From IMG/VR virus record IMGVR_UViG_3300045988_126262: DNA of 64,000 nt; one strand, 5' to 3'. A model generated the notes under the pieces. The model did not search any database. It was not told the origin of the DNA and was given only the letters and a program-made list of their open reading frames with translations. The position numbers and the translations under genes were made by a program. Source of the DNA: a virus. Positions 1-64,000 of the stretch are shown here, piece by piece. Each line of letters begins with the position of its first letter. Position 1 is the first letter of the stretch.

Positions 1-50
1 GCTTACGATGTAATCAAATTCGCCTGTATAAAATAAGCCCCCTTAATAAC

Positions 51-653
51 ATGAACACAACCTGTATTATCCCACGGTCAACAATCGAGAAACGATACGA
101 CAAGGCAAGGGAAGATTTCAACGACCAATACGACAACTCCCCTTACAAATTGAAATGTAAGGAATTTTATCTAGGAGGCGGGGTAGAAAACTACGAGGTC
201 GCCAGCCAGATACTATTGATGAACGATGAAGAAATAGCCAAATCCTACCTCGAAGATTGTGACCCGAAAGACTGGCAGAGCATTCGTCGATACCGGGAAG
301 ACCTCATGTGCGATACCACGGACGTATACAAAACGGCTATTGATATGGTAAAAGCCGATATTCAGAAACTAAAAAACATACAGGACGAGGTAGAAAATTT
401 TCTTGACGACCATATAGGAGAAAACATGGACGGTCACTATCTCGACGGAGATATAAACTATGAAGTAGATTTAATCGACAAAAACGTCGATGTCAGCATT
501 CATTACGACGCATACAATCACAAGGAATGGGACAACGGCGACTATTTAACGCCATCTTCTGGTAGTGGCTACATCGATACGGAATACACGGTAACCGTAT
601 TCGACGAATGCGGGAATGAAGAATTTGAGTTTAACGGTAATTTCCAAATATAA
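51..653 (+). CDS. hypothetical protein (200 aa, acidic)
   Basis: ATG-initiated ORF from the track, co-directional with the downstream gene train. No motif recognised. Confidence 0.55.
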   Translation: MNTTCIIPRSTIEKRYDKAREDFNDQYDNSPYKLKCKEFYLGGGVENYEVASQILLMNDEEIAKSYLEDCDPKDWQSIRRYREDLMCDTTDVYKTAIDMVKADIQKLKNIQDEVENFLDDHIGENMDGHYLDGDINYEVDLIDKNVDVSIHYDAYNHKEWDNGDYLTPSSGSGYIDTEYTVTVFDECGNEEFEFNGNFQI

Positions 654-658
654 CAGTC

Positions 659-835
659 ATGATATTCTACAAGTTATTTACCCTGCTCGCCATACTGCTT
701 ATGCTTTCCTCGATATTCGGGGTAGTCGCTTCGCTCATCAATGCCAACCTTTGGCAACTGGTAATAAGTATATCCCTGTTAGCGCTGTCATCGATGGCTC
801 TTGCCGGGCAACAACAAACCGATAAGAAACTATAA
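659..835 (+). CDS. small membrane protein (58 aa)
   Basis: Hand translation gives MIFYKLFTLLAILLMLSSIFGVVASLINANLWQLVISISLLALSSMALAGQQQTDKKL, with two hydrophobic helices. It is below the 60-aa track cutoff. I prefer it to the overlapping track ORF 616..825. Confidence 0.4.
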   Translation: MIFYKLFTLLAILLMLSSIFGVVASLINANLWQLVISISLLALSSMALAGQQQTDKKL

Positions 836-874
836 CAAAATCACTAACACAATGGAAAAACGATTAAAAGATTA

Positions 875-1159
875 ATGGATATGGGAATAGAAGATACAAT
901 TATCAAGGTAGTGAGAGATGAAAACAATATACTGCTCGGAAAATTGGAAGATGTAATTAACCATGCAATATCCGGTATAAAGAAAGGCTATGGAGATGTG
1001 TTCTTGCCTGATTATGTACCGGTTAGAAAGGCAACAGAATTATTAGGGTGTTCTCATAGAGAATTGTTGAAGCGTTTGAATGCAATTAACGCCAAGCCTG
1101 AAAAAGTCGGCACACGTAACTGTATTACCAGAGATGAACTTTTAAAAATCATGAATTAA
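875..1159 (+). CDS. excisionase/MerR-like HTH DNA-binding protein
   Basis: 94 aa. The C-terminal segment VRKATELLGCSHRELLKRL...TRNCITRDELLKI resembles the HTH_17/excisionase family. Confidence 0.5.
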   Translation: MDMGIEDTIIKVVRDENNILLGKLEDVINHAISGIKKGYGDVFLPDYVPVRKATELLGCSHRELLKRLNAINAKPEKVGTRNCITRDELLKIMN

Positions 1160-1260
1160 ATAAGTAGCTATAATTCCATATAAATCAAGCATATTCACCG
1201 CCCGTCCGGGAGGATATGCGGTGTATAAAAAGAAACATAACCCTTTAAAATAAAACAACA

Positions 1261-2091
1261 ATGGCAACAACGACATTACCACAATTAAAGAGCCTGTTGA
1301 ACGGTGATTCGGTCAAGACAAGATTTAACGAGATATTGGGGAAGAAAGCCCCCGGATTTATCTCCTCGGTCATTTCAGCCGTCAACGGGAACACCATGCT
1401 CCAAACGGCCGAGCCCCAAAGCATACTCAACTCGGCGGTCATAGCCGCCACGCTCGACCTGCCTATCAATAGCAACTTGGGTCTATCGGCCATCGTTCCC
1501 TATTACGACTCCAAGCTGAGGACGACAGTAGCACAATTCCAGCTCATGTACAAGGGGCTGATAGAGCTATGCCTGCGAAGCGGACAATTCTCCTCTCTCA
1601 TAGACGAGGTGGTCTATGAGGGTCAGCTTGTCAAGAAGAATAAATTCACGGGCGAATACATCTTCGACGAGGATTCAAAGACCTCCGACAAGGTCATCGG
1701 CTATATGGCCTATTTCCGGCTTGTGAACGGGTTCGAGAAAACACACTACATGACAGTAGGGGAAGTCGAGGCACATGCCAAGAAGTATTCCCAATCCTAC
1801 AAGAAAGGGTTCGGAGTATGGAAAGACGACTTCGACACGATGGCACGAAAAACGGTTTTAAAACTTCTGCTCGCCAAATATGCCCCCAAATCGATAGAAA
1901 TGCAACGGGCTATCACTTTCGACCAAGCCACGATAAAGGGAGATTTGACACAGCAAGACACCAGTGTGGACGAAGTGGAAATCGAATATGTCGACAACGA
2001 TACGGCGACCGACCGTCTGAGGGAGATGGCCGTCGAAGCAGTCGAGCAACCGGAATCTGAAAATGTCAATGGACAAGGACTGTTTGAGTGA
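1261..2091 (+). CDS. recT: RecT-family single-strand annealing recombinase
   Basis: 276 aa with RecT-like blocks (LDLPINSNLGLSAIVPYY, QFQLMYKGLIELCLRSG, VYEGQ). It overlaps a YqaJ exonuclease gene by 4 nt. Confidence 0.85.
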   Translation: MATTTLPQLKSLLNGDSVKTRFNEILGKKAPGFISSVISAVNGNTMLQTAEPQSILNSAVIAATLDLPINSNLGLSAIVPYYDSKLRTTVAQFQLMYKGLIELCLRSGQFSSLIDEVVYEGQLVKKNKFTGEYIFDEDSKTSDKVIGYMAYFRLVNGFEKTHYMTVGEVEAHAKKYSQSYKKGFGVWKDDFDTMARKTVLKLLLAKYAPKSIEMQRAITFDQATIKGDLTQQDTSVDEVEIEYVDNDTATDRLREMAVEAVEQPESENVNGQGLFE

Positions 2092-2762
2092 TGGAAGCGC
2101 AAAGGACTCTTGAATGGTACAGGAAACGCCTCGGCTGTTTCACGGGCAGCCGCATAGGCGACCTGATGAAAGCGAACCGAAGCGGCAACGGGTTCGGGGA
2201 ATGCGCCATGAGCTACATCTACCAAGTGGCCGGAGAGCGCATGCTCAACCCCCTGCTGTTCGAGGACGACGAGGTTTTCGAAAGTTACCTCTATCAAACC
2301 GACATATCCTCGAAACAGATGCGATGGGGAGCAGAGCAGGAACCCGATGCCCGGCGCATATACGAACTTAAAACAGGTCGCCGTGTCGTCGAGGTAGGAC
2401 TATGCAAACACCCCACCATCGCCCATTTCGCAGCCAGCCCCGACGGATATTATTACGATGAGAATAAGCGGGAGAAAGGGGTAATCGAGATAAAAAGCGT
2501 GGGAACGGCCACATACGCCAAATACTTCCACAAGATAAAGGACAACGATACCCTCCTGTCCACGGAGCCTAAGTACTATTACCAAATCATGTCCGAACTC
2601 ATGTGCGTTGAAGCCGATTGGTGCGATTTCATCGTATATAACCCGTTCGAGAAGCCCTCCATGTTTATCAGAAGGATATATCCAGATGATAACACCTTCA
2701 AGAAGATAGCCGAAAGGATATACGAAGCCGATGAATTAGTCAATGAAATAATCAATTCATGA
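2088..2762 (+). CDS. YqaJ-like (lambda Exo-type) recombination exonuclease
   Basis: 224 aa. The N-terminus TLEWYRKRLGCFTGSRIGDLM is typical of YqaJ, and there is a PD-(D/E)xK-like GVIEIKS. Translationally coupled to recT. Confidence 0.85.
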   Translation: MMEAQRTLEWYRKRLGCFTGSRIGDLMKANRSGNGFGECAMSYIYQVAGERMLNPLLFEDDEVFESYLYQTDISSKQMRWGAEQEPDARRIYELKTGRRVVEVGLCKHPTIAHFAASPDGYYYDENKREKGVIEIKSVGTATYAKYFHKIKDNDTLLSTEPKYYYQIMSELMCVEADWCDFIVYNPFEKPSMFIRRIYPDDNTFKKIAERIYEADELVNEIINS

Positions 2763-2911
2763 AAGACTATGAAATACAGTCAATCGTCAGCCTGCTGGAA
2801 AGAGCGGCAAAAGCGTTGGAAAAGTCAGACGACTACCGGCATAAAGAGCTGGCAAGATTGATGAGAAATAAAGTCAGACAATTAAATAAGAAATACAATG
2901 GACAAAAATGA
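2759..2911 (+). CDS. small hypothetical protein (50 aa)
   Basis: Hand-translated MKDYEIQSIVSLLERAAKALEKSDDYRHKELARLMRNKVRQLNKKYNGQK. ATGA overlap with the exonuclease stop codon. Below the track cutoff. Confidence 0.35.
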   Translation: MKDYEIQSIVSLLERAAKALEKSDDYRHKELARLMRNKVRQLNKKYNGQK

Positions 2912-3296
2912 GATCTTAAATAGCGACTGTGATGTCCGCAAGAATGCGGCAGGGAATCCCAACATTCCCGCCGATGTACTCACAGAACTGGCAAAGGACA
3001 GCGACTGTATTGTCCGCCGTTATGCGGCAGGGAACCCCAACATGCCCGATTACGAAGCGGAAGAACTTCAATTTACGGTAAAAGATACCTATGTGTCAGT
3101 ACAAGGTACTACTCATATCTGGTATAAACACAACTATCCCAATGTTGCTCCATTTTATACATGTGGCTGTTTTTGTGGCTCACGAGAGCAATTGTTAATG
3201 AGAATTTACACTACTGATAATCAAGGTAGAGCGGCTGAGCGAATGAGAATATTGAATGCCCTCGACGAGAAGTTCAAAGAAGTTTTTAACCGATAA
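2898..3296 (+). CDS. hypothetical protein with two leucine-rich-repeat-variant-like repeats
   Basis: 132 aa. Tandem repeat NAAGNPNIPADVL / YAAGNPNMPDYEA at the N-terminus. Confidence 0.6.
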   Translation: MDKNEILNSDCDVRKNAAGNPNIPADVLTELAKDSDCIVRRYAAGNPNMPDYEAEELQFTVKDTYVSVQGTTHIWYKHNYPNVAPFYTCGCFCGSREQLLMRIYTTDNQGRAAERMRILNALDEKFKEVFNR

Positions 3297-3307
3297 GAAT
3301 AAAAGCG

Positions 3308-3850
3308 ATGAAGACTAGACATAATTTCAACAAAGACCTAAGAATGGACTTGGCATGCAGTAGAAACGACTATTTCAGACCTGTATTTTCATATATCCAT
3401 TTTAAAGATGGTTACGCTTATGCATGCGATACACATATCTTGGTAAAAAACAAGTTATCCGAATGTTCCACATTCACCGATGAAGAAATAGAAAAGCTCG
3501 ATGGTAAGTTTATAGGCTCAAAAGCCTACAAGTCTATCCTCTCTTACGATATGGTACAAGTTACGGACATGGGGTTTGAATGTATATTGTGTGACAATCA
3601 AAAAGTTATATACCCATTCTCCGAAGTCTATAAATACCCTGAAATGGAGAATGTAATTTCAGAACATCTAAAAGAGAGCACAGAAGGAATCACAAAGTTA
3701 CGGATAGATCCTTCGTTCCTCTCCAAGATTGGAAAAGCTCTATTCAATTTTGATGACGCATATATGCAGCTTTCGGAAGGCAATAAATCTTTGCTCGTTA
3801 AAAGCGACGACAGCGATAGTATCGGAATCATTATGCTAAAATTAATATAG
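3308..3850 (+). CDS. hypothetical protein (180 aa)
   Basis: Track ORF with ATG start, in the gene train. No motif recognised. Confidence 0.6.
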   Translation: MKTRHNFNKDLRMDLACSRNDYFRPVFSYIHFKDGYAYACDTHILVKNKLSECSTFTDEEIEKLDGKFIGSKAYKSILSYDMVQVTDMGFECILCDNQKVIYPFSEVYKYPEMENVISEHLKESTEGITKLRIDPSFLSKIGKALFNFDDAYMQLSEGNKSLLVKSDDSDSIGIIMLKLI

Positions 3851-3867
3851 ATTAAATACGAATCATT

Positions 3868-4266
3868 ATGTTTTACGAAATTAAACTGAAAGTCGATAAA
3901 GAGAACGGCAAAGGAGAGAAGAAAGAAGTCGTCGAACACTTCATCACCGATGTAGAACTGTTCGCCGAGGCCGAGGCAAAAGGATTAGAGCAGTACAACG
4001 GAGATTGCGATGTATTCTCTATCACCCGCTCGAAAGTCATCGAGATAGTCAACGAAAAGGAAGAAGGCAAGCCCTTCTACAAAGCCACGTTGATAGACAT
4101 ATTCATCGATGACAACGGCAATGAAAAGGAAACGAAGTACTACAACCTCGTTTGCGCCAAAGACATCACCGAAGCCAACCGCCTCATGCAAGAACACATG
4201 AGACAAGGCCTTAAAGACATGAGGTTGGACGGAATTGTGAAAACCAAAATCATAGACCTGATATAG
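3868..4266 (+). CDS. hypothetical protein (132 aa)
   Basis: Track ORF with ATG start, charged and lysine/glutamate rich. No motif recognised. Confidence 0.6.
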   Translation: MFYEIKLKVDKENGKGEKKEVVEHFITDVELFAEAEAKGLEQYNGDCDVFSITRSKVIEIVNEKEEGKPFYKATLIDIFIDDNGNEKETKYYNLVCAKDITEANRLMQEHMRQGLKDMRLDGIVKTKIIDLI

Positions 4267-4373
4267 GAGAATAATGTGAGACATTCCCCGCAAGCCGATC
4301 CGGGTACGTGGTCGATCACCATACGGAGAAAGGAACTGCGGGGAGAAATTAGCCATAAGTGTTTTAGGTGGTA

Positions 4374-4458
4374 TCGGCAGTGGTTCAAACGGGAGAGCGG
4401 TATAAGTCGAGTATAAGGAGCGAATATACAGTTGCGGGTTCGAGTCCCGCCTGCCGAA
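4374..4458 (+). tRNA. tRNA-like gene (85 nt) with an aberrant anticodon region; isotype undetermined, possibly a pseudo-tRNA
   Basis: Perfect 7-bp acceptor stem TCGGCAG/CTGCCGA. D arm GTTC-AAACGGGA-GAGC. Canonical T arm GCGGG-TTCGAGT-CCCGC. The central part holds a duplicated GTATAAG and gives no standard 5-7-5 anticodon arm. GTATA/TATAC can pair around a 20-nt or a 9-nt loop. Confidence 0.5.
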
Positions 4459-4481
4459 CAAAAAGAGAAAGATACAATATA

Positions 4482-5045
4482 ATGGAAGAACAGGCCACAT
4501 ACAACAGAGAACACAAATACGATGTATTGATAGGGATAGACCCCGACGTTGAGCGCAGCGGCTACTCCGTATTGGACACAAGGAAAATGAAAATGGAGAT
4601 GAGTGTTTGCCCATTCCCCTTGTTGGTAGAGGGCATAAAAAAACTTCATGAGCACTGCAAGAAAAACGATGAACGAGTGGCGGTATATGTCGAGGCAGGT
4701 TGGAAAAACAAATCCAACTGGCATTTGTCACCGAAGGACACACGGGCGAGCGCAGCCAAGAAAGGCGAGCATGTAGGTCGCAACCAAGAGACCGGTCGCA
4801 AGATAGTCGAAATGCTGAGTCATTACGGAATACAAGTCATGGAGCAATCCCCATTGCGCAAGTGCTGGCAAGGGAAAGACGGCAAGATCACCCATGAAGA
4901 ATTGAAGCGGTTGTGCCAGATGAGCGGGATAGAGTTTAACAGACCCCGCAGCAACCAAGAAGAAAGGGACTCTGCCCTGCTCGCCATCACCTGCTCCGGA
5001 TTGCCCATTAAATACAAGGTTGTCGAATCTGAAATAAACAAATGA
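4482..5045 (+). CDS. RuvC-fold Holliday junction resolvase-like protein
   Basis: 187 aa counted from the internal ATG, which lies downstream of the tRNA-like element. VLIGIDPDVERSGYSVLD matches the RuvC first catalytic motif (GIDPG..G), and a later VYVEAGW supplies the acidic residue. The track start at 4368 is a GTG inside the tRNA-like gene. Confidence 0.65.
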   Translation: MEEQATYNREHKYDVLIGIDPDVERSGYSVLDTRKMKMEMSVCPFPLLVEGIKKLHEHCKKNDERVAVYVEAGWKNKSNWHLSPKDTRASAAKKGEHVGRNQETGRKIVEMLSHYGIQVMEQSPLRKCWQGKDGKITHEELKRLCQMSGIEFNRPRSNQEERDSALLAITCSGLPIKYKVVESEINK

Positions 5046-5074
5046 TATGACAGCAGAAGAATTTATAAACTCTA

Positions 5075-5123
5075 CCGTTTTCCGGCAACAAAGGCGTAAA
5101 AAATATTCCGTTTTCCGGCAACA
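5075..5123. repeat. two copies of the 16-bp direct repeat CCGTTTTCCGGCAACA
   Basis: Exact copies at 5075-5090 and 5108-5123 in the short gap between the resolvase gene and ORF 5163. A 39-aa ORF (5047..5166) also spans them. Confidence 0.7.
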
Positions 5124-5162
5124 TTTTATATTAAAATATTCCACACAACTAAAATTAAAGCT

Positions 5163-5729
5163 ATGAAGTACAAAGTTGGCGACAAAGTTCAAATTAAAAG
5201 CGAAGAATGGATTTATAACAATGTTGGAATACCACATGTTTTAGCATATTTGTTGGAATATGCTGGCAAATATGCTAAAATAACTCGTGTATCTAAATCA
5301 GATAATCCAAAATATAGAATAGATATAGACTATGGAGAATTTGAGTGGTTTGATCTTCTTTTTGAAGAAAATACTATTGCAGAAACACCTACATTGCAAG
5401 ACATTTCCAAAACAATACGAGAACAAAATCTTGGCGTATCGGTGAAAGAAGAGGAAGGAAAGCTCATCATCGAGCCGCTTAAAGTGGAACATGACCTACC
5501 TGTTGATACCCCGGTGATGGTAAAAATGCCAAACGACGAATGGAAACTTGCTTATTATGCAGGAGAACTTAAAACACAATCAGGGGAAATTCTTAAATCA
5601 ACATGGGTAAGAGGATATAAAAGCGGACAAGGATTTGGTTCCATAAGCCAAACGCACATCATTCCTTTCGACAAGTTCGACCCGAACAACATCGAGGAAA
5701 GTCTTAAACATAACATTGTGAAGCCATGA
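5163..5729 (+). CDS. hypothetical protein (188 aa)
   Basis: Track ORF with ATG start. No motif recognised. Confidence 0.6.
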   Translation: MKYKVGDKVQIKSEEWIYNNVGIPHVLAYLLEYAGKYAKITRVSKSDNPKYRIDIDYGEFEWFDLLFEENTIAETPTLQDISKTIREQNLGVSVKEEEGKLIIEPLKVEHDLPVDTPVMVKMPNDEWKLAYYAGELKTQSGEILKSTWVRGYKSGQGFGSISQTHIIPFDKFDPNNIEESLKHNIVKP

Positions 5730-5935
5730 TTATAGCCAAGCAAGTTATATCCTCCATTATCGAGGAAAAGAAAAAGAATAACAAGGAGCCCTCCATAGCG
5801 AGCTTTACCGAGATACAGTCGGTGGTTATCCAGTCGCTTAAATCCGAGATAAACGAGTTATGCAAAACCGGTGAGATTGACAAGCACAAGACCCTGAACG
5901 GGTGGGCATTCACTATCAATATTGAGAATAAATGA
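5726..5935 (+). CDS. hypothetical small protein (69 aa)
   Basis: ATGA overlaps at both ends indicate translational coupling. Confidence 0.55.
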   Translation: MIIAKQVISSIIEEKKKNNKEPSIASFTEIQSVVIQSLKSEINELCKTGEIDKHKTLNGWAFTINIENK

Positions 5936-6723
5936 AAGACAGCTTTTTGATTTATAAATCATTTTACAAACCCATATCGAGATTATCGGACAAACAACTG
6001 GGCAGGCTGTTTCGAGCAATATTCAAATATCAACTTGGCGAGGAGGTTACGGTAGAGGAGGACATTGAAATGGCATTTGAGTTTTTCAAGAATCAATTCG
6101 AGATAGATGAACTCAAATATCAGGGCATTGTCGAGAGAAACCGGAACAACGGGCGTAAAGGAGGTAATGACAAAAACTCTGAAACGGTTAAATCAAAGTC
6201 CAGTGGGAGCCAAACGATCCACTCGACCCCAAATAACCCAGTGGGAGCCAAACGAGCCAGTGGGGGCTTAAATGATAATGATAATGAAAATGATAATGAT
6301 TTAAAAGAAACTTCTCTATCGAGAAGCAAAGAAAAAGAAGAAGATTTTGGCAAAGACGTTGACAAGCCACTGACAGAACTGCGTGAAGAACTACTCTCAA
6401 ATCAAACGTGGATAGAAACGCTATCGATGAACAACCACATTGACGAGAACGAATCGAGGTTATATATCGAGGCATATATCCGTAAACTTCAAAACGAGGG
6501 TATTTCAAGAAAAAGCGTCAGCGATGCACAACAACACTTTGCCCGCTGGTTAAGAATCGAACTAAAACGAGCACGAGATGAGCAATCCGGAATCCATCAA
6601 AAACCTAATTCCAAGACCAAACAGGAGCGATATGCAGAGTTTGCAGAAGCCATCGCCACCAAGCTGGCAGCGGGAGATACTGGCAACCTACAAGACGGGG
6701 GAGAATCTGCTCTGCCTTTTTAG
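5932..6723 (+). CDS. putative replication-organiser-like protein
   Basis: 263 aa. The N-terminus FLIYKSFYKPISRLSDKQLGRLFRAIFKY resembles phage replication/DnaD-type organisers. The family assignment is not verified. A low-complexity linker holds the nucleotide repeats listed separately. Confidence 0.5.
   Translation: MKDSFLIYKSFYKPISRLSDKQLGRLFRAIFKYQLGEEVTVEEDIEMAFEFFKNQFEIDELKYQGIVERNRNNGRKGGNDKNSETVKSKSSGSQTIHSTPNNPVGAKRASGGLNDNDNENDNDLKETSLSRSKEKEEDFGKDVDKPLTELREELLSNQTWIETLSMNNHIDENESRLYIEAYIRKLQNEGISRKSVSDAQQHFARWLRIELKRARDEQSGIHQKPNSKTKQERYAEFAEAIATKLAAGDTGNLQDGGESALPF
6200..6310. repeat. iteron-like 18-bp direct repeats followed by a (GATAAT)n AT-rich stretch; candidate origin
   Basis: CCAGTGGGAGCCAAACGA occurs at 6200-6217 and 6238-6255, with a partial third copy CCAGTGGG at 6257-6264. 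The stretch aatgataatgataatgaaaatgataatgattt follows at 6268-6310. Confidence 0.45.
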
Positions 6724-7228
6724 CCCAGACAATCAAAGCCGCTATTGCCAGAGCCTCGAACGCTGCTTTATCGGCAAGGCTCCGAGCATAGCCCGTGTAT
6801 CGAGGACATTCGGCAGTCACATCGCCGAGTCGTGGCTGGAAATACAGCTTCTCGACCTCGCCGAATTTTCGGGAGTCCGCAAGGACGGAATGACGGAAAA
6901 GGAGTATGAGGAGATAGCCCGTATCATCATCTCCGGCTATGGCGATTTCAAGCTCACCGAGTTCATGGTATTCTTTCAGCGGTTCAAGCAAGGGCTTTAC
7001 GGGACGTTCTACGGAGTTTTCGACCCTATGGTGATAACAAGGTCTCTTCGAGAGTTCAGAGCCGACAGAGAGAAACTATTGCGGTTCTATGAGGACAAGA
7101 AAAGGCAGGAGGAAAAGGAACGGGAATGGGAACGAAGCAGAACCACCAGCCTCACCTTCGAGGAATGGGAAGAGCTCAAATGGCTGTTTAACATGGGATA
7201 TGAAATGAATGATTTGAAGCAAAATTAA
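6632..7228 (+). CDS. hypothetical protein, replication-module associated; start uncertain
   Basis: The track ORF 6578..7228 lies in the +1 frame and overlaps the previous gene. ATG candidates are at 6578 and 6632, and there is no ATG just after 6723. Confidence 0.5.
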   Translation: MQSLQKPSPPSWQREILATYKTGENLLCLFSPDNQSRYCQSLERCFIGKAPSIARVSRTFGSHIAESWLEIQLLDLAEFSGVRKDGMTEKEYEEIARIIISGYGDFKLTEFMVFFQRFKQGLYGTFYGVFDPMVITRSLREFRADREKLLRFYEDKKRQEEKEREWERSRTTSLTFEEWEELKWLFNMGYEMNDLKQN

Positions 7229-7243
7229 GAAAGGAGAAATGAC

Positions 7244-7546
7244 ATGGAAATAACATTGATAGCGGGATTAGCCATTCTTTTTATTACGCTTGTAATATTT
7301 ATTTATCTTGACATAAGGAATGACCGAGTATATGTTTTCTCGAAGCATATTATCAACTGTTCCCATGAAGAAGTTCAGCGAGTTATCTATGAAGACATAG
7401 ACAGAGCTAAGCAACTATATAGCCGATTAGACGAGCTATACAATAGGAATAGCTACGACGAAATGCTTTACAGCATAAGGCCTCTCAAAGTCAAATATTG
7501 GTTCACCGAGGAGGAAATAAAAACTTTTAATCTCAGTGACTTATGA
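7244..7546 (+). CDS. small membrane-anchored protein (100 aa)
   Basis: N-terminal hydrophobic helix ITLIAGLAILFITLVIFIYL. GAAAGGAGA lies upstream of the ATG. Confidence 0.6.
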   Translation: MEITLIAGLAILFITLVIFIYLDIRNDRVYVFSKHIINCSHEEVQRVIYEDIDRAKQLYSRLDELYNRNSYDEMLYSIRPLKVKYWFTEEEIKTFNLSDL

Positions 7547-7669
7547 GGATAGGGTTGTTAGATGTAGATCATACAGTAATTAGGCTACGGGTAAGACTAT
7601 TCGAGACTGCCGTGTACTGTCCAAATTATTAAAACAAATTGAGAATTACAGCAAAAAGGAAAGTTAAGT

Positions 7670-8425
7670 ATGAAAGACATAGAGCTTTACAACGACTCAT
7701 TCCAGAATTATAAAGTCTATGGTCTGCCAAAAGCGCAGCTGATTATAGCAGATGTGCCGTATAATTTGGCGAATAACGCCTACGCCAGCAACCCCGCATG
7801 GTATATCGACGGAGACAACAAGAACGGCGAGAGCGCATTGGCAGGCAAACAATTCTTCTCGTCCGACAGCGAGTTTCGTCCGGCCGAGTTCATGCACTTC
7901 TGTTCAAAAATGCTCGTGAAAGAGCCGAAAGAAGCTGGCAAATCCCCCTGCATGATACTGTTTTGCGAGTACGAACAGCAATTCAAATTCATAGAGTTAG
8001 GACGCAAATACGGGTTAAATCACTACATACCGCTGGTTTTCCGCAAGGACTTCTCTGCGCAAGTGTTGAAAGCAAACATGAAGGTCGTCGGCAACTGCGA
8101 ATACGGCCTTATCCTTTATCGGGACAAGTTGCCCAAATTCAACAACAACGGGAGAATGATTTTCAACTGCTTCGACTGGGTGAGGGACAACACCACGCCC
8201 AAATGCCACCCTTGCCAGAAACCTGTCCCGCTCCTCAAACGGTTGATAGAGATATTCACGGACAAGGGCGATGTTGTCATCGACCCGTGCGCAGGAAGCG
8301 GCACAACCCTGTATGCGGCGGCCTCATTGGGAAGAAAGGCATATGGTTTCGAGGTCAACAAACAGTTCTATAACGACGCAAATGAAAAGGTCTTGAAAAG
8401 AATACAAGTCAGTTTATTTCAATAA
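7670..8425 (+). CDS. DNA methyltransferase, beta-class (N6-adenine or N4-cytosine)
   Basis: 251 aa. Motif IV-like IIADVPYN lies near the N-terminus and motif I VIDPCAGSGTT near the C-terminus, which is the beta-class motif order. Confidence 0.8.
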   Translation: MKDIELYNDSFQNYKVYGLPKAQLIIADVPYNLANNAYASNPAWYIDGDNKNGESALAGKQFFSSDSEFRPAEFMHFCSKMLVKEPKEAGKSPCMILFCEYEQQFKFIELGRKYGLNHYIPLVFRKDFSAQVLKANMKVVGNCEYGLILYRDKLPKFNNNGRMIFNCFDWVRDNTTPKCHPCQKPVPLLKRLIEIFTDKGDVVIDPCAGSGTTLYAAASLGRKAYGFEVNKQFYNDANEKVLKRIQVSLFQ

Positions 8426-8480
8426 ATTATAAAAAGAATACGAATATGGGAGAAACCGAACTTATGAAAGGAGGAGAGCA

Positions 8481-9014
8481 ATGAGAAAAACGATATTAGA
8501 TGCCTGTTGTGGGGGAAAGATGTTCTACTTCGACAAACATGACGAAAGAGTTCTTTTTCAAGACATTCGAAAGGTATCTACTCATTTATGCGATGGTAGA
8601 TCATTTGAAGTAAATCCCGACATACAAGCCGACTTTACAAATATGCCCTACGAGGATAAATCTTTTTCGATGGTAGTTTTCGATCCGCCTCACTTATTAA
8701 GGAATGCTGGAAAGTCAAAGATGGCAGATATGTACGGAAGTTTGAACGAAAAAGCATCGCCAACAGGCTACCAACAAATTAAATACGGAGCTCTGTATTC
8801 AGATTGGCGTGATATGCTGGCAAAGGGATTTAAAGAATGTTTTCGAGTCCTGAAACCCGGAGGATTTTTGATTTTCAAATGGAACGAGACCGACATCAAA
8901 GTGTCGGAAGTTCTTAAACTCACACCTGAAAAGCCAATATTCGGGCATATATCCGGCAAACGTTCTAATACACATTGGATTTGTTTCATGAAAGATTTTA
9001 TAAAGGAGGAATAA
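8481..9014 (+). CDS. SAM-dependent methyltransferase (probable DNA methyltransferase)
   Basis: 177 aa. ILDACCGG (motif I-like) and VVFDPPH (motif IV-like). Adjacent to the other methyltransferase gene. Confidence 0.6.
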   Translation: MRKTILDACCGGKMFYFDKHDERVLFQDIRKVSTHLCDGRSFEVNPDIQADFTNMPYEDKSFSMVVFDPPHLLRNAGKSKMADMYGSLNEKASPTGYQQIKYGALYSDWRDMLAKGFKECFRVLKPGGFLIFKWNETDIKVSEVLKLTPEKPIFGHISGKRSNTHWICFMKDFIKEE

Positions 9015-9017
9015 GAG

Positions 9018-9335
9018 ATGTTTATTTTAAAATGGATAAAAGCAAAGAAAAACGGTATACCATTATATATTAAAGACAAATGGTATAATTATAGGGCGAT
9101 GATGACAGAAAGTGAAGCGAAAACAACAGATCATATACAGATATACGATGACAATGGAAAATATATCGTCCCCAAAAGAGGAGTTACTGTTAATGTTTTT
9201 TTCTCAAAAAAGAAAGTTATAGCTACTTATGTAATAATAGGGATTCATGAAGAATCGCGGAATAAGGATTGGTTATATGCTTACGATTGGGTAAATGTAG
9301 ATTTATTTTTCGTTGGAAATATAAAAAAGATATGA
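9018..9335 (+). CDS. hypothetical protein (105 aa)
   Basis: Track ORF. AAGGAGGAATAAGAG lies upstream of the ATG. Confidence 0.55.
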   Translation: MFILKWIKAKKNGIPLYIKDKWYNYRAMMTESEAKTTDHIQIYDDNGKYIVPKRGVTVNVFFSKKKVIATYVIIGIHEESRNKDWLYAYDWVNVDLFFVGNIKKI

Positions 9336-9350
9336 GAAAGGAGGAAAGCA

Positions 9351-9545
9351 ATGATTGAACGATTAAAATGCTGTATCAACATTCTGTTTGAAAAGCAATA
9401 TATCGTTTTTACGGCAGACAAATACAAGATGGGTAAGTTCGGATCAGGATATATCCGTACAACTAATAAAGCATTCTTACAAGCGGCCATTGAGGTTATA
9501 GAGGAAATAGATAGTCATCTTGTTGAAGTTAATGAGAAAAATTGA
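9351..9545 (+). CDS. hypothetical protein (64 aa)
   Basis: Track ORF. AAGGAGGAAAGCA lies upstream of the ATG. Confidence 0.5.
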   Translation: MIERLKCCINILFEKQYIVFTADKYKMGKFGSGYIRTTNKAFLQAAIEVIEEIDSHLVEVNEKN

Positions 9546-9551
9546 TAGGTA

Positions 9552-9875
9552 ATGAAAATAGAAGATATTGAGAAGAAGTCATTAGAATATGCCAAAACAG
9601 CAACCCCATCTTGTGTCTTTGGAGATTTTGATAAGTACGCAATAGCTGATGCTTTCGAGCATGGTGCAAACTGGCGTATCGATTCAGTGTGGCATTACAT
9701 AGATAAGAAGGAAATTCCCGAATGTTTTAAATCAATTCTATTGGAGTATAAAGAACAAGGAATACCTCTTATAAAGGTTGCAATAAGAGACCACTATGAT
9801 GATTCTTTCTTTATGGAAGGTTGGATACGTTGGGCATATGTAGAAGACTTGTTACCAAATAAACAGGAGGAATAG
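9552..9875 (+). CDS. hypothetical protein (107 aa)
   Basis: Track ORF with ATG start. Confidence 0.55.
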   Translation: MKIEDIEKKSLEYAKTATPSCVFGDFDKYAIADAFEHGANWRIDSVWHYIDKKEIPECFKSILLEYKEQGIPLIKVAIRDHYDDSFFMEGWIRWAYVEDLLPNKQEE

Positions 9876-9903
9876 AGGTTGAAAGACTTAAAAAGAAAAG
9901 AAT

Positions 9904-10074
9904 ATGACAGTACAAGAATTGATTGACGAACTTGAAAAAGTTCCAGATAAGTCAGCCGAAGTGTTTTATCTTTCAGATAGTGGCGATTTCTTTAATAATT
10001 TAGAAGTCTATTCTATGGGTAAGATATATGGAGACGACGAGGTTACAGAAGTTTATCTAATTAATGGAGATTGA
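9904..10074 (+). CDS. small hypothetical protein (56 aa)
   Basis: Hand-translated MTVQELIDELEKVPDKSAEVFYLSDSGDFFNNLEVYSMGKIYGDDEVTEVYLINGD. It fills the gap between two track ORFs. Confidence 0.45.
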   Translation: MTVQELIDELEKVPDKSAEVFYLSDSGDFFNNLEVYSMGKIYGDDEVTEVYLINGD

Positions 10075-10077
10075 AAT

Positions 10078-10803
10078 ATGAAGAAGATAGATTTAACAGG
10101 GAATAGGTATGGTCACCTTACTGTCCTGAAAGAAAATGGGAAACGAGGAAAGAATATTCTTTGGCTATGCCGTTGTGACTGTGGAAACGAAATAAATGTA
10201 ATTCCGTATAATCTAAAAAACGGTCATACGCAATCATGTGGATGTATTAGGGGAAATAATCGTATAACGCACCATAAATCAAAAAGTAGGCTATATAGAA
10301 TATGGAGGAGCATTAAAAGTAGATGTCTCAATGAAAATGTATCTCATTATAAATACTATGGTGGTAGAGGGATTTCATTATGCGAGAAATGGACGAACTC
10401 ATTTGAAAAGTTTTATGAGTGGGCTAACGCAAATGGGTATCAAGATAATTTGAGCATTGACCGAATAGATGTAAACGGCAATTACGAGCCATCAAATTGC
10501 CGTTGGACTAACGCAAAGAAACAGGCAAATAACAAAACAAATAACCGATTGATTGAGTATAACGGAGAAACCCATACTTTATCAGAGTGGTCAGACATAT
10601 TAGGTATTAACCACTTGACTATATCTAAAAGGATAGATGATTATGGTTGGGACATAAAGAGGGCATTTGAAACTCCTGTTCGAGATAGAATATCCGATGA
10701 AATGATTCAATGCGATTGTGGATGCGGAACAATTATTAGACGCTATTCTAAATATGGAAGAGAACGTAGATATGTTGTCGGACACAACAATAGAAAACGG
10801 TAA
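10078..10803 (+). CDS. HNH/AP2-type phage DNA-binding or homing-endonuclease-like protein
   Basis: 241 aa. Cys-rich N-terminus (CRCDCGNE...SCGC). SIDRIDVNGNYEPSNCRWTN is typical of phage HNH_3/AP2 proteins. C-terminal HTH-like TLSEWSDILGINHLTISKRI. Confidence 0.65.
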   Translation: MKKIDLTGNRYGHLTVLKENGKRGKNILWLCRCDCGNEINVIPYNLKNGHTQSCGCIRGNNRITHHKSKSRLYRIWRSIKSRCLNENVSHYKYYGGRGISLCEKWTNSFEKFYEWANANGYQDNLSIDRIDVNGNYEPSNCRWTNAKKQANNKTNNRLIEYNGETHTLSEWSDILGINHLTISKRIDDYGWDIKRAFETPVRDRISDEMIQCDCGCGTIIRRYSKYGRERRYVVGHNNRKR

Positions 10804-10847
10804 TAGAACCCCTATGTATTTGTGTATGATTTCGAACTGGTAAAGAA

Positions 10848-11384
10848 ATGGAAATAGATAAAATAGAGGCATTTGATTATATGCTCCACCTTTTTGAGGA
10901 GTGGCGGGATAATCATGAAACGATTAAGGGCAAGCCGTTTCCTAAACTTACAGCCATGAAACTGCTGTTTTTGGCTGCTGCTCCTAAGAAAGATAGAGGC
11001 GATGACCTTTTGGATATATTCGATAATTTCTATGCTATGCCATATGGCCCGGTGGAGAGTGATGTATATAATGCAATGTGCGAAGATAAACTTCCTTCGT
11101 TTTCGGTTAAATATCGTAGTATTGAACCAAGAGAAGGTGCGGAACCGTATAACGCAAAAAGATATAATTGCAAGCTTTATCACAGAGTAAGAAATGCTGT
11201 AAATGACCTGAGAGAGAAAAACGAAAAATTGGTATTACTAAATGCTTTTGAACTAGTAGAGATTACTCATAGATGGTCTAGTTGGAATCGGGCGATGGAT
11301 TTTGCTGAATTTATGAAGCAATTGAGTGCCAAGATGTCTATTGATTCTATTAGGGATTCAAGCAAGATATTCGATTTAAAATGA
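10848..11384 (+). CDS. Panacea (DUF4065)-like domain protein
   Basis: 178 aa. TAMKLLFLAAA...FYAMPYGPVESDVYNAM matches the KLQKLLY...AW.YGPV core of the Panacea/SocA-like antitoxin domain. Confidence 0.55.
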   Translation: MEIDKIEAFDYMLHLFEEWRDNHETIKGKPFPKLTAMKLLFLAAAPKKDRGDDLLDIFDNFYAMPYGPVESDVYNAMCEDKLPSFSVKYRSIEPREGAEPYNAKRYNCKLYHRVRNAVNDLREKNEKLVLLNAFELVEITHRWSSWNRAMDFAEFMKQLSAKMSIDSIRDSSKIFDLK

Positions 11385-11393
11385 AATATAATC

Positions 11394-12110
11394 ATGGAAA
11401 GAAAAGTAGGAGAAATATTTGAGTACAACGGTGAATGGTATAAGTGTATTGAACAACCCAAAGATTATATAGGTGATGTTTGCAAAATCTGTTCTTTTAG
11501 TGGAATAGGAAATTGTGAGCTTGATAGATGTGTCGAAACTTATAGAAGTGATGGTAAATCTGTCATTTTCAAGAAACTTGAAAAGGTCGGAGAGCCATTT
11601 GTATATGATGGCAGAATAATGCAAAAATATAAGGACGTTTATAGCCCTACAATTTTCACCTATAAATCATTGTACTGTTATAATGGACTCGATGGAAGAA
11701 TATGTATAGAAATACCCAAAAACAAAGAAAATATGGAAGAAAAGAAATTGAACTTAAAAGAATTTAACATTGAAGCAGCCAAAGCTGGTAAGCCAGTCTG
11801 CACAAGAGACGGAAGAAAGGTAAGGATTATTTGCTTTGACGCAGAATGTAATAAGCCAATTGTTGCTTTAATATACGATTGTAATAAAGAAACTGTTTTT
11901 CAATATCTTAAAAGTGGTAGATTTTTTGTTGACCAGATTGATAAATATGATCTCATGATGCTCCCCCAGAAGAAAGAGGGGTGGGTTAATATCTATAAAG
12001 ATTTCGAGGATACAGTTTGTTGTATTTATTCAACAGAAAAAGAAGCTCTTGAAGAGAAAGAAACAGAAGAAGATTACATCACAACCGTTAAAATCGAGTG
12101 GGAGGAGTAA
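11394..12110 (+). CDS. hypothetical protein (238 aa)
   Basis: Track ORF. Cys-rich N-terminus. No motif recognised. Confidence 0.6.
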   Translation: MERKVGEIFEYNGEWYKCIEQPKDYIGDVCKICSFSGIGNCELDRCVETYRSDGKSVIFKKLEKVGEPFVYDGRIMQKYKDVYSPTIFTYKSLYCYNGLDGRICIEIPKNKENMEEKKLNLKEFNIEAAKAGKPVCTRDGRKVRIICFDAECNKPIVALIYDCNKETVFQYLKSGRFFVDQIDKYDLMMLPQKKEGWVNIYKDFEDTVCCIYSTEKEALEEKETEEDYITTVKIEWEE

Positions 12111-12112
12111 CA

Positions 12113-12379
12113 ATGAAGACAGATAAAAGACTAAAACCATGTCCTTTTTGTGGTAAAATACCACAAATATATGTTTGTGACGAAGAAGGGAATATACATA
12201 TTGACGAATACGAAAATGATCCGTGGAGTGGATTGTGTTATGCAATATGCCACGATATAAGCAATTGCGATTGTGATAATGTTGATTGTCCTATTGCCAC
12301 ACATGAAGGAGAGATATTAGGGACTCAGCTTTATGAAAGTATTGATGAACTTGTAGAAAAATGGAATAAAAGGTTTTGA
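12113..12379 (+). CDS. Lar-family restriction-alleviation-like zinc protein
   Basis: 88 aa counted from the ATG just after the preceding stop codon. LKPCPFCGK at the N-terminus is the Lar-family hallmark. Confidence 0.5.
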   Translation: MKTDKRLKPCPFCGKIPQIYVCDEEGNIHIDEYENDPWSGLCYAICHDISNCDCDNVDCPIATHEGEILGTQLYESIDELVEKWNKRF

Positions 12380-12380
12380 T

Positions 12381-12815
12381 ATGAACATCGAAATATTGAA
12401 AGAGGAATACAGCCGGAAAATGGAGAAGGCTCTGAGAAGGGGCGACTTCGATCTGTTTGAAAACTTACGAAGGCAATACGACCGGCTACTGCAAACCCGT
12501 GAGCAAGTCACGGCAAAAACAATCACCGACACCATGAGCAAAGAGGACAAAGAGAAATGCAATCGCCTCCTGAGAAAAATCCCAGTGTTGGCGGACATTG
12601 CAGAATCCTCCGCCGTCGATTTACTTTCACTACTGAAAAAATACGACGGAACTGTTTCCCTTCCTATGCTGGAAGAACTGAGAGCTTTCAACCACATTGC
12701 CCGTGACCTGCGATCCATCATAGACCGTGTAGGAGACGAATCTTTTGCCATTTCCTTTGGAGATACATGTGACAGGGTGAACGAAAAAATCGAAAGCATA
12801 TTTGATGAAAATTAG
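12381..12815 (+). CDS. hypothetical protein (144 aa)
   Basis: Track ORF. The antisense ORF 12317..12799 is judged to be a shadow. Confidence 0.55.
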   Translation: MNIEILKEEYSRKMEKALRRGDFDLFENLRRQYDRLLQTREQVTAKTITDTMSKEDKEKCNRLLRKIPVLADIAESSAVDLLSLLKKYDGTVSLPMLEELRAFNHIARDLRSIIDRVGDESFAISFGDTCDRVNEKIESIFDEN

Positions 12816-12850
12816 GAGTAAAATATGAGTTATAAAAAATTATTTGAAAC

Positions 12851-13060
12851 ATGATTGAGAGTATATACAAGTCATATCCTTTCTGCGAGAATTGGGAGAA
12901 GAAACATTGCAAGAGTGTCATTGAGGAAGCCTATCAGTGGGGTGAACAACTCAAAAAGAAAAATATTAAGCAAAAAATTAATACAAGAATAAACATGATG
13001 AGATTTTATAATGGGACGAAGCAGGATATAAATGGGAACTGCAAAGTTACCAAAAGTTAA
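12851..13060 (+). CDS. hypothetical protein (69 aa)
   Basis: Track ORF with ATG start. Confidence 0.45.
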   Translation: MIESIYKSYPFCENWEKKHCKSVIEEAYQWGEQLKKKNIKQKINTRINMMRFYNGTKQDINGNCKVTKS

Positions 13061-13172
13061 ACTCTTGATTATGAGTAAAATAAGGCTGTAAATATTTGGT
13101 TAACTCACTGATAATGAGTATCTTTACAATACTAAAACAAACAACATTACTAACAATTAAAAGACAAAAACG
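13045..13172 (+). promoter_or_regulatory. family-A promoter plus leader cassette, copy 1
   Basis: ~128-bp repeat shared with 25601.. and 34468... TTTG at 13095-13098, a 20-nt spacer, TATCTTTA at 13119-13126, then an A/C-rich leader running up to the ATG. Confidence 0.7.
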
Positions 13173-13355
13173 ATGAAAGTAAAAGAAATAATGGTAGGTT
13201 TGAGATACAGAATTTCGGGTGATTTACAAAATGGGAATTATGTAACGCACGATGATGTAGTGCGAAAAATAACACGCATTACCGATACACATGTGATATG
13301 TGAATGTGGTCGCATATTTATTATAAATAGTAATCTAAAGATTGAAAAATTCTAA
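13173..13355 (+). CDS. hypothetical protein (60 aa)
   Basis: First ORF after family-A promoter copy 1. Confidence 0.5.
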   Translation: MKVKEIMVGLRYRISGDLQNGNYVTHDDVVRKITRITDTHVICECGRIFIINSNLKIEKF

Positions 13356-13398
13356 GTTTAACCGACAGGGCGAAAGCCCTATATAACACATAAGAGCA

Positions 13399-13689
13399 AT
13401 GAAAACATTTGATTTTTATCAGGACCGCAAAGTAACATGTTGGGAGCGTACTCAGTTTTCTATCGAAGCAGAAAGTTATAAAGAAGCGTTAGAAATAATA
13501 AAATCATGGGAAGGTGAAGATGTACTTTGTTTTGAAGATGACAAGCAGATAATGGTTACAGACGGAGAAACTTTATATGAAACATCAGAGGCTATTTCTC
13601 CTATTGATAACGGAGGTAGACCAACTATAGAAGTATTTGATAGTACAGGTAACAAAATTACTGATAATGTCATGAAAACACGATTATGA
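13399..13689 (+). CDS. hypothetical acidic protein (96 aa)
   Basis: Preceded by a GGGCGAAAGCCC hairpin and by the TAAGAGCAATG start context. Confidence 0.55.
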   Translation: MKTFDFYQDRKVTCWERTQFSIEAESYKEALEIIKSWEGEDVLCFEDDKQIMVTDGETLYETSEAISPIDNGGRPTIEVFDSTGNKITDNVMKTRL

Positions 13690-13982
13690 AAGTATATAAC
13701 TCTAATGGTATATTGGTAGCAGAAGGCTACTTGGTGTCCAATCCTAATTTTGTCCCCAAAGGTGAATACAAAGAAACAGAATTGGACAGATACAAACGTA
13801 GTGTTGATTTTCGGATAACGAACTGTGGTAACAGGTATGAAATCATCTTCAATAAGCCTGTTGTTCTCAAAGAGACACGCTCTATCAAGCGCATAAGCAG
13901 CAAAAACAGTTACGCATACCTTGTTACAGAAAAAGCCTTAGAAAGCCTGAAAAAGCAATATACTCACGCTTGCGATTTCTAA
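13686..13982 (+). CDS. hypothetical protein (98 aa)
   Basis: ATGA overlap with the previous gene. Confidence 0.55.
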   Translation: MKVYNSNGILVAEGYLVSNPNFVPKGEYKETELDRYKRSVDFRITNCGNRYEIIFNKPVVLKETRSIKRISSKNSYAYLVTEKALESLKKQYTHACDF

Positions 13983-14027
13983 TCTTATTATCATAAAAAG
14001 TTTATTTACAAATTAAATTATCATACA

Positions 14028-14789
14028 ATGGACAAACAAATAGCATCTGTTTATGAAACATACGACTACGATAAGTTTCATATCATGGAAAAAGGGAATA
14101 GGGAAATTGACCATTACAAGAAGATTGCAACTCAAATGAATGAGCAATTCCTATTTACAGTTATTATTGTGAATGAAAAATTTGAAATAATAGATGGGCA
14201 AAACCGTTTTCTTGCATCAAAGGAACTACATAAACCTATAAGATACATCATAGTAGAAGGATACGGCGTTGAGCAGGTGCGTATGTATAATATGGAAGCT
14301 CGGAATTGGCAAAAAAAAGACTTTGTTAAATCCTATGCAGATGAAGGTAAAAGAGAGTATGTGAAGATAATGGAGTTTCAAAAAAGGTATCCAGATTTCC
14401 CAATCTCTATATGCGAATTTTTCTTGCGAATGTCTTTGACTTGTGATTATGATAAAAAGAGACACCTAAACCATAGTGCCATACGAAGAGGTCTTTTTGT
14501 TATAAAAGATTTTGAAACCTCATGCAAACTAGCAGATATGGTAATGGCTTATAAACCCTTTTGTGAAAACCAGAGTTCACCAATATACAGGAGAAGGGAG
14601 TTTGTAGCAGCTATTATAAAGCTATATCGATGTGAAGACTTTGACAATGAGCTCGTATTAAAGAAAATAAAACTCAATCCCCGTGCTTTCACTCCATGTG
14701 TAAATTCCGATGATTATATCAGAATGATCGAAGATATAGTGAATTTCAGAAGTAGGAATAAGGTGAGATTTAATGTATATTCAAAATAG
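14028..14789 (+). CDS. ParB/sulfiredoxin-like (DGQHR-like) nuclease-domain protein
   Basis: 253 aa. FEIIDGQNRFLASKEL matches the ParB N-terminal / DGQHR-type motif. Confidence 0.6.
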   Translation: MDKQIASVYETYDYDKFHIMEKGNREIDHYKKIATQMNEQFLFTVIIVNEKFEIIDGQNRFLASKELHKPIRYIIVEGYGVEQVRMYNMEARNWQKKDFVKSYADEGKREYVKIMEFQKRYPDFPISICEFFLRMSLTCDYDKKRHLNHSAIRRGLFVIKDFETSCKLADMVMAYKPFCENQSSPIYRRREFVAAIIKLYRCEDFDNELVLKKIKLNPRAFTPCVNSDDYIRMIEDIVNFRSRNKVRFNVYSK

Positions 14790-14798
14790 CAATAAAGG

Positions 14799-14901
14799 CA
14801 GTAAATATCGCTGATTCTCTCACAGTAGAGTTTAAGAAATATATTTATATATTTCATTTCTTAAATCTTGCTACCTGAAAGGAGTGTCAGCGATATTACT
14901 G
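14799..14901. repeat. nested inverted repeat (~103 bp)
   Basis: Outer arms CAGTAAATATCGCTGA (14799-14814) and TCAGCGATATTACTG (14887-14901). Inner arms TTTAAGAAAT (14831-14840) and ATTTCTTAAA (14856-14865). Confidence 0.7.
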
Positions 14902-14986
14902 TATCTGTATCAAATTTGCCGCTCAACGGAGAATGCAGGAAAACACTAAAACTGGCGAATATAGTAGATTAAACAAATTTAGTCTT

Positions 14987-15023
14987 AAAAGTATATGAAA
15001 TTCATTCACTTTTACTATTTTTG
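14987..15023 (+). promoter_or_regulatory. family-B (palindrome plus -7 box) promoter, copy 1
   Basis: Palindrome aaaagtatatgaaattcattcactttt at 14987-15013, then TATTTTTG (TAnnTTTG) at 15016-15023. The conserved CGTATGAAG follows. Confidence 0.65.
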
Positions 15024-15043
15024 AAAAAAAATCGTATGAAGTA

Positions 15044-15826
15044 ATGCGAAACATGCCTATGGACGAAATTAAAATTTTTGAGAATGAGCAATTCGGAAAA
15101 GTAAGAATTGCAATGAGTGAGAGTAACGAGCCATTGTTTTGCTTGGCAGATGTGTGCAGTATTATAGGCATTACTAACGCAAGAAATGTCAGGTCAAGAC
15201 TTGAAGAAGATGATGTCCGCCAAATGGACACCATAGATTCGTTAGGTAGAAATCAACAAGTTACATTTATAACAGAAAGCGGTTTATATGATGTGATAAT
15301 TCGTAGTGACAGCGAAAAAGCAAAGCCGTTTCGCAAATGGGTGACAAGTGAAGTTCTCCCTTCTATCCGAAAACATGGCGTATACCTGACAAACGAAACA
15401 CTTGAAAAGGCTCTTTTATCTCCAGATTATTTAATTAAACTTGCTACCCAAATTAAAGAAGAACGCCAAAAGCGCATTGAAGCGGAAAAAAAAGTAGCTG
15501 AAGCCGCACCGTCAGTTGCATTTACGAATGCGGTTCAATCTTCTAATACTTCTTGCTTGATTGGAGAACTTGCTAAATTAATTGCTCAGAACGGTTATCC
15601 AATCGGAGAAAAGCGGTTATTCGCATGGCTGCGTGAAAACGGATATCTTGGGAAACATGGTGAACGGTACAATATCCCCAATCAGCAATATATTGAACAA
15701 GGATTATTTGAGTTGAAAAAAGGAGTACGGTCTGGTAATGGTGGCGTATTACATACCACTATAACACCGAAAATAACCGGAAAAGGACAAGTATATTTTG
15801 TAAACAAATTCCTTAGAAATCAATAA
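15044..15826 (+). CDS. Bro-N / KilAC-domain phage antirepressor
   Basis: 260 aa. Bro-N block FGKVRIAM..EPLFCLADVC...ESGLYDVIIRSDSEKAKPFRKWVTSEVLPSIRKHG. C-terminal KilAC-like LIGELAKLIAQNGYPIGEKRLFAWLRENGYL. Confidence 0.8.
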   Translation: MRNMPMDEIKIFENEQFGKVRIAMSESNEPLFCLADVCSIIGITNARNVRSRLEEDDVRQMDTIDSLGRNQQVTFITESGLYDVIIRSDSEKAKPFRKWVTSEVLPSIRKHGVYLTNETLEKALLSPDYLIKLATQIKEERQKRIEAEKKVAEAAPSVAFTNAVQSSNTSCLIGELAKLIAQNGYPIGEKRLFAWLRENGYLGKHGERYNIPNQQYIEQGLFELKKGVRSGNGGVLHTTITPKITGKGQVYFVNKFLRNQ

Positions 15827-15867
15827 TAAATACACAGTGTGAAGATGCACTGCACAATTATACAATC

Positions 15868-17274
15868 ATGGACGAAATAACCGCTATATTAAACAGTGCC
15901 CGACCCGTTGATAATATTATCAATGACTTAAAAAGAAAATCCGTTTGTGTTCCTTCATGGGAATTTCTTATTAAAGCGTATGAACCATCATTCCATGAAA
16001 TAGCCAAAGATACTATAACACGAAAAGATAAAATACGCAAAGACGGGACAAAAGAAGAAGCATCACGCATTTACATTGGCCTTGAAAAGCTGCTTACAAA
16101 GCGTATGACTGAGTTCATGTTTGCCATTCCTGTAAAACGTATCTACCACAACACAGAAGGATTTGAAGTCCGCCAACAGATAGCAAAGGCTATAGAGGCA
16201 ATTTACAAGTATGCCCGAATCGATACAGAAAATATTAAACGTGCAAATGCGTATTTCGCCTCATGCGAAATTTTCACAATTTGGTACGTAGTAGAAAAGA
16301 CCAATACATTATATGGTTTTAATAGTAAGTATAAGCTAAAATGCAAAACATACTCGCCAATGGAGGGAGTAAAACTATATCCATTGATCGACGAGCTTGA
16401 CGATATGCTTGCAATGTCCTTTGAATACACCAAAAGGGTAAAGGACGAAGTAATTACTTATTTTGAGACATACACATCGGACAAACATTATAAATGGAAA
16501 CAAAATGGTAAAGGTTGGGAACCTGTCGGAACTGTTGAACAAATACGATTAATGAAAATACCCGGTGCATACGCATTTAGACCTGTACCTATATACCACG
16601 GATTAACTCGTATTCGCAAAGAATTGGAATATACACTTTCTCGTAACTCCGACGTGATTGCCTATAATTCAGCACCAATTTTGAAAATAGCCGGTGGTAT
16701 AAAAGGTGGAGAAGATAAAGGAGAAAGCCGTAGAGTTTACCGTGTGGAATATAATGGAGACGTATCGTATGTATCATGGTCGCAATCTATCGAAGCATTG
16801 AAGTATCATGTGGAAACCCTGCTTAAACTCTATTGGATGCAATCGCAGATGCCGGACGTTTCTTTTGACAACATGAAGTCTTTGGGGAACATAGGTTACG
16901 ATGCCAGACAAATGCTTTTGACCGACGCACACTTAAAGGTTGGAGACGAAAGCGGCTCATGGATTGAGCTTTTCGAACGTGAGGCAAGTGTCATCAAAGA
17001 ATTTTTAAAGCACATGAACACATCATGGGAAAGCGAAATTGATAATATAGAGATTGAACATATCATTACCCCCTTCATACAACAAGATGAAGATGCCACA
17101 GCAGATCGCTTATTGAAACTTAATGGCGGAAAACCAGTCATGTCTCAGCTTGAATCTATCCAACAGGCAGGTTATAGCAATGACGCGCAGGCTACATTGG
17201 AACAGATACGGCAAGAGGAGACTATCACTTCACAAAGCAGGGTCGACAATATATTTGGAGAGTCAGCAATTTAA
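15868..17274 (+). CDS. portal protein (SPP1 gp6-like)
   Basis: 468 aa. Size, charge pattern and its position immediately upstream of a MuF/gp7-type minor head gene support the call. It is the only portal-sized candidate in the window. Confidence 0.7.
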   Translation: MDEITAILNSARPVDNIINDLKRKSVCVPSWEFLIKAYEPSFHEIAKDTITRKDKIRKDGTKEEASRIYIGLEKLLTKRMTEFMFAIPVKRIYHNTEGFEVRQQIAKAIEAIYKYARIDTENIKRANAYFASCEIFTIWYVVEKTNTLYGFNSKYKLKCKTYSPMEGVKLYPLIDELDDMLAMSFEYTKRVKDEVITYFETYTSDKHYKWKQNGKGWEPVGTVEQIRLMKIPGAYAFRPVPIYHGLTRIRKELEYTLSRNSDVIAYNSAPILKIAGGIKGGEDKGESRRVYRVEYNGDVSYVSWSQSIEALKYHVETLLKLYWMQSQMPDVSFDNMKSLGNIGYDARQMLLTDAHLKVGDESGSWIELFEREASVIKEFLKHMNTSWESEIDNIEIEHIITPFIQQDEDATADRLLKLNGGKPVMSQLESIQQAGYSNDAQATLEQIRQEETITSQSRVDNIFGESAI

Positions 17275-17377
17275 TTAGATAATTATGGGAAATATCAGTT
17301 TTCAAGATAAAGGTGGCGTGGGTATATTGCTTATGCCGCTGGCTTAAAATATATCTTAAAGCTATAAAACGGCATGT

Positions 17378-20014
17378 ATGGCAAAGCCGAAAACTCCAAA
17401 TCAGAAACGCAAGTACGGCGAGCTGAATAAACGGCTCGCCAAATACGTCATGCTTGTGGAATCCATATACGAGGATTTGAATTTAGAGGCGGCTAAAATA
17501 GTCGGAATCACCGATTTTACCATTGATAGTGATAGGCCGTTTATGTGGTCGGATTATCCCCAAACAAGAAAACGGATAAGAGACTTACAAGAAAGGTTCG
17601 TTGAGGACATCGGAGCTGTAATATATAGTGGCACTTCTGAAGAATGGAAAAACAGCAACGAAGTTCAAGATCTTCTTGCCAACAAAGTATTGCAAACTTA
17701 TGGCGCAACCATAGGAAAGGAGAAATACGAAATCCTATACCAGCCCAATAATGATGCATTGAAAGCGTTTCAGCAACGTAAGGATAAAGGATTTACTATA
17801 TCAGATAAGTTGTGGAATCAATCGACTCTGTATAAGCAAGAACTTGAAGAAGCCATATCATGTGCCATTCAAAAAGGTACGAGTGCAATTACATTAAGTA
17901 AGCAAATATCCAAATATCTGCTCGATTTCCCACAACTACAAAAAGATTACAAGGAAAGGTTCGGAAAAGCATCACGGGCAATGGATTGTGAGTATCGTTC
18001 TATCCGTTTGGCTGCTTCCGAAATCAATATGGCATACCGCCAAGCTGAAAACCTTCGCTGGCAGCAGATGGACTTCGTGGTGGGATATGAAATCAAGTTG
18101 AGCAACAACCATACTTGCAACGGAAAGCCTTTCCAAGACATTTGCGATATACTAGCCGGGAAGTACCCGAAAGACTTCCAATGGACCGGTTGGCATCCCC
18201 TTTGTTATTCAGATGATAGCGAAGTTCTGACGAATAGAGGTTGGAAGTTATTCAAAGACGTTTTAGATGATGATTTGATATTATCGTTAAATCCAAATAC
18301 ACGTAATATAGAATGGGTTGAATTTATCGATAGACAATGTTTCTCATATTATGGAGAAATGATACATTTCTACAATCGCTCTCTTGATTGTCTCGTAACC
18401 CCAGAACACAATATGGTGTATTTGAATAAGAATGACGGAAAAATTAAGAATTGCCAAGCGAAAGAATACACGAAAGGTAAAGGCAGATTTTATAGAGGTT
18501 GCGAGTATGAATCAGGCGATGTCGAATTTTACCAAATTGATGATTTGATAATCCAATTTGATTTGTTCTGCGAATTTATGGGGTATTGGCTTTCTGACGG
18601 TAGTACAATGAGCAATTCGGGCGTCGTAATATCCCAGCAAGAGGGAGAAACGGCAAGAGATAAAATAGTTGATTGTATCAATCGTATGGGATTTGAACCA
18701 CATCTTGAAAAACAAAAGGTCGTATTTTATAACACTACCATACGCAACTATTTGAAGATTTTTGGACGGTGTATAAACAAATTTGTCCCGTATGTTATAA
18801 AGAATGCTTCAAAGAGGCAGATAAGGATTTTTCTTGATGCCTTTGTCCTTTGCGACGGTTATAAGCGTCCTTGCAGATCATTCATAGGGAATCACGGTAA
18901 TGAATTCAAGTCAGATAAAGATGAAATCATATACTTCACCACATCTGAACGCATGGCAGGAGACTTATCCGAACTAATACTGAAATCAGGACATAGGCCT
19001 TCTTTTTCTATAAATAAAGCAGGAGTATCACACAAAGCGAATGGTCCAATTATAAAGTCAAACTATGATTGTTACTCTATACGTGAATGCTATTCTGTCA
19101 CGTCTTCGGTATTTAATAAAGAGATACAGCATTATGATGGTCTTGTCTATGATTTGACACTGGAACGCAACCATATCATGTATATCCGCAGGAACGGAAA
19201 ATGCTTTTGGGGTAGCAATTGTCGCTGTTACAAGATACCCATTCTAAAAACCGAAGAAGAATTTTGGGAATGGGACGGTCGGAGTGAAGCCACGACAGCA
19301 AGCGTGAACGAAGTTAAAGACGTACCGGACGCTTTCAAAAAGTGGGTATTAGATAATCAAGAGCGCATCAGCACAGCAAAAAAACGTAATACTTTACCAT
19401 ACTTTTTGCGTGATAATAAATCCGTTTATCAGAAAATAACAGTTGAAAGTTCCATTTCGGAAATTGTAAAACGAGCATCATCAGTGGGAGATGAAGTACA
19501 GTCCATAGCAGAACGGATCGCAATAAAAAATGGTGGTTATGTTACGCCTATTAATTTCAAGAGTACAACTTCTATCACAAGAAAAGTCATCACAGAAGGT
19601 ATAACTCCATACGATATTAAAGATGCTGTAAGAACAACCATAATCGTTCCGAAGTCCCGAATAGAAGATGTGTTAGAAGAACTGTACAAAACGGAAGGCT
19701 TTTTACGCCTTAAAAGGCAAAAACCAGAATCATTCATGGGATATAGTGGAAACATCGTAAACATAAGAACCACAAATGGTCTTACTGCGGAAATACAGGT
19801 TAATACGGAACGTATGATTTTTGCAAAAGAAAGGCCGGAAGATGCGAAACGTATTCTTGGAAAAAAACGTTGGGAAGAAATACATAATGAGACAGGAATG
19901 GAAGGTGGTCTCGGACATAAATATTATGAGCAATGGCGCATACTCGATAAATCAAGTAATGAAGCACTAAAAATAGTAGAAAAATCTATTGAATATTATA
20001 GTCATTTCCGATAA
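17378..20014 (+). CDS. MuF/SPP1-gp7-type minor head protein, intein-containing, with a C-terminal RelA/SpoT-like domain
   Basis: 878 aa. The MuF hallmark HP(N/L)CRC is split as ...GWHPL|C(intein)N|CRCYKIPIL. The C-terminal ~160 aa carries RSH-like motifs in the expected order (see the separate feature and finding). Confidence 0.8.
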   Translation: MAKPKTPNQKRKYGELNKRLAKYVMLVESIYEDLNLEAAKIVGITDFTIDSDRPFMWSDYPQTRKRIRDLQERFVEDIGAVIYSGTSEEWKNSNEVQDLLANKVLQTYGATIGKEKYEILYQPNNDALKAFQQRKDKGFTISDKLWNQSTLYKQELEEAISCAIQKGTSAITLSKQISKYLLDFPQLQKDYKERFGKASRAMDCEYRSIRLAASEINMAYRQAENLRWQQMDFVVGYEIKLSNNHTCNGKPFQDICDILAGKYPKDFQWTGWHPLCYSDDSEVLTNRGWKLFKDVLDDDLILSLNPNTRNIEWVEFIDRQCFSYYGEMIHFYNRSLDCLVTPEHNMVYLNKNDGKIKNCQAKEYTKGKGRFYRGCEYESGDVEFYQIDDLIIQFDLFCEFMGYWLSDGSTMSNSGVVISQQEGETARDKIVDCINRMGFEPHLEKQKVVFYNTTIRNYLKIFGRCINKFVPYVIKNASKRQIRIFLDAFVLCDGYKRPCRSFIGNHGNEFKSDKDEIIYFTTSERMAGDLSELILKSGHRPSFSINKAGVSHKANGPIIKSNYDCYSIRECYSVTSSVFNKEIQHYDGLVYDLTLERNHIMYIRRNGKCFWGSNCRCYKIPILKTEEEFWEWDGRSEATTASVNEVKDVPDAFKKWVLDNQERISTAKKRNTLPYFLRDNKSVYQKITVESSISEIVKRASSVGDEVQSIAERIAIKNGGYVTPINFKSTTSITRKVITEGITPYDIKDAVRTTIIVPKSRIEDVLEELYKTEGFLRLKRQKPESFMGYSGNIVNIRTTNGLTAEIQVNTERMIFAKERPEDAKRILGKKRWEEIHNETGMEGGLGHKYYEQWRILDKSSNEALKIVEKSIEYYSHFR
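18203..19219 (+). mobile_element. intein (339 aa) with a LAGLIDADG homing endonuclease
   Basis: Block A CYSDDSEVLT, block B LVTPEHNM, two LAGLIDADG motifs (FMGYWLSDGS, IFLDAFVLCDGY), block F/G VYDLTLERNHIMY...FWGSN, followed by a +1 Cys. Excision would restore HPLCRC. Confidence 0.85.
19475..19957 (+). other. RelA/SpoT-homologue (toxSAS-like) nucleotidyltransferase-like domain of the MuF protein (aa ~700-860)
   Basis: FKSTTSITRK (KxxxSxxxK), KDAVRTTIIV, MGYSGNIVNI and AEIQVNTERM (compare EIQIRT) occur in the order of RSH synthetase motifs. Divergent and not verified. Confidence 0.45.
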
Positions 20015-20038
20015 AAATAATTATCTTTACATATAAAT

Positions 20039-20269
20039 ATGAACCCAAATATCCTACAAAAAAAATTACAAGCGGGTGAAGAAGTCTATATTTTAGACGA
20101 TTTTGAAGAATCTGCAATACGTCTTGTTCTTGAAAATGGAAAGACAAATGCTTTCATTAAGCACAAAGGAAGACGCAATGAAAAGGAAATATCACAGTCA
20201 AATGAAACCGTTTGCGAGATAATATTAGGAGGTATAGAAATACCCAAATCAGAATATGACATGTACTAA
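20039..20269 (+). CDS. hypothetical protein (76 aa)
   Basis: Track ORF between the MuF gene and the HD hydrolase gene, overlapping the latter by 14 nt. Confidence 0.5.
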   Translation: MNPNILQKKLQAGEEVYILDDFEESAIRLVLENGKTNAFIKHKGRRNEKEISQSNETVCEIILGGIEIPKSEYDMY

Positions 20270-20693
20270 AAATTCACTATTAGAAAAAGCCCTTCAAATC
20301 GCCGTCAAAGCCCATAGCGGACAAACCGATAAAGCTGGAGCAGCCTACATCTTCCACCCTATCCGTGTGGCAAACCGATGCAAAACAGATGAGGAGCGCA
20401 TAGTAGCTTTATTGCATGACACGATAGAAGATACCGAAGTTACTGCTGAATATTTACTAATGGAAGGCTTTCCTCATAATATTGTGGATGCTATACTTTC
20501 TGTCACTCGTAACGATGATGAGATCTATGACGATTTCATAAAACGGTGTAGATTGAATCCTATTGGAAGACAAGTAAAGCTGCACGACTTGGAGGACAAT
20601 TTGGACGTAACCCGTTTACCTCAAATAATAGAGGAAGACTTACCGAGATTGAACAAGTATCTTAAAGCGTATAAGTTTTTGCTGTCATTGTAG
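20256..20693 (+). CDS. HD-domain small alarmone hydrolase (SAH/Mesh1-like (p)ppGpp hydrolase family)
   Basis: 145 aa. ALQIAVKAHSGQTDKAGAAYIFHPIRVA ... ALLHDTIEDT is the RelA/SpoT hydrolase (HD_4) signature. Confidence 0.8.
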   Translation: MTCTKNSLLEKALQIAVKAHSGQTDKAGAAYIFHPIRVANRCKTDEERIVALLHDTIEDTEVTAEYLLMEGFPHNIVDAILSVTRNDDEIYDDFIKRCRLNPIGRQVKLHDLEDNLDVTRLPQIIEEDLPRLNKYLKAYKFLLSL

Positions 20694-20703
20694 AGAAACG
20701 GTC

Positions 20704-21033
20704 ATGAAGCAAATCAAGCTATCAAAACAGGAGAAGCAAGTGTTGCGTTTAATCAGCAGCGGGATTGTCTGCCCAAACACTTATCCGCACCATATATTCA
20801 TTTCGTGCGTAGACTCGCTGGAAAGATTAGGTCTTGTCAAAGGTCTATGGAACGAGGGGCATGAACTTGAAGATGTCCGCATAACGAAATATGGAAAAAT
20901 TTATCTTGCCACCAATCCTAACTTACGCAATCCCATAGACTGGAAATGGATTATAACTACCATCATCGCAGTAGCAAGTGCCATATTCGGCGCTATGGCC
21001 TTGTTTGTGGCTTGCTCGATAAAATACGGATAA
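20704..21033 (+). CDS. hypothetical protein with a C-terminal transmembrane helix
   Basis: 109 aa. C-terminal WKWIITTIIAVASAIFGAMALFVAC. Confidence 0.55.
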   Translation: MKQIKLSKQEKQVLRLISSGIVCPNTYPHHIFISCVDSLERLGLVKGLWNEGHELEDVRITKYGKIYLATNPNLRNPIDWKWIITTIIAVASAIFGAMALFVACSIKYG

Positions 21034-21113
21034 TTCCTTTGATTTAAAGAATTGATGTTTGTACAACTCTAATTTGGCATTTGTTTACACACGTCTATTT
21101 TGAGGCATATAAA

Positions 21114-21148
21114 AAGCGGTGAGATTAATTTTTCATCGCTTTCTTTTT
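21114..21148 (+). terminator. intrinsic terminator
   Basis: Stem AAGCGGTGA/TCATCGCTT (one G.U pair) followed by TCTTTTT. Confidence 0.6.
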
Positions 21149-21287
21149 ACGTTTTCTGTTACAACTTTTGTGGTGCACTTCATTATTTGTGAAGATATGG
21201 GGATTTTACTTTAAACTGAATTTCGCCTTACGATTCACTGCCTTAGGAAATCGTATAATAGCCCTCAAAGGTTAATAATATTGAATT

Positions 21288-21332
21288 ATGTATGAAATTC
21301 ATACATTTTCAAGATTCCATGCTCTAATTTTG
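21288..21332 (+). promoter_or_regulatory. family-B-like palindrome with a more distant -7 box, copy 2
   Basis: atgtatgaaattcatacat at 21288-21306, with TAATTTTG at 21325-21332. Confidence 0.45.
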
Positions 21333-21389
21333 TGCCCAATAATTAGCATTACCTCGTAAAATTCAATACTTTTGTAATGCTACAAGTTG

Positions 21390-21503
21390 ATGAACTTAAT
21401 CATCTCGCAGGGCAAGCGGTTAATTTGCTCAATAGAAAGTTGGGCTTTTTTTATGCCTATACTTTTATATATTGGCGGCCTCCTATACGTAAGTAAAGAT
21501 TAG
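21390..21503 (+). CDS. possible 37-aa hydrophobic peptide
   Basis: Hand-translated MNLIISQGKRLICSIESWAFFMPILLYIGGLLYVSKD. Its ATG is preceded by the same 14-mer TAATGCTACAAGTT that precedes the ATG at 21591. Confidence 0.25.
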   Translation: MNLIISQGKRLICSIESWAFFMPILLYIGGLLYVSKD

Positions 21504-21590
21504 CCTTTCGAGGTGAAGTCCATTAACTTGTAGCAGCGTATATGGCGGCCGCTTTTTGCTGCCTATCATACAACTTAATGCTACAAGTTT

Positions 21591-22415
21591 ATGGCAGCCC
21601 AAATTCAAGTCCTAAAACAAACAGAATTGCTTGGACACCAATTCACAGTTTACGGAACAGCAGAAAATCCCATGTTCCTTGCAAGAGAGATTGCAGAATG
21701 CATCGATTACGACAAAACAAGCCTTAACAAATTGGTTGCATCTGTAGATGATGATGAAAAGGGTCGGAACATTATTCCGACCCCCGGTGGAAACCAACAA
21801 GTTTGGTTCCTAACCGAAGGTGGTTTATACGAAGTCCTTATGCAAAGCCGCAAGCCAATAGCCAAACAATTCAAGAAAGGGGTCAAACAAATCCTTCACG
21901 AAGTACGTACCACAGGCGGCTACATCTCCACCAAGCAAGAAGACACACCAGAAGAAATCATGGCACGTGCGCTAACCATTGCACAAGCCACTCTTGCCAA
22001 AAGAGAAGAACGATTAAAACAGCTCGAAGCTGAAAATGCCCAGAAACAAATTATCATCGAGAGAAAAGACGAGGAAATATCCATAAAGGACGATACTATA
22101 AAGGTCCTCGCCCCCAAAGGTAAATGTTACGATGAAATCATGTCGAGTGAAGGACTTGTGACGACAAACATGATAGCGGCATTCTTAGGTGTATCGGCTA
22201 TAAAACTGAACAAACTACTCTGTGAATGGGGAGTTCAATACAGACAATCTTCTGTTTACTTCCTCACGGCCAAATACCGCAGTAAAGGATTTACCAAACA
22301 TGTCCCCTACCCTTATATGGATAACGGAGTACAGAAATCAAGAGAACATATGTATTGGACCGAATCAGGCAGAAAGTTTGTCATTGAATTGTTCAATACC
22401 AAACTCTCGGCATAA
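21591..22415 (+). CDS. Bro-N / KilAC-domain antirepressor paralogue
   Basis: 274 aa. Bro-N block (LGHQFTVYG..NPMFLAREIAECI...EGGLYEVLMQSRKPIAKQFKKGVKQILHEVRTTGGY) and a C-terminal KilAC-like region. Confidence 0.8.
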   Translation: MAAQIQVLKQTELLGHQFTVYGTAENPMFLAREIAECIDYDKTSLNKLVASVDDDEKGRNIIPTPGGNQQVWFLTEGGLYEVLMQSRKPIAKQFKKGVKQILHEVRTTGGYISTKQEDTPEEIMARALTIAQATLAKREERLKQLEAENAQKQIIIERKDEEISIKDDTIKVLAPKGKCYDEIMSSEGLVTTNMIAAFLGVSAIKLNKLLCEWGVQYRQSSVYFLTAKYRSKGFTKHVPYPYMDNGVQKSREHMYWTESGRKFVIELFNTKLSA

Positions 22416-22622
22416 TATCAGCTATAACCATAAAGTTATTATAAATCCAAAGGGGCGGTTTATCCGCTCCGGGGTTACCCTACCCTAATAGGGTGCTTTT
22501 ATATGTTTGTTAAATTATAGACGGGGCAGCCGCTTGTGAAAGTAAGCTATCCCACCGGTAGCGGACGTGTCCGGGAGGATTCCCGCTATTCCGAACATCG
22601 TTAAACAATAAACTTTTTTTAT

Positions 22623-22922
22623 ATGGAAACAACCGAATTAAAACAAGATGAGCAGACAGTAGAAGTAATCGAACATCGTAGCGTCGATACCATGCGTAAC
22701 GCAGTCATCAGTGGACAGACAAGGGAGTTATTAATCATGTTGGCAGGATTGCGGGATATAGAGAACTCTTTTTGCAACTGGAAGAACAAGTACGGAATTG
22801 TATCAGATAATGATACAGATCACTTTATACAACTAACAACCCAATGCGGAACCTTGATACAGGAAAGTATCATTAAGTCTATAAATGACAATTTAGGCCG
22901 ATTGGATTTTAAGGCGATATGA
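22623..22922 (+). CDS. hypothetical protein (99 aa)
   Basis: Track ORF with ATG start. Confidence 0.5.
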   Translation: METTELKQDEQTVEVIEHRSVDTMRNAVISGQTRELLIMLAGLRDIENSFCNWKNKYGIVSDNDTDHFIQLTTQCGTLIQESIIKSINDNLGRLDFKAI

Positions 22923-23086
22923 AACGTAATATTTTAAGCATTAACATAGAGATACCGATGTTTATAATATATCGGATCCCAATTTCCTGAACATCTCCCC
23001 TCCGAGCTTTCATGCCGGGTGGAGTAAGACGAACGACAAGCCGAGAGAGAAATTTTTCTAAAATAGAATAAAAACAGACACGATTG

Positions 23087-23118
23087 TTTGCTAATTTGGA
23101 AACAAATTATTATCTTTG
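23087..23118 (+). promoter_or_regulatory. Bacteroidota-type promoter for the toxin-antitoxin pair
   Basis: TTTG at 23087-23090, a 20-nt spacer, and TATCTTTG (TAnnTTTG) at 23111-23118, 21 nt before the ATG at 23139. Confidence 0.55.
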
Positions 23119-23138
23119 TAAATATAACAAGAAACGAT

Positions 23139-23480
23139 ATGGCCGGGCATACGATAACCATAATACTAAGCGATGAGGCGAACAGTTTTGTAAGGCAGCA
23201 GCCATTCAAGGCACAGCAGAAGATAGCGTATAATATTCGTAGAGTGCAGAGTGGTCTAATAGAAAAGGACGTTTTCAAGAAATTGGAAAACTCTGATATA
23301 TGGGAGTTACGGACGCTTTTCAACGGAATTTGTTACCGTCTGTTTGCTTTCTGGGACACCAAGAAAGGGGCTTTGGTAGTGGTTACTCACGGGATAGTGA
23401 AAAAGACGCAGAAAACCCCTAAAAAGGAGATAGAAAAGGCAGAGAGAATAAGGAAAGAATATTTTAATGATAAAAAGTAA
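23139..23480 (+). CDS. Gp49/DUF891 (RelE/HigB-superfamily) toxin-like protein
   Basis: 113 aa from the internal ATG. IWELRTLFNGICYRLFAFWDTKKGALVVVTHGIVKKTQKTPKKEIEKAERIRKEYF is typical of Gp49-like killer proteins. Confidence 0.7.
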   Translation: MAGHTITIILSDEANSFVRQQPFKAQQKIAYNIRRVQSGLIEKDVFKKLENSDIWELRTLFNGICYRLFAFWDTKKGALVVVTHGIVKKTQKTPKKEIEKAERIRKEYFNDKK

Positions 23481-23485
23481 CAGAT

Positions 23486-23818
23486 ATGGCAAAGATGAAT
23501 TTCACACCAGCAGACAAATTGATAGATGATGTATGGGGAAAGGTGGGCACTCCCGAAAGGGACGCTATGGAAGCTCAACTCAAAGATGATTTGCAGGCTT
23601 ATTACATTGGAGAGGCTATCAAGGCAGAAAGGCTCAAACAGAACCTCACACAGGAGGAATTAGGCAAAAAAGTAGGCGTGAAACGCTCTCAAATTTGTAA
23701 GTTGGAGAGCGGTAAGTGTATAATAACACTTCCTACTATGAGCAAAGTTTTTAAGGCTTTGGGAATTACAACGGCCACCCTTGATTTGGGAATAGGCGGA
23801 AAGGTTGCTTTGTGGTAA
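23486..23818 (+). CDS. XRE-family HTH antitoxin-like protein (HigA-like)
   Basis: 110 aa. HTH segment LTQEELGKKVGVKRSQICKLESGK. Starts 5 nt after the toxin-like gene. Confidence 0.7.
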   Translation: MAKMNFTPADKLIDDVWGKVGTPERDAMEAQLKDDLQAYYIGEAIKAERLKQNLTQEELGKKVGVKRSQICKLESGKCIITLPTMSKVFKALGITTATLDLGIGGKVALW

Positions 23819-23842
23819 GAATATAAAGCAGGATCCATAACG

Positions 23843-23870
23843 AGGAGGACGCAAAACGCCCTCCTTTTTT
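23843..23870. terminator. bidirectional intrinsic terminator between convergent operons
   Basis: AGGAGG...CCTCCT stem followed by TTTTTT on the + strand. Confidence 0.6.
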
Positions 23871-23980
23871 GTCGCCTTATACTTTAAATTTAGGTCGTGA
23901 TTAGGTAATAAATAAACTTAAACGAGTTACAAATGAAATCATTGCTTCATTCATAATCTTTAATTCAAATCCAGACAATA

Positions 23981-24742
23981 CTATCCTACAATCGAGAGAT
24001 ACCGGCTTAAAGATTCTATTTCAGCCCGTATAACGACCTTTTGGAACTCTGCCGGATTGTTCTCCGTATGAGAGGCTTCCAGTGCCTTGTAATAGCTTAT
24101 TTTGTCCTCGTTGCTGCCTTTGAGATTTACCAGTGTATAACCGTTGCGGAGTAAGTATAGATTCATCAGAAGCCGAGATGTACGCCCGTTCCCGTCTATG
24201 AACGGGTGTATTCGTACCAACTCATCATGAAGATAAGCCGCAATGAGCACCGGGTGAATGCCCTGCTCCTCCATTCCGGAAAACCTTGTCATAAAAGCCT
24301 CCATTTGTGGTTGTATCAAATACGGCTGTGGAGGGACATGTGTACTTCCCGAAATCATAACAGGCACGCCCCGATAACGTCCGGCATTCTCTCTGTCTAT
24401 GCCATGTAGCACAATAGCGTGTATTTCCTTGATTGTGCGCTCCGATATTTCCATACCTCCCTTTGCAAAGTCCTTTATGTAGTCTATCGCTTCAACGTGG
24501 TTAATCGCTTCAAGGTGTTCCCGCATTGACTTTCCGGCGATAGTAACCCCCTCGTTGACTACTAACTCCGTTTCTTGCAGTGTGAGCGTATTTCCCTCGA
24601 TCCGGTTGCTTTCATAGGTGTATTCAATGGCAAACGCATTCTCTATCTTTTGCAGGGCATCCGGTGGTAATGGGCGCAGCCCCAACAAACGAGCTTTCAA
24701 CGTGTCGCATTGAAGTAATAGCTTTGTTATTTCCTCGTTCAT
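23981..24742 (-). CDS. Fic-family protein (class II, N-terminal inhibitory helix)
   Basis: 253 aa. Active-site motif HPFIDGNGRTSR. Upstream SNRIEG fits the (S/T)xxxE(G/N) inhibitory motif. Confidence 0.85.
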   Translation of the reverse strand: MNEEITKLLLQCDTLKARLLGLRPLPPDALQKIENAFAIEYTYESNRIEGNTLTLQETELVVNEGVTIAGKSMREHLEAINHVEAIDYIKDFAKGGMEISERTIKEIHAIVLHGIDRENAGRYRGVPVMISGSTHVPPQPYLIQPQMEAFMTRFSGMEEQGIHPVLIAAYLHDELVRIHPFIDGNGRTSRLLMNLYLLRNGYTLVNLKGSNEDKISYYKALEASHTENNPAEFQKVVIRAEIESLSRYLSIVG

Positions 24743-24745
24743 GGC

Positions 24746-25009
24746 TTAATCTTTTGACTCAATTACCTTTAACTTCGCTCCACATTTAGGACACGTCAAT
24801 ACAGTAGTATCGATATTGGGGCGTACTTCTTCTGGTGATACAAACAATTCCCATATATTAACTCCTAAATTAGAAGCAATTGAAGTAAGAACTTTAATTG
24901 AAGGATTCCCTGATATATGTTGGTTCAATGCACTTTGGCTAATTCCCATTCTTTCGGCTAACTCTTTTGTAGTTATACCTTTTTGCTCAATAATATCTCT
25001 TATTCTCAT
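24746..25009 (-). CDS. XRE-family HTH repressor (CI-like candidate)
   Basis: 87 aa. HTH segment ITTKELAERMGISQSALNQHISG. Transcribed divergently from the early operon across three operators. Confidence 0.75.
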   Translation of the reverse strand: MRIRDIIEQKGITTKELAERMGISQSALNQHISGNPSIKVLTSIASNLGVNIWELFVSPEEVRPNIDTTVLTCPKCGAKLKVIESKD

Positions 25010-25058
25010 ATCCTAAAAGTTATTTCTGTTACAAAAGTCGTTTTTTTATTAGTATATG

Positions 25059-25139
25059 CAAGCTATATCTTGTATAAATAAAGTTAAATACAAGATAAAT
25101 CTTGCTCAAACCATTGTAAATACAAGATATAACTTGTAT
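25059..25139. promoter_or_regulatory. three operator palindromes CAAG-N6-CTTG spaced 32 bp centre to centre
   Basis: CAAGCTATATCTTG at 25059-25072, CAAGATAAATCTTG at 25091-25104, and ATACAAGATATAACTTGTAT at 25120-25139. The last overlaps TATCTTTA at 25136-25143. Confidence 0.7.
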
Positions 25140-25167
25140 CTTTATATCATAAAACTAAAACAAAGAT

Positions 25168-25455
25168 ATGAAAACGAAAATCAACAAATCGCAACTCTTC
25201 AAAATGGCATGGTCAATGTATAAACGCTCTATCTCGGTTCTCGGCCGTGAGTTCTGCCAGTCGTTCAGTGCTTGTTTGAGGAACGCATGGTTTAAGATGA
25301 AAGCGGAAGCCCGCAAGGCAGAAAAAGAGGCTCGCCGGTTAATGAAAAAGTCGGGACCCGCACAAAAGCCCGAATCGATTGTATTCGACTCAGCAATGGA
25401 AAGAGGTATAATAGAGTATTACAGAAACCAAAGCGGGCGTTATTGCGGAGATTGA
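25168..25455 (+). CDS. hypothetical basic protein (95 aa), first rightward gene of the switch
   Basis: Track ORF. Lys/Arg-rich central helix. Confidence 0.55.
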   Translation: MKTKINKSQLFKMAWSMYKRSISVLGREFCQSFSACLRNAWFKMKAEARKAEKEARRLMKKSGPAQKPESIVFDSAMERGIIEYYRNQSGRYCGD

Positions 25456-25600
25456 TACACCAAATACACGTGCTCTTCCAAAACAACAAGAGCGGTGGCC
25501 CGGCTATATCACTGTGGAAACAAAAGCCGGGTCACTTTAATAAAAACCAATAGATTAAACCTATTGTCCGTGATACTCCATTTCATTCATATTTCATTTC

Positions 25601-25730
25601 AAGTTACCAAAAGTTAAACTCCTGATTATGAGTAAAATAAGGTTGTAAATATTTGGTTAACTTACTGATAATGAGTATCTTTACAATACTAAAACAAACA
25701 ACATTACTAACAATTAAAAGACAAAGAGCA
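25601..25730 (+). promoter_or_regulatory. family-A promoter plus leader cassette, copy 2
   Basis: TTTG at 25652-25655, a 20-nt spacer, TATCTTTA at 25676-25683. Near-identical to 34468-34597. Confidence 0.7.
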
Positions 25731-26069
25731 ATGAAAGCAACTCATATTTTTACAGAGAAATTTGATACAAGAAGAAAACTTGCCAACAGAGCACTGAAAG
25801 CAATGAATGACATCTGTGACTACGATAATGGTACAATTCGCAACCCTTATGAGCTTGCAAGTTCTGTAATGAAAGACGGTAGAACACTTATCCAAACTAT
25901 CTATGAAGATGGCGAGGTACAATACAATGATGGGTGGTATATCGTAGAAGTTGACGAATATTGTATGTATGTTGACTTAACAGGTATTGCTACTAAAGAA
26001 ATGGGGATTGAGAAGTATGAGTATATTGACGAAATCAGCGAATTTGAAGAGATTGAAGTATTAGTATAA
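25731..26069 (+). CDS. hypothetical acidic protein (112 aa)
   Basis: ATG in the AAGAGCAATG context. The track start at 25653 is a TTG inside the repeated promoter. Confidence 0.6.
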   Translation: MKATHIFTEKFDTRRKLANRALKAMNDICDYDNGTIRNPYELASSVMKDGRTLIQTIYEDGEVQYNDGWYIVEVDEYCMYVDLTGIATKEMGIEKYEYIDEISEFEEIEVLV

Positions 26070-26112
26070 TTTTAACTAGCAGAGCGAAAGCCTTGCACAA
26101 TATATAAGAGCA

Positions 26113-26757
26113 ATGAACACATATTACAAGTTTGCGCCAAACGTATTTTTGGCAAAGTGCGAAGAAAAGCATGAAAGAGGTGAGGAAATTCTAGTTACAA
26201 CCAAGTATGGAAAAGAGAATGAAAGTATCGTTTTTAATCTGATATTTGAGCGTGACGGATTCTATTATTACTCCATCGTAAGGGCTGACGGATTCAACGT
26301 ACAAGAATGGGCAAAACGTAGAGCCGAACGTAGACGTGAATGGTCTGTATCAGCAAATAAAAAAAGTCATGAATATTTCGAAAAGTCAAATAAGGACAGA
26401 GATTTTCTTTCACTTGGAGAACCTATTAAAGTAGGACATCATAGCGAAAGACGACACAGAAAAGCAATAGCGGATGCTTGGAGAAACATGGGTAAAAGCG
26501 TTGAATTTAGCGACAAAGCAACAGAACATGAAAGAGAAGCCGAATACTGGGACAAGCGTGCTACAACCATCAACCTATCTATGCCGGAAAGTATTTACTT
26601 TTATGCGCACAAGCTGGAAGAAGCCAAAGAATATCATGAAGGTGTAAAGTCAGGCAAATATCCACGTGAACACTCCTACACTCTTACTTATGCCAAAAAA
26701 GCAGTAAATGAAGCTCAAAAGAATTACGATCTTGCAGTAAAATTATGGGGAGAATAA
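26113..26757 (+). CDS. DUF3560-like protein
   Basis: 214 aa. LGEPIKVGHHSERRHRKA resembles the DUF3560 core. The assignment is from memory and unverified. Confidence 0.5.
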   Translation: MNTYYKFAPNVFLAKCEEKHERGEEILVTTKYGKENESIVFNLIFERDGFYYYSIVRADGFNVQEWAKRRAERRREWSVSANKKSHEYFEKSNKDRDFLSLGEPIKVGHHSERRHRKAIADAWRNMGKSVEFSDKATEHEREAEYWDKRATTINLSMPESIYFYAHKLEEAKEYHEGVKSGKYPREHSYTLTYAKKAVNEAQKNYDLAVKLWGE

Positions 26758-26760
26758 AAA

Positions 26761-27009
26761 ATGGAAAAGTTGATTAGAAACGATAACGCTTGGAGTGTGA
26801 TGATCATTACAGGGGATAAACTTGGCTATAAAAGCGAAGCTTTAGAACTTGCTAAAAAGGTGTTATTGGAGCATTATAGCTTATATCCAAGTCAAATACC
26901 TTTTTTATCAGGGGAGGCGACAAGAATACACAATTTAATTGCTTATGATAAAAAAGTTTATAAAGCAAACGAAATGGCACAACGCATAATAAAAGAGTTA
27001 GGACTATGA
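26761..27009 (+). CDS. hypothetical protein (82 aa)
   Basis: Track ORF. Confidence 0.5.
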   Translation: MEKLIRNDNAWSVMIITGDKLGYKSEALELAKKVLLEHYSLYPSQIPFLSGEATRIHNLIAYDKKVYKANEMAQRIIKELGL

Positions 27010-27320
27010 AAACGAAAGTTACAAAAGACGGTTTTGTCTGGCTTATAGTAGATAAAGACACAGCCACAGCCATATACAAAACTGGAACGCAAGAATTGTA
27101 TTCTCTATACGACGACGATGCAGAAGGACTTATCGAAAGTGATGAAGATTTTGAAAGAGCATTACGGAGCAGTTGCCCATTTGGAGTTGAAGTTGGCTAC
27201 ATTAAAGACTTGCTCCCAACCTGTACGAAATGTGGTAATTCGCTTTTCCTCTCTCCTGCTTCTGGATATATGTGGCGGTGTAATAAATGTGATGAAGATT
27301 ATACAAGTAATGAAATATGA
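27006..27320 (+). CDS. hypothetical protein with a CxxC...CxxC zinc ribbon
   Basis: 104 aa. CTKCGNS...WRCNKCDE. ATGA overlap with the preceding gene. Confidence 0.55.
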   Translation: MKTKVTKDGFVWLIVDKDTATAIYKTGTQELYSLYDDDAEGLIESDEDFERALRSSCPFGVEVGYIKDLLPTCTKCGNSLFLSPASGYMWRCNKCDEDYTSNEI

Positions 27321-27499
27321 AATATAAATACAAATTCAGAATAATCGAAACCTACTCGAAGATAGTGGAGGTAGAAGCAGAAAACATGGATTCCGCTCAT
27401 GAGAAAGTAGAAGAAATGATAAACACAGAAGAAATCGACCTTACTGACGATGATTTTGAAGACATAGAAATTTACCCTTATGGAAACCAAGACAAGTAA
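27317..27499 (+). CDS. hypothetical acidic protein (60 aa)
   Basis: Track ORF. ATGA overlap with the preceding gene. Confidence 0.5.
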   Translation: MKYKYKFRIIETYSKIVEVEAENMDSAHEKVEEMINTEEIDLTDDDFEDIEIYPYGNQDK

Positions 27500-27534
27500 A
27501 GCTATATCCTATATCCCTACTCCACTCCGGCTAT

Positions 27535-27741
27535 TTGAAAGAAGCATTAGCTATATTCTCTACTTTTCGAGTTGGTTTCTCCAAAGAAGAACGCAGGACA
27601 TTGAAGATAGCCCACGAATGTCTTTCAGGCAATGCTGGGTTCTATCGTCAACTTGGGATTGATACCAGTGCGGAGATTGAGAAATGCAGGTCGATTTTAC
27701 TTTCCAAGTATCAGAGAATCAATAAGTTAAATAAAGTTTAA
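27535..27741 (+). CDS. hypothetical protein (68 aa); TTG start, weakly supported
   Basis: One of two overlapping track ORFs (the other is 27480..27662). Neither has a good start codon. Confidence 0.3.
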   Translation: MKEALAIFSTFRVGFSKEERRTLKIAHECLSGNAGFYRQLGIDTSAEIEKCRSILLSKYQRINKLNKV

Positions 27742-27831
27742 TCAGAGTGAATAATAGGCGTAACTCATTGGTATTCAATATATTATTTATATCTTTATAT
27801 ATCAAAAATAACAACTTAAACAACAAGAGCA

Positions 27832-28143
27832 ATGAAAAAATATCTGTTTTATATTACGAACGATGGAAATATTGGTGTAAGAGAACATCATTTTGATTGG
27901 AAAGAAAATGATAAGATTATGACAAATGGTTCGTCGAGCAGGATTCTGAAAGTTTTTGATGGTAATAGCCACAACATAATGATAGCGAATAAGATAATGA
28001 AAACCCTTAATAAGGTTGGTAAAATAAGAACGAGACTTGGATATAGAGACGGAATGCCTGCAATTATTCAATCTGGATACAAATGGAGAGATGCTAATGC
28101 TAAACTTGAATACGTAAATGAGAATTTACGTGCTATGATTTAA
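27832..28143 (+). CDS. hypothetical protein (103 aa)
   Basis: ATG in the CAAGAGCAATG context. Confidence 0.55.
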   Translation: MKKYLFYITNDGNIGVREHHFDWKENDKIMTNGSSSRILKVFDGNSHNIMIANKIMKTLNKVGKIRTRLGYRDGMPAIIQSGYKWRDANAKLEYVNENLRAMI

Positions 28144-28175
28144 GTAATAGATATGTAAACATTCCTAAAAGAGCA

Positions 28176-28451
28176 ATGAGTGAGATAGAACAAATGACAT
28201 ATGAACTTAACCTAATATTACACTCTGATACCTATCAGTTTGAAATCGATACAGAAGATTATGTCTTCGGATTCAAGAAAACCATAAGAAAACGAACTAA
28301 AAGTTTAGCAAAAGCTATTCAATTACAAGTTAAGCTAATTAATGATTGCGGGCGATTTTTGTCTGAAACAGTGAGAATCGTATCTGTACGGTTTTACAGG
28401 AACGGTGAGTTAAGAAAAGAAGTTCATGTCAACGAAACAACGCATAAATAA
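28176..28451 (+). CDS. hypothetical protein (91 aa)
   Basis: ATG in the AAAGAGCAATG context. Confidence 0.55.
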   Translation: MSEIEQMTYELNLILHSDTYQFEIDTEDYVFGFKKTIRKRTKSLAKAIQLQVKLINDCGRFLSETVRIVSVRFYRNGELRKEVHVNETTHK

Positions 28452-28458
28452 TAGAGCA

Positions 28459-28887
28459 ATGGAAATGAAAAGAGCAATGACAAGCCAAGAAAGTTTTGCT
28501 ATTCTCCGAGAAATTGAAAATCGAAAGTATCCCGGAGGCATAAGTCTTACAGATTGGACTAGGCAAATTCAAGAAGAGAAAATTAAAGCCATTAAGGGCC
28601 TTGTCCCAGAGGAAGGCTTAGGCTGCACAATCTGCTATTATTCAGACAGACGTGCAGCCACGGTTACAAGAATAATCTCTCCATGCAAGATAGAGGTGAC
28701 ATTTAACGAAGTTAGGTGCATCGACTACTATGCCGGGGATTATGAGATTTTGCCGAAGCTCAAAGGAGAGCCAAAGGTGTTTACCAAAAGAAGAAATGGA
28801 TATTGGGTAGCAGAAGGACAGCCAGTCAAGGGCGGTGTCTTGCTGATGCTGCATTATCAAAGTCATTATATTGACCCAAGTTTTTAA
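28459..28887 (+). CDS. hypothetical protein (142 aa)
   Basis: Two consecutive (A)AGAGCAATG contexts, at 28459 and 28477. The track start at 28426 overlaps the previous gene. Confidence 0.55.
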   Translation: MEMKRAMTSQESFAILREIENRKYPGGISLTDWTRQIQEEKIKAIKGLVPEEGLGCTICYYSDRRAATVTRIISPCKIEVTFNEVRCIDYYAGDYEILPKLKGEPKVFTKRRNGYWVAEGQPVKGGVLLMLHYQSHYIDPSF

Positions 28888-28899
28888 AGAATAAGAGCA

Positions 28900-29049
28900 A
28901 TGAGGACGGCGACATTGAAAGAGCCATACAAAGGCTATCGAAACATTATCCTAATAGAATATTGGGGTAACGTATGCAAATGGGAAGTAGAGATTTGCGG
29001 AAGTGGTAAACATATCTTCGTTTATGAAGATGAATTTGTGGAGGACTAA
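28900..29049 (+). CDS. small hypothetical protein (49 aa)
   Basis: Hand-translated MRTATLKEPYKGYRNIILIEYWGNVCKWEVEICGSGKHIFVYEDEFVED. ATG in the TAAGAGCAATG context. Confidence 0.45.
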   Translation: MRTATLKEPYKGYRNIILIEYWGNVCKWEVEICGSGKHIFVYEDEFVED

Positions 29050-29052
29050 ATT

Positions 29053-29304
29053 ATGACATTCGAGGATTTGAAAGAAAGTGACAAGGATAAAATAAAGAAC
29101 GTTAACCGGCGAAATCGTTATGGATTGTCAAGCAAACAGCTTGAGCGTCTTATCAAAGAACATAAGAAAGCAATGCAATTAGGCGATGAATATACTTGTT
29201 TACTTATAGAATATCGCCTTTGTGACATCAATTTTCATACGGAGGTGGATTTGTTGCACGCCGGAGAATATGAAAAAGTCATAGAAATAATAAAAACGTG
29301 GTAG
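29053..29304 (+). CDS. hypothetical protein (83 aa)
   Basis: Track ORF. Confidence 0.5.
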   Translation: MTFEDLKESDKDKIKNVNRRNRYGLSSKQLERLIKEHKKAMQLGDEYTCLLIEYRLCDINFHTEVDLLHAGEYEKVIEIIKTW

Positions 29305-29323
29305 TTTAGACAATTTTAGCACT

Positions 29324-29360
29324 AAAAGTGCATGAATTTCATATACTTTTTATATATTTA
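29324..29360 (+). promoter_or_regulatory. family-B promoter, copy 3
   Basis: Palindrome aaaagtgcatgaatttcatatactttt at 29324-29350, and TATATTTA at 29353-29360. Confidence 0.6.
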
Positions 29361-29380
29361 CACCGTAAAAAGAACAAAAA

Positions 29381-29785
29381 ATGAAGATTTTTACATCGTA
29401 TTTCGGTAATAGCCGAAAACTGAAAGAGGCGGGAGTTAATATGATTTGCGTAGCAATCGGAAAACCCAGATTTATAGCTGGTATTCCACAAATGCTGAAT
29501 GTTTGCCCGACTCGTTATATGGTAAGTGGACCTTGTTCCCACGATGAATACCTAAAACTTTACGACAGAATATTGGCAAGCCAAGATGCGAACCAAGTCG
29601 TGAAACAAATTGAAATGTTAAGCGGAGGAAAAGACGTTGCTCTTTGTTGCTACGAAAAACCGGGTGATTTCTGCCATCGCCATATTTTGGCAAAATGGAT
29701 CACAGAAAATACTGGTATTGAAATCACAGAATTTGGAGTTGTTGAGAAGAAAGAGCCCAATTATGAACAAGCGAGTTTGTTTTGA
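29381..29785 (+). CDS. DUF488-like protein
   Basis: 134 aa. MKIFTSYFGN... and the C-terminal VALCCYEKPGDFCHRHILAKWI resemble the phage DUF488 clade. Confidence 0.55.
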   Translation: MKIFTSYFGNSRKLKEAGVNMICVAIGKPRFIAGIPQMLNVCPTRYMVSGPCSHDEYLKLYDRILASQDANQVVKQIEMLSGGKDVALCCYEKPGDFCHRHILAKWITENTGIEITEFGVVEKKEPNYEQASLF

Positions 29786-29865
29786 AAATAATGCCAACCA
29801 TCAATAGCGTTTGATGGGATGCTGTCAGATTTGCCAAGCAAGCGGTGGTTTGACAGCATTGGTTT

Positions 29866-29938
29866 GGTTGAATGGCGAAGTGATTAACGCAACGGTCTGC
29901 AAAACCGTTATTCGTGGGTTTGAATCCCACTTCAACCT
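29866..29938 (+). tRNA. tRNA-Cys (GCA)
   Basis: Acceptor GGTTGAA/TTCAACC. Anticodon arm ACGGT-CTGCAAA-ACCGT. T arm GTGGG-TTTGAAT-CCCAC. Discriminator U73, as expected for tRNA-Cys. Confidence 0.9.
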
Positions 29939-29994
29939 CAGAGGACCGAAGTACAAGGAAGGGCAGTGGAAATTCTGTGCAGGCTGCCCATATT

Positions 29995-30064
29995 GCGGAA
30001 ATAGCTCATCGGCAGAGCGTTGGCATTCCAACCAAAGAGTGGGGTTCGATTCCCTGTTTCCGCT
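29995..30064 (+). tRNA. tRNA-Gly(UCC)-like gene with an 8-nt anticodon loop
   Basis: Acceptor GCGGAAA/TTTCCGC with G1-C72, C2-G71, G3-C70 and U73. D arm GCTC-ATCGGCA-GAGC. T loop TTCGATT. The anticodon stem is only TTGG/CCAA around CATTCCAA, which is CUUCCAA plus one extra A. Confidence 0.6.
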
Positions 30065-30287
30065 CAACCCTTATAGTAGCGATAAGCAAAAGCAAGAACA
30101 TTAAAGCTTGTGCAGTTTACGGGGTGATAGAAATTGCTATCTGACACGACTGAAAGAAGCCGAAGAATTGCATAAGTGTTCTTGTAAGTAGCTTGAAGAA
30201 TGATTGAATTTGTGTTTAAGCCTGTCGGGAATACGCTCGACAGGCATTTAACGCAAAATGTATATGAAGTTATATACAACTCAGTAA

Positions 30288-31589
30288 ATGTTTACAGGAA
30301 CGACACCACCAGAAGTTAAATTGCTCCTTCAAGATTTGATGAGAGGAGTAAAAGGGAAAGATGTTTTTATCGGATGTTCAGGAAACTACACCACCGATAA
30401 AATCATGTCAGCGATGGGTTATACTGTACATTCAAACGATGTAAGCCTATATTCTAAATTGATAGCGGATTTACTGCTTGATACTAGCACAGAAGTAGAG
30501 TGTATTAATCCTGAATTAAAAAACGTTTTTGATACATGGGAAGAAACCAAATACAAAAAACTTGTTCAGGTTATGTTCGCTTTAAAAGTAGCGCAATTCC
30601 ATCAACGTAAGAATGATTATCAAGAAGAAATGTTCAACGCATTCATTGAACAATCTAAGATTTATTATGATAATACTATCAAGAAGCTAGAGAAAGGTGC
30701 GTTAGATTTTTCCATTCAAAGTTTTTACTACGGGGATTTTTTGGACTTCCTAAAAATGAAAAGAGGTAAAGGTGTGGGAATTAGTTTTCCACCGACTTAC
30801 AAAGGGGGATATGAAAAATTATTTAGTTATGTCGAAGAAAGTTTTAAATATGAACATGCACCCTATAATATATTCGATCCCAAAGAAGGAGGAGCTGTTT
30901 TTAAGGAACTGTTAGATAACGATGAAAATATCATTTATTCAGACAGATACTTTAATATATTGGAAGGGTACTTGGTCGGGAAAATAAGGCTTGGTTCAAA
31001 TAAAAATCCTCTATTTGCTTATTCAAGCCTACAAACGAATAACCATTATTACATTGAGCGAGATAAATGCGTAAAGCCTTCCCATATCCATATACTTCCG
31101 GTAGATTATCAATTTACAACCGACACAGTAATTACAGTTCGCCCATGTGCCGTTAATGACGTGAACTATTATAAGGCATTCTACATGGCAAACAAGGTCA
31201 ATTACACAACAGGCGGAGATTTTGGCCTTGTGTTCATGGCAGACGGTATGGCTTTTGGGTTTACATCATTCAGCAAGCAGTTATCCACATTGTCGCAGAT
31301 ATTTATGCAAAGCGATTTTGTGGTTAATTCTGAGACCCAGCGTTTGAGCAAATTGCTTATCATGCTGGTGAAATCCCACGATGTCCGGAGGTTGATAGCA
31401 CGGAAGATGTATAATTATTATGATGGAGTGAAGACTACTGTATATACCACCAGTCCTGTATCGATGAAATACAGGGGGGTATTCAACCTTGAGCGGAGAG
31501 ATGAAGGTAAATTGATATATTCTTCCATCTTTACAGAGAAATCATTAAACGAACTATATGCGCTATGGATAAGAAAGTACAAGAAGTAA
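30288..31589 (+). CDS. Dam-like (D12-class related) methyltransferase-like protein with an atypical motif IV
   Basis: 433 aa. VFIGCSGNYT (FxGxG-like), HSNDVS (ND motif) and ISFPPTY in place of DPPY. Inference only. Confidence 0.4.
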   Translation: MFTGTTPPEVKLLLQDLMRGVKGKDVFIGCSGNYTTDKIMSAMGYTVHSNDVSLYSKLIADLLLDTSTEVECINPELKNVFDTWEETKYKKLVQVMFALKVAQFHQRKNDYQEEMFNAFIEQSKIYYDNTIKKLEKGALDFSIQSFYYGDFLDFLKMKRGKGVGISFPPTYKGGYEKLFSYVEESFKYEHAPYNIFDPKEGGAVFKELLDNDENIIYSDRYFNILEGYLVGKIRLGSNKNPLFAYSSLQTNNHYYIERDKCVKPSHIHILPVDYQFTTDTVITVRPCAVNDVNYYKAFYMANKVNYTTGGDFGLVFMADGMAFGFTSFSKQLSTLSQIFMQSDFVVNSETQRLSKLLIMLVKSHDVRRLIARKMYNYYDGVKTTVYTTSPVSMKYRGVFNLERRDEGKLIYSSIFTEKSLNELYALWIRKYKK

Positions 31590-32329
31590 AAGACGTGCAT
31601 ATCATTCAGGAGAAATTAGATGAAGTAAACAATTTGATTGCTCCATATCAACTGGCATACGTCAGTCCAACCAAAGATTGTATCCCATTGGAAAAAAACG
31701 CCCATTATATGGAAAAGCAGACGCTTGACCGATTGACTACTAATGTAGCAGAAGATGGCTTTCTTTCTCAATTACCGTTTGCAATGAAACGGAATGACGG
31801 TAAATATCTTATTTTATCTGGGAATCATCGGTTAAAAGCGAGTATCAAAGCGAAACTTGAATATATCCTTATCCTCTATATTGACGAGGTGGATAAAGAC
31901 AAACAGATTGCTTATACATTATCACATAATGCTTTGGTAGGTAAGGATGACATGCAAATGCTCAAAGAAATATATTCGGAAATGCGTAGCATAGAATCAC
32001 GAGAATATTCAGGGTTAAACGGTATAAAGTTCATGGATACAGATAAAATACCGACTGTATCTATTAACGATGGGGATATTGAACTTACTGAAATGAAATT
32101 CTTGTTTACTGAAAGTAGGAGCAATAATGTCAAAAATGTGCTTGCAGAACTAGAAAAACAGAAATTATCAGAAGATTGTTCTATCGTCGTTGGCTCTTAT
32201 GAAGCTTTTATTAAAGTGGCTACCGAAGTGAAGAATAAATATAATATTAAGAGCAATACAGTCGCATTTGCACGAATGGTAGATATTTGTGAAACATATC
32301 TTAAGGATTTGGAAGAAAAGGAGGAATAG
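31565..32329 (+). CDS. ParB N-terminal-domain (nuclease-like) protein
   Basis: 254 aa. KYLILSGNHRLKASIKA fits the ParB/Srx GxxR motif. Lies immediately upstream of the terminase genes. Confidence 0.6.
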   Translation: MDKKVQEVKDVHIIQEKLDEVNNLIAPYQLAYVSPTKDCIPLEKNAHYMEKQTLDRLTTNVAEDGFLSQLPFAMKRNDGKYLILSGNHRLKASIKAKLEYILILYIDEVDKDKQIAYTLSHNALVGKDDMQMLKEIYSEMRSIESREYSGLNGIKFMDTDKIPTVSINDGDIELTEMKFLFTESRSNNVKNVLAELEKQKLSEDCSIVVGSYEAFIKVATEVKNKYNIKSNTVAFARMVDICETYLKDLEEKEE

Positions 32330-32330
32330 T

Positions 32331-32843
32331 ATGTCGAGAAGAGGTAGGCCAAGAGATAAGTTGTCATTGTATGATAAATACATCAAAGGCAAGGAAGAGA
32401 TTATAAAATCTGACTGTCGAAACGGTGCAGATAATAAAGGGATTTGTAAACGATTGGGTATTGGGCTTACTACTTATAAAAGAATCCTTTCCCAATACCC
32501 AGAAGTACGCGATCTACTTAAGGAGAGCCGGCAAGAAGCTGACTTAAAGGTAGAAAGTGCATTGTATAAACGAGCCATCGGATATGATTACGAAGAAACA
32601 GTTACAGAAGTCAGGGTTGCTGAAGATGGGTCAGCGCAAACTACTGTTGTCAAAAAAACAAAGAAGCACGTTGCAGGAGATACTACTGCTCAAATATTTT
32701 GGCTTAAAAATAGAAAGCCTGATATATGGAGAGACAAGCAAGATGTAAACGTAAACAATGACGAATGGGTAGATGCTTTGAAATCTCTTACAGGTTCATA
32801 TAAGAATGACAACAAGCGAGGAAAAGAAGAAAATAATAAATGA
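32331..32843 (+). CDS. terS: terminase small subunit
   Basis: 170 aa. An HTH (ICKRLGIGLTTYKRIL) and the TTAQIFWLKNRKPDIWRDKQ block typical of phage TerS. Directly precedes TerL. Confidence 0.75.
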   Translation: MSRRGRPRDKLSLYDKYIKGKEEIIKSDCRNGADNKGICKRLGIGLTTYKRILSQYPEVRDLLKESRQEADLKVESALYKRAIGYDYEETVTEVRVAEDGSAQTTVVKKTKKHVAGDTTAQIFWLKNRKPDIWRDKQDVNVNNDEWVDALKSLTGSYKNDNKRGKEENNK

Positions 32844-34347
32844 AGCAATACATTATTGGTCTAAAGATTGGAACAGGTTTATACGTGATGCGCTTTGTGC
32901 AAATCTTGACAGAGAGCAACAAGCTATCATTGAGTCCGTACAGCACAATCCTATGACCGCTGTGGCATCAGGTACGGCAAGAGGGAAAGATTTTGTCGCT
33001 GCTTGTGCTGCATTATGCTTTATGTATCTTACCCCTCGTTTTGACATGAATGGCGTTTTGTCTGAGAATACAAAGGTCGCATTAACCGCCCCATCTGGAA
33101 GGCAAGTAAAAAACATCATGACACCAGAAGTTAGGAGGCTTGTACGTTCAGCAAGGGCAAAGTTCCCATTTTGTTGCCCGGGAAGATTAGTATCAGACGA
33201 TATAAGGACAAATTATGAAGAATGGTTTTTAACGGGGTTCAAAGCAGATGATAATGCTACTGAAGTTTGGTCTGGTTTTCATGCGGCAAATGTTATGTTT
33301 GTTGTTACAGAAGCCTCTGGTATATCAGAAACCATATACAATGCTATTGAAGGTAACTTACAGGGAAATTCCCGTTTACTCATCGTATTTAATCCTAACA
33401 TAACTACGGGTTATGCCGCACGAGCCATGAAATCCAATCGATTTGCGAAATTCCGGTTAAACTCACTCAATGCAGAGAATGTAGTCAAAAGGAAATTAGT
33501 CATTCCCGGTCAAGTAGATTATGAATGGGTAAAAGATAAAGTGACAAATTGGTGTTCTCCCATTCAGAAGGCAGATTTTAATGAAGGAGAAGGTGATTTT
33601 AAGTGGGAAGGTGGTCTATACCGACCTAATGACCTTTTTCGTGTCAAGGTACTTGGTATGTTTCCAAAAGTCTCCGAAGATGTACTTATTCCGTATGAAT
33701 GGATAGAGATTGCAAATGATAATTGGAATCGTTTACAAGAAGAAGGTTTTACACCGTCTAAATCATGTAAGATTGGTTCTGATGTTGCTGGTATGGGTCG
33801 AGATGAAAGTGTACTTTGCCCTCGATACGGAAACTATGTCCCTAAATTTGAAGTTCACCAATCTGCTGGAAAAGCGGACCACATGCATGTCGCAGGAATG
33901 CACATCATATATCTTTCTGACAAAAAATCCAAAGCGTACATCGATACAATAGGTGAAGGAGCTGGAGTATATTCCCGATTGGAAGAACTCGGATATAGAA
34001 ATGTTTATTCTTGTAAGTATTCCGAGAGTGCAAAAGGCTTGCATGACCTTACCGGACAATATGAATTTGCCAATATGCGAGCTTACTGCTATTGGTCTTT
34101 ACGTGATTGGCTTAATCCTAAGAACGGTTTTGGGGCGGCTATTCCCCCTTGTGACAAACTCATGGAGGAAGCAACCGAAACACACTGGAAGTTCCAAAGC
34201 GATGGACGGATTATAATTGAACCGAAAGAAGAAATCAAGAAACGTATCAAACGTTCGCCAGACTATATGGATGCACTTGCTAATACATTTTATCCATTTG
34301 ACTATGATTTTATTAGTGACGAAGAATTACTAAAAGACTTTTTATGA
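32806..34347 (+). CDS. terL: terminase large subunit
   Basis: 513 aa. N-terminal ATPase region (AVASGTARGKDF as Walker A-like, LLIVFNPN) and a C-terminal nuclease-sized domain. Follows TerS. Confidence 0.8.
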   Translation: MTTSEEKKKIINEAIHYWSKDWNRFIRDALCANLDREQQAIIESVQHNPMTAVASGTARGKDFVAACAALCFMYLTPRFDMNGVLSENTKVALTAPSGRQVKNIMTPEVRRLVRSARAKFPFCCPGRLVSDDIRTNYEEWFLTGFKADDNATEVWSGFHAANVMFVVTEASGISETIYNAIEGNLQGNSRLLIVFNPNITTGYAARAMKSNRFAKFRLNSLNAENVVKRKLVIPGQVDYEWVKDKVTNWCSPIQKADFNEGEGDFKWEGGLYRPNDLFRVKVLGMFPKVSEDVLIPYEWIEIANDNWNRLQEEGFTPSKSCKIGSDVAGMGRDESVLCPRYGNYVPKFEVHQSAGKADHMHVAGMHIIYLSDKKSKAYIDTIGEGAGVYSRLEELGYRNVYSCKYSESAKGLHDLTGQYEFANMRAYCYWSLRDWLNPKNGFGAAIPPCDKLMEEATETHWKFQSDGRIIIEPKEEIKKRIKRSPDYMDALANTFYPFDYDFISDEELLKDFL

Positions 34348-34425
34348 TCGCTATAAACCTCTATCTTTGCATCGAAGACTGTCTTATTATTTATTAATAA
34401 TTGCAGTTTTCATTGCTCTTATGTA

Positions 34426-34452
34426 CGCCGGCTTGTGAAAGTCGGCGTTTTT
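34426..34452 (+). terminator. intrinsic terminator after terL
   Basis: CGCCGGC/GTCGGCG stem followed by TTTTT. Confidence 0.65.
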
Positions 34453-34467
34453 GATATTACAATATCC

Positions 34468-34597
34468 AAGTTACCAAAAGTTAAACTCCTGATTATGAGT
34501 AAAATAAGGTTGTAAATATTTGGTTAACTTACTGATAATGAGTATCTTTACAATACTAAAACAAACAACATTACTAACAATTAAAAGACAAAGAGCA
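34468..34597 (+). promoter_or_regulatory. family-A promoter plus leader cassette, copy 3
   Basis: TTTG at 34519-34522, a 20-nt spacer, TATCTTTA at 34543-34550. Confidence 0.7.
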
Positions 34598-34954
34598 ATG
34601 AAACATTCAGAAGAACAAATAAAAGAAATAATGTTAGCCTTATACGAACAACTTGGCAGACATAGATTTGTAGTTATGACAGGATCAAAATTTACTGGTT
34701 ACATGGAGAATGAATCTGGTGACCTAGAGCAGGTTATTAAATTGAGCAAAAATAAATCTGGCGCAGATAAATTAATTATTACTTATGAAGAAGGTAAGGA
34801 TACTTATTCTATGAGATTCATCAAATCCCCGAAATTAAACAAAAAGACTTTTTCTTTTTCCGAGGCCAAAGAGGTCTTCTTTTCGAGTGATATTTATGCT
34901 GAACAGTTGCAAGAAGTGTTCACACAAGTGACAGGCTTATATACTCATCTTTAA
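34598..34954 (+). CDS. hypothetical protein (118 aa)
   Basis: ATG in the AAGAGCAATG context. The track start at 34520 is a TTG inside the repeat. Confidence 0.6.
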   Translation: MKHSEEQIKEIMLALYEQLGRHRFVVMTGSKFTGYMENESGDLEQVIKLSKNKSGADKLIITYEEGKDTYSMRFIKSPKLNKKTFSFSEAKEVFFSSDIYAEQLQEVFTQVTGLYTHL

Positions 34955-35024
34955 ACATAAAATCGATGAAAGCAAACAATCCTAACTACAAATTCGAAAT
35001 AGCATAACTAAATACATAAGAGCA

Positions 35025-35462
35025 ATGAAAAAGAAAGCAGTAGAATACAGCATAACAGCAAAAAAACAAGATTTTGAAGTTGTCAAAGTTTATTCTTCTA
35101 TAGACTCTGCTAATTTCGCAAGAAAGTTCTATCATGAAGATATTCTTATTTACGAAAGTGCATTCATTATATTGATGAACAAAGCCTGCAATATAACCGG
35201 GTATGCTAAAATCTCTCAAGGAGGAATATGCGGAACACCAGTTGACAAAAGATTGATTGCCAAATATGCTATTGAGACTCTCTCTGCTGGTGTCATATTC
35301 GTTCATAATCACCCAAGCGGTAACAAAAACCCTAGTAATGAGGATATAAAAATGACTAACTCCCTTAAAAATATATTGAAATTGTTCGATATAAAATTAT
35401 TAGACAGTATTATTCTAACTGAAAATGATTATCTTTCAATGAGTGATGAATGCCTTATATAG
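35025..35462 (+). CDS. RadC-like JAB/MPN-domain protein
   Basis: 145 aa. VIFVHNHPSGNKNPSNEDIKMT is the RadC JAMM-type motif. Confidence 0.8.
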   Translation: MKKKAVEYSITAKKQDFEVVKVYSSIDSANFARKFYHEDILIYESAFIILMNKACNITGYAKISQGGICGTPVDKRLIAKYAIETLSAGVIFVHNHPSGNKNPSNEDIKMTNSLKNILKLFDIKLLDSIILTENDYLSMSDECLI

Positions 35463-35687
35463 TATCTAATCTGCAACCTCACACGCAATTTTCAGATTCA
35501 CTGATGAAACAATCTTTGCCATTCTCAATAGAATAACTGGATAATAACGCAAATTCACTTCCACTTGCCGTTGGTTACTTGATGATAAATCTCTCATTCC
35601 CAGCCATCTTGTTTTTGTCTTGCTTTGTCTTATTCTTTATTAACCTCTTTTCTTAAAAAAAAATAAAACTCGATCAATATTTTATTG

Positions 35688-35725
35688 AAAAGTGTATGAA
35701 ATTCATATACTTTACTGTATATTTG
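35688..35725 (+). promoter_or_regulatory. family-B promoter, copy 4
   Basis: Palindrome aaaagtgtatgaaattcatatacttt at 35688-35713, and TATATTTG at 35718-35725. Confidence 0.65.
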
Positions 35726-35813
35726 CAAAAAGCGTATGAAGATGTACGCCACCCGACTTGTCGTAAACACCTGTTTGTCCGTTTAGGCGGAGGCACATCT
35801 GAAAGAAGATGCG

Positions 35814-35853
35814 AATAGTCTGCTGGCTACATTGCTACGCAGACTATTTTTTT
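35814..35853 (+). terminator. strong intrinsic terminator inside the leader of the head operon
   Basis: 10-bp stem AATAGTCTGC/GCAGACTATT plus a T7 tract. It lies between promoter B4 and the scaffold gene ATG at 35871. Confidence 0.7.
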
Positions 35854-35870
35854 GTTTAAACCTAAATGAA

Positions 35871-36581
35871 ATGAACAGACAACAGCAAGTTTTCGTAAGG
35901 TTGAAACTTAAAGCGAAGGCGTTAGGGTTCAACGCAAAGGAATTGAAGGGTATCGCCGCCAAGATTGCCGATAACCTGAAATCCGCAGAAGATGCCTCAG
36001 AAGAGGATGTAAACGCAGAAATCGACGAGCAGATAGAAGCGGTTCTCCCTTACCTCACTTTCGGCCAGTCGCAAGCCAACCGTTTGCTTGACGAATGGAA
36101 GAAAAAACACCCCGAATCAGAAGAAGATGATGATGACGACGTTGACGATGACACGTCAAAAGGCGGCTCTCGTCCAGCTGGTTCAAACAAGAAAAATCCC
36201 AACAACAAAGGAAATGAACAAGACGAAGAACCCGCATGGTTTAAGTCTTTCAGAGAGCAACAGGAAGCCCGTTTTGCCGCATTGGAAGGTGAAAAAGTTT
36301 CTAACTTGCGTAAGGCCAAACTTGAAGCCCTGCTGAAAGACACTGGAACATTCGGTTCACGTACCTTGAAAAGCTTCTCTAAGATGAGCTTTGAAAGTGA
36401 CGACGATTTCGAGGAGTTCTATTCAGATGTTGAGGAAGACCTGAAGAATTATAATCAAGAGCGTGCAGATGCAGGTTTGGCAACATTGGCAACCCCTCCT
36501 GCTGCCGGAAGTAAAGGTTCGGGTAAACAAGACGAAGTATTAACCGACAAAGAAGTTGAAGATTTAGTCAACACTTTCTAA
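35871..36581 (+). CDS. putative scaffolding protein
   Basis: 236 aa. Helical with a highly acidic tract EEDDDDDVDDD. Its position before the capsid gene supports the call. The track start at 35832 is a TTG in the terminator loop. Confidence 0.55.
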   Translation: MNRQQQVFVRLKLKAKALGFNAKELKGIAAKIADNLKSAEDASEEDVNAEIDEQIEAVLPYLTFGQSQANRLLDEWKKKHPESEEDDDDDVDDDTSKGGSRPAGSNKKNPNNKGNEQDEEPAWFKSFREQQEARFAALEGEKVSNLRKAKLEALLKDTGTFGSRTLKSFSKMSFESDDDFEEFYSDVEEDLKNYNQERADAGLATLATPPAAGSKGSGKQDEVLTDKEVEDLVNTF

Positions 36582-36602
36582 GTCAAAAAAGAAATTGTAA
36601 CA

Positions 36603-37004
36603 ATGGGTGCAACAGCAAATTTATCAAGCGAAATGGAAGTTCTCAATGCCGGAATGGATTCTGTCGTAATCCGGCATTATGTAGCTGGCATTATCGGAGG
36701 TCGTACTCTTGACGTATCAAATTATAACCTTCCGGTTATTAAAGCCGGACACGTTGTTATTCGTGATCCGTCAACAGACACGTACAAACCTATGCCCGTA
36801 AAATCATCTGGCGATGGATACGACTCACTTCCCGGTTCTCATGAATATGTAGGAGTAGTTGTATGTACAAAACCAACTAGTGAACCATTGGTTGGTATTA
36901 TGTATAGTGGCGAAGTCAATGATTTGGCGAGTCCATACCCCATAGACGACATAAAAGCGGCTATGAAAACGGCATTGCCAACTCTTGTATTCTTACACGA
37001 TTAA
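36603..37004 (+). CDS. head-associated protein (decoration-like), function uncertain
   Basis: 133 aa. Lies between the scaffold and major capsid genes. Confidence 0.4.
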   Translation: MGATANLSSEMEVLNAGMDSVVIRHYVAGIIGGRTLDVSNYNLPVIKAGHVVIRDPSTDTYKPMPVKSSGDGYDSLPGSHEYVGVVVCTKPTSEPLVGIMYSGEVNDLASPYPIDDIKAAMKTALPTLVFLHD

Positions 37005-37023
37005 TGTAGAAAGGAGGTAAAAA

Positions 37024-38334
37024 ATGAAAGAATCACTATTTATTGAATACATCAGAAAGATTTTCCCGAAACTTCAAACCATCATCGAGAGAATCAATGG
37101 TAAGCGAGGCAATCAGCTTACATATCTTCACAAGACAATGCTTCGCAAAGAATATTCCGCAGACCAAAAGTGGGAAAGTGCATCAGTTAACACAACTTAT
37201 GTTGCGGCCGACATGGTAGCAATGGACTCACCTCTCCCTCCCAAGATGAGAGACTCCATTGCTCACGCAAATGGTACATTGCCAAAGGTCGGAATGAAAA
37301 AAATTCTTCGTGAGACTCAGATCAACACAATCAACATCATGAAAGCTCAAGGAGCTGCGTTCACTAATATAGCTAACAAGCTAACCAACGATGCGGTAGC
37401 TTGCTCTGTTGGTATCGATGAAAAGAACGAAGCAAACTTTTTAACTGCTTTATCTGATGGAGTTGTAATCGTTGAAGATGAAAACAATACAGGAACTGGA
37501 TTGCGCATAAATTTCAACTATTTACCGCAAAATAGCTTTGGTGTAGAAACAGCTGGAACTATTTCCTCTGATGACATAAAGCGTGTTATTGCAAAAGCTG
37601 ACGCAGATGGAAACTCAATTACAACGATAGCAATCTCGTTATCGACTTACAATAAAATGAGACAAGAACAATGGGCAAAAGAATTGGTTGCCAACTATCG
37701 AGGTCAGACATTCGACAGCAACACTAAGTTACCTGTTCCTACTGCTACATTGTTTGACGAAGCATTTGCCGATGACAACAACGGAATTACATTCTTAAAG
37801 ATTGACCGTACAGTCATTTCTGAGAAAAATGGTAAACGCATTCCGTACAAACCGTGGAATGCGAACAAACTAATATTCCTTACTACACAAGAAGTTGGCG
37901 CATTGGTTTGGGGCACACTTGCAGAAGTTACTAATCCCGTAGCAGGAGTAATTTATTCCACGGTAGATGAATACAAACTTATCAGCAAGTATTCTAAAAA
38001 TGATCCTTTGCAGGAATTTACAAGTGGTCAAGCATTAGTTCTCCCTGTTATTGAAAACGTAGACCAAATCTACTCTCTTGACATCTCAGAGGCTCAAACG
38101 ATTGACACTACCGAAGAGGGAAAAGATTCTACCGATAAGAACATCACCATTTGGGGACAAGCTTACATAAAAGCAAACTTCGTCGCAGAGTTCAATAAAA
38201 TAACCGGTAAAAACTTATCGACGACTATTTCAGACGATAAGTTAATTGCTGCTGTGAACAAATTGAATGATGCCGATGAAGCTAAGCTCAAAAAAGCTGT
38301 TGAATCATATAAAACAACAAATGGAGATAGTTAA
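37024..38334 (+). CDS. major capsid protein (by position and size)
   Basis: 436 aa. A strong AAGGAGG lies upstream. Sits between the scaffold and connector genes. Confidence 0.6.
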   Translation: MKESLFIEYIRKIFPKLQTIIERINGKRGNQLTYLHKTMLRKEYSADQKWESASVNTTYVAADMVAMDSPLPPKMRDSIAHANGTLPKVGMKKILRETQINTINIMKAQGAAFTNIANKLTNDAVACSVGIDEKNEANFLTALSDGVVIVEDENNTGTGLRINFNYLPQNSFGVETAGTISSDDIKRVIAKADADGNSITTIAISLSTYNKMRQEQWAKELVANYRGQTFDSNTKLPVPTATLFDEAFADDNNGITFLKIDRTVISEKNGKRIPYKPWNANKLIFLTTQEVGALVWGTLAEVTNPVAGVIYSTVDEYKLISKYSKNDPLQEFTSGQALVLPVIENVDQIYSLDISEAQTIDTTEEGKDSTDKNITIWGQAYIKANFVAEFNKITGKNLSTTISDDKLIAAVNKLNDADEAKLKKAVESYKTTNGDS

Positions 38335-38337
38335 GCC

Positions 38338-38676
38338 ATGAAGACAATTCAGCAAGCTCTTATAGACGAAATACATTACCCTATTTCAGAAGGTTTTGTA
38401 GAGAATGTGATGATAAAACGCAAACTCAATCCATTTGGTTATTGCGATTCAGATACAATGGACTCAAAGGAGTATATGGGAGCTTTGGCTGACTGTCTTT
38501 GGTCTTTAGTTCAGTCTATCAATTTTTCTGAAGCAGACAAGTCTTTCGGTTCTTTATCAGATAAAGACAAAGAACGTATTCTGTTACGTGTTAACTCAAT
38601 CTATAATGCCATTGGTGAACCTTCGGTAGAGTTGGAGGCAAAGCCAATGGTATATATAGGTGACTGCCTTTTGTAA
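38338..38676 (+). CDS. head-tail connector (gp6-like) protein
   Basis: 112 aa. Called from position in the connector block. Confidence 0.45.
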   Translation: MKTIQQALIDEIHYPISEGFVENVMIKRKLNPFGYCDSDTMDSKEYMGALADCLWSLVQSINFSEADKSFGSLSDKDKERILLRVNSIYNAIGEPSVELEAKPMVYIGDCLL

Positions 38677-38677
38677 T

Positions 38678-39004
38678 ATGTCAGTAATAATACTATATCC
38701 ACACAGATTGCAGTACCTCGTATCAAAAGATGGTTACGAGGATAGCAATGGTGATTATCATGAAGGAGAAACTAACTGGGAAGGCTGTATTGAATGCGAC
38801 GCAGTTCCTGCTGGTAAAGCCTCTGAAAAAGAGTTTGACGATGGTATTGTAAGAAGCTATTCATATACAGTTTATCTACGTGCAAATTGTCGAACATTCA
38901 TGATCGGTGACAGGATTAAGATACATCTGCTTGAAGGAATTGAAAGGGAGTTTAGTGTGAAAGGTTTCCATCGCTACCAGAAACAATGTAAACTATGGGT
39001 ATAA
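38678..39004 (+). CDS. head closure / head-tail adaptor protein
   Basis: 108 aa counted from the ATG right after the preceding stop codon. Confidence 0.45.
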   Translation: MSVIILYPHRLQYLVSKDGYEDSNGDYHEGETNWEGCIECDAVPAGKASEKEFDDGIVRSYSYTVYLRANCRTFMIGDRIKIHLLEGIEREFSVKGFHRYQKQCKLWV

Positions 39005-39456
39005 GAATGACCACCAAGCTAAGCGAAGTGCATGACATGCTCATGAGAGAAACAGAGCGTGTCGAGCGTCTTACTATTCGTGCTTTATCCAAACTTGGCG
39101 AACAATGCGTTACAAAAATTCGTGATAGAGCAGGTGATAAAAGTTGGTACGACCAAACAGGCAACTTGCGTAGTTCGGTTGGATATGTGATTGCTCATAA
39201 TAAGAACATTATTCAATACTCAACTTTCAACCAAGTGAAGCAAGGTTCAGAAGGTGTAAAAACAGGTAAAGACTTAGCGGAAGAACTTGCTAAAAGATAT
39301 TCCAACAACTATGTACTTATCGTAGTCGCCGGAATGAACTATGCTGAGTTTGTAGAAGCGATGGATAATAAAGACGTACTTGCATCAACCGAACTTTGGG
39401 CAAAAGAACAAGTTCTATTGATGCTTGAAAAACTTAAAAGACAGATTGCGAAATAA
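38995..39456 (+). CDS. HK97 gp10-like tail-completion protein
   Basis: 153 aa. QTGNLRSSVGY is the gp10-family motif. The start could instead be the ATG at 39007. Confidence 0.55.
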   Translation: MGIRMTTKLSEVHDMLMRETERVERLTIRALSKLGEQCVTKIRDRAGDKSWYDQTGNLRSSVGYVIAHNKNIIQYSTFNQVKQGSEGVKTGKDLAEELAKRYSNNYVLIVVAGMNYAEFVEAMDNKDVLASTELWAKEQVLLMLEKLKRQIAK

Positions 39457-39878
39457 TGAAATCCGATATTGAAATAGCTAAGTTCGTTTATCACAAAATT
39501 AAAGGTACAGAACTCGAACGTAATGTCTCCGGTAAATTGAGTGACAGAGGAAGGCCCAACAAATCTGATAAAGAAGATATAGTCATATCTGTTCTTGCAA
39601 ATGAAGGTTGCGGGCAAATACAACGAGCCTATGTGAATGTCAATATATATGTCAAAGACTTATGGGACTCTGAAATCAAAACATGGGAAAAAGATTCAAT
39701 CCGAATTTGTGAATTATGCGAACTATCGAAGTTTTTATTCGCTATACGAAAAGACGAATATCATACGGTTCCATCACAATGCAGTCAAAAAACTGATTCA
39801 ACAGGAGTTTCATTTGAAGACGGACATACAGAGCATTTCATTAATAACAAACTGTACATAGAGATAAATAACGAATAA
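39456..39878 (+). CDS. tail terminator-like protein
   Basis: 140 aa. TAATG overlap with the previous gene. Called from position. Confidence 0.4.
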   Translation: MKSDIEIAKFVYHKIKGTELERNVSGKLSDRGRPNKSDKEDIVISVLANEGCGQIQRAYVNVNIYVKDLWDSEIKTWEKDSIRICELCELSKFLFAIRKDEYHTVPSQCSQKTDSTGVSFEDGHTEHFINNKLYIEINNE

Positions 39879-39903
39879 ATTTTTAATATAAATTAGGTAT
39901 ATC

Positions 39904-40452
39904 ATGGCAGTAATAGGATGGGGTAAGCCCCGTGTATTTATAAAAGATTTGGATGCTTCTGCTCCTAAATGGGAGGAATTACCTACCCCTGTGGAAGATT
40001 CTACACAGTTGACAACAACAAAAGGAGATAAACAAGAAGCAAAAATCGAAGGAGGCGAAAATGAAGATGTAAAGTATGGAAAGAATACCTATGCTTTGGC
40101 ATTGAACATTCGTGCCGCAAAAGGACGTAAGCGTCCTGTAAGTGATAGCGATGGTGTTGTTGCACACAATTATGCCGTTGTTGTTCAACCGGAAGACCCA
40201 GAAGTTCAAGGCTTCTGTATGGAGAAAACGACAGTTTCCGTCGAAGACACCTTTACTTCTGCTGACGGTGGTGTTTGGGCATACACTTTTGATGCTTTGA
40301 AAGCAGCCGCCGATAAAAAACAAATTCAGTGGGGTAAAATCATCGTGACGGAATCCGGTGGAAACATCAGTAAAATTGAATGCGATCCTGAAGATGAGTC
40401 TGGAGACGGTGATAAATTCGAAGTAGCTCCTAATCCAAGTGTTGGTGTATAA
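39904..40452 (+). CDS. major tail protein
   Basis: 182 aa. Called from its position after the connector genes and before the chaperone and tape measure. A hairpin ACGTGGG...CCCACGT follows it. Confidence 0.55.
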   Translation: MAVIGWGKPRVFIKDLDASAPKWEELPTPVEDSTQLTTTKGDKQEAKIEGGENEDVKYGKNTYALALNIRAAKGRKRPVSDSDGVVAHNYAVVVQPEDPEVQGFCMEKTTVSVEDTFTSADGGVWAYTFDALKAAADKKQIQWGKIIVTESGGNISKIECDPEDESGDGDKFEVAPNPSVGV

Positions 40453-40505
40453 TTCAATAGGTTGTAGATAGAGCCAAACGTGGGGGCTTCGTACCCACGT
40501 GTTCT

Positions 40506-40576
40506 GCGTATCTGGTGTAACGGTAGCACATATACACTCCATGTATAAAGTTGTGGTTCGACCCCACAGTTACGCT
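40506..40576 (+). tRNA. tRNA-Gly (UCC) with C at position 33
   Basis: Acceptor GCGTATC/GTTACGC (one U-U mismatch) with G1-C72, C2-G71, G3-C70 and U73. D arm GTGT-AACGGTA-GCAC. Anticodon arm TATAC-ACTCCAT-GTATA. T arm TGTGG-TTCGACC-CCACA. Confidence 0.7.
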
Positions 40577-40594
40577 CAGTATAATTTATTTTGC

Positions 40595-41311
40595 ATGGAC
40601 AAAGAAGGGAAAATAATAGAAATGGATATTACAGATACTATCATGGAAAGACCTTATGAGTTCCATATAGGAGAAATGCAATTCTACTTATACCCTGCCA
40701 CATTGGGTAAAATATACCTTTTATCACGTCTTACCGAAAATTTAGAAATAAATAAAGACTTCCTTTCTCTAAATCCATATATGGAAGCATTACGATTATG
40801 CAATTCCAAAAGAGATATTATATGCAAAATATTGTCTTACCATACATTCGATAAAAAGGAAGAATTATTCAATAGCCACCTAATAAATGAAAGACGAAAG
40901 CTATTTGAAGACAACCTCTCGAATGAAGAACTTGCTCAACTATTCATAATAGTGTTATCAAAGGATAACATTGAGCAGTTTATTAAACACTTCAAGATTG
41001 ATATTGAGAAAAAAGAACAAGAAAAAATATCAAGAATCAAGAAAAAGAAGTGTAACACTATAACCTTTGGAGGTAAAAGTATTTATGGTACTTTGATAGA
41101 TATAGCCTGCGAACGCTATGGCTGGACTATGGACTATGTTGTATGGGGTATTAGTTATGCCAACCTGCATATGTTACTTAATGATTACATAACATCTATA
41201 TACCTTACTGACGACGAGATAAAAAAATATCATATATCTACGGACCGAACATTTATAAACGGGGACGATCCTAAAAATATGGATAAAATAAAAGGCATGA
41301 AGTGGGACTAA
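40595..41311 (+). CDS. tail assembly chaperone candidate (by position)
   Basis: 238 aa counted from the ATG downstream of the tRNA. The track start at 40499 overlaps the tRNA. Confidence 0.4.
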   Translation: MDKEGKIIEMDITDTIMERPYEFHIGEMQFYLYPATLGKIYLLSRLTENLEINKDFLSLNPYMEALRLCNSKRDIICKILSYHTFDKKEELFNSHLINERRKLFEDNLSNEELAQLFIIVLSKDNIEQFIKHFKIDIEKKEQEKISRIKKKKCNTITFGGKSIYGTLIDIACERYGWTMDYVVWGISYANLHMLLNDYITSIYLTDDEIKKYHISTDRTFINGDDPKNMDKIKGMKWD

Positions 41312-41416
41312 AAATAATATTAATCCCCTTATCCATATCCAACGTTATTAAGCATTCTGCTATAAATTTATTTTAATGCATCCTATTAATAATGTTCCAC
41401 AATGTACACTGTTTTC

Positions 41417-42112
41417 TTATAAAGGGATAGTATCAATATGAATGATTTCACCATTTGTACCAATATCTATCGTCCAACATATCACGTCATTATAATTAGT
41501 CCATGCCCCAATAGATGGCACTTGAATTGTGGCATTTTCAAGTATTTGATAATAAACCTTTTCTCCAATATATATATAAAAGAAATTCAGAGGATATTGT
41601 TTTGCGCTTCCTTTTGTAGCAGATTTTATTCCAGAATTATATGTATTAAATGACATTGTAATATTACCAAAATATGGAGCATTAAATGTATATGATTTTC
41701 CGCTCAAAGTATTGTTTTTAGTAGATGGAGTCTTTTTGACTTTTGTAAACGATATACTTTTTGTTTTTTTATTTCCATATAAATCTTTATAGTCGATATT
41801 CACTTTAAGCAAATCATCTGATACTTCTTCAACTGTATAAATTGTTGTCCTATTAAAATAGGAATTTTGACATGATACTATATTTTTGGATTGAGTATAA
41901 TCACCGCTATCTATAAACTCATCTGCAATATATGCCGAATAGAATCCATCATTTCCAAATGACACTACATAATTTTCACTTTCCCAAACACCTATAATTA
42001 GTGATTTCGTATCATCACTCGTCGATCCGGGTTCTCCGTCCTCCGTTCGTGCACATGATTGTAAAATAATAATTGATAATAGAATCAATATATATAAAAA
42101 TAATTTCTTCAT
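41417..42112 (-). CDS. lipoprotein (lipocalin-like), moron
   Basis: 231 aa. Signal peptide MKKLFLYILILLSIIILQSC with a lipobox Cys. On the opposite strand to the tail genes. Confidence 0.75.
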   Translation of the reverse strand: MKKLFLYILILLSIIILQSCARTEDGEPGSTSDDTKSLIIGVWESENYVVSFGNDGFYSAYIADEFIDSGDYTQSKNIVSCQNSYFNRTTIYTVEEVSDDLLKVNIDYKDLYGNKKTKSISFTKVKKTPSTKNNTLSGKSYTFNAPYFGNITMSFNTYNSGIKSATKGSAKQYPLNFFYIYIGEKVYYQILENATIQVPSIGAWTNYNDVICWTIDIGTNGEIIHIDTIPL

Positions 42113-42124
42113 ATCTTTATTTTT

Positions 42125-43255
42125 TTATTTATCAGCACATTTTTTCGCCAAATCAAGACCCTCTTTAAGACCATCGGCATAATTAAAAATATCATCGATA
42201 GTCTCAATGTCAATCCATTCATTCGTCTTGTAGTTATCCTTTGGCAAGCATATTTTTTTACTCCGTTTCCCTATATAAATGCGGCAAATCCACCACCATG
42301 TACTACCATCTATGTTCACTGAAAAATAAGTCTTGTAGTCGTTATATTGAATACGAGATACATCTACATACTGCCTCAATATACTGCGCACAATGTTATA
42401 GGCATCTATCTCCTCTTGTGTAGTAACTATACCTTTTTCTCGGTCTTGAAATACTACACCATCGGGAAGTTTTTCTTCATTCATTTCGTTTGGTTGTTGA
42501 TTTTCATTCTCAACCTCCTGTGGTATCTGTTTTTCCTCCTTATTCTCATTCTTCATAGCCACATTCAAACGGTCGGATATAATATCGTTAATCACCGAAG
42601 CAATGGATTTCTTAACAATAGGTCTATATTGGTCCACAAGTTTTGCCGTATATTTCCCATCATTAAGATTACGGACAAAATAACGTGTAAATTCATCGTC
42701 TGGCATTTGGAAATTACGATTAAGCATTTCTTTTACTTGTATCGTGATTTGTAACTCTTGTGCCGTACTCAATATATCTTGCTCATTATAATAAGACTTA
42801 TGAAACTTTTTCAGTTGCTCAATATCGTTGTCCGATAAATCGAGCATATTTACCACAAGGAACGGCTTTTCGTCCATTATGTTCACCTTTTCTAAATCTG
42901 TATAAAAGCGATATTCTATTCCATTCGTCAAGACCCCAAACCTAGCCTTTGATGCGACAAAATATCTTTGTAACTGAGTGTCATGTAAATTCAAGTTTTG
43001 TTTACAATGCTTGCATTCTATAAGTAGTATAGGATTTTCGTCCTTCATTATGGCATAGTCTATTTTTTCGCCTTTTCTCTTAACTAAGTCACAATCCATT
43101 TCCGGTACAACCTCAAAGGGATTGAATACATCATACCCCAATGCTGCTATCACAGGCATTACAAAAGAGGTTTTTGTCGCTTCTTCCGTTGCTATGCTAT
43201 CCTTCTGTTTAGCAATTTTCTCTACAATCTGTTGAATTGTATCTTTGAAATCCAT
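42125..43255 (-). CDS. HsdR-N-terminal-like PD-(D/E)xK nuclease-domain protein
   Basis: 376 aa. EEATKTSFVMPVIAALGYD...KIDYAI...ILLIECKH...QLQRYF...GVLTNGIEYRFY matches the type I restriction R-subunit N-terminal nuclease domain (D...ExK). Confidence 0.7.
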   Translation of the reverse strand: MDFKDTIQQIVEKIAKQKDSIATEEATKTSFVMPVIAALGYDVFNPFEVVPEMDCDLVKRKGEKIDYAIMKDENPILLIECKHCKQNLNLHDTQLQRYFVASKARFGVLTNGIEYRFYTDLEKVNIMDEKPFLVVNMLDLSDNDIEQLKKFHKSYYNEQDILSTAQELQITIQVKEMLNRNFQMPDDEFTRYFVRNLNDGKYTAKLVDQYRPIVKKSIASVINDIISDRLNVAMKNENKEEKQIPQEVENENQQPNEMNEEKLPDGVVFQDREKGIVTTQEEIDAYNIVRSILRQYVDVSRIQYNDYKTYFSVNIDGSTWWWICRIYIGKRSKKICLPKDNYKTNEWIDIETIDDIFNYADGLKEGLDLAKKCADK

Positions 43256-43364
43256 ATCTTATGCTGTTAAGATTGTTTCGTCAAAAGTATAATACAATAA
43301 TCATTTATTAAAATATTTATACTCACACATTAGTTAAACTTTATTAACTCTATTCTATTTTATC

Positions 43365-43400
43365 AAAAGTATATGAATTTCATACACTTTTGTATATTTG
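43365..43400 (+). promoter_or_regulatory. family-B promoter, copy 5
   Basis: Palindrome aaaagtatatgaatttcatacactttt at 43365-43391, and TATATTTG at 43393-43400. Confidence 0.65.
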
Positions 43401-43445
43401 CAAATGATGTGATGTTACATCTACCCCTTTTAATCGAAAAGACTC

Positions 43446-46400
43446 ATGGCCGGACTTCATTTTGATATAACAGGCGACAATTCTAATTTTCTTCGTAAAC
43501 TACGAGAAGTAGAAACCGGAGTAACCAATACTTCTAAGGAAATAGAAAAAAATGGATTGGGCATAGAAGATATGTTCAACAAAATGACGAAAGCAGCTGC
43601 AGCTTTTGGGGCTGGCTTTACAGCAAAAGAACTTATCCAAAATATTATACAAGTAAGAGGTGAATTTCAACAATTAGAGGTCGCCTTTACCACTATGCTT
43701 GGAAGTAGTGAAAAGGCAAACGTCCTTATGGCTCAGCTCACAGAAACAGCCGCCAAAACTCCATTCGATCTACAAGGTGTTGCCAATGGAGCTCGTCAAT
43801 TACTGGCTTACGGTACTTCTGCTGAAGATGTTAACGAGACTCTTATACGATTAGGGAACATTGCAGCCGGACTTTCACAACCTTTGGGAGACTTAGTATA
43901 TCTCTATGGTACAACTATGACACAAGGTCGACTTTATACACAGGACCTAAACCAATTCACTGGACGAGGTATTCCAATGATAAAAGAACTTGCCAAAGAA
44001 TTTGGAGTAGCTGAAAGTGAAATCAAAGGAATGGTAGAAGCTGGTATGATAGGGTTTCCAGAGGTTCAGAAAGTCATACAGAACCTTACCAACGAGGGTG
44101 GTATGTTCTTTAACTTAATGCAAGAACAAAGCAAAACCATTACCGGACAGATTTCTAACATAGGAGATAGTTTCTCGATGATGTTGAACGACATCGGCAA
44201 AGCGAATGAAGGTATTATCAATGATGCATTATCCGGAGTCTCTTATTTGATAGGAAACTATGAAACTGTCGGAAAAACCTTGCTTGAAATCGTCGGAACA
44301 TACGGAGCGTATAAAGCTGCATTGATTACTATAACAGCTTTACAAAAAGTATATTCCGCCGTATTAGCTCAGTCCGCATTAAATCAAAGTCTTGCAGCAG
44401 CTTCAGGAATAACATTATCAAATGCAGAAGCTTTGGCTGCTACTCGCACGAAATTATTGCAAGTTGCGCAAGCTGCACTGAACAAGACTTTACTTGCCAA
44501 CCCATATGTCTCAGTAGCAGCGGCAGTAGCAGCACTAGGTTTAGGCATTTATAAATTAGTCACTTATCAAACAGAAGCGGAAAAGGCACAGGAAAGGCTG
44601 AATGCTGCGGAAAAGGAATCTGAGAAAGCAGCCTTATCTGAGCAAAGGGAACTTGCTAAGCTCAATGGAGAATTGTCTTCATTAAAAGAAGGTACAGATG
44701 AATATAATACCGTCAAAGAAAAAATTGTTGCAGGATATAGCAAGTATTATGAAGGTCTAGAAGAAGAAATAAATAAGGTTGGACTCACAGAAGAAGCTTA
44801 TGAAAAACTCACAAAAGCAATCACAGATTCTTACGGGGCAAGACAATACCAGCATTTCAAGTCGCAGCAGGAAGATTGGTTGGACAACATAATGTCCGAT
44901 AATCTCGGAAAGATACAAGACCGCCTATATAGCGAGTTAGGAGATAAAGAAGGTGCAAAACTCTATTCACAAATCTACCATGCCATATTGGAACGAAGAG
45001 ATTTGGATGCTGCGATCCAAGACAAACTAAATGAAATACAAGGCAAAGGTACGATTTTTGCGGATTCACGTATTGATACATATATCTCCAATATCCGAGA
45101 AGCGCAAAAAATAACAGAGGATTTAGATGAAAAAGCGCGTGAAAAGTTTGGCGTTACAAGTATAAATACCTCTCAACAGGCAGCAAATGAGCCATTTTCC
45201 ACCGAAGGTAAATCCATCTCCCAACTTGAAGAAGAAATCAAGAAGGCTGAAACCTCACTTGCCTCATTAAAAAAGGCCCTTGCAGACGGCAGCGGCACGA
45301 AAGAAGCAGTGGAGCAACAAGAGGCTTATATCAAGTCGCTTCAAGACACTGTACTTGAACGTGAGAAAGATTTGAGGGTAATCAATGAAGTCAAAACACA
45401 AATCTCAAAATTAGAGAAAGAGCAGGGAGAAACTGTAAGCGGAAGCAAGGAATACAATGCGTTACAATCACGAATTGACGCACTCCGTGCAAAGCTGCCT
45501 AAAACAGCCACTGGATTGACTGACATAAATGCCTATACCGACCAGCTGAACAGGATTAAAGAACTCCGTAAAAAAAATGCAAGTGAACGAATACGACTTG
45601 ATACGGATTTGGAGAACCAAGTAGAACAGGCTCGGATAAATGCGATGGAGGACGGCATAGACAAAGAAATGGCGCAACGTGAACTGAACAACAAAATAGA
45701 ATTACAAGACATCGAAAGACAGAAGCAGGAATATATCCGTAAAATTACGGAGGCGCAAAGACAAATATTTGAAGCAGAGGAGAACGCCAAAGCCGCCAAA
45801 GATAAGAACTACAAGAAAAAGGCGTTTGACCCTTCCTCTGTCTCTGTTGATACATCGATGTTTGACAACATGTCAGAATACACCAAACAGAAGCAGGCCA
45901 ACGAAACGGCAAATTATTATAACAATATTCTCGCCAAGTATCAAGACTATACAACAAAGCGTTTAAGCGTTACAAAGAAATACCAGAATGATTTAGCAAA
46001 TCTGGAAAAAGCGGGAGGTACGGAGGAGCAAAAGGCTGAATTGTCCTATCAGCTAACGGAAGCATTAAACGCTATCGATAAAGAATTTGCCATGCGTGAA
46101 GTTTCTTTTCAGACGTGGGCAAATAGTATAACAAATATGAGTTTGGACGAACTGGAACGGTTGCTTACCGAAGCGGAACAGGAATTAGCACGCATGGAAA
46201 ATGAAGGAGGGACAAACGGAAACGAACTTGCAGTGCAGCGTGCAAAGGTAACGGCAACGAAAGACCGAATCGCCAATATAAAAAGTAAAGAAAGCACATC
46301 GCCGGATAAACGAAGTATTAAAGAGTGGCAGGAGTTGTATAAAACTTTATCTAAGGTAGAAAGAGAGTTTGAAGAACTTGGAGATACAATAGGGGGCACG

Positions 46401-47729
46401 GTCGGTGAAATTATATCCGCAGCCGGAAGTATCTCCTCTTCTACGTTACAAATGATTGATGGTATTGTAACACTTGCAAATAGTTCTTCTACTGCCATGT
46501 CAGGAACGGCCGAAGCTGCATCTACGGCAATTCAGAATGTAGAAAAAGCCTCCGTAATACTGTCGATTGTAGGTGCAGCCTTGCAAGTAGCAACAAAAAT
46601 AGTAAGCTTATTTAGACAAGAGTCGTCGTATGAAAAGTACGAAGAAGCAAAGGAGGTGTACGAGTCATATATAGATATATTGGATCAGATAATCGAGAAA
46701 CAATTGGAATTGGCCGATTCGCTGGCGGGAGAAAACGCACAGGCTGCCTATGACAAAGCGATAGAATTATACAAGAAACAGGCAGATTCGGCACGGGTAT
46801 TAGGAGCACAATATTACAAATCTAGGGAATCCGGGGAAAAATCGAAAGGGTATCAAGATTTTTACGGTATGTCCGCCGCCGGTTGGCAGCAAGCCGCATC
46901 CGCACTAGGTATATCTGCGCAAGAATTGGCTATGATGATGTCAAAAAACATGACTAACTTATTTAACCTTCCCGTTGAGCAATTAGAAAAACTAATGTCG
47001 GAAGCTCCTCTATTTATATCACAGCTGGATAGTGAAGCGCAAGAATACATAAAGCAGATTATCGAAGCGGAGAATAATATTAAATCGACGGCAGAGCGAG
47101 AGATGGAGAACGCCACAGGCATATCTTTTGAATCTTTCTCCGATGACATATTAGAGTCCTTGTATGATGTGGAGAAAGGAGCGGAGGACATTGCGGACGA
47201 CATCGCAGACTATATGAGAAAAGCTCTCATTAAAGCCATGTATGTAAAGCAATATGAACCGGAAATGCGCAAATGGTATGAGATGTGGGCGGAGGCGACA
47301 AAAGACGGAGAAATCGACACGGAAGAACAGACCGCACTGGATAACCTAAAAAATTCAATTATTCAAGGAGCCGAAGCGGGAGCCGCCGCTATCAATGCAC
47401 AATTTGGAACAGGTTCTACCACCGAACAAAAGTCGACAGCCGGAGGTTCTGAAACCATGTCACAAGATACAGCAACGGAATTAAACGGCCGGTTTACAGC
47501 GTTGCAGCTTTCTGGTGAAGAAATCAAAAATCAAATGATTTCAGCCGTAATCTCTCTAAATTCTCTTTTATCTTTATCAACTAATAGCAATTCTATATTA
47601 AATAACATTCTTAATCAACACGTGATTACTAACAGCTACTTAGAAGACATTGCAAAATACACGAAGCCAATTCTTGAATTTGGCGATAAATTTGATAGAA
47701 TGATTTCAATTTTTAACAATAAACTATAA
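43446..47729 (+). CDS. tail tape measure protein
   Basis: 1427 aa. TP901-type core TAAKTPFDLQGVANGARQLLAYG and long coiled-coil regions. Confidence 0.9.
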   Translation: MAGLHFDITGDNSNFLRKLREVETGVTNTSKEIEKNGLGIEDMFNKMTKAAAAFGAGFTAKELIQNIIQVRGEFQQLEVAFTTMLGSSEKANVLMAQLTETAAKTPFDLQGVANGARQLLAYGTSAEDVNETLIRLGNIAAGLSQPLGDLVYLYGTTMTQGRLYTQDLNQFTGRGIPMIKELAKEFGVAESEIKGMVEAGMIGFPEVQKVIQNLTNEGGMFFNLMQEQSKTITGQISNIGDSFSMMLNDIGKANEGIINDALSGVSYLIGNYETVGKTLLEIVGTYGAYKAALITITALQKVYSAVLAQSALNQSLAAASGITLSNAEALAATRTKLLQVAQAALNKTLLANPYVSVAAAVAALGLGIYKLVTYQTEAEKAQERLNAAEKESEKAALSEQRELAKLNGELSSLKEGTDEYNTVKEKIVAGYSKYYEGLEEEINKVGLTEEAYEKLTKAITDSYGARQYQHFKSQQEDWLDNIMSDNLGKIQDRLYSELGDKEGAKLYSQIYHAILERRDLDAAIQDKLNEIQGKGTIFADSRIDTYISNIREAQKITEDLDEKAREKFGVTSINTSQQAANEPFSTEGKSISQLEEEIKKAETSLASLKKALADGSGTKEAVEQQEAYIKSLQDTVLEREKDLRVINEVKTQISKLEKEQGETVSGSKEYNALQSRIDALRAKLPKTATGLTDINAYTDQLNRIKELRKKNASERIRLDTDLENQVEQARINAMEDGIDKEMAQRELNNKIELQDIERQKQEYIRKITEAQRQIFEAEENAKAAKDKNYKKKAFDPSSVSVDTSMFDNMSEYTKQKQANETANYYNNILAKYQDYTTKRLSVTKKYQNDLANLEKAGGTEEQKAELSYQLTEALNAIDKEFAMREVSFQTWANSITNMSLDELERLLTEAEQELARMENEGGTNGNELAVQRAKVTATKDRIANIKSKESTSPDKRSIKEWQELYKTLSKVEREFEELGDTIGGTVGEIISAAGSISSSTLQMIDGIVTLANSSSTAMSGTAEAASTAIQNVEKASVILSIVGAALQVATKIVSLFRQESSYEKYEEAKEVYESYIDILDQIIEKQLELADSLAGENAQAAYDKAIELYKKQADSARVLGAQYYKSRESGEKSKGYQDFYGMSAAGWQQAASALGISAQELAMMMSKNMTNLFNLPVEQLEKLMSEAPLFISQLDSEAQEYIKQIIEAENNIKSTAEREMENATGISFESFSDDILESLYDVEKGAEDIADDIADYMRKALIKAMYVKQYEPEMRKWYEMWAEATKDGEIDTEEQTALDNLKNSIIQGAEAGAAAINAQFGTGSTTEQKSTAGGSETMSQDTATELNGRFTALQLSGEEIKNQMISAVISLNSLLSLSTNSNSILNNILNQHVITNSYLEDIAKYTKPILEFGDKFDRMISIFNNKL

Positions 47730-47730
47730 A

Positions 47731-48150
47731 ATGGCATCGGGAGAGTTTTACATAAATGGGAAAGACTGCTATACAACTTGGGGTATAAGTATGGATACAT
47801 CATCTCTTTCCTTCTTAATGACACCGTCACCTTTAAAAGAGTTCATCGAAAACAAGTCTCGATTAGAACATGGCAAACGAGTCCTGTCCTCTAATCCTAA
47901 AATCGATGAACGAAATATCACTTTAACTTTTAACCTGACGGCAAAAACGGAAGAAGAATTCTTTTCAAGATACAACAGCTTTTGTGAAGAATTGGCAACA
48001 GGCATAATAAATATAAAAACAAAGTATCAACCAAATATTACTTACAAAACAATCTATATTTCATGCAATCAATTTACGCAATTCATGAGAGGAATAGCAC
48101 GATTTTCTCTAAAACTTGTCGAATATAATCCAGCAGATAGAAATTCATAA
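47731..48150 (+). CDS. distal tail protein (Dit)-like
   Basis: 139 aa. FYINGKDCYTTWGISM...ERNITLTFNLTA resembles siphovirus tail component proteins. Follows the tape measure gene. Confidence 0.5.
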   Translation: MASGEFYINGKDCYTTWGISMDTSSLSFLMTPSPLKEFIENKSRLEHGKRVLSSNPKIDERNITLTFNLTAKTEEEFFSRYNSFCEELATGIINIKTKYQPNITYKTIYISCNQFTQFMRGIARFSLKLVEYNPADRNS

Positions 48151-48187
48151 AAAAGTGCATGTTTTTCATACACTTTTATTATCTTTG
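48149..48187 (+). promoter_or_regulatory. family-B promoter, copy 6
   Basis: Palindrome aaaaagtgcatgtttttcatacactttt at 48149-48177, and TATCTTTG at 48180-48187. Confidence 0.6.
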
Positions 48188-48198
48188 ACTGAAATCGT

Positions 48199-51100
48199 AT
48201 GAAGATATACGAAACCATCATGATAGACATTAAAAACATACAAGGAGATACTATTTTATCAGTTCCTATAACAGAAGAATGTGTTCATGTAGAAGAATTG
48301 ATGAAATCCGATTATGTAGAATTGTCGTGGAACTCGGACCAAAATGAAGAGATTCCGGTAGGGGCTTATATCATACTCGATGGTGAGAAATATTCTCTTT
48401 TGGATCCATATAATCCAGAACAAAAGAACGAGGTCAAATTTCAATACAAACCACAATTTCATTCGAAATTTATATCATGGGGTAAAGTGCCTTTTTTCAT
48501 GTATTCTTATGATGAGAATAACGAGATAACTAATCGGGAGCCGGATTGGTCTCTTACCGATAACCCGGCCAATTTCATGAGTGTTATTTGTAAGGCTATC
48601 GAGAACGAAACCGGGGATACATGGACTTACGCCGTCGATTCTTCTCTTAACGCTTCCACTTCTTTGTCTTTCCAATCAATCGACATATTGTCTGCCTTGA
48701 ACAGTATAGCATCTGCGTTTGATACAGAATGGTGGGTTGAGAAAGATTCCATGATTATTCATCTGTCGAAATCCGAACATGGAGCTGTTGTTTCTCTCGA
48801 AGTTGGTGAAAACATCAATACACCTTCGGTCACGGAGGGAAAAGATGGGTATTATACCCGATTTTACGCATTCGGGTCAACTCGAAACATCGTACAGGAA
48901 TACAAAGGTGCTAATGTCAACAATTTGGTCAACAAACGGCTGACTCTTGACCCTAAAAAATATCCGAACGGATATAAAGATATAAGGCCAAACCTTCAAC
49001 AGGGAGAGATATTTAGCAAAATCCTCCAGTTCGATGATATATACCCTTCATCGGAACTCTCCATATCAGATGTCAGATTCCGCCTTATGTGGCGTATAGA
49101 CTCGGAAACGAATGATAAAATACAGATAGGCACAGATGAAAACGGAGACCCTATATACGACCAATATGCGATATGGTATTTTCAAATACCGGAATTTAAC
49201 TTCGACAATTCCACTTATGACGAAGAAAAAAATCCGAATGGTATGCTTATACCCAATAAAGTACCTTCGGTACATTTCCAATCGGGGGCTTTGCAAGGTA
49301 TGGAATTTGAGCTTATATACCATGATGAGAGTAAAACAATAACAAGTGATGACGGCATAAGCTTCGAAGTCAAAAAAGGAGATTTCGAGATTAAATATAA
49401 AGAGGAAGAAGGTAACTATATTATCCCTGCTATTACGGGACTTATACCGTCGGAAAATGACGATATTATCCTATTCAACGTCAAAATGCCGGAAGAATAT
49501 ACAGATTCGGCGTACATACGTCTAGAAACGGCTATGAACGAAGAAATAGAACGGCTTTCTTCCGACCAAAACAATTACCAGTTTTCATCTAATCCTGTGG
49601 TGTTCAATGAAAACAATCCTGATTTATCCATAGGAAGAAAAGTCGAATACATAAACGCAGGATATTCATATGTTACTCGTGTTATAAGCCTTACAACCAA
49701 ACTCGACTATCCTTGCGAACAGACTATTACCATCGGGAACAACCTAATAAAAGGGAATACGCAAGAACTGAAAGAAGAGGTTGCATCTGCCAATAAGAAT
49801 ATCGACTTGATTTCTGCCATCAATGATATGACGGCTTCCCTGCAACAATCGTATCAACGGACTGTAAAACAAATGCAGGAAGGATTTGCCCGTATTAACG
49901 ATATGTGGAAATTCGACACAGAGTTGGAAAATACGATATACTCGAAATTTAATGTGTATTCACAGGGTGGAATATCCGCTCTTGGTGTATGGCGTGGGGA
50001 AGGGGGTGGCGGTGGTGAAGGAGGGCTCATCAAGCTCGTGTATGGGTTCGACGATCTGGGCGGCGCATTCGACAACGCCACCCTTACCGATACCTTCAAC
50101 GCCTATACCATCAACGAGATTTGGAAACTCGCCAACGCCGGCGCATCTACGATAGGTACAGGCAATGTGGTGACGGCCGTCAGCAAAACGGGCGGTAACA
50201 TCGTTGTCACCAAAGGCATCACCCTGTACGATTGGGTGCAGCAGCCGAACAAGCCTACCTATTCGCTGGCCGAGATAAACAACGTGAGCGGCACATATAC
50301 GGGGCTGACCGTAGGCAATGCGAACAACGCCGATTATGCCACGAATGCCGGATATGCCGTCTCGTCAGGAAATTCTGCCAACACGAGCGCTTTCGCGAAC
50401 AAGGACATTTACCACTATCAAGAGGCGGGCTGGATTATTCTGTCATCGCATAAGTATATAGATTCCGAGAGTCGTTGGTATTGGAACAAGATTGCTACCG
50501 TCACGGACAGTCATACGAATTACTCGGGCGTGGTCATCGAAATCGAAGCCGTCGAGGATTATGTGACCGGAGGAGCCGTTTACGGAAGGCTTTACCTTAC
50601 CTGTGGGGAGGGTGCTATATCCCTTAACTTGATGACCATGCAGAAGTGTCAATCCCAGAGGGACCTGTACATACATGCCTGTATAGACAAGAGCGGGAAC
50701 GTGTGGGTGAAAACGAATACGCAATGGCATAACCAGTTCCGGTTCAGAACTGTCGGAAAAGAGTACCTCTATATCGACACATATACGAGCGATATAGAAA
50801 CCACTCTCGACAAACCTGCCGACACGAGCGAGGAGATAGAAAACCGGATAGTCGTGCTCCGGGACGGTAATTTTACTTATTTCTCGAACTCCCGTCTCGA
50901 CAACGTCACTTGCAGCCAAGCCGATAAATTAGCCAGTTCCCGGACGATTTGGGGAAATTCGTTTGACGGTACGGGTGACGTTTCGGGTAATCTGACAGAT
51001 GTAGGCAGCATTTCCATGAGCGGAGATATAAATGGGGTTGAAAGAATTTACTGTTCAGGAGTCGTGGCGGAAACCGGTAGCAAGAGGGTTACTATCTATA

Positions 51101-51591
51101 ATGGCGGAATATTGGCCACAAACTATCTCCGTTCGAACGGGTATATCACATCGGACGGTAACATCACGGCCGGAGGGGATATATCGTCGCAAGGCAATAT
51201 CTCGGCACAAGGCTCGGTCACCGCCTTGACGACCTCGGACAAACGTTTGAAGCGGGATTTCGACCACACCCGAAGTTATACCGACAGGCTCTTGGCGATG
51301 GGCAGGGTATGCGATTTCCGATACACCGAAAAAGCACGGAAGCGTAACAAGGGCGGCGTGGACGGGAAAGCCCATACGGGGCTGATCTATCAAAAGGTGA
51401 AAGAGGTATTGCCATCGATGGCCTACGAAACGGGGGACGGTTACGGCGCCCTTAATTACCTCTCACCCGACTATATCAACACCATCGCCGGTGCAACGCA
51501 GGAGACAGCCCGTCTGGTTAAAGCCCTTAAAAAAGAGGTGGAACGATTGAAAAAGGAATTGTCCGAATTAAAAGGGAAAGGAGGAAAGTGA
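48199..51591 (+). CDS. tail-associated (Tal-like) / receptor-binding protein with a C-terminal S74 chaperone domain
   Basis: 1130 aa. Tal-like N-terminus and a poly-Gly linker GEGGGGGEGG. The C-terminus TTSDKRLKRDF...TGLIYQKVKEVLP...coiled coil is typical of the peptidase S74 intramolecular chaperone. Confidence 0.8.
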   Translation: MKIYETIMIDIKNIQGDTILSVPITEECVHVEELMKSDYVELSWNSDQNEEIPVGAYIILDGEKYSLLDPYNPEQKNEVKFQYKPQFHSKFISWGKVPFFMYSYDENNEITNREPDWSLTDNPANFMSVICKAIENETGDTWTYAVDSSLNASTSLSFQSIDILSALNSIASAFDTEWWVEKDSMIIHLSKSEHGAVVSLEVGENINTPSVTEGKDGYYTRFYAFGSTRNIVQEYKGANVNNLVNKRLTLDPKKYPNGYKDIRPNLQQGEIFSKILQFDDIYPSSELSISDVRFRLMWRIDSETNDKIQIGTDENGDPIYDQYAIWYFQIPEFNFDNSTYDEEKNPNGMLIPNKVPSVHFQSGALQGMEFELIYHDESKTITSDDGISFEVKKGDFEIKYKEEEGNYIIPAITGLIPSENDDIILFNVKMPEEYTDSAYIRLETAMNEEIERLSSDQNNYQFSSNPVVFNENNPDLSIGRKVEYINAGYSYVTRVISLTTKLDYPCEQTITIGNNLIKGNTQELKEEVASANKNIDLISAINDMTASLQQSYQRTVKQMQEGFARINDMWKFDTELENTIYSKFNVYSQGGISALGVWRGEGGGGGEGGLIKLVYGFDDLGGAFDNATLTDTFNAYTINEIWKLANAGASTIGTGNVVTAVSKTGGNIVVTKGITLYDWVQQPNKPTYSLAEINNVSGTYTGLTVGNANNADYATNAGYAVSSGNSANTSAFANKDIYHYQEAGWIILSSHKYIDSESRWYWNKIATVTDSHTNYSGVVIEIEAVEDYVTGGAVYGRLYLTCGEGAISLNLMTMQKCQSQRDLYIHACIDKSGNVWVKTNTQWHNQFRFRTVGKEYLYIDTYTSDIETTLDKPADTSEEIENRIVVLRDGNFTYFSNSRLDNVTCSQADKLASSRTIWGNSFDGTGDVSGNLTDVGSISMSGDINGVERIYCSGVVAETGSKRVTIYNGGILATNYLRSNGYITSDGNITAGGDISSQGNISAQGSVTALTTSDKRLKRDFDHTRSYTDRLLAMGRVCDFRYTEKARKRNKGGVDGKAHTGLIYQKVKEVLPSMAYETGDGYGALNYLSPDYINTIAGATQETARLVKALKKEVERLKKELSELKGKGGK
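51230..51588 (+). other. peptidase S74 intramolecular chaperone auto-processing domain
   Basis: SDKRLK cleavage-site-like motif followed by a terminal coiled coil (KALKKEVERLKKELSELK). Confidence 0.65.
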
Positions 51592-51595
51592 GCGT

Positions 51596-52867
51596 ATGGC
51601 CATCGATAAAAACAAGATCGTAGCCCCGGTAGCGATAACCGACCCGTATAACCTGCTGGGAATATACCCGAAGAACGGGGTATGGGACGTGGCCGACATC
51701 GTTGCCCTCGAACGCCCCCTGTTGCAGGGTGGCCGTCCGGGACGTATCAACAAATGGAGTCGTCATAAACCCGTGCGCTATCCGCAGGCTGCACCGCTAT
51801 CCGACAACTATCCTCAGCAATCCGGCGGGGTCACTACATACGTCGATCAATGGGAAGGGAGCGACACCGACAAAAATCAGGGCATACGTTATGGGCTGAA
51901 AGCCACGATACCGCACGGCACGAATATCGTCGCTATCCATGATACCTCCTTCGACTATGTGGCCTATCCCCACCCGGGTACGGATTTTTGTCGCCTGAGC
52001 GATTTCGACGGCTACGACCACAATGCGGAACCTAATCTTATCGGAAGTAAAATTGACGAAATCAGTGCGGACGTGCCGCATCTTTTTGTCGATATTAACT
52101 ATTACGATACTTCGGTGAATCCTACCGGCGTACCCGTCGAATCATGGCTGTCGCTGGCCTCCGACAAGAGTATCGGCGATTATTATCCGGCTATTTTGGC
52201 AACCGATGGAAATGGAAGCAGTTTTGCCCGATTGCTGACGAACGCCTCGACAAACACCGTAACCACCTTACGGGTGGGCAATGTGTGGTACTCCGCTTTC
52301 AAGGTCAAGTTTTTCAGTGACGGTACTACTCCGCCGATACTTCCTGTCGGACAGAGCGACACATTTCCGGGGGAGGATTCGATAGGGACGAATTTGAAGG
52401 TGACATTGTTCCTTATCGATAAGAAGTCGTTCGAATACTGGACAGGGGTCGACAAACAGATCACCGTGGCGGATTATTTCCCCATACCCACATCGATAGC
52501 TATGACAGCCGAGATAAACAGCACATATACCCCGATTAAAATCGTGGATTTCACTTTCCTTTCGAGTTACTTTCAGGTGCGTATCAGTTTTCCGAACGGA
52601 AATCCTCCGGTGGGTGAGAAATACACCTTCCGCATTTCGGGGTCCGGATTCCTCGCGATATATGATTACGAATACAAGGGAGCAGGGATTCTCATTTTGA
52701 ATATCCCTTTGGGGACGATACATCCGGACCTTCCACCGGGAACCCATACCTATTACCTGACCTGTTCCGTGTATGGGGTCTCCTCGTCGGGTGAGGCCGG
52801 CGTTCAACTCGACTCCCTATCCAAAAACGTGACATTTGACATTCCCGACAGCGGGATTATCAGTTAA
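51596..52867 (+). CDS. tail-associated hypothetical protein (423 aa)
   Basis: Track ORF in the GC-rich tail-fibre region. Confidence 0.55.
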   Translation: MAIDKNKIVAPVAITDPYNLLGIYPKNGVWDVADIVALERPLLQGGRPGRINKWSRHKPVRYPQAAPLSDNYPQQSGGVTTYVDQWEGSDTDKNQGIRYGLKATIPHGTNIVAIHDTSFDYVAYPHPGTDFCRLSDFDGYDHNAEPNLIGSKIDEISADVPHLFVDINYYDTSVNPTGVPVESWLSLASDKSIGDYYPAILATDGNGSSFARLLTNASTNTVTTLRVGNVWYSAFKVKFFSDGTTPPILPVGQSDTFPGEDSIGTNLKVTLFLIDKKSFEYWTGVDKQITVADYFPIPTSIAMTAEINSTYTPIKIVDFTFLSSYFQVRISFPNGNPPVGEKYTFRISGSGFLAIYDYEYKGAGILILNIPLGTIHPDLPPGTHTYYLTCSVYGVSSSGEAGVQLDSLSKNVTFDIPDSGIIS

Positions 52868-52885
52868 CCATAAATACAAAACATT

Positions 52886-53125
52886 ATGATTGAGTTAGTA
52901 AAAATCAGCGAAAACATCAGCCGTTCGTTCAACGGAAAAGAGACTGTGGAAACCCTGCAAGCGGTCAATTACCGAATTGTGGAAAACGGTGTGGAAAAAG
53001 GTCATGTCACTGTCGGGCAAGGCAGTTTTAACATGAATGTCTATTCCATGACCTCCACGGTCGAGGAGACAAAGGGCCTTGTGGAAAAAATGTTCAACGC
53101 ATTATCCGATGGCAGCGATGAGTGA
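52886..53125 (+). CDS. hypothetical protein (79 aa)
   Basis: Track ORF. Confidence 0.5.
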   Translation: MIELVKISENISRSFNGKETVETLQAVNYRIVENGVEKGHVTVGQGSFNMNVYSMTSTVEETKGLVEKMFNALSDGSDE

Positions 53126-53456
53126 CAAAAAGTACGAAGAGAAATACTCATGGGAGGATATTAAGTTTACCATTGGCTTTGAGGACAGAAACAAGCAGCC
53201 CATCGATGCCGAGACGAAGAAGTTTAAGTTCATCTACAAGGACGAGGCCGGTTGTTGTTGCGAAGTGAGCTATGACGGAAAGACACGTAAGAACTGTGTG
53301 TTCCGTGACGGCGTGCTGTACGGCATATTCAATTCCGGGACTTTCCGCTATGGCTTGCTCACGGTCGAGAGGCATTACTGGATAGAGGATGCCGATTTCG
53401 ATGACGGCAAATGGGACTATGGAGATGTTTACAAAACCAATATAATCATCAAGTGA
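53118..53456 (+). CDS. hypothetical protein (112 aa)
   Basis: The ATG overlaps the previous gene end by 8 nt. The track start at 53079 is further upstream. Confidence 0.5.
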   Translation: MSDKKYEEKYSWEDIKFTIGFEDRNKQPIDAETKKFKFIYKDEAGCCCEVSYDGKTRKNCVFRDGVLYGIFNSGTFRYGLLTVERHYWIEDADFDDGKWDYGDVYKTNIIIK

Positions 53457-53457
53457 T

Positions 53458-54966
53458 ATGGCAGATAGTGATTGCATAATCGTTCATGAGCAGGTGGTAG
53501 TACCCGATGCCGCCGTGGTGGAGGAAATGGTTGCCTTGCCCGGTGAAAAAGGTGACAAGGGAGACCCTTTTACCTACGACGATTTTACGCCGGAGCAAAT
53601 CGCCGAGCTTCAACGCCCTGCGACAGAGGCGGCGGCAGTTGCCAATCAAGCGGCTGAAAAGGCAAACAAGGCGGCCACGGATATAGAGGCTCTCGGCGAC
53701 AGGTTGACGGCAGAAGAAGCGAAACGGGAATCGGCTGAAAGCGGCCGTGCCTCGGCAGAGAGTGATAGAGCCGAAGCGGAAGTTCTAAGAGAGACGAGTT
53801 TTTCCCAAATGCAAACTACGCTCGAAGGGCTTATTTCCGATACAAACACAGCCACATCGAACGCCAACACAGCGGCGGGAAATGCGGAGAATGCCGCAAC
53901 GGAAGCTAACAACTCGGCAACTCTCGCTAATGCGGCAGCCGATAAAGCTAACCAAGCGGCGGAGAGCATAGACGATAAAATCTCCGGGAAACAAGACAGA
54001 TTGATTAGTGGAGAAAACGTCGAAATAAAAGACAACATTATTTCTGCGCAGGGGATAAACGGGAAATTATTCGAAGATACGAGTAAAACCTACCAGCTGT
54101 ATTATTTTAAAAACGGTTTGTTTTTTTATTGCAACAAGGATAGCAGGCTTGCCTGTTGGAATGAACAGACAGGAGAAGATACAGTTTATGATGAAATCAC
54201 GTTAAATATACATTCATATCTCTATAATAGAAACTCTTGCTTCGTTTATAAAGACGGTAAAATCATTGTACCTAACAGTAGTGCCATCACCTGCTGGGAT
54301 TTAGATACACGAACTAAGATATGGACTTTATCAGAACCGTACTATAATTGCAACTTCGTCGAATATAAGGACTTCGTTTATTTTTACAAAAATGATGGCG
54401 TTCTACGACTGATAGATTTTGAAACCGGTCTCACTGAAAAAGAATTCGATCTGAAAGAATTGTCCGGAGCCTCTATTTCAGATATTCAGAATTTCGGGCA
54501 ATGCGAATACAACGAATTCAATTATTTCCTGTCGTACAGTAATTTGTTTAAAATCGACAGTTCCAACGGCGATATTTCATTTGTCGGAAAAATAGAAGGT
54601 TCAGGATATAACATTATCGTCTATTTCAAAAGTGCGGCTTATGTTATAAGCCATCAAAAGATTTGTACGATAGAGATGTCAAACATAGAGAACGGAACTC
54701 TTGCCAAGAAAAACGAAGCGGGATATACCATGAATACTTATGTCAATGTTTCCCCAAGCGATTCATTGATGGACAATTCGATTTATGGTTATAAATATAA
54801 ACTCACTTTCAACAGCTTGTACTACAATATTTATGTATATGCAGATATAAATATGGACGAGTATGCCGGTAGGGTGGTAAAGGGAGATTCCGGGTATATA
54901 CAAATTCCTAACCCTAATTTGGAAAATGGAAAACTTCTGTATCCGAGGTATAAAAAATTCAATTGA
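53458..54966 (+). CDS. tail fibre-like protein (collagen-like triplets, Ala-rich coiled coil, AT-rich C-terminal domain)
   Basis: 502 aa. GEKGDKGDP triplets and a long Ala/Glu/Asn-rich helix. The C-terminal ~300 aa are encoded by much more AT-rich DNA. Confidence 0.65.
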   Translation: MADSDCIIVHEQVVVPDAAVVEEMVALPGEKGDKGDPFTYDDFTPEQIAELQRPATEAAAVANQAAEKANKAATDIEALGDRLTAEEAKRESAESGRASAESDRAEAEVLRETSFSQMQTTLEGLISDTNTATSNANTAAGNAENAATEANNSATLANAAADKANQAAESIDDKISGKQDRLISGENVEIKDNIISAQGINGKLFEDTSKTYQLYYFKNGLFFYCNKDSRLACWNEQTGEDTVYDEITLNIHSYLYNRNSCFVYKDGKIIVPNSSAITCWDLDTRTKIWTLSEPYYNCNFVEYKDFVYFYKNDGVLRLIDFETGLTEKEFDLKELSGASISDIQNFGQCEYNEFNYFLSYSNLFKIDSSNGDISFVGKIEGSGYNIIVYFKSAAYVISHQKICTIEMSNIENGTLAKKNEAGYTMNTYVNVSPSDSLMDNSIYGYKYKLTFNSLYYNIYVYADINMDEYAGRVVKGDSGYIQIPNPNLENGKLLYPRYKKFN

Positions 54967-54967
54967 T

Positions 54968-55354
54968 ATGATACAAGTTAAAATATACGACGAAAGAGTC
55001 ACTAATATTTATTATGGCGAAACCCTGATAGAAGGATTCATACGAATAGATTCTATCCCATCTCCCGAAGAGATACCCGGAAAAATACCCGTGATGTATT
55101 ACCGGAACGGTGCGATAGTCTATGAGTACGAGGCCGCACCGGAAGCGACGGATAACGGCACGGAAACACCACCTGCCCAAATAGACTACGGAGAAACGGT
55201 AAACGGATTGATCCGTCGGAAATATACCTTGTCGGAGGAGTTGGCGATACTTCGGCAAAGAGATACGAAAGCAGAGGAGTTCGAGGCTTATAACGCCTAT
55301 GCGGAATCCTGCAAAGAGGAAGCTATATTGTTAATCGAAAAACAGAAACATTGA
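54968..55354 (+). CDS. tail fibre assembly/chaperone-like protein
   Basis: 128 aa. YTLSEELAILRQRDTKAEEFEAYNAY resembles tail-fibre assembly proteins. Follows the fibre gene. Confidence 0.4.
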   Translation: MIQVKIYDERVTNIYYGETLIEGFIRIDSIPSPEEIPGKIPVMYYRNGAIVYEYEAAPEATDNGTETPPAQIDYGETVNGLIRRKYTLSEELAILRQRDTKAEEFEAYNAYAESCKEEAILLIEKQKH

Positions 55355-55355
55355 T

Positions 55356-55979
55356 ATGGGAGGGATAAACGAGGCTACGGAGGTGGCCAGAGGGATAAGC
55401 GAACAGGGGTTCTTGGTGATGACCGCAGCATTCTTCTTGGTGTTGTCGGCCATGATGATGGTGGCCTGCTTCAAGTGGTTCAAGTCGATTATCACCAAGA
55501 GTATGGAGGATTACGGCGAATCCCTGAAAGAGCTTATCGAAAAGACGAACGACCAGAATAATATGTTGTCCGACATATCGGAAGGGTTGAGGCAGGAAAC
55601 CTTGTTGCGCTTGAAAGTGGTTATAAGCAACGCTATTGACTTGTCTGTCGAGCAGGTATGCCGGATTATTAAAGACGTCCGAGAGGAGAACAACATCGAC
55701 AAGAAGGAGCAGACAAAAAAGAAAATACACGCAAGGGTGTGGAATGTTCAAGACGAGCGGGCAAACGGCTTTAACTATTTCACCTATCACGGCAAGAAGC
55801 TCTCCGATTTCACCAACCCGAAATGGGGTGAATGGGTGGCTGACGTGGTAGAGAGCGAGGTCTATTCTGACAAAGTTAACAACGGTAGAGCCTATGCCAA
55901 TGTGAAGCAAGTTTACGAAAGGATAAAACACGATTTTTTTAACAGATTAGAAAATGGAAACGATGAAAGCAATTTATGA
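55356..55979 (+). CDS. membrane-anchored protein of the lysis region
   Basis: 207 aa. N-terminal transmembrane helix FLVMTAAFFLVLSAMMMVACF. Confidence 0.55.
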   Translation: MGGINEATEVARGISEQGFLVMTAAFFLVLSAMMMVACFKWFKSIITKSMEDYGESLKELIEKTNDQNNMLSDISEGLRQETLLRLKVVISNAIDLSVEQVCRIIKDVREENNIDKKEQTKKKIHARVWNVQDERANGFNYFTYHGKKLSDFTNPKWGEWVADVVESEVYSDKVNNGRAYANVKQVYERIKHDFFNRLENGNDESNL

Positions 55980-56232
55980 CAAATTGGTAAAGTGGATTGA
56001 AAATATTCCCCACGACAAGCTGCTGCATTTTATCGCAGGAGGTGTCATCGCCTCTTTCTTCGCCATCGTGATAGGTGCGACGGCGGAATATTGTGTGCTG
56101 TTCTCTGCCATAGCGGGCTGTATCAAGGAGGCTGTCGACGAGTGGAGGAAGCCGGGGGCTTGGTCGTATGCCGACTTGCTGGCGACCATACTGGGAGGGC
56201 TGGTGATTCAAATCGAGGTTTGGATTGCCTGA
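55954..56232 (+). CDS. holin-like protein with three transmembrane helices
   Basis: 92 aa with three hydrophobic helices. Sits in the lysis region upstream of the endolysin gene. Confidence 0.5.
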   Translation: METMKAIYDKLVKWIENIPHDKLLHFIAGGVIASFFAIVIGATAEYCVLFSAIAGCIKEAVDEWRKPGAWSYADLLATILGGLVIQIEVWIA

Positions 56233-56332
56233 CGAAAAAAATGAATTTTTATAACCCGGCGACGGGAAAGCGTTCTTTGACTTCTTGGAATCACCGTTTG
56301 ATTTATCGTAAAAAAGTATAAGAATTGGTTGC

Positions 56333-56845
56333 ATGTTACGATATTTTTTGTTACTTTGCAACAAGATGATAAGCGATACCTATAAATACGATAGCGTTAC
56401 GGTTGCAAACTATATCATTGCGTTTGCTAACCAGAATAAGTTTTTCATTAACATGACTAAGCTTCAAAAGTTGTTGTATATAGCTTATGGAGTATATCTT
56501 TACGTAAAGAACGAACGCTTGACAAACGAGCACCCTCAGGCTTGGCCGTATGGTCCGGTTTTCCCGACCACTCGAAATAAATTGATAAAAAAGGATTTTT
56601 CAGAAATTTCCCTTTCTGATGAAAACCTTGAAAAAATAGCCCGTGATTCCGAAATGGAATCTCTGATGAAACTGGTCTTTGGCAGCTATGGTTCTAAAAC
56701 TGCCGCCTATCTGACGGAATGGTCTCACAAGCCCGGTTCTCCGTGGGATAGGACCGTTAAGCAGCCTTCATTCAGCTGGGGGGATAGAATCCCGGATAGT
56801 TATATCCAAGAGTATTTTAAGACACTAATTTCTCCCAAAGCATGA
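56333..56845 (+). CDS. Panacea (DUF4065) domain protein, PanA-like antitoxin candidate
   Basis: 170 aa. TKLQKLLYIAYGVYLY...AWPYGPVFP is the Panacea core. The start may instead be the ATG at 56366. Confidence 0.75.
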   Translation: MLRYFLLLCNKMISDTYKYDSVTVANYIIAFANQNKFFINMTKLQKLLYIAYGVYLYVKNERLTNEHPQAWPYGPVFPTTRNKLIKKDFSEISLSDENLEKIARDSEMESLMKLVFGSYGSKTAAYLTEWSHKPGSPWDRTVKQPSFSWGDRIPDSYIQEYFKTLISPKA

Positions 56846-57189
56846 CTAAACAGAAAGATTCTTTTAGCGGCTTGGATTTACGTAGTGAGAATGGTGTCCA
56901 TATTTCTCCCGACTCAAATTTGGGCGATATAGACGACAAGAATTTATCCGAACAAATACGGGAGCGATATTCACAAGATACACAATTTCGTAAACATTTG
57001 GCCAGATGGGTCATGTGGATTATCCCCATATGGTTATTCATAGTAATTGCCATTCTTGTATTTTGCGGGATCGGATTATTTTCATTGGGACCGGAAATAT
57101 TGATAGCTCTATTGGCTACGACGACTATCAATGTATTAGGTTTAGCCAATATCGTATTAAAGGGTATTTTCCCGAACAGAAAAAAATAA
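56842..57189 (+). CDS. small membrane protein with two transmembrane helices, toxin (PanT-like) or holin-like candidate
   Basis: 115 aa. ATGA overlap with the Panacea gene. WVMWIIPIWLFIVIAILVFCGIGLF and ILIALLATTTINVLGLANIVL. Confidence 0.6.
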   Translation: MTKQKDSFSGLDLRSENGVHISPDSNLGDIDDKNLSEQIRERYSQDTQFRKHLARWVMWIIPIWLFIVIAILVFCGIGLFSLGPEILIALLATTTINVLGLANIVLKGIFPNRKK

Positions 57190-57200
57190 ACATTGCTCAC

Positions 57201-57389
57201 ATGGATACAAAAGGTTCATTCCCCTATGTCCAGAACTCGTCCGATACGGATTCTCAACCTCCGATACCGGCTGATTATTCTCCAAAATTCGATGAAAGTT
57301 ATTTAAATTCTTTAATCGAAAAGGCTTACCCTCGTCTAAAAGATGTCGACCCTGTACAATGGCTCGATGAATTGAGGAGAGAGGATTGA
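57201..57389 (+). CDS. small hypothetical protein (62 aa)
   Basis: Internal ATG of track ORF 57006..57389, just after the previous stop codon. Confidence 0.4.
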   Translation: MDTKGSFPYVQNSSDTDSQPPIPADYSPKFDESYLNSLIEKAYPRLKDVDPVQWLDELRRED

Positions 57390-57471
57390 TAATGCCTTCG
57401 GCCTACGTTTGTCCCATTTTCAATAACGGATAAGCCTAACCCTAAGGCTACTCTCCCATACATTCGTTACA

Positions 57472-57504
57472 AGCGGTGATTCTAAAAAAGTCACCGCTTT
57501 TTTT
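57472..57504 (+). terminator. intrinsic terminator
   Basis: AGCGGTGA...TCACCGCT stem followed by TTTTTTT. Confidence 0.75.
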
Positions 57505-57521
57505 GTCGCCAAAAATGAAGA

Positions 57522-57926
57522 ATGGATATGAAATACTTCACGATGAAAGAACTCACAAAGAGCTCGACGGCCGATAAACTGGGTATAGACAATACCCCTA
57601 CTCCCGAAGCGTCGGCCCAGTTGTCGAACCTTGTCACCCATGTTTTAGACCCACTGCGGGAGATGTACGGAAAGGCGATAACCGTCAATTCGGGCTATCG
57701 TTGTCCCAAACTCAATGCCGCTGTGGGTGGTGCGAAAAACAGCCAGCACATGAGGGGCGAGGCGGCGGACATAACGGCAGGGAGCAAGGAGGAGAACAAG
57801 AGGCTGTTCGAGCTTATACGGGATAACCTTCCCTTCGACCAGCTTTTGAACGAGAGCAATTACAGTTGGGTGCACGTGTCTTATGTGTCTACATCGAAGA
57901 ACCGGAAACAAATACTGAGCCTATGA
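57522..57926 (+). CDS. endolysin, peptidase M15 family (L-Ala-D-Glu / D-Ala-D-Ala peptidase type)
   Basis: 134 aa. SGYRCPKLNAAVGGAKNSQHMRGEAADI is the M15 zinc-binding signature. Confidence 0.85.
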   Translation: MDMKYFTMKELTKSSTADKLGIDNTPTPEASAQLSNLVTHVLDPLREMYGKAITVNSGYRCPKLNAAVGGAKNSQHMRGEAADITAGSKEENKRLFELIRDNLPFDQLLNESNYSWVHVSYVSTSKNRKQILSL

Positions 57927-58321
57927 GACATATCGTATTCCTATTGTTGTTTTTGGCTATCTTGGCTGCGACGAGTTGTACCAGACATGTGTACGTTCCG
58001 GTGGAAACGACAAAGAGCGACACGGTGTATCTGAACCGGGTGCAGCTCGATTCCATATACATGCGGGACAGTGTTTTTGTAGAGAAATCGGGAGACACGA
58101 TACGTGAGTTCCAATACAAGTACATATACAGGTTCAAGGACAGAATCGATACGCTGTATATATCCAAGACGGACAGCATACAAGTACCCTACCCCGTCGA
58201 GGTAGTAAAGTACAAGACTCCTCAATGGTGCTGGTGGACACTCGGTGGCATTGTCTTGCTGCTTGTCCCTTACATCGTGAAATGGATAACAAAATTGAAA
58301 GGACTGGGTTTCTTGATATAA
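57923..58321 (+). CDS. unimolecular spanin candidate
   Basis: 132 aa. ATGA overlap with the endolysin gene. N-terminal lipoprotein signal MRHIVFLLLFLAILAATSC and a C-terminal transmembrane helix WCWWTLGGIVLLLVPYIV. Confidence 0.6.
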   Translation: MRHIVFLLLFLAILAATSCTRHVYVPVETTKSDTVYLNRVQLDSIYMRDSVFVEKSGDTIREFQYKYIYRFKDRIDTLYISKTDSIQVPYPVEVVKYKTPQWCWWTLGGIVLLLVPYIVKWITKLKGLGFLI

Positions 58322-58406
58322 TTTGATTTACGACTCCTTCCGGGGCTTCGGAGTATAAAGAGGAAAGCCTCAATCTCTTGCTGCTCTTCCAAAACTAACA
58401 AGAGAC

Positions 58407-58466
58407 AACATCACGGGGAATGTTACGAGGCTTTCACAGCCTTTAAACAGGAACGTGATGTTTTTT
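58407..58466 (+). terminator. compound stem-loop terminator after the lysis genes
   Basis: Outer stem AACATCACG/CGTGATGTT encloses an AGGCT/AGCCT hairpin and is followed by TTTTT. Confidence 0.6.
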
Positions 58467-58515
58467 ATTGTGTCAACAATCTATAATTTAACAAATATTT
58501 AAAAAGGCAAGAGAT

Positions 58516-58815
58516 ATGAAAACCAATGAAATCTTTGAACACGTCTTGCAAATCGTTTGCGAGGAATGTGAGCTGTGTTACGGCGAATTGATCAATGGTG
58601 CGAACAAAAATGCGGTCGACGCACGTTGCCTGCTCATCTGTGCGTTGGTATCGCTCGGCTTCTCCGAGGAGAACACCGCCGCTTATCTTTCCATGACCCG
58701 ACAGGGAGTGAACAAATTGAAAAACAGCCTGAAACAGCGGTGTTCGGGAAGTTTTATTCTGACAACGACAAATCAACGGGTCAGCAACAGGATAGCCACC
58801 GAAATCCGAGGATAG
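58516..58815 (+). CDS. small HTH protein (DnaA-domain-IV-like)
   Basis: 99 aa. DARCLLICALVSLGFSEENTAAYLSMTRQGVNKL resembles a DnaA C-terminal type HTH. Confidence 0.45.
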   Translation: MKTNEIFEHVLQIVCEECELCYGELINGANKNAVDARCLLICALVSLGFSEENTAAYLSMTRQGVNKLKNSLKQRCSGSFILTTTNQRVSNRIATEIRG

Positions 58816-58878
58816 CAACGGCAATAGCCATACGTTTGTATGCGGCCGATATTGGCCGTAACCATCAATTATATCTAT

Positions 58879-59823
58879 ATGGAAAGAACGTATGTTTTCA
58901 ATCAAGAGCCCAATGGTGGCGGAAGCAAGTTCGACATCATGGCTTTATTGCCCAACCTGATGGGCGGTAAAGGGGTCGATCCCGGACTCTTGGCCCTTCT
59001 CAATCAGGGAAGGAACAATCAGGACGCTTGGGGCGGAGGCATGTGGTGGATTTGGATTATCCTGCTGTGGTTCTGCTGGGGCGGTAACGGATTCGGAGGT
59101 TTTGGCAACCGGGGCGGGCTTCCTGCCGAGTTGAACGGCGATGTAGGACGTGAATACCTGATGTCGGCCATTCAAGGGAACGGTAATGCCATCAACCAAC
59201 TCGCCTCGTCCTTGAACTGCTCTACCCAACAGTTACAATCTGCCTTGTGCAACATTCAGGGCTTGATTCAGGGTGTCGGCAACCAAGTGGGCATGTCCGC
59301 ACAACAGATCATCAACAGCATTCAATCGGGTAATTGTACGCTGGCTACCCAAATCGCAGATTGCTGCTGCAAGACGCAAAACGCAATCGAGAGACAAGGA
59401 TATGAAACTCGTATCGCCACCTCGGAACAAACCCACTCCCTCGTGGACAGCGGCAATGAGAACACTCGTGCCATTTTGGCGAAGCTGGATTCTATCCAAA
59501 CTCAGGCTTTACAGGACAAGATCACCGCTTTGACGGCAGAGAAGGCTACTTTGGCGGCTGAAATCTCCCAACGGAACCAGAATGCGACCATTCTCAATGC
59601 GGTAGGGCAACAGATTGCTCCCCTCGCTGCCGGTTTGCAGGCTCTCCAAAGCGATGTGGACGGCATCAAGTGTAAATTGCCCAATACCGTTCCCGTGGTA
59701 TATCCGAACATTCAGGCTGTAAACACGGACTTGTACCGGGCTGCCGCTTATGGTGCTTATGCGGGCGATGTCGCATACGGGCGCAGCGGTTACGGATGCG
59801 GTTGCAACAACTACTGGGGTTAA
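58879..59823 (+). CDS. Gly/Trp-rich membrane protein with a Gln/Cys-rich coiled region (orphan)
   Basis: 314 aa counted from the internal ATG. GGGMWWIWIILLWFCWGGNGFGGFGNRGG, many Cys residues including a CCC run, and the C-terminus YGCGCNNYWG. Confidence 0.55.
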   Translation: MERTYVFNQEPNGGGSKFDIMALLPNLMGGKGVDPGLLALLNQGRNNQDAWGGGMWWIWIILLWFCWGGNGFGGFGNRGGLPAELNGDVGREYLMSAIQGNGNAINQLASSLNCSTQQLQSALCNIQGLIQGVGNQVGMSAQQIINSIQSGNCTLATQIADCCCKTQNAIERQGYETRIATSEQTHSLVDSGNENTRAILAKLDSIQTQALQDKITALTAEKATLAAEISQRNQNATILNAVGQQIAPLAAGLQALQSDVDGIKCKLPNTVPVVYPNIQAVNTDLYRAAAYGAYAGDVAYGRSGYGCGCNNYWG

Positions 59824-59846
59824 TTCCAGTAAGAAAGGAGGTATAT

Positions 59847-60257
59847 ATGTGGCCTAACTTTTTTACAGGGTTTCCCTTTCCGTTCCCGACGCTGGGCAGA
59901 GTGAATTACAACACTCTTCCTACGGTGGCGGTGACGGTCGGCACGGAGAACGTGACTTTGGAACTTCCAAACCATGCGTTCCGTAACAGGGACTATGTGG
60001 GGGGATTCTATATCAATCTCCGTCAGGCGATACCCGCCGGAACGACCGCAACGCTTCCCATTCTCATCGGGACGAACGGGGACACGAGACCTCTGCTGGC
60101 TTACAACAACGAGCCGGTGACGGTAGAGAATATCGCCGGTACTGGGATCTATGAAATCCATTACAACAAGTACACCAACGAAGTGTATCTTGTCAACGGT
60201 GGGTACAGACCTACTACGGCGACGGCGGCAACCAACGTCGCTGCCAAAAGCAAATAA
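59847..60257 (+). CDS. hypothetical protein (136 aa)
   Basis: Internal ATG preceded by AAAGGAGG. N-terminus MWPNFFTGFPFPFP. Confidence 0.55.
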   Translation: MWPNFFTGFPFPFPTLGRVNYNTLPTVAVTVGTENVTLELPNHAFRNRDYVGGFYINLRQAIPAGTTATLPILIGTNGDTRPLLAYNNEPVTVENIAGTGIYEIHYNKYTNEVYLVNGGYRPTTATAATNVAAKSK

Positions 60258-60306
60258 TTAACACGGGGCTGCCTTTTATCGGGCAGTCCCATTAAATCAA
60301 AAAACT

Positions 60307-60849
60307 ATGTTTCAGAATCTTCGAGCAAACAACCAGTTATTTATCCTTCATAAGGAAGAAAATCCCTTAGTGGATATAGGCTCCGTCGTCAGCGTTTCGG
60401 CTGCGAAGCCCAAGTACCCCATGCCGACACCTATCGGGCAGATACCCCAGATGGAAATGGTGGTGGACGTGGTGGTCTGCGTGAACGGGCAGAACACGAC
60501 GTTCCAGAACTTGCCGGCAGGTGCAGACATCGCTGACTTCGGGCAAAACGGAAACATCGTCATATCTTGTTCCAGAGAGGCCATGAACTCGGAAGTGTCG
60601 GCTATCCGGCAAAAGAGCTTGGACGAACTGAACCGGCGTAATTACCACGAGAACGTGATTTCCGGGTGCGACAAGATATTGACAATTTTGAATCCCGAAT
60701 TTGCGGAGAAGCAAAGGCAGGAGCAGGAGATTGCCACCCTCAAAGGGCAGATGTCCGAAATGAGCAGAAGCATGGCCGACCTAATGGCCATGAACAAAAA
60801 ACTGATGGAACAGCTCAGTGTTTCTGAAACTTCTAAAAACAAAAAGTAA
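60307..60849 (+). CDS. hypothetical protein with a C-terminal coiled coil (180 aa)
   Basis: Track ORF. Confidence 0.55.
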   Translation: MFQNLRANNQLFILHKEENPLVDIGSVVSVSAAKPKYPMPTPIGQIPQMEMVVDVVVCVNGQNTTFQNLPAGADIADFGQNGNIVISCSREAMNSEVSAIRQKSLDELNRRNYHENVISGCDKILTILNPEFAEKQRQEQEIATLKGQMSEMSRSMADLMAMNKKLMEQLSVSETSKNKK

Positions 60850-60850
60850 T

Positions 60851-61165
60851 ATGGGAATGTGGTCAATATTAGAAGAAGGCCGTGGATATGAAGGATTCAA
60901 TGAACGCGGCGGTAGAGAGCTCGAAATGGCCTACAAGGAAGGTTGCGAGCACGGCTACAAGAAAGGCTATGAAGCTGCCATGCGGGAAATGCAGGGCGGC
61001 GATATGGGCTTCCGTGGCAATAATGGCGGCAGTTACGGCGGCGGGAATTATGGCGGAGGTTCTTCCAGTGGAATGAACAACCGTTATGCTCCCGGTTATC
61101 CTCCTTCGTACTATGACGAAATGGGGGAACGCAGACGCAGACGGGCCAACGGCGAGTTCTATTAA
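60851..61165 (+). CDS. Gly/Tyr-rich low-complexity protein (104 aa)
   Basis: The ATG lies directly after the previous stop codon. GGSYGGGNYGGGSSSG and a C-terminal RRRRR. Confidence 0.5.
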   Translation: MGMWSILEEGRGYEGFNERGGRELEMAYKEGCEHGYKKGYEAAMREMQGGDMGFRGNNGGSYGGGNYGGGSSSGMNNRYAPGYPPSYYDEMGERRRRRANGEFY

Positions 61166-61167
61166 TC

Positions 61168-61193
61168 GGGAGGGGAGAAATCCCCTCTCTTTT
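61168..61193 (+). terminator. intrinsic terminator
   Basis: GGGAGGGGA-GAAA-TCCCCTCTC stem-loop followed by TTTT. Confidence 0.65.
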
Positions 61194-61216
61194 CAAAAAC
61201 ATAAAAAAGCAGTGTT

Positions 61217-61636
61217 ATGAACCAACGATTAGACATTTATGATATTTTCCCCTCCGGCATGACGGAGTACCTTTCCCGATACGGCTGGCACTTCTCCAAG
61301 AACATGTGCGAGTGGGCGGTTTCCAGAATGAAGGCCGAAAACAAGGCCACCGGAAAGAAGGAGGAGATAAAAGCCCTTTCGAAAGAAGATGTGGAGGTCA
61401 TTTTGACACAGGCGGGCGTGAAGTTGGAAAAGTCCAAAGGGTACGACCATGTATTTGTCGCCAATATGGGTAAGGCCGACTATTTGAAATCATCGATTCC
61501 CGACGATACCCATTTGGCTCTGTTTGTAAAGGACTATATCGACGACCCTGACGGTTACGACGGGTTGCCCTTTACACGTTTTTATGCCGATTGTATAGGT
61601 TCGGGTACTCCGATCATGTGGGAAGATATGTTATAA
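61217..61636 (+). CDS. hypothetical protein (139 aa)
   Basis: Track ORF. Confidence 0.55.
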   Translation: MNQRLDIYDIFPSGMTEYLSRYGWHFSKNMCEWAVSRMKAENKATGKKEEIKALSKEDVEVILTQAGVKLEKSKGYDHVFVANMGKADYLKSSIPDDTHLALFVKDYIDDPDGYDGLPFTRFYADCIGSGTPIMWEDML

Positions 61637-61639
61637 AAC

Positions 61640-62077
61640 ATGATTGTTCAGGATTTCTACATAGCGAAATACGACTGGCACGTAAGGGTTTTTTACGCCG
61701 TTACCACCTACTGGACAAACACCATACTCCGGGAGCTGGAACGTATCGGTTGTACGGGGAATAATCTGGAAAATGCTTTCAGAAGTTTGTCGTTCGGTAA
61801 CTTGAATACAGGACTTACCTATTCCAATTTCGAGCATCGCCGGACGGTGATGGTAATTGCCATGACGACGAGTCCCGAACAGTTCCAAAACTCTTGGGAC
61901 CATGAAAAGGGGCATTTGTGCAGGCATATATCCCGGACGTTCGGCATTGACCCTTACGGGGAGGAAGAACAGTACCTTCGGGGATATATCGGGCAGAAGA
62001 TGTTCCCCGTGTCGAAGAAGTTCCTATGTGAGTGTTGCAGAAATAAATTAATTCGGGAAGTACATGGAGATAGCTAA
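61640..62077 (+). CDS. hypothetical protein with an HExxH motif (possible small metallopeptidase)
   Basis: 145 aa. WDHEKGHLCRH contains HEKGH. Confidence 0.5.
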   Translation: MIVQDFYIAKYDWHVRVFYAVTTYWTNTILRELERIGCTGNNLENAFRSLSFGNLNTGLTYSNFEHRRTVMVIAMTTSPEQFQNSWDHEKGHLCRHISRTFGIDPYGEEEQYLRGYIGQKMFPVSKKFLCECCRNKLIREVHGDS

Positions 62078-62234
62078 AATCATACAAGCCATCTGTTCCG
62101 GCAAGTCGAGGAAGGAGGTTTATAACCTGCTTTCGCCGGAAGAGAAGGATACCTTGAATCGGTTTGCCGATAACGGTCTCTTGAATAGGAGAATGAGGCG
62201 AAAATTTCAAAGGAATATTCGGAAATGCAAATGA
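62064..62234 (+). CDS. small basic protein (56 aa)
   Basis: Hand-translated MEIAKIIQAICSGKSRKEVYNLLSPEEKDTLNRFADNGLLNRRMRRKFQRNIRKCK. Overlaps the previous gene by 14 nt. Confidence 0.35.
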   Translation: MEIAKIIQAICSGKSRKEVYNLLSPEEKDTLNRFADNGLLNRRMRRKFQRNIRKCK

Positions 62235-62244
62235 TGAACAGGGA

Positions 62245-62278
62245 AATGCCGGGGTGAGAAGCTCCGGCATTCGTGTTT
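62245..62278 (+). terminator. intrinsic terminator at the end of the GC-rich block
   Basis: AATGCCGG...CCGGCATT stem followed by CGTGTTT. Confidence 0.5.
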
Positions 62279-62420
62279 AATTCTATGTCAATCATTTTTG
62301 CGGAAAATCTTCCACAACTATACGAAAATAGACTATATCGTATAAAATAATGAGGAAAATTTTCCACATCATTCGTTTTGTTAAATATTGATAAATCATA
62401 AAACATTTATACTACAATAT

Positions 62421-62493
62421 TTTGTATATACAATAAAATGGAGTATCTTTACCATGTAATCAAAAACAAACAGTAACCAATTAAAATAGAGTC
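62421..62493 (+). promoter_or_regulatory. family-A promoter plus leader, diverged copy 4
   Basis: TTTG at 62421-62424, a 19-nt spacer, TATCTTTA at 62444-62451. The leader AAAAACAAACAGTAACCAATTAAAATAGAG is similar to copies 1-3. Confidence 0.6.
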
Positions 62494-62811
62494 ATGTTAC
62501 AGAAAGGTACAGAACAATACAAAGAAGCTCAGGAATTATCCAACAGACTTCAACAGATTGCTAGCTATGAAAGATGGAATAATAACAATTCGTATGAGAT
62601 GCACTTCAATCCGTTCTATCGGTTCTTGTCCCGGATAATCAACCTGAATGTTTTTGCCTCCAATGTGGCAAAGACGATTGATGAAAAATGCACCTATCCG
62701 AGTTTCAAGATTGCCAACATGTCGAGTAAGCAAGCATGGATACTTGCCTGTGCGGCGATCGAGAATAACATAAATCTTGAAGATTGTTATACCCCTGTAT
62801 GGGCTAGATGA
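62494..62811 (+). CDS. hypothetical protein (105 aa)
   Basis: First gene after family-A copy 4. Confidence 0.55.
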   Translation: MLQKGTEQYKEAQELSNRLQQIASYERWNNNNSYEMHFNPFYRFLSRIINLNVFASNVAKTIDEKCTYPSFKIANMSSKQAWILACAAIENNINLEDCYTPVWAR

Positions 62812-63236
62812 TTATAAATAAAAATTACTTATATATGGAAACAAAAAGAACAATGGTATTATCATTTCATGTTTGCCGAGGAGGCAGATTCTTTAACCCC
62901 GGCCACTTTGAATTTATCGGAGAAAAAACATTCTCAGATGTGTGTAGCATGTTGTCAGATCGCTTGTTCACGAAAGACAGGGACGAGCATGGAAGGTTCT
63001 GCAAGCCCTATATTGCAGACGAAGTGGGCACTGTCGTTAGTGAGGACGACGAGAACGGAAGAACAGGAGAGATAGACTTCGATGGTGATTATGACAGATA
63101 TTATACTATCGAGATAGAGGATATAGACGACCTCAGCGACTCGGAATTGGAAGCCATAAGGGAGTATAAAGGGTATATAAGCGAAGATCTTGAACATATT
63201 GTTAAAGTCGATGACGACGAGGAGGACGAAGAATGA
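62808..63236 (+). CDS. strongly acidic protein (142 aa), DNA-mimic-like composition
   Basis: ATGA overlap with the preceding gene. About half of the C-terminal 66 aa are Asp or Glu, and the protein ends DDDEEDEE. Confidence 0.55.
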   Translation: MIINKNYLYMETKRTMVLSFHVCRGGRFFNPGHFEFIGEKTFSDVCSMLSDRLFTKDRDEHGRFCKPYIADEVGTVVSEDDENGRTGEIDFDGDYDRYYTIEIEDIDDLSDSELEAIREYKGYISEDLEHIVKVDDDEEDEE

Positions 63237-63700
63237 AAAGGGAATTTCCGCTATTCATTGTAGACCATAACCGGGCGCACAAGTTCGGAGAAGTCGACTT
63301 CATATACTGTTCCGACATAGACAATGGCTTTATAGCCAAAGTCGAGTATATAGACGGTATTGTCGAGGAAGTCGGAGAGGATTACCGCATAGAGCCCGGA
63401 TTGTCAGGATCTAATATTTCCGCAAAGATAAGCATTAAGCGTATTACAGGTAAAAATCCTGATAAGACTAAAATACGGGGCCTTTTAAAACAGGCTATGA
63501 AGTATTATACATCGCTATCGACATTCTCGGCAGACATCGGCAATATTACGGTTCGGCAAATGGTGTTGTTCATTGATACGCTGATTTTAGACGGTCGTAA
63601 GAATGCAATTGCAGCCGGTAGTGATTATAATTATAGGAATACGGTATTAACATCTATCGCATTTTTAGAGGCGATAAAGAAGGAATTAATAGGAGTATGA
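63233..63700 (+). CDS. hypothetical protein (155 aa)
   Basis: ATGA overlap with the preceding gene. Confidence 0.55.
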   Translation: MKREFPLFIVDHNRAHKFGEVDFIYCSDIDNGFIAKVEYIDGIVEEVGEDYRIEPGLSGSNISAKISIKRITGKNPDKTKIRGLLKQAMKYYTSLSTFSADIGNITVRQMVLFIDTLILDGRKNAIAAGSDYNYRNTVLTSIAFLEAIKKELIGV

Positions 63701-63894
63701 CAATAGAAGAATTATCGAAACAAGTGCGTAAGATTCGCGAAGAAAAGGGATTGACCCAATATAATATCTGGAAACAGGGTATGAACTTTGGAACAGTCAT
63801 TGCCATTGAAAGTGGGAAGAATGTCAACTTGAAAAACTTCCTTAAATACTGTGAGATTGTAGGAATTGATGTAACTTTGGAAGAGAAAGAGTAA
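63697..63894 (+). CDS. small XRE-family HTH protein (65 aa)
   Basis: EEKGLTQYNIWKQGMNFGTVIAIESGK. ATGA overlap with the preceding gene. Last gene of the operon. Confidence 0.65.
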   Translation: MTIEELSKQVRKIREEKGLTQYNIWKQGMNFGTVIAIESGKNVNLKNFLKYCEIVGIDVTLEEKE

Positions 63895-63941
63895 ATAGGA
63901 TTATAATATCTTGTGCAAATATTGTGCATATTTAAAATGTT

Positions 63942-63980
63942 AAAAGCGTAACACTGTATTATACAAAATGTTACGCTTTT
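63942..63980 (+). terminator. intrinsic terminator
   Basis: AAAAGCGTAACA...TGTTACGCTTTT stem, whose 3' arm ends in TTTT. Confidence 0.7.
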
Positions 63981-64000
63981 CATTTGCGGAAAGAGAGGGA

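What the first reader, a model, noticed from the sequence alone, without database searches (positions are those of the whole stretch)
41417..43445. Reverse-strand two-gene moron (PD-(D/E)xK HsdR-N-like protein plus lipoprotein) inserted between the tail chaperone and the tape measure
These are the only - strand genes in the 29-kb structural region. Gene 42125..43255 has the type I restriction R-subunit N-terminal nuclease domain (D-x-ExK: KIDYAI...LLIECKH...QRY...TNG), followed by a Lys/Glu-rich linker and an unassigned C-terminal domain. Gene 41417..42112 is a lipoprotein with a Bacteroidales-style signal, LQSC.

The cassette splits a normally contiguous chaperone-tape measure pair. It is transcribed away from the divergent region that also holds late promoter B5. 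That is the typical layout of a lysogeny-expressed defence or superinfection-exclusion cargo. I know of no described two-gene system of this composition, and I cannot search.
Basis: partly seen in the sequence, partly recalled or inferred. Interest (0 to 1): 0.65.

Follow-up and report, generated by a model that had tools for sequence, protein, structure and literature searches.

The report
Prophage moron: lone nuclease plus swappable lipoprotein
Two extra genes inserted backwards between the tail chaperone and tape measure genes of a gut Bacteroidales prophage encode a stand-alone restriction-type nuclease from a large uncharacterised phage family and an interchangeable lipoprotein, a classic add-on layout that probably protects the lysogen but is not a new two-gene system.

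Summary
There are two co-directional minus-strand genes, a 376-aa HsdR-N-type PD-(D/E)xK protein and a 231-aa lipoprotein, between a chaperone-position gene and the tape measure gene. The phage is integrated: a near-identical copy lies inside a 3.25-Mb contig.

The cassette is accessory. Seven more distant relatives have the chaperone gene abutting the tape measure gene, and eleven others carry different reverse-strand cargo at that site. This is the same site as the original moron, HK97 gene 15.

The pair is not a fixed two-gene system. The nuclease matches PHROG 4225 ('endonuclease') over its full length and has more than 7,000 relatives. In temperate phages of Firmicutes, Fusobacteria, Actinobacteria and Proteobacteria it sits alone, just downstream of the CI-like repressor. 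It matches nothing in PADLOC 2.0.

Among 49 near-identical phages, the slot after the nuclease holds one of three unrelated lipoproteins. Across gut Bacteroidales prophages I found at least seven unrelated ones. The window's lipoprotein family also occurs without the nuclease, and three contigs have lost most of the nuclease gene.

Best reading: a lysogen-expressed stand-alone nuclease, a candidate single-gene defence, plus an independent exchangeable envelope lipoprotein that may exclude superinfecting phages. Both functions are inferred, not shown.

The parts
42125..43255 (-). Gene for a 376-aa stand-alone HsdR-N-type PD-(D/E)xK nuclease-like protein (PHROG 4225 family)
   Evidence: ORF. Pfam HSDR_N and HSDR_N_2 above cutoff. 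PHROG 4225 full-length match, E 2.3e-122. AlphaFold2 model with pLDDT 83.9. Top PDB fold match is HsdR fragment 3h1t.
42848..43255 (-). Nuclease domain (aa 1-136). Catalytic-type residues: D66 (43058-43060), E80 (43016-43018), K82 (43010-43012). Also the QxxxY motif (Q94-Y98) and TNG (110-112).
   Evidence: These residues are invariant in the cross-phylum alignments A2 and A3. Secondary structure.
42545..42832 (-). Helical middle region (about aa 142-237)
   Evidence: AlphaFold2 model, helices 142-149, 158-183, 187-197 and 204-237
42473..42550 (-). Lys/Glu/Asn-rich disordered linker (aa 236-261)
   Evidence: pLDDT below 50. Length and sequence vary among homologues.
42128..42469 (-). C-terminal alpha/beta domain (aa 263-376). 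No Pfam family; acidic, pI about 5.
   Evidence: pLDDT 80-95. 909 representative proteins match at E<=0.001, mostly with the same architecture. A few fusions to other domains. pI.
41417..42112 (-). Gene for a 231-aa lipoprotein. Signal peptide aa 1-19, lipobox LQSC, Cys20 at 42053-42055. It is the exchangeable second gene of the cassette.
   Evidence: ORF. Small family of 50 proteins with no Pfam match. Replaced by unrelated lipoproteins in near-identical phages.
43256..43445 (.). Divergent intergenic region. Bacteroides-type -7 motifs (TAnnTTTG) lie on the - strand at 43371-43364 and 43289-43282, upstream of the nuclease gene, and on the + strand at 43393-43400, 45 nt upstream of the tape measure ATG.
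   Evidence: Only 61 such motifs occur in the whole window on both strands, and 3 of them are in these 190 nt. They are conserved in cassette-bearing relatives. The + strand motif is absent from relatives without the cassette.
41312..41416 (.). Convergent intergenic region between the end of the chaperone-position gene and the end of the lipoprotein gene
   Evidence: No terminator-like hairpin was found here.
43062..43072 (-). Upstream copy of the 11-bp direct repeat GGCGAAAAAAT
   Evidence: It marks the junction of a 923-bp deletion found in L017, L020 and L052.
42139..42149 (-). Downstream copy of the 11-bp direct repeat GGCGAAAAAAT
40595..41311 (+). Left flank: a 238-aa gene that always precedes the tape measure gene (PHROG 11996, function unknown). 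It is called a tail chaperone on position alone.
43446..47729 (+). Right flank: tape measure protein
   Evidence: Pfam TMP_3 and PHROG 9959

Best explanation
The cassette is a bicistronic moron with its own promoter region. It is inserted head-on at the junction between the chaperone-position gene and the tape measure gene of an integrated gut Bacteroidales prophage.

Gene 1 is a cytoplasmic, stand-alone PD-(D/E)xK nuclease. It has an HsdR-N-type catalytic domain, a helical region, a flexible linker and a family-specific C-terminal domain. It works without a fixed partner. In most temperate phages that carry it, it is co-transcribed with the CI-type repressor, so it is probably made in lysogens. 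I infer that it cuts incoming foreign DNA, acting as a restriction-like or infection-triggered single-protein defence, with the acidic C-terminal domain serving as the specificity or sensor module.

Gene 2 is an independent, frequently exchanged envelope lipoprotein that shares the same transcript. I infer that it alters or masks the cell surface, as the superinfection-exclusion lipoproteins Llp, Cor and Ltp do.

Shown: gene structure, fold and catalytic motifs, accessory status, allele swapping, prophage integration, genomic contexts.
Inferred: expression in lysogens, nuclease activity, both protective functions.
For: Accessory status:
- The junction is empty in L064-L068, L071 and L072, and L073-L083 carry different cargo there.
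- The nuclease gene is reduced to a 66-aa stub in 3 of 49 near-identical contigs, through an 11-bp direct repeat.

Integration:
- The same phage lies at 1.306 Mb in a 3.25-Mb contig.

Own promoters:
- TAnnTTTG motifs are enriched in the 190-nt divergent region and conserved in relatives.

Nuclease:
- Pfam, PHROG, invariant D/ExK and QxxxY residues, and the fold match.

Lysogeny-operon context:
- Fusobacterium FNU_1P, Acetoanaerobium, Enterococcus, Lacticaseibacillus, Clostridium, Streptococcus, Corynebacterium and Klebsiella phages, plus Bacteroidales prophage L100. The usual order is repressor, sometimes an ImmA-type protease, then the nuclease, then towards the integrase.

No constant partner:
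- Neighbours are heterogeneous in 75 genomic loci.

Lipoprotein slot:
- 27, 8 and 14 of 49 near-identical contigs carry the 164-aa, 275-aa and 231-aa alleles respectively.
- At least seven unrelated lipoprotein families follow the nuclease gene.
- The window's lipoprotein family occurs in a different phage backbone without the nuclease.

Precedent:
- HK97 gene 15, a superinfection-exclusion moron, lies between the chaperone and tape measure genes (PMC3594210).
Against: - No experiment or published function exists for this family.
- PADLOC 2.0 gave no match at E<=1.
- Many family members are single chromosomal genes among housekeeping genes in Bacteroidota, so a role outside defence is possible.
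- The C-terminal domain is acidic and has only chance-level fold matches, so its role is unknown.
- How the enzyme spares self DNA is unexplained.
- No terminator was detected downstream of the cassette.
- The window lipoprotein's post-cysteine sequence, CARTED, only loosely resembles the Bacteroides surface-export signal CS(D/E)2 (PMC6222051).
Confidence: 0.55

Rival explanations
1. The two genes form an obligate two-component defence or exclusion system. The envelope lipoprotein and the cytoplasmic nuclease would act together, for example with the lipoprotein sensing or blocking entry and the nuclease destroying DNA that gets in.
For: - The genes are 12 nt apart here. The equivalent pairs overlap by 4 nt in L011 and lie 3-24 nt apart in L012, L103 and L100.
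- In gut Bacteroidales prophage contexts a lipoprotein gene follows the nuclease gene in about 8 of 9 cases, against a background of about 6.5% lipoprotein genes.
- The nuclease plus BDI_0842-lipoprotein pair occurs both in the tail module (L012) and next to an HTH repressor (L103), so it seems to have moved as a unit.
Against: - The downstream lipoproteins belong to at least seven unrelated families. A specific protein partnership is therefore unlikely.
- Outside Bacteroidales the nuclease has no lipoprotein neighbour.
- In 75 genomic loci the neighbours are heterogeneous.
- The window's lipoprotein family occurs without the nuclease.
- Nuclease-deleted variants keep the lipoprotein.
- The nine contexts are not independent of one another.
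Confidence: 0.12
2. The nuclease serves the phage or itself rather than the lysogen. It could be a free-standing homing-type endonuclease that spreads the cassette, with hitch-hiking cargo, into related phages during co-infection. Or it could be a lytic-cycle nuclease for recombination or host DNA degradation.
For: - The insertion lies between two conserved essential genes, and presence varies among relatives.
- Recombination breakpoints occur inside and just after the gene. The middle region is mosaic and the C-terminal tail has alternative forms.
- PD-(D/E)xK homing endonucleases exist (my own knowledge).
Against: - The gene faces against the late genes and has its own promoter motifs.
- In eight other phage lineages it sits in the repressor operon, not in lytic modules.
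- Hundreds of chromosomal copies lie outside prophages.
- The full-length architecture is conserved across phyla, which is unusual for fast-decaying homing genes.
- It is dispensable in three natural variants.
Confidence: 0.1
3. The cassette is lysogenic-conversion cargo unrelated to phage defence. The lipoprotein would change host surface properties, such as nutrient binding, immune evasion or vesicle cargo. The nuclease-like protein would have a cellular housekeeping or regulatory role.
For: - Many family members are solitary chromosomal genes next to metabolic genes.
- There are no defence-database matches.
- Surface lipoproteins are abundant fitness factors in Bacteroides (PMC5080379, PMC6222051).
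- One alternative allele carries a BDI_0842 domain that is also found in chromosomal proteins.
Against: - The position directly behind CI-type repressors is conserved in five phyla. That position is the classical one for immunity and exclusion genes.
- The catalytic residues are strictly conserved.
- Rapid allele turnover in the lipoprotein slot fits an arms race.
- The same hotspot in relatives carries other membrane-protein cargo.
Confidence: 0.2

Closest known systems
HK97 gene 15 moron (superinfection exclusion)
   Same: [quoted passage not shown] It is expressed from the prophage, absent from relatives, and acts at the envelope (PMC3594210).
   Different: HK97 gp15 is one small inner-membrane protein encoded on the same strand. 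Here there are two genes on the opposite strand, a cytoplasmic nuclease and a lipoprotein, with no sequence similarity to gp15.
HsdR nuclease domain of type I restriction enzymes (EcoR124I 2w00; V. vulnificus 3h1t)
   Same: PD-(D/E)xK core with the D...ExK and QxxxY motifs. Pfam HSDR_N match and best fold match.
   Different: There is no SF2 motor domain and no HsdM or HsdS partner nearby. The protein is 376 aa with its own helical and C-terminal domains.
PHROG 4225 'endonuclease', also annotated by NCBI as 'type I restriction enzyme HsdR N-terminal domain-containing protein'
   Same: Full-length membership (E 2.3e-122, positions 2-352 of 357). Homologues at 27-50% identity occur in Porphyromonas, Fusobacterium, Enterococcus, Streptococcus, Clostridium, Corynebacterium and Klebsiella phages.
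   Different: In most of those phages the gene follows the repressor in the lysogeny module. Here, and in P. gingivalis phages, it lies in the structural region before the tape measure gene. No member has a tested function.
Prophage superinfection-exclusion lipoproteins (TP-J34 Ltp, T5 Llp, Cor)
   Same: Each is a prophage- or phage-encoded lipoprotein carried as an accessory gene, sometimes beside the repressor or integrase. Ltp targets the tape measure protein of incoming phages (my own knowledge; Cor and the general concept in PMC3594210).
   Different: No detectable sequence similarity. There were no phage-database matches for the window lipoprotein and no Pfam family. Function is untested.
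Type IV (modification-dependent) restriction enzymes such as Mrr, which are single-chain nuclease-plus-reader proteins
   Same: A single polypeptide combining a PD-(D/E)xK cleavage domain with a separate second domain, and no methyltransferase partner. One JGI record calls a homologue 'predicted type IV restriction endonuclease'.
   Different: No known reader domain (SRA, winged helix and so on) was detected, and the C-terminal domain is acidic. Dependence on DNA modification is untested.

Membership tests
PD-(D/E)xK superfamily / Pfam HSDR_N (PF04313) | Profile match above the curated cutoff | tested here: met
   HSDR_N scores 51.8 bits against 25.1. HSDR_N_2 scores 35.2 against 25.
PD-(D/E)xK superfamily / Pfam HSDR_N (PF04313) | Catalytic D...(D/E)xK triad and the HsdR QxxxY motif are conserved | tested here: met
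   D66, E80, K82, Q94 and Y98 are invariant in A2 (10 phages, 5 phyla) and A3 (56 sequences).
PD-(D/E)xK superfamily / Pfam HSDR_N (PF04313) | Alpha/beta nuclease fold | tested here: met
   The AlphaFold2 model has pLDDT 83.9. Its top PDB match is HsdR fragment 3h1t, probability 0.99 and E 0.03. EcoR124I HsdR is also listed.
PD-(D/E)xK superfamily / Pfam HSDR_N (PF04313) | Nuclease activity | not testable with these tools
   Needs biochemistry.
Type I restriction-modification system (HsdR subunit) | SF2 helicase/translocase domains in the same protein | tested here: not met
   The protein is 376 aa with no helicase Pfam match.
Type I restriction-modification system (HsdR subunit) | Adjacent hsdM and hsdS genes | tested here: not met
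   The neighbours are a lipoprotein gene, a chaperone-position gene and the tape measure gene.
PHROG 4225 | Full-length profile match | tested here: met
   E 2.3e-122. Residues 1-368 match profile positions 2-352 of 357.
Moron (Juhala/Hendrix sense) | Present in some genomes and absent at the same junction in close relatives | tested here: met
   The junction is empty in 7 relatives, holds other cargo in 11, and holds the cassette in 49 near-identical contigs and 4 more distant ones.
Moron (Juhala/Hendrix sense) | Own promoter | tested here: inconclusive
   Two Bacteroides-type -7 motifs lie upstream on the correct strand, where about 0.1 is expected by chance, and they are conserved in relatives. 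No transcript data are available. The sigma-70 scan is at chance level.
Moron (Juhala/Hendrix sense) | Own terminator | tested here: not met
   No terminator-like hairpin lies downstream of the lipoprotein gene. Rho-independent terminator rules may not apply to Bacteroides.
Moron (Juhala/Hendrix sense) | Base composition differs from the flanking genes | tested here: inconclusive
   G+C is 0.28-0.35 against 0.40-0.42 in the tape measure and head genes, but the adjacent chaperone-position gene is also 0.31-0.33.
Moron (Juhala/Hendrix sense) | Expressed from the repressed prophage | not testable with these tools
   Needs RNA-seq of a lysogen. There is indirect support from homologues that lie in repressor operons.
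Known anti-phage defence systems (PADLOC-DB 2.0.0) | Match to any defence protein model | tested here: not met
   No match at E<=1 for the nuclease, the lipoprotein or the chaperone-position protein. The alternative cargo proteins gave none either.
Bacterial lipoprotein (SPII substrate) | N-terminal signal peptide with a lipobox cysteine | tested here: met
   MKKLFLYILILLSIIILQS-C20. The feature is conserved in homologues P0122 and P0165.
Surface-exposed Bacteroidota lipoprotein (LES-bearing) | Two acidic residues at about +3/+4 after the lipidated Cys, CS(D/E)2 or K-(D/E)2 | tested here: inconclusive
   The window protein has C-A-R-T-E-D, with the acidic pair at +5/+6. Homologue L004 has CSSSDNDEQDDD, and the other alleles have CSDND, CTDK and CSSEND. 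Motif definitions come from PMC5080379 and PMC6222051.
Superinfection-exclusion lipoproteins (Ltp, Llp, Cor) | Sequence or profile similarity to a characterised member | tested here: not met
   No Pfam, PHROG or PADLOC match. No tblastn match in 50,697 phage records.

The most novel reading that the evidence does not exclude
The PHROG 4225 / HsdR-N-plus-C-domain protein could be a new, very widespread single-gene anti-phage or anti-foreign-DNA system. It has thousands of members in at least five phyla and usually sits just behind the prophage repressor. In gut Bacteroidales it would travel as a unit with a rapidly diversifying surface lipoprotein, giving a two-layer exclusion module: the envelope first, then a cytoplasmic nuclease.
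Probability: 0.3. Interest if true: 0.65.

Novelty: new member of a known kind. Interest (0 to 1): 0.42.

Why it matters
If the nuclease family proves protective, it would add a common single-protein system to the defence catalogue. That would explain a gene annotators already see, without a known function, next to the repressor in many temperate phages of gut and oral bacteria.

The lipoprotein slot is a natural experiment. One prevalent gut prophage carries three unrelated lipoprotein alleles at the same position, which could reveal how Bacteroides prophages reshape the host surface or exclude competitors.

For this window on its own, the result is mainly a well-documented ordinary moron at a classical hotspot.

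Tried and rejected
- Megablast of 39.9-47.8 kb against 50,697 phage records gave no match, so the phage is uncultivated.
- tblastn of the lipoprotein against the phage collection gave nothing.
- PADLOC on both genes and on the alternative cargo gave nothing useful.
- NCBIfam gave only sub-threshold noise.
- PDB sequence searches with the single protein and with the 56-sequence profile gave no significant match.
- The first AlphaFold2 run, on a shallow alignment of sequences at least 68% identical, gave pLDDT 60 and was discarded. It was redone with a more diverse alignment.
- Foldseek matches for the C-terminal domain (MotA C-terminal domain, PUR-alpha, frataxin; E about 1) are at chance level and were not used. 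BFVD only recovered the same family.
- The idea that the C-terminal domain is a basic DNA reader was weakened by its acidic pI.
- The search for other architectures containing the C-terminal domain returned mostly truncated gene calls from the same family. The few real fusions (TerD, DUF4268, DUF4236, weak HNH_2, borderline SeqA_C) suggest little.
- Literature searches for HsdR-N, COG2810, PF04313, PHROG 4225 and Bacteroides superinfection-exclusion lipoproteins found no functional study of this family.
- The sigma-70 promoter and intrinsic terminator scans were at chance level.
- One paper search failed on a term-length limit.
- The guess that the 386-aa variants have a longer N-terminus was wrong. 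They differ at the C-terminal tail.
Full report
**What is in the sequence**

The two reverse-strand ORFs exist exactly as described: 42125..43255(-), 376 aa, and 41417..42112(-), 231 aa, separated by 12 nt.

They lie between a plus-strand gene at 40499/40595..41311 and the tape measure gene at 43446..47729. The first matches PHROG 11996 (function unknown) and is 238 aa from its probable ATG. The second matches Pfam TMP_3 and PHROG 9959.

G+C drops to 0.28-0.35 over the cassette against about 0.40-0.42 in the tape measure and head genes. GC and AT skew invert over the cassette, as expected for genes on the opposite strand.

The other long minus-strand ORFs in the late region overlap supported plus-strand genes or have no PHROG match. 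One further reverse gene, 23981..24742, lies in the earlier part of the window.

**Gene 1, the nuclease-like protein**

Pfam HSDR_N (51.8 bits, cutoff 25.1) and HSDR_N_2 match residues 24-123.

Two alignments were made. One holds ten phage homologues from five phyla at 27-45% identity to the window protein. The other holds 56 metagenomic and genomic homologues. In both, D66, E80, K82, Q94, Y98 and T110-N111-G112 are invariant. So are the N-terminal E24-E25-x-T27-K28 and the C-terminal T278, T279, E282, D306, Y310 and R325. D66, E80 and K82 form the D...ExK triad, and Q94 and Y98 form the QxxxY motif of HsdR nuclease domains.

A first AlphaFold2 run on a shallow alignment was poor (pLDDT 60). 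A second, on the 56-sequence alignment, gave pLDDT 83.9. That model has four parts:
- an alpha/beta nuclease domain, aa 1-136;
- a helical region, aa 142-237;
- a disordered Lys/Glu/Asn-rich linker, aa 236-261;
- a compact alpha/beta C-terminal domain, aa 263-376.

The best PDB fold match is the HsdR fragment 3h1t (probability 0.99). EcoR124I HsdR also appears in the list. The C-terminal domain has only chance-level matches, is acidic with pI about 5, and has no Pfam family.

The C-terminal domain is almost always found in this same architecture. The rare exceptions are fusions to TerD, DUF4268 or DUF4236, a weak match to HNH_2, and a borderline match to a SeqA-C-like domain.

The protein has no helicase domain and no HsdM or HsdS neighbours. 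It is therefore not a type I restriction enzyme.

**The nuclease family is large, catalogued and uncharacterised**

The protein matches PHROG 4225 ('endonuclease') over its full length, E 2.3e-122.

More than 7,000 proteins match at E<=1e-5 among the 8,000 candidates that were scored. Source names are generic:
- 'type I restriction enzyme HsdR N-terminal domain-containing protein';
- 'PD-(D/E)XK nuclease superfamily protein';
- 'predicted type IV restriction endonuclease'.

PADLOC-DB 2.0 has no match at E<=1. Five literature searches found no functional study.

**Genomic context of the family**

The context in deposited phages is very consistent:

| Phage | Gene order around the nuclease |
|---|---|
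| Fusobacterium FNU_1P | CI, nuclease, integrase |
| Acetoanaerobium ANDSL2_ph1 | repressor, metalloprotease, nuclease |
| Enterococcus EG-TP1 | repressor, metalloprotease, nuclease |
| Streptococcus IPP25 | repressor, small gene, nuclease, integrase |
| Corynebacterium Juicebox | repressor, nuclease, metalloprotease ... integrase |
| Klebsiella KpF5 | Rac-type repressor, nuclease |
| Clostridium CWou-2020a | HTH regulators, nuclease |

A Bacteroidales prophage (L100) has an S24 repressor, then 9 bp, then the nuclease, a lipoprotein, an 83-aa gene and the integrase.

Only the P. gingivalis phages resemble the window. There the gene sits in the structural region upstream of the tape measure gene, beside HicAB and an anti-CRISPR candidate.

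In 75 genomic loci the operon-distance neighbours are heterogeneous: a few HTH or S24 repressors, a few ion channels, and many housekeeping genes. The protein therefore has no constant partner.

Being co-oriented with and directly behind the repressor is the classical place for genes expressed in lysogens. That is the main, indirect, argument for lysogenic expression.

**The cassette is accessory**

I fetched eighty IMG/VR loci that encode a homologue of the chaperone-position protein and scored each for the five surrounding genes.

- Forty-nine contigs with a 97-99% identical chaperone-position gene, and both flanks present, all carry the nuclease gene or a remnant of it.
- Seven more distant relatives have the chaperone-position gene directly abutting the tape measure gene, with gaps of 70-160 nt. 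Their chaperone-position proteins are 51-58% identical and their tape measure N-termini 66-76% identical.
- Eleven others (L073-L083) carry about 3 kb of unrelated reverse-strand cargo at the same place: a 433-aa multi-pass membrane protein and a 147-aa membrane protein, neither with a database match.
- A further lineage (L004-L007) keeps the cassette, with the nuclease at 67% and the lipoprotein at 55% identity.
- In L017, L020 and L052 a 923-bp deletion between two copies of the 11-bp repeat GGCGAAAAAAT leaves a 66-aa stub. It occurs in two different lipoprotein backgrounds.

The phage is integrated. The same phage lies at 1.306 Mb in a 3.25-Mb contig, and identical proteins occur on contigs of up to 1.4 Mb. 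The window also encodes two Ant anti-repressors.

**Promoters**

The Bacteroides -7 motif TAnnTTTG occurs only 61 times on both strands of the 64-kb window. The 190-nt region between the nuclease and tape measure genes holds three of them:
- two on the minus strand, at 43371 and 43289, the latter 26 nt upstream of the nuclease ATG;
- one on the plus strand, at 43393, 45 nt upstream of the tape measure ATG.

About 0.1 minus-strand motifs would be expected there by chance.

The motifs are conserved in cassette-bearing relatives, including the diverged L004 lineage. Cassette-less relatives have no plus-strand motif in front of the tape measure gene. I infer that the insertion brought a bidirectional promoter region that also restores tape measure transcription behind a head-on insert.

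The generic sigma-70 and terminator scans were uninformative.

**Gene 2, the lipoprotein slot**

The 231-aa protein has a signal peptide and the lipobox LQSC. It belongs to a small family of 50 proteins with no Pfam, PHROG or PADLOC match and no hit in deposited phages.

Among the 49 near-identical phages the slot after the nuclease holds one of three unrelated lipoproteins:

| Allele | Contigs | Note |
|---|---|---|
| 164 aa | 27 | overlaps the nuclease stop codon by 4 nt |
| 275 aa | 8 | carries a BDI_0842 domain |
| 231 aa (window type) | 14 | |

Further unrelated lipoproteins follow the nuclease in L104 (a Caecibacteroides pullorum prophage with the same tail-module site), L100, L105 and L116. 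L103 has a homologue of the 275-aa type, this time behind an HTH repressor.

The window's lipoprotein family also occurs, at 44% identity, in a different phage backbone without any nuclease gene.

So a lipoprotein gene follows the nuclease gene in about 8 of 9 gut Bacteroidales prophage contexts. The crude background is about 6.5% lipoprotein genes in the same loci. The contexts are not independent of one another, however, and the lipoproteins are non-homologous.

I read this as a shared lysogenic transcript with an exchangeable cargo position, not a specific protein partnership. The association is real enough to keep the coupled-module idea alive at low probability.

Most alleles have acidic residues just after the lipidated cysteine, which resembles the Bacteroidota surface-export signal. 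The window protein (C-A-R-T-E-D) fits only loosely.

**Comparison with what is known**

The layout matches that of the first described moron. [quoted passage not shown] It is expressed from the prophage and excludes superinfecting phages (PMC3594210).

The nuclease is a member of the HSDR_N / PD-(D/E)xK family and of PHROG 4225, but not of type I restriction-modification systems or any PADLOC system. The lipoprotein is a bona fide SPII-type lipoprotein with no detectable relation to Ltp, Llp or Cor.

**Verdict**

The nuclease is a stand-alone member of a large, already catalogued but functionally untested family, and the lipoprotein is a swappable add-on.

The mechanism I favour, at about 0.55, is a lysogen-expressed nuclease acting on incoming DNA plus an envelope lipoprotein acting at adsorption or entry. 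Only the anatomy, the evolutionary behaviour and the context are demonstrated.

Interest is moderate. The window itself shows an ordinary moron at a classical hotspot. The repressor-linked nuclease family and the three-allele lipoprotein slot in a highly prevalent gut prophage are good experimental leads.

Noticed in passing
window 23981..24742 (-): A second reverse-strand gene (253 aa) lies among plus-strand genes. It matches PHROGs 11900 and 5978 (function unknown) and has a weak Doc-like toxin match. It may be another moron.
   Followed up: partly
window 17378..20014 (+): An 878-aa head-morphogenesis protein also matches PHROG 16625, 'Bxa ADP-ribosyl transferase' (E 1.9e-64). A host-modifying enzyme appears to be fused to a virion protein.
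   Followed up: no
L073 7858..9739 (and L074-L083): Relatives carry different reverse-strand cargo at the same chaperone-tape measure hotspot: a 433-aa protein with a soluble N-terminal domain and several membrane helices, and a 147-aa membrane protein. Neither matches Pfam or PADLOC.
   Followed up: partly
window 42139..42149 and 43062..43072; L017, L020, L052: An 11-bp direct repeat, GGCGAAAAAAT, flanks a 923-bp deletion that reduces the nuclease gene to a 66-aa stub. This is seen in three metagenomic contigs with two different lipoprotein alleles. It is either a recurrent deletion or a recombining null allele.
   Followed up: yes
window 43393..43400; L064-L072 chaperone-TMP junctions: The tape measure gene has a Bacteroides-type -7 motif about 45 nt upstream of its ATG only in genomes that carry the reverse cassette. 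Genomes without the cassette lack it, although the TMP leader AATCGAAAAGACT is conserved in all.
   Followed up: partly
L117, L147, L149, L174 (downstream of the nuclease homologue); L148 on the opposite strand: In several Bacteroidales and Paludibacteraceae MAGs the nuclease homologue is followed, at 4-19 nt, by a roughly 260-aa Ion_trans-family channel protein. These may be closely related loci rather than independent associations.
   Followed up: partly
L008 8001..9460: In an unrelated phage backbone (SPP1-type portal, Phage_cap_E capsid) the homologue of the window lipoprotein is followed by a second lipoprotein with a Big_2 Ig-like domain. The pair lies between the portal and scaffold genes and next to divergent Bro-N/ANT genes, so this looks like another lipoprotein cargo site.
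   Followed up: partly
window 15868..17274 and 32806..34347: The portal gene lies about 15 kb upstream of the large terminase gene. Two Ant anti-repressor genes (15044, 21591), a ParB-like gene and other cargo lie near or between them. This is an unusual module order for a tailed phage.
   Followed up: no
L012 8600..9730 compared with window 42125..43255: The nuclease genes of near-identical phages are mosaic. A roughly 50-aa stretch of the helical region and the last 10-20 codons occur in alternative versions (376-aa and 386-aa forms). Recombination breakpoints therefore fall inside the gene.
   Followed up: partly
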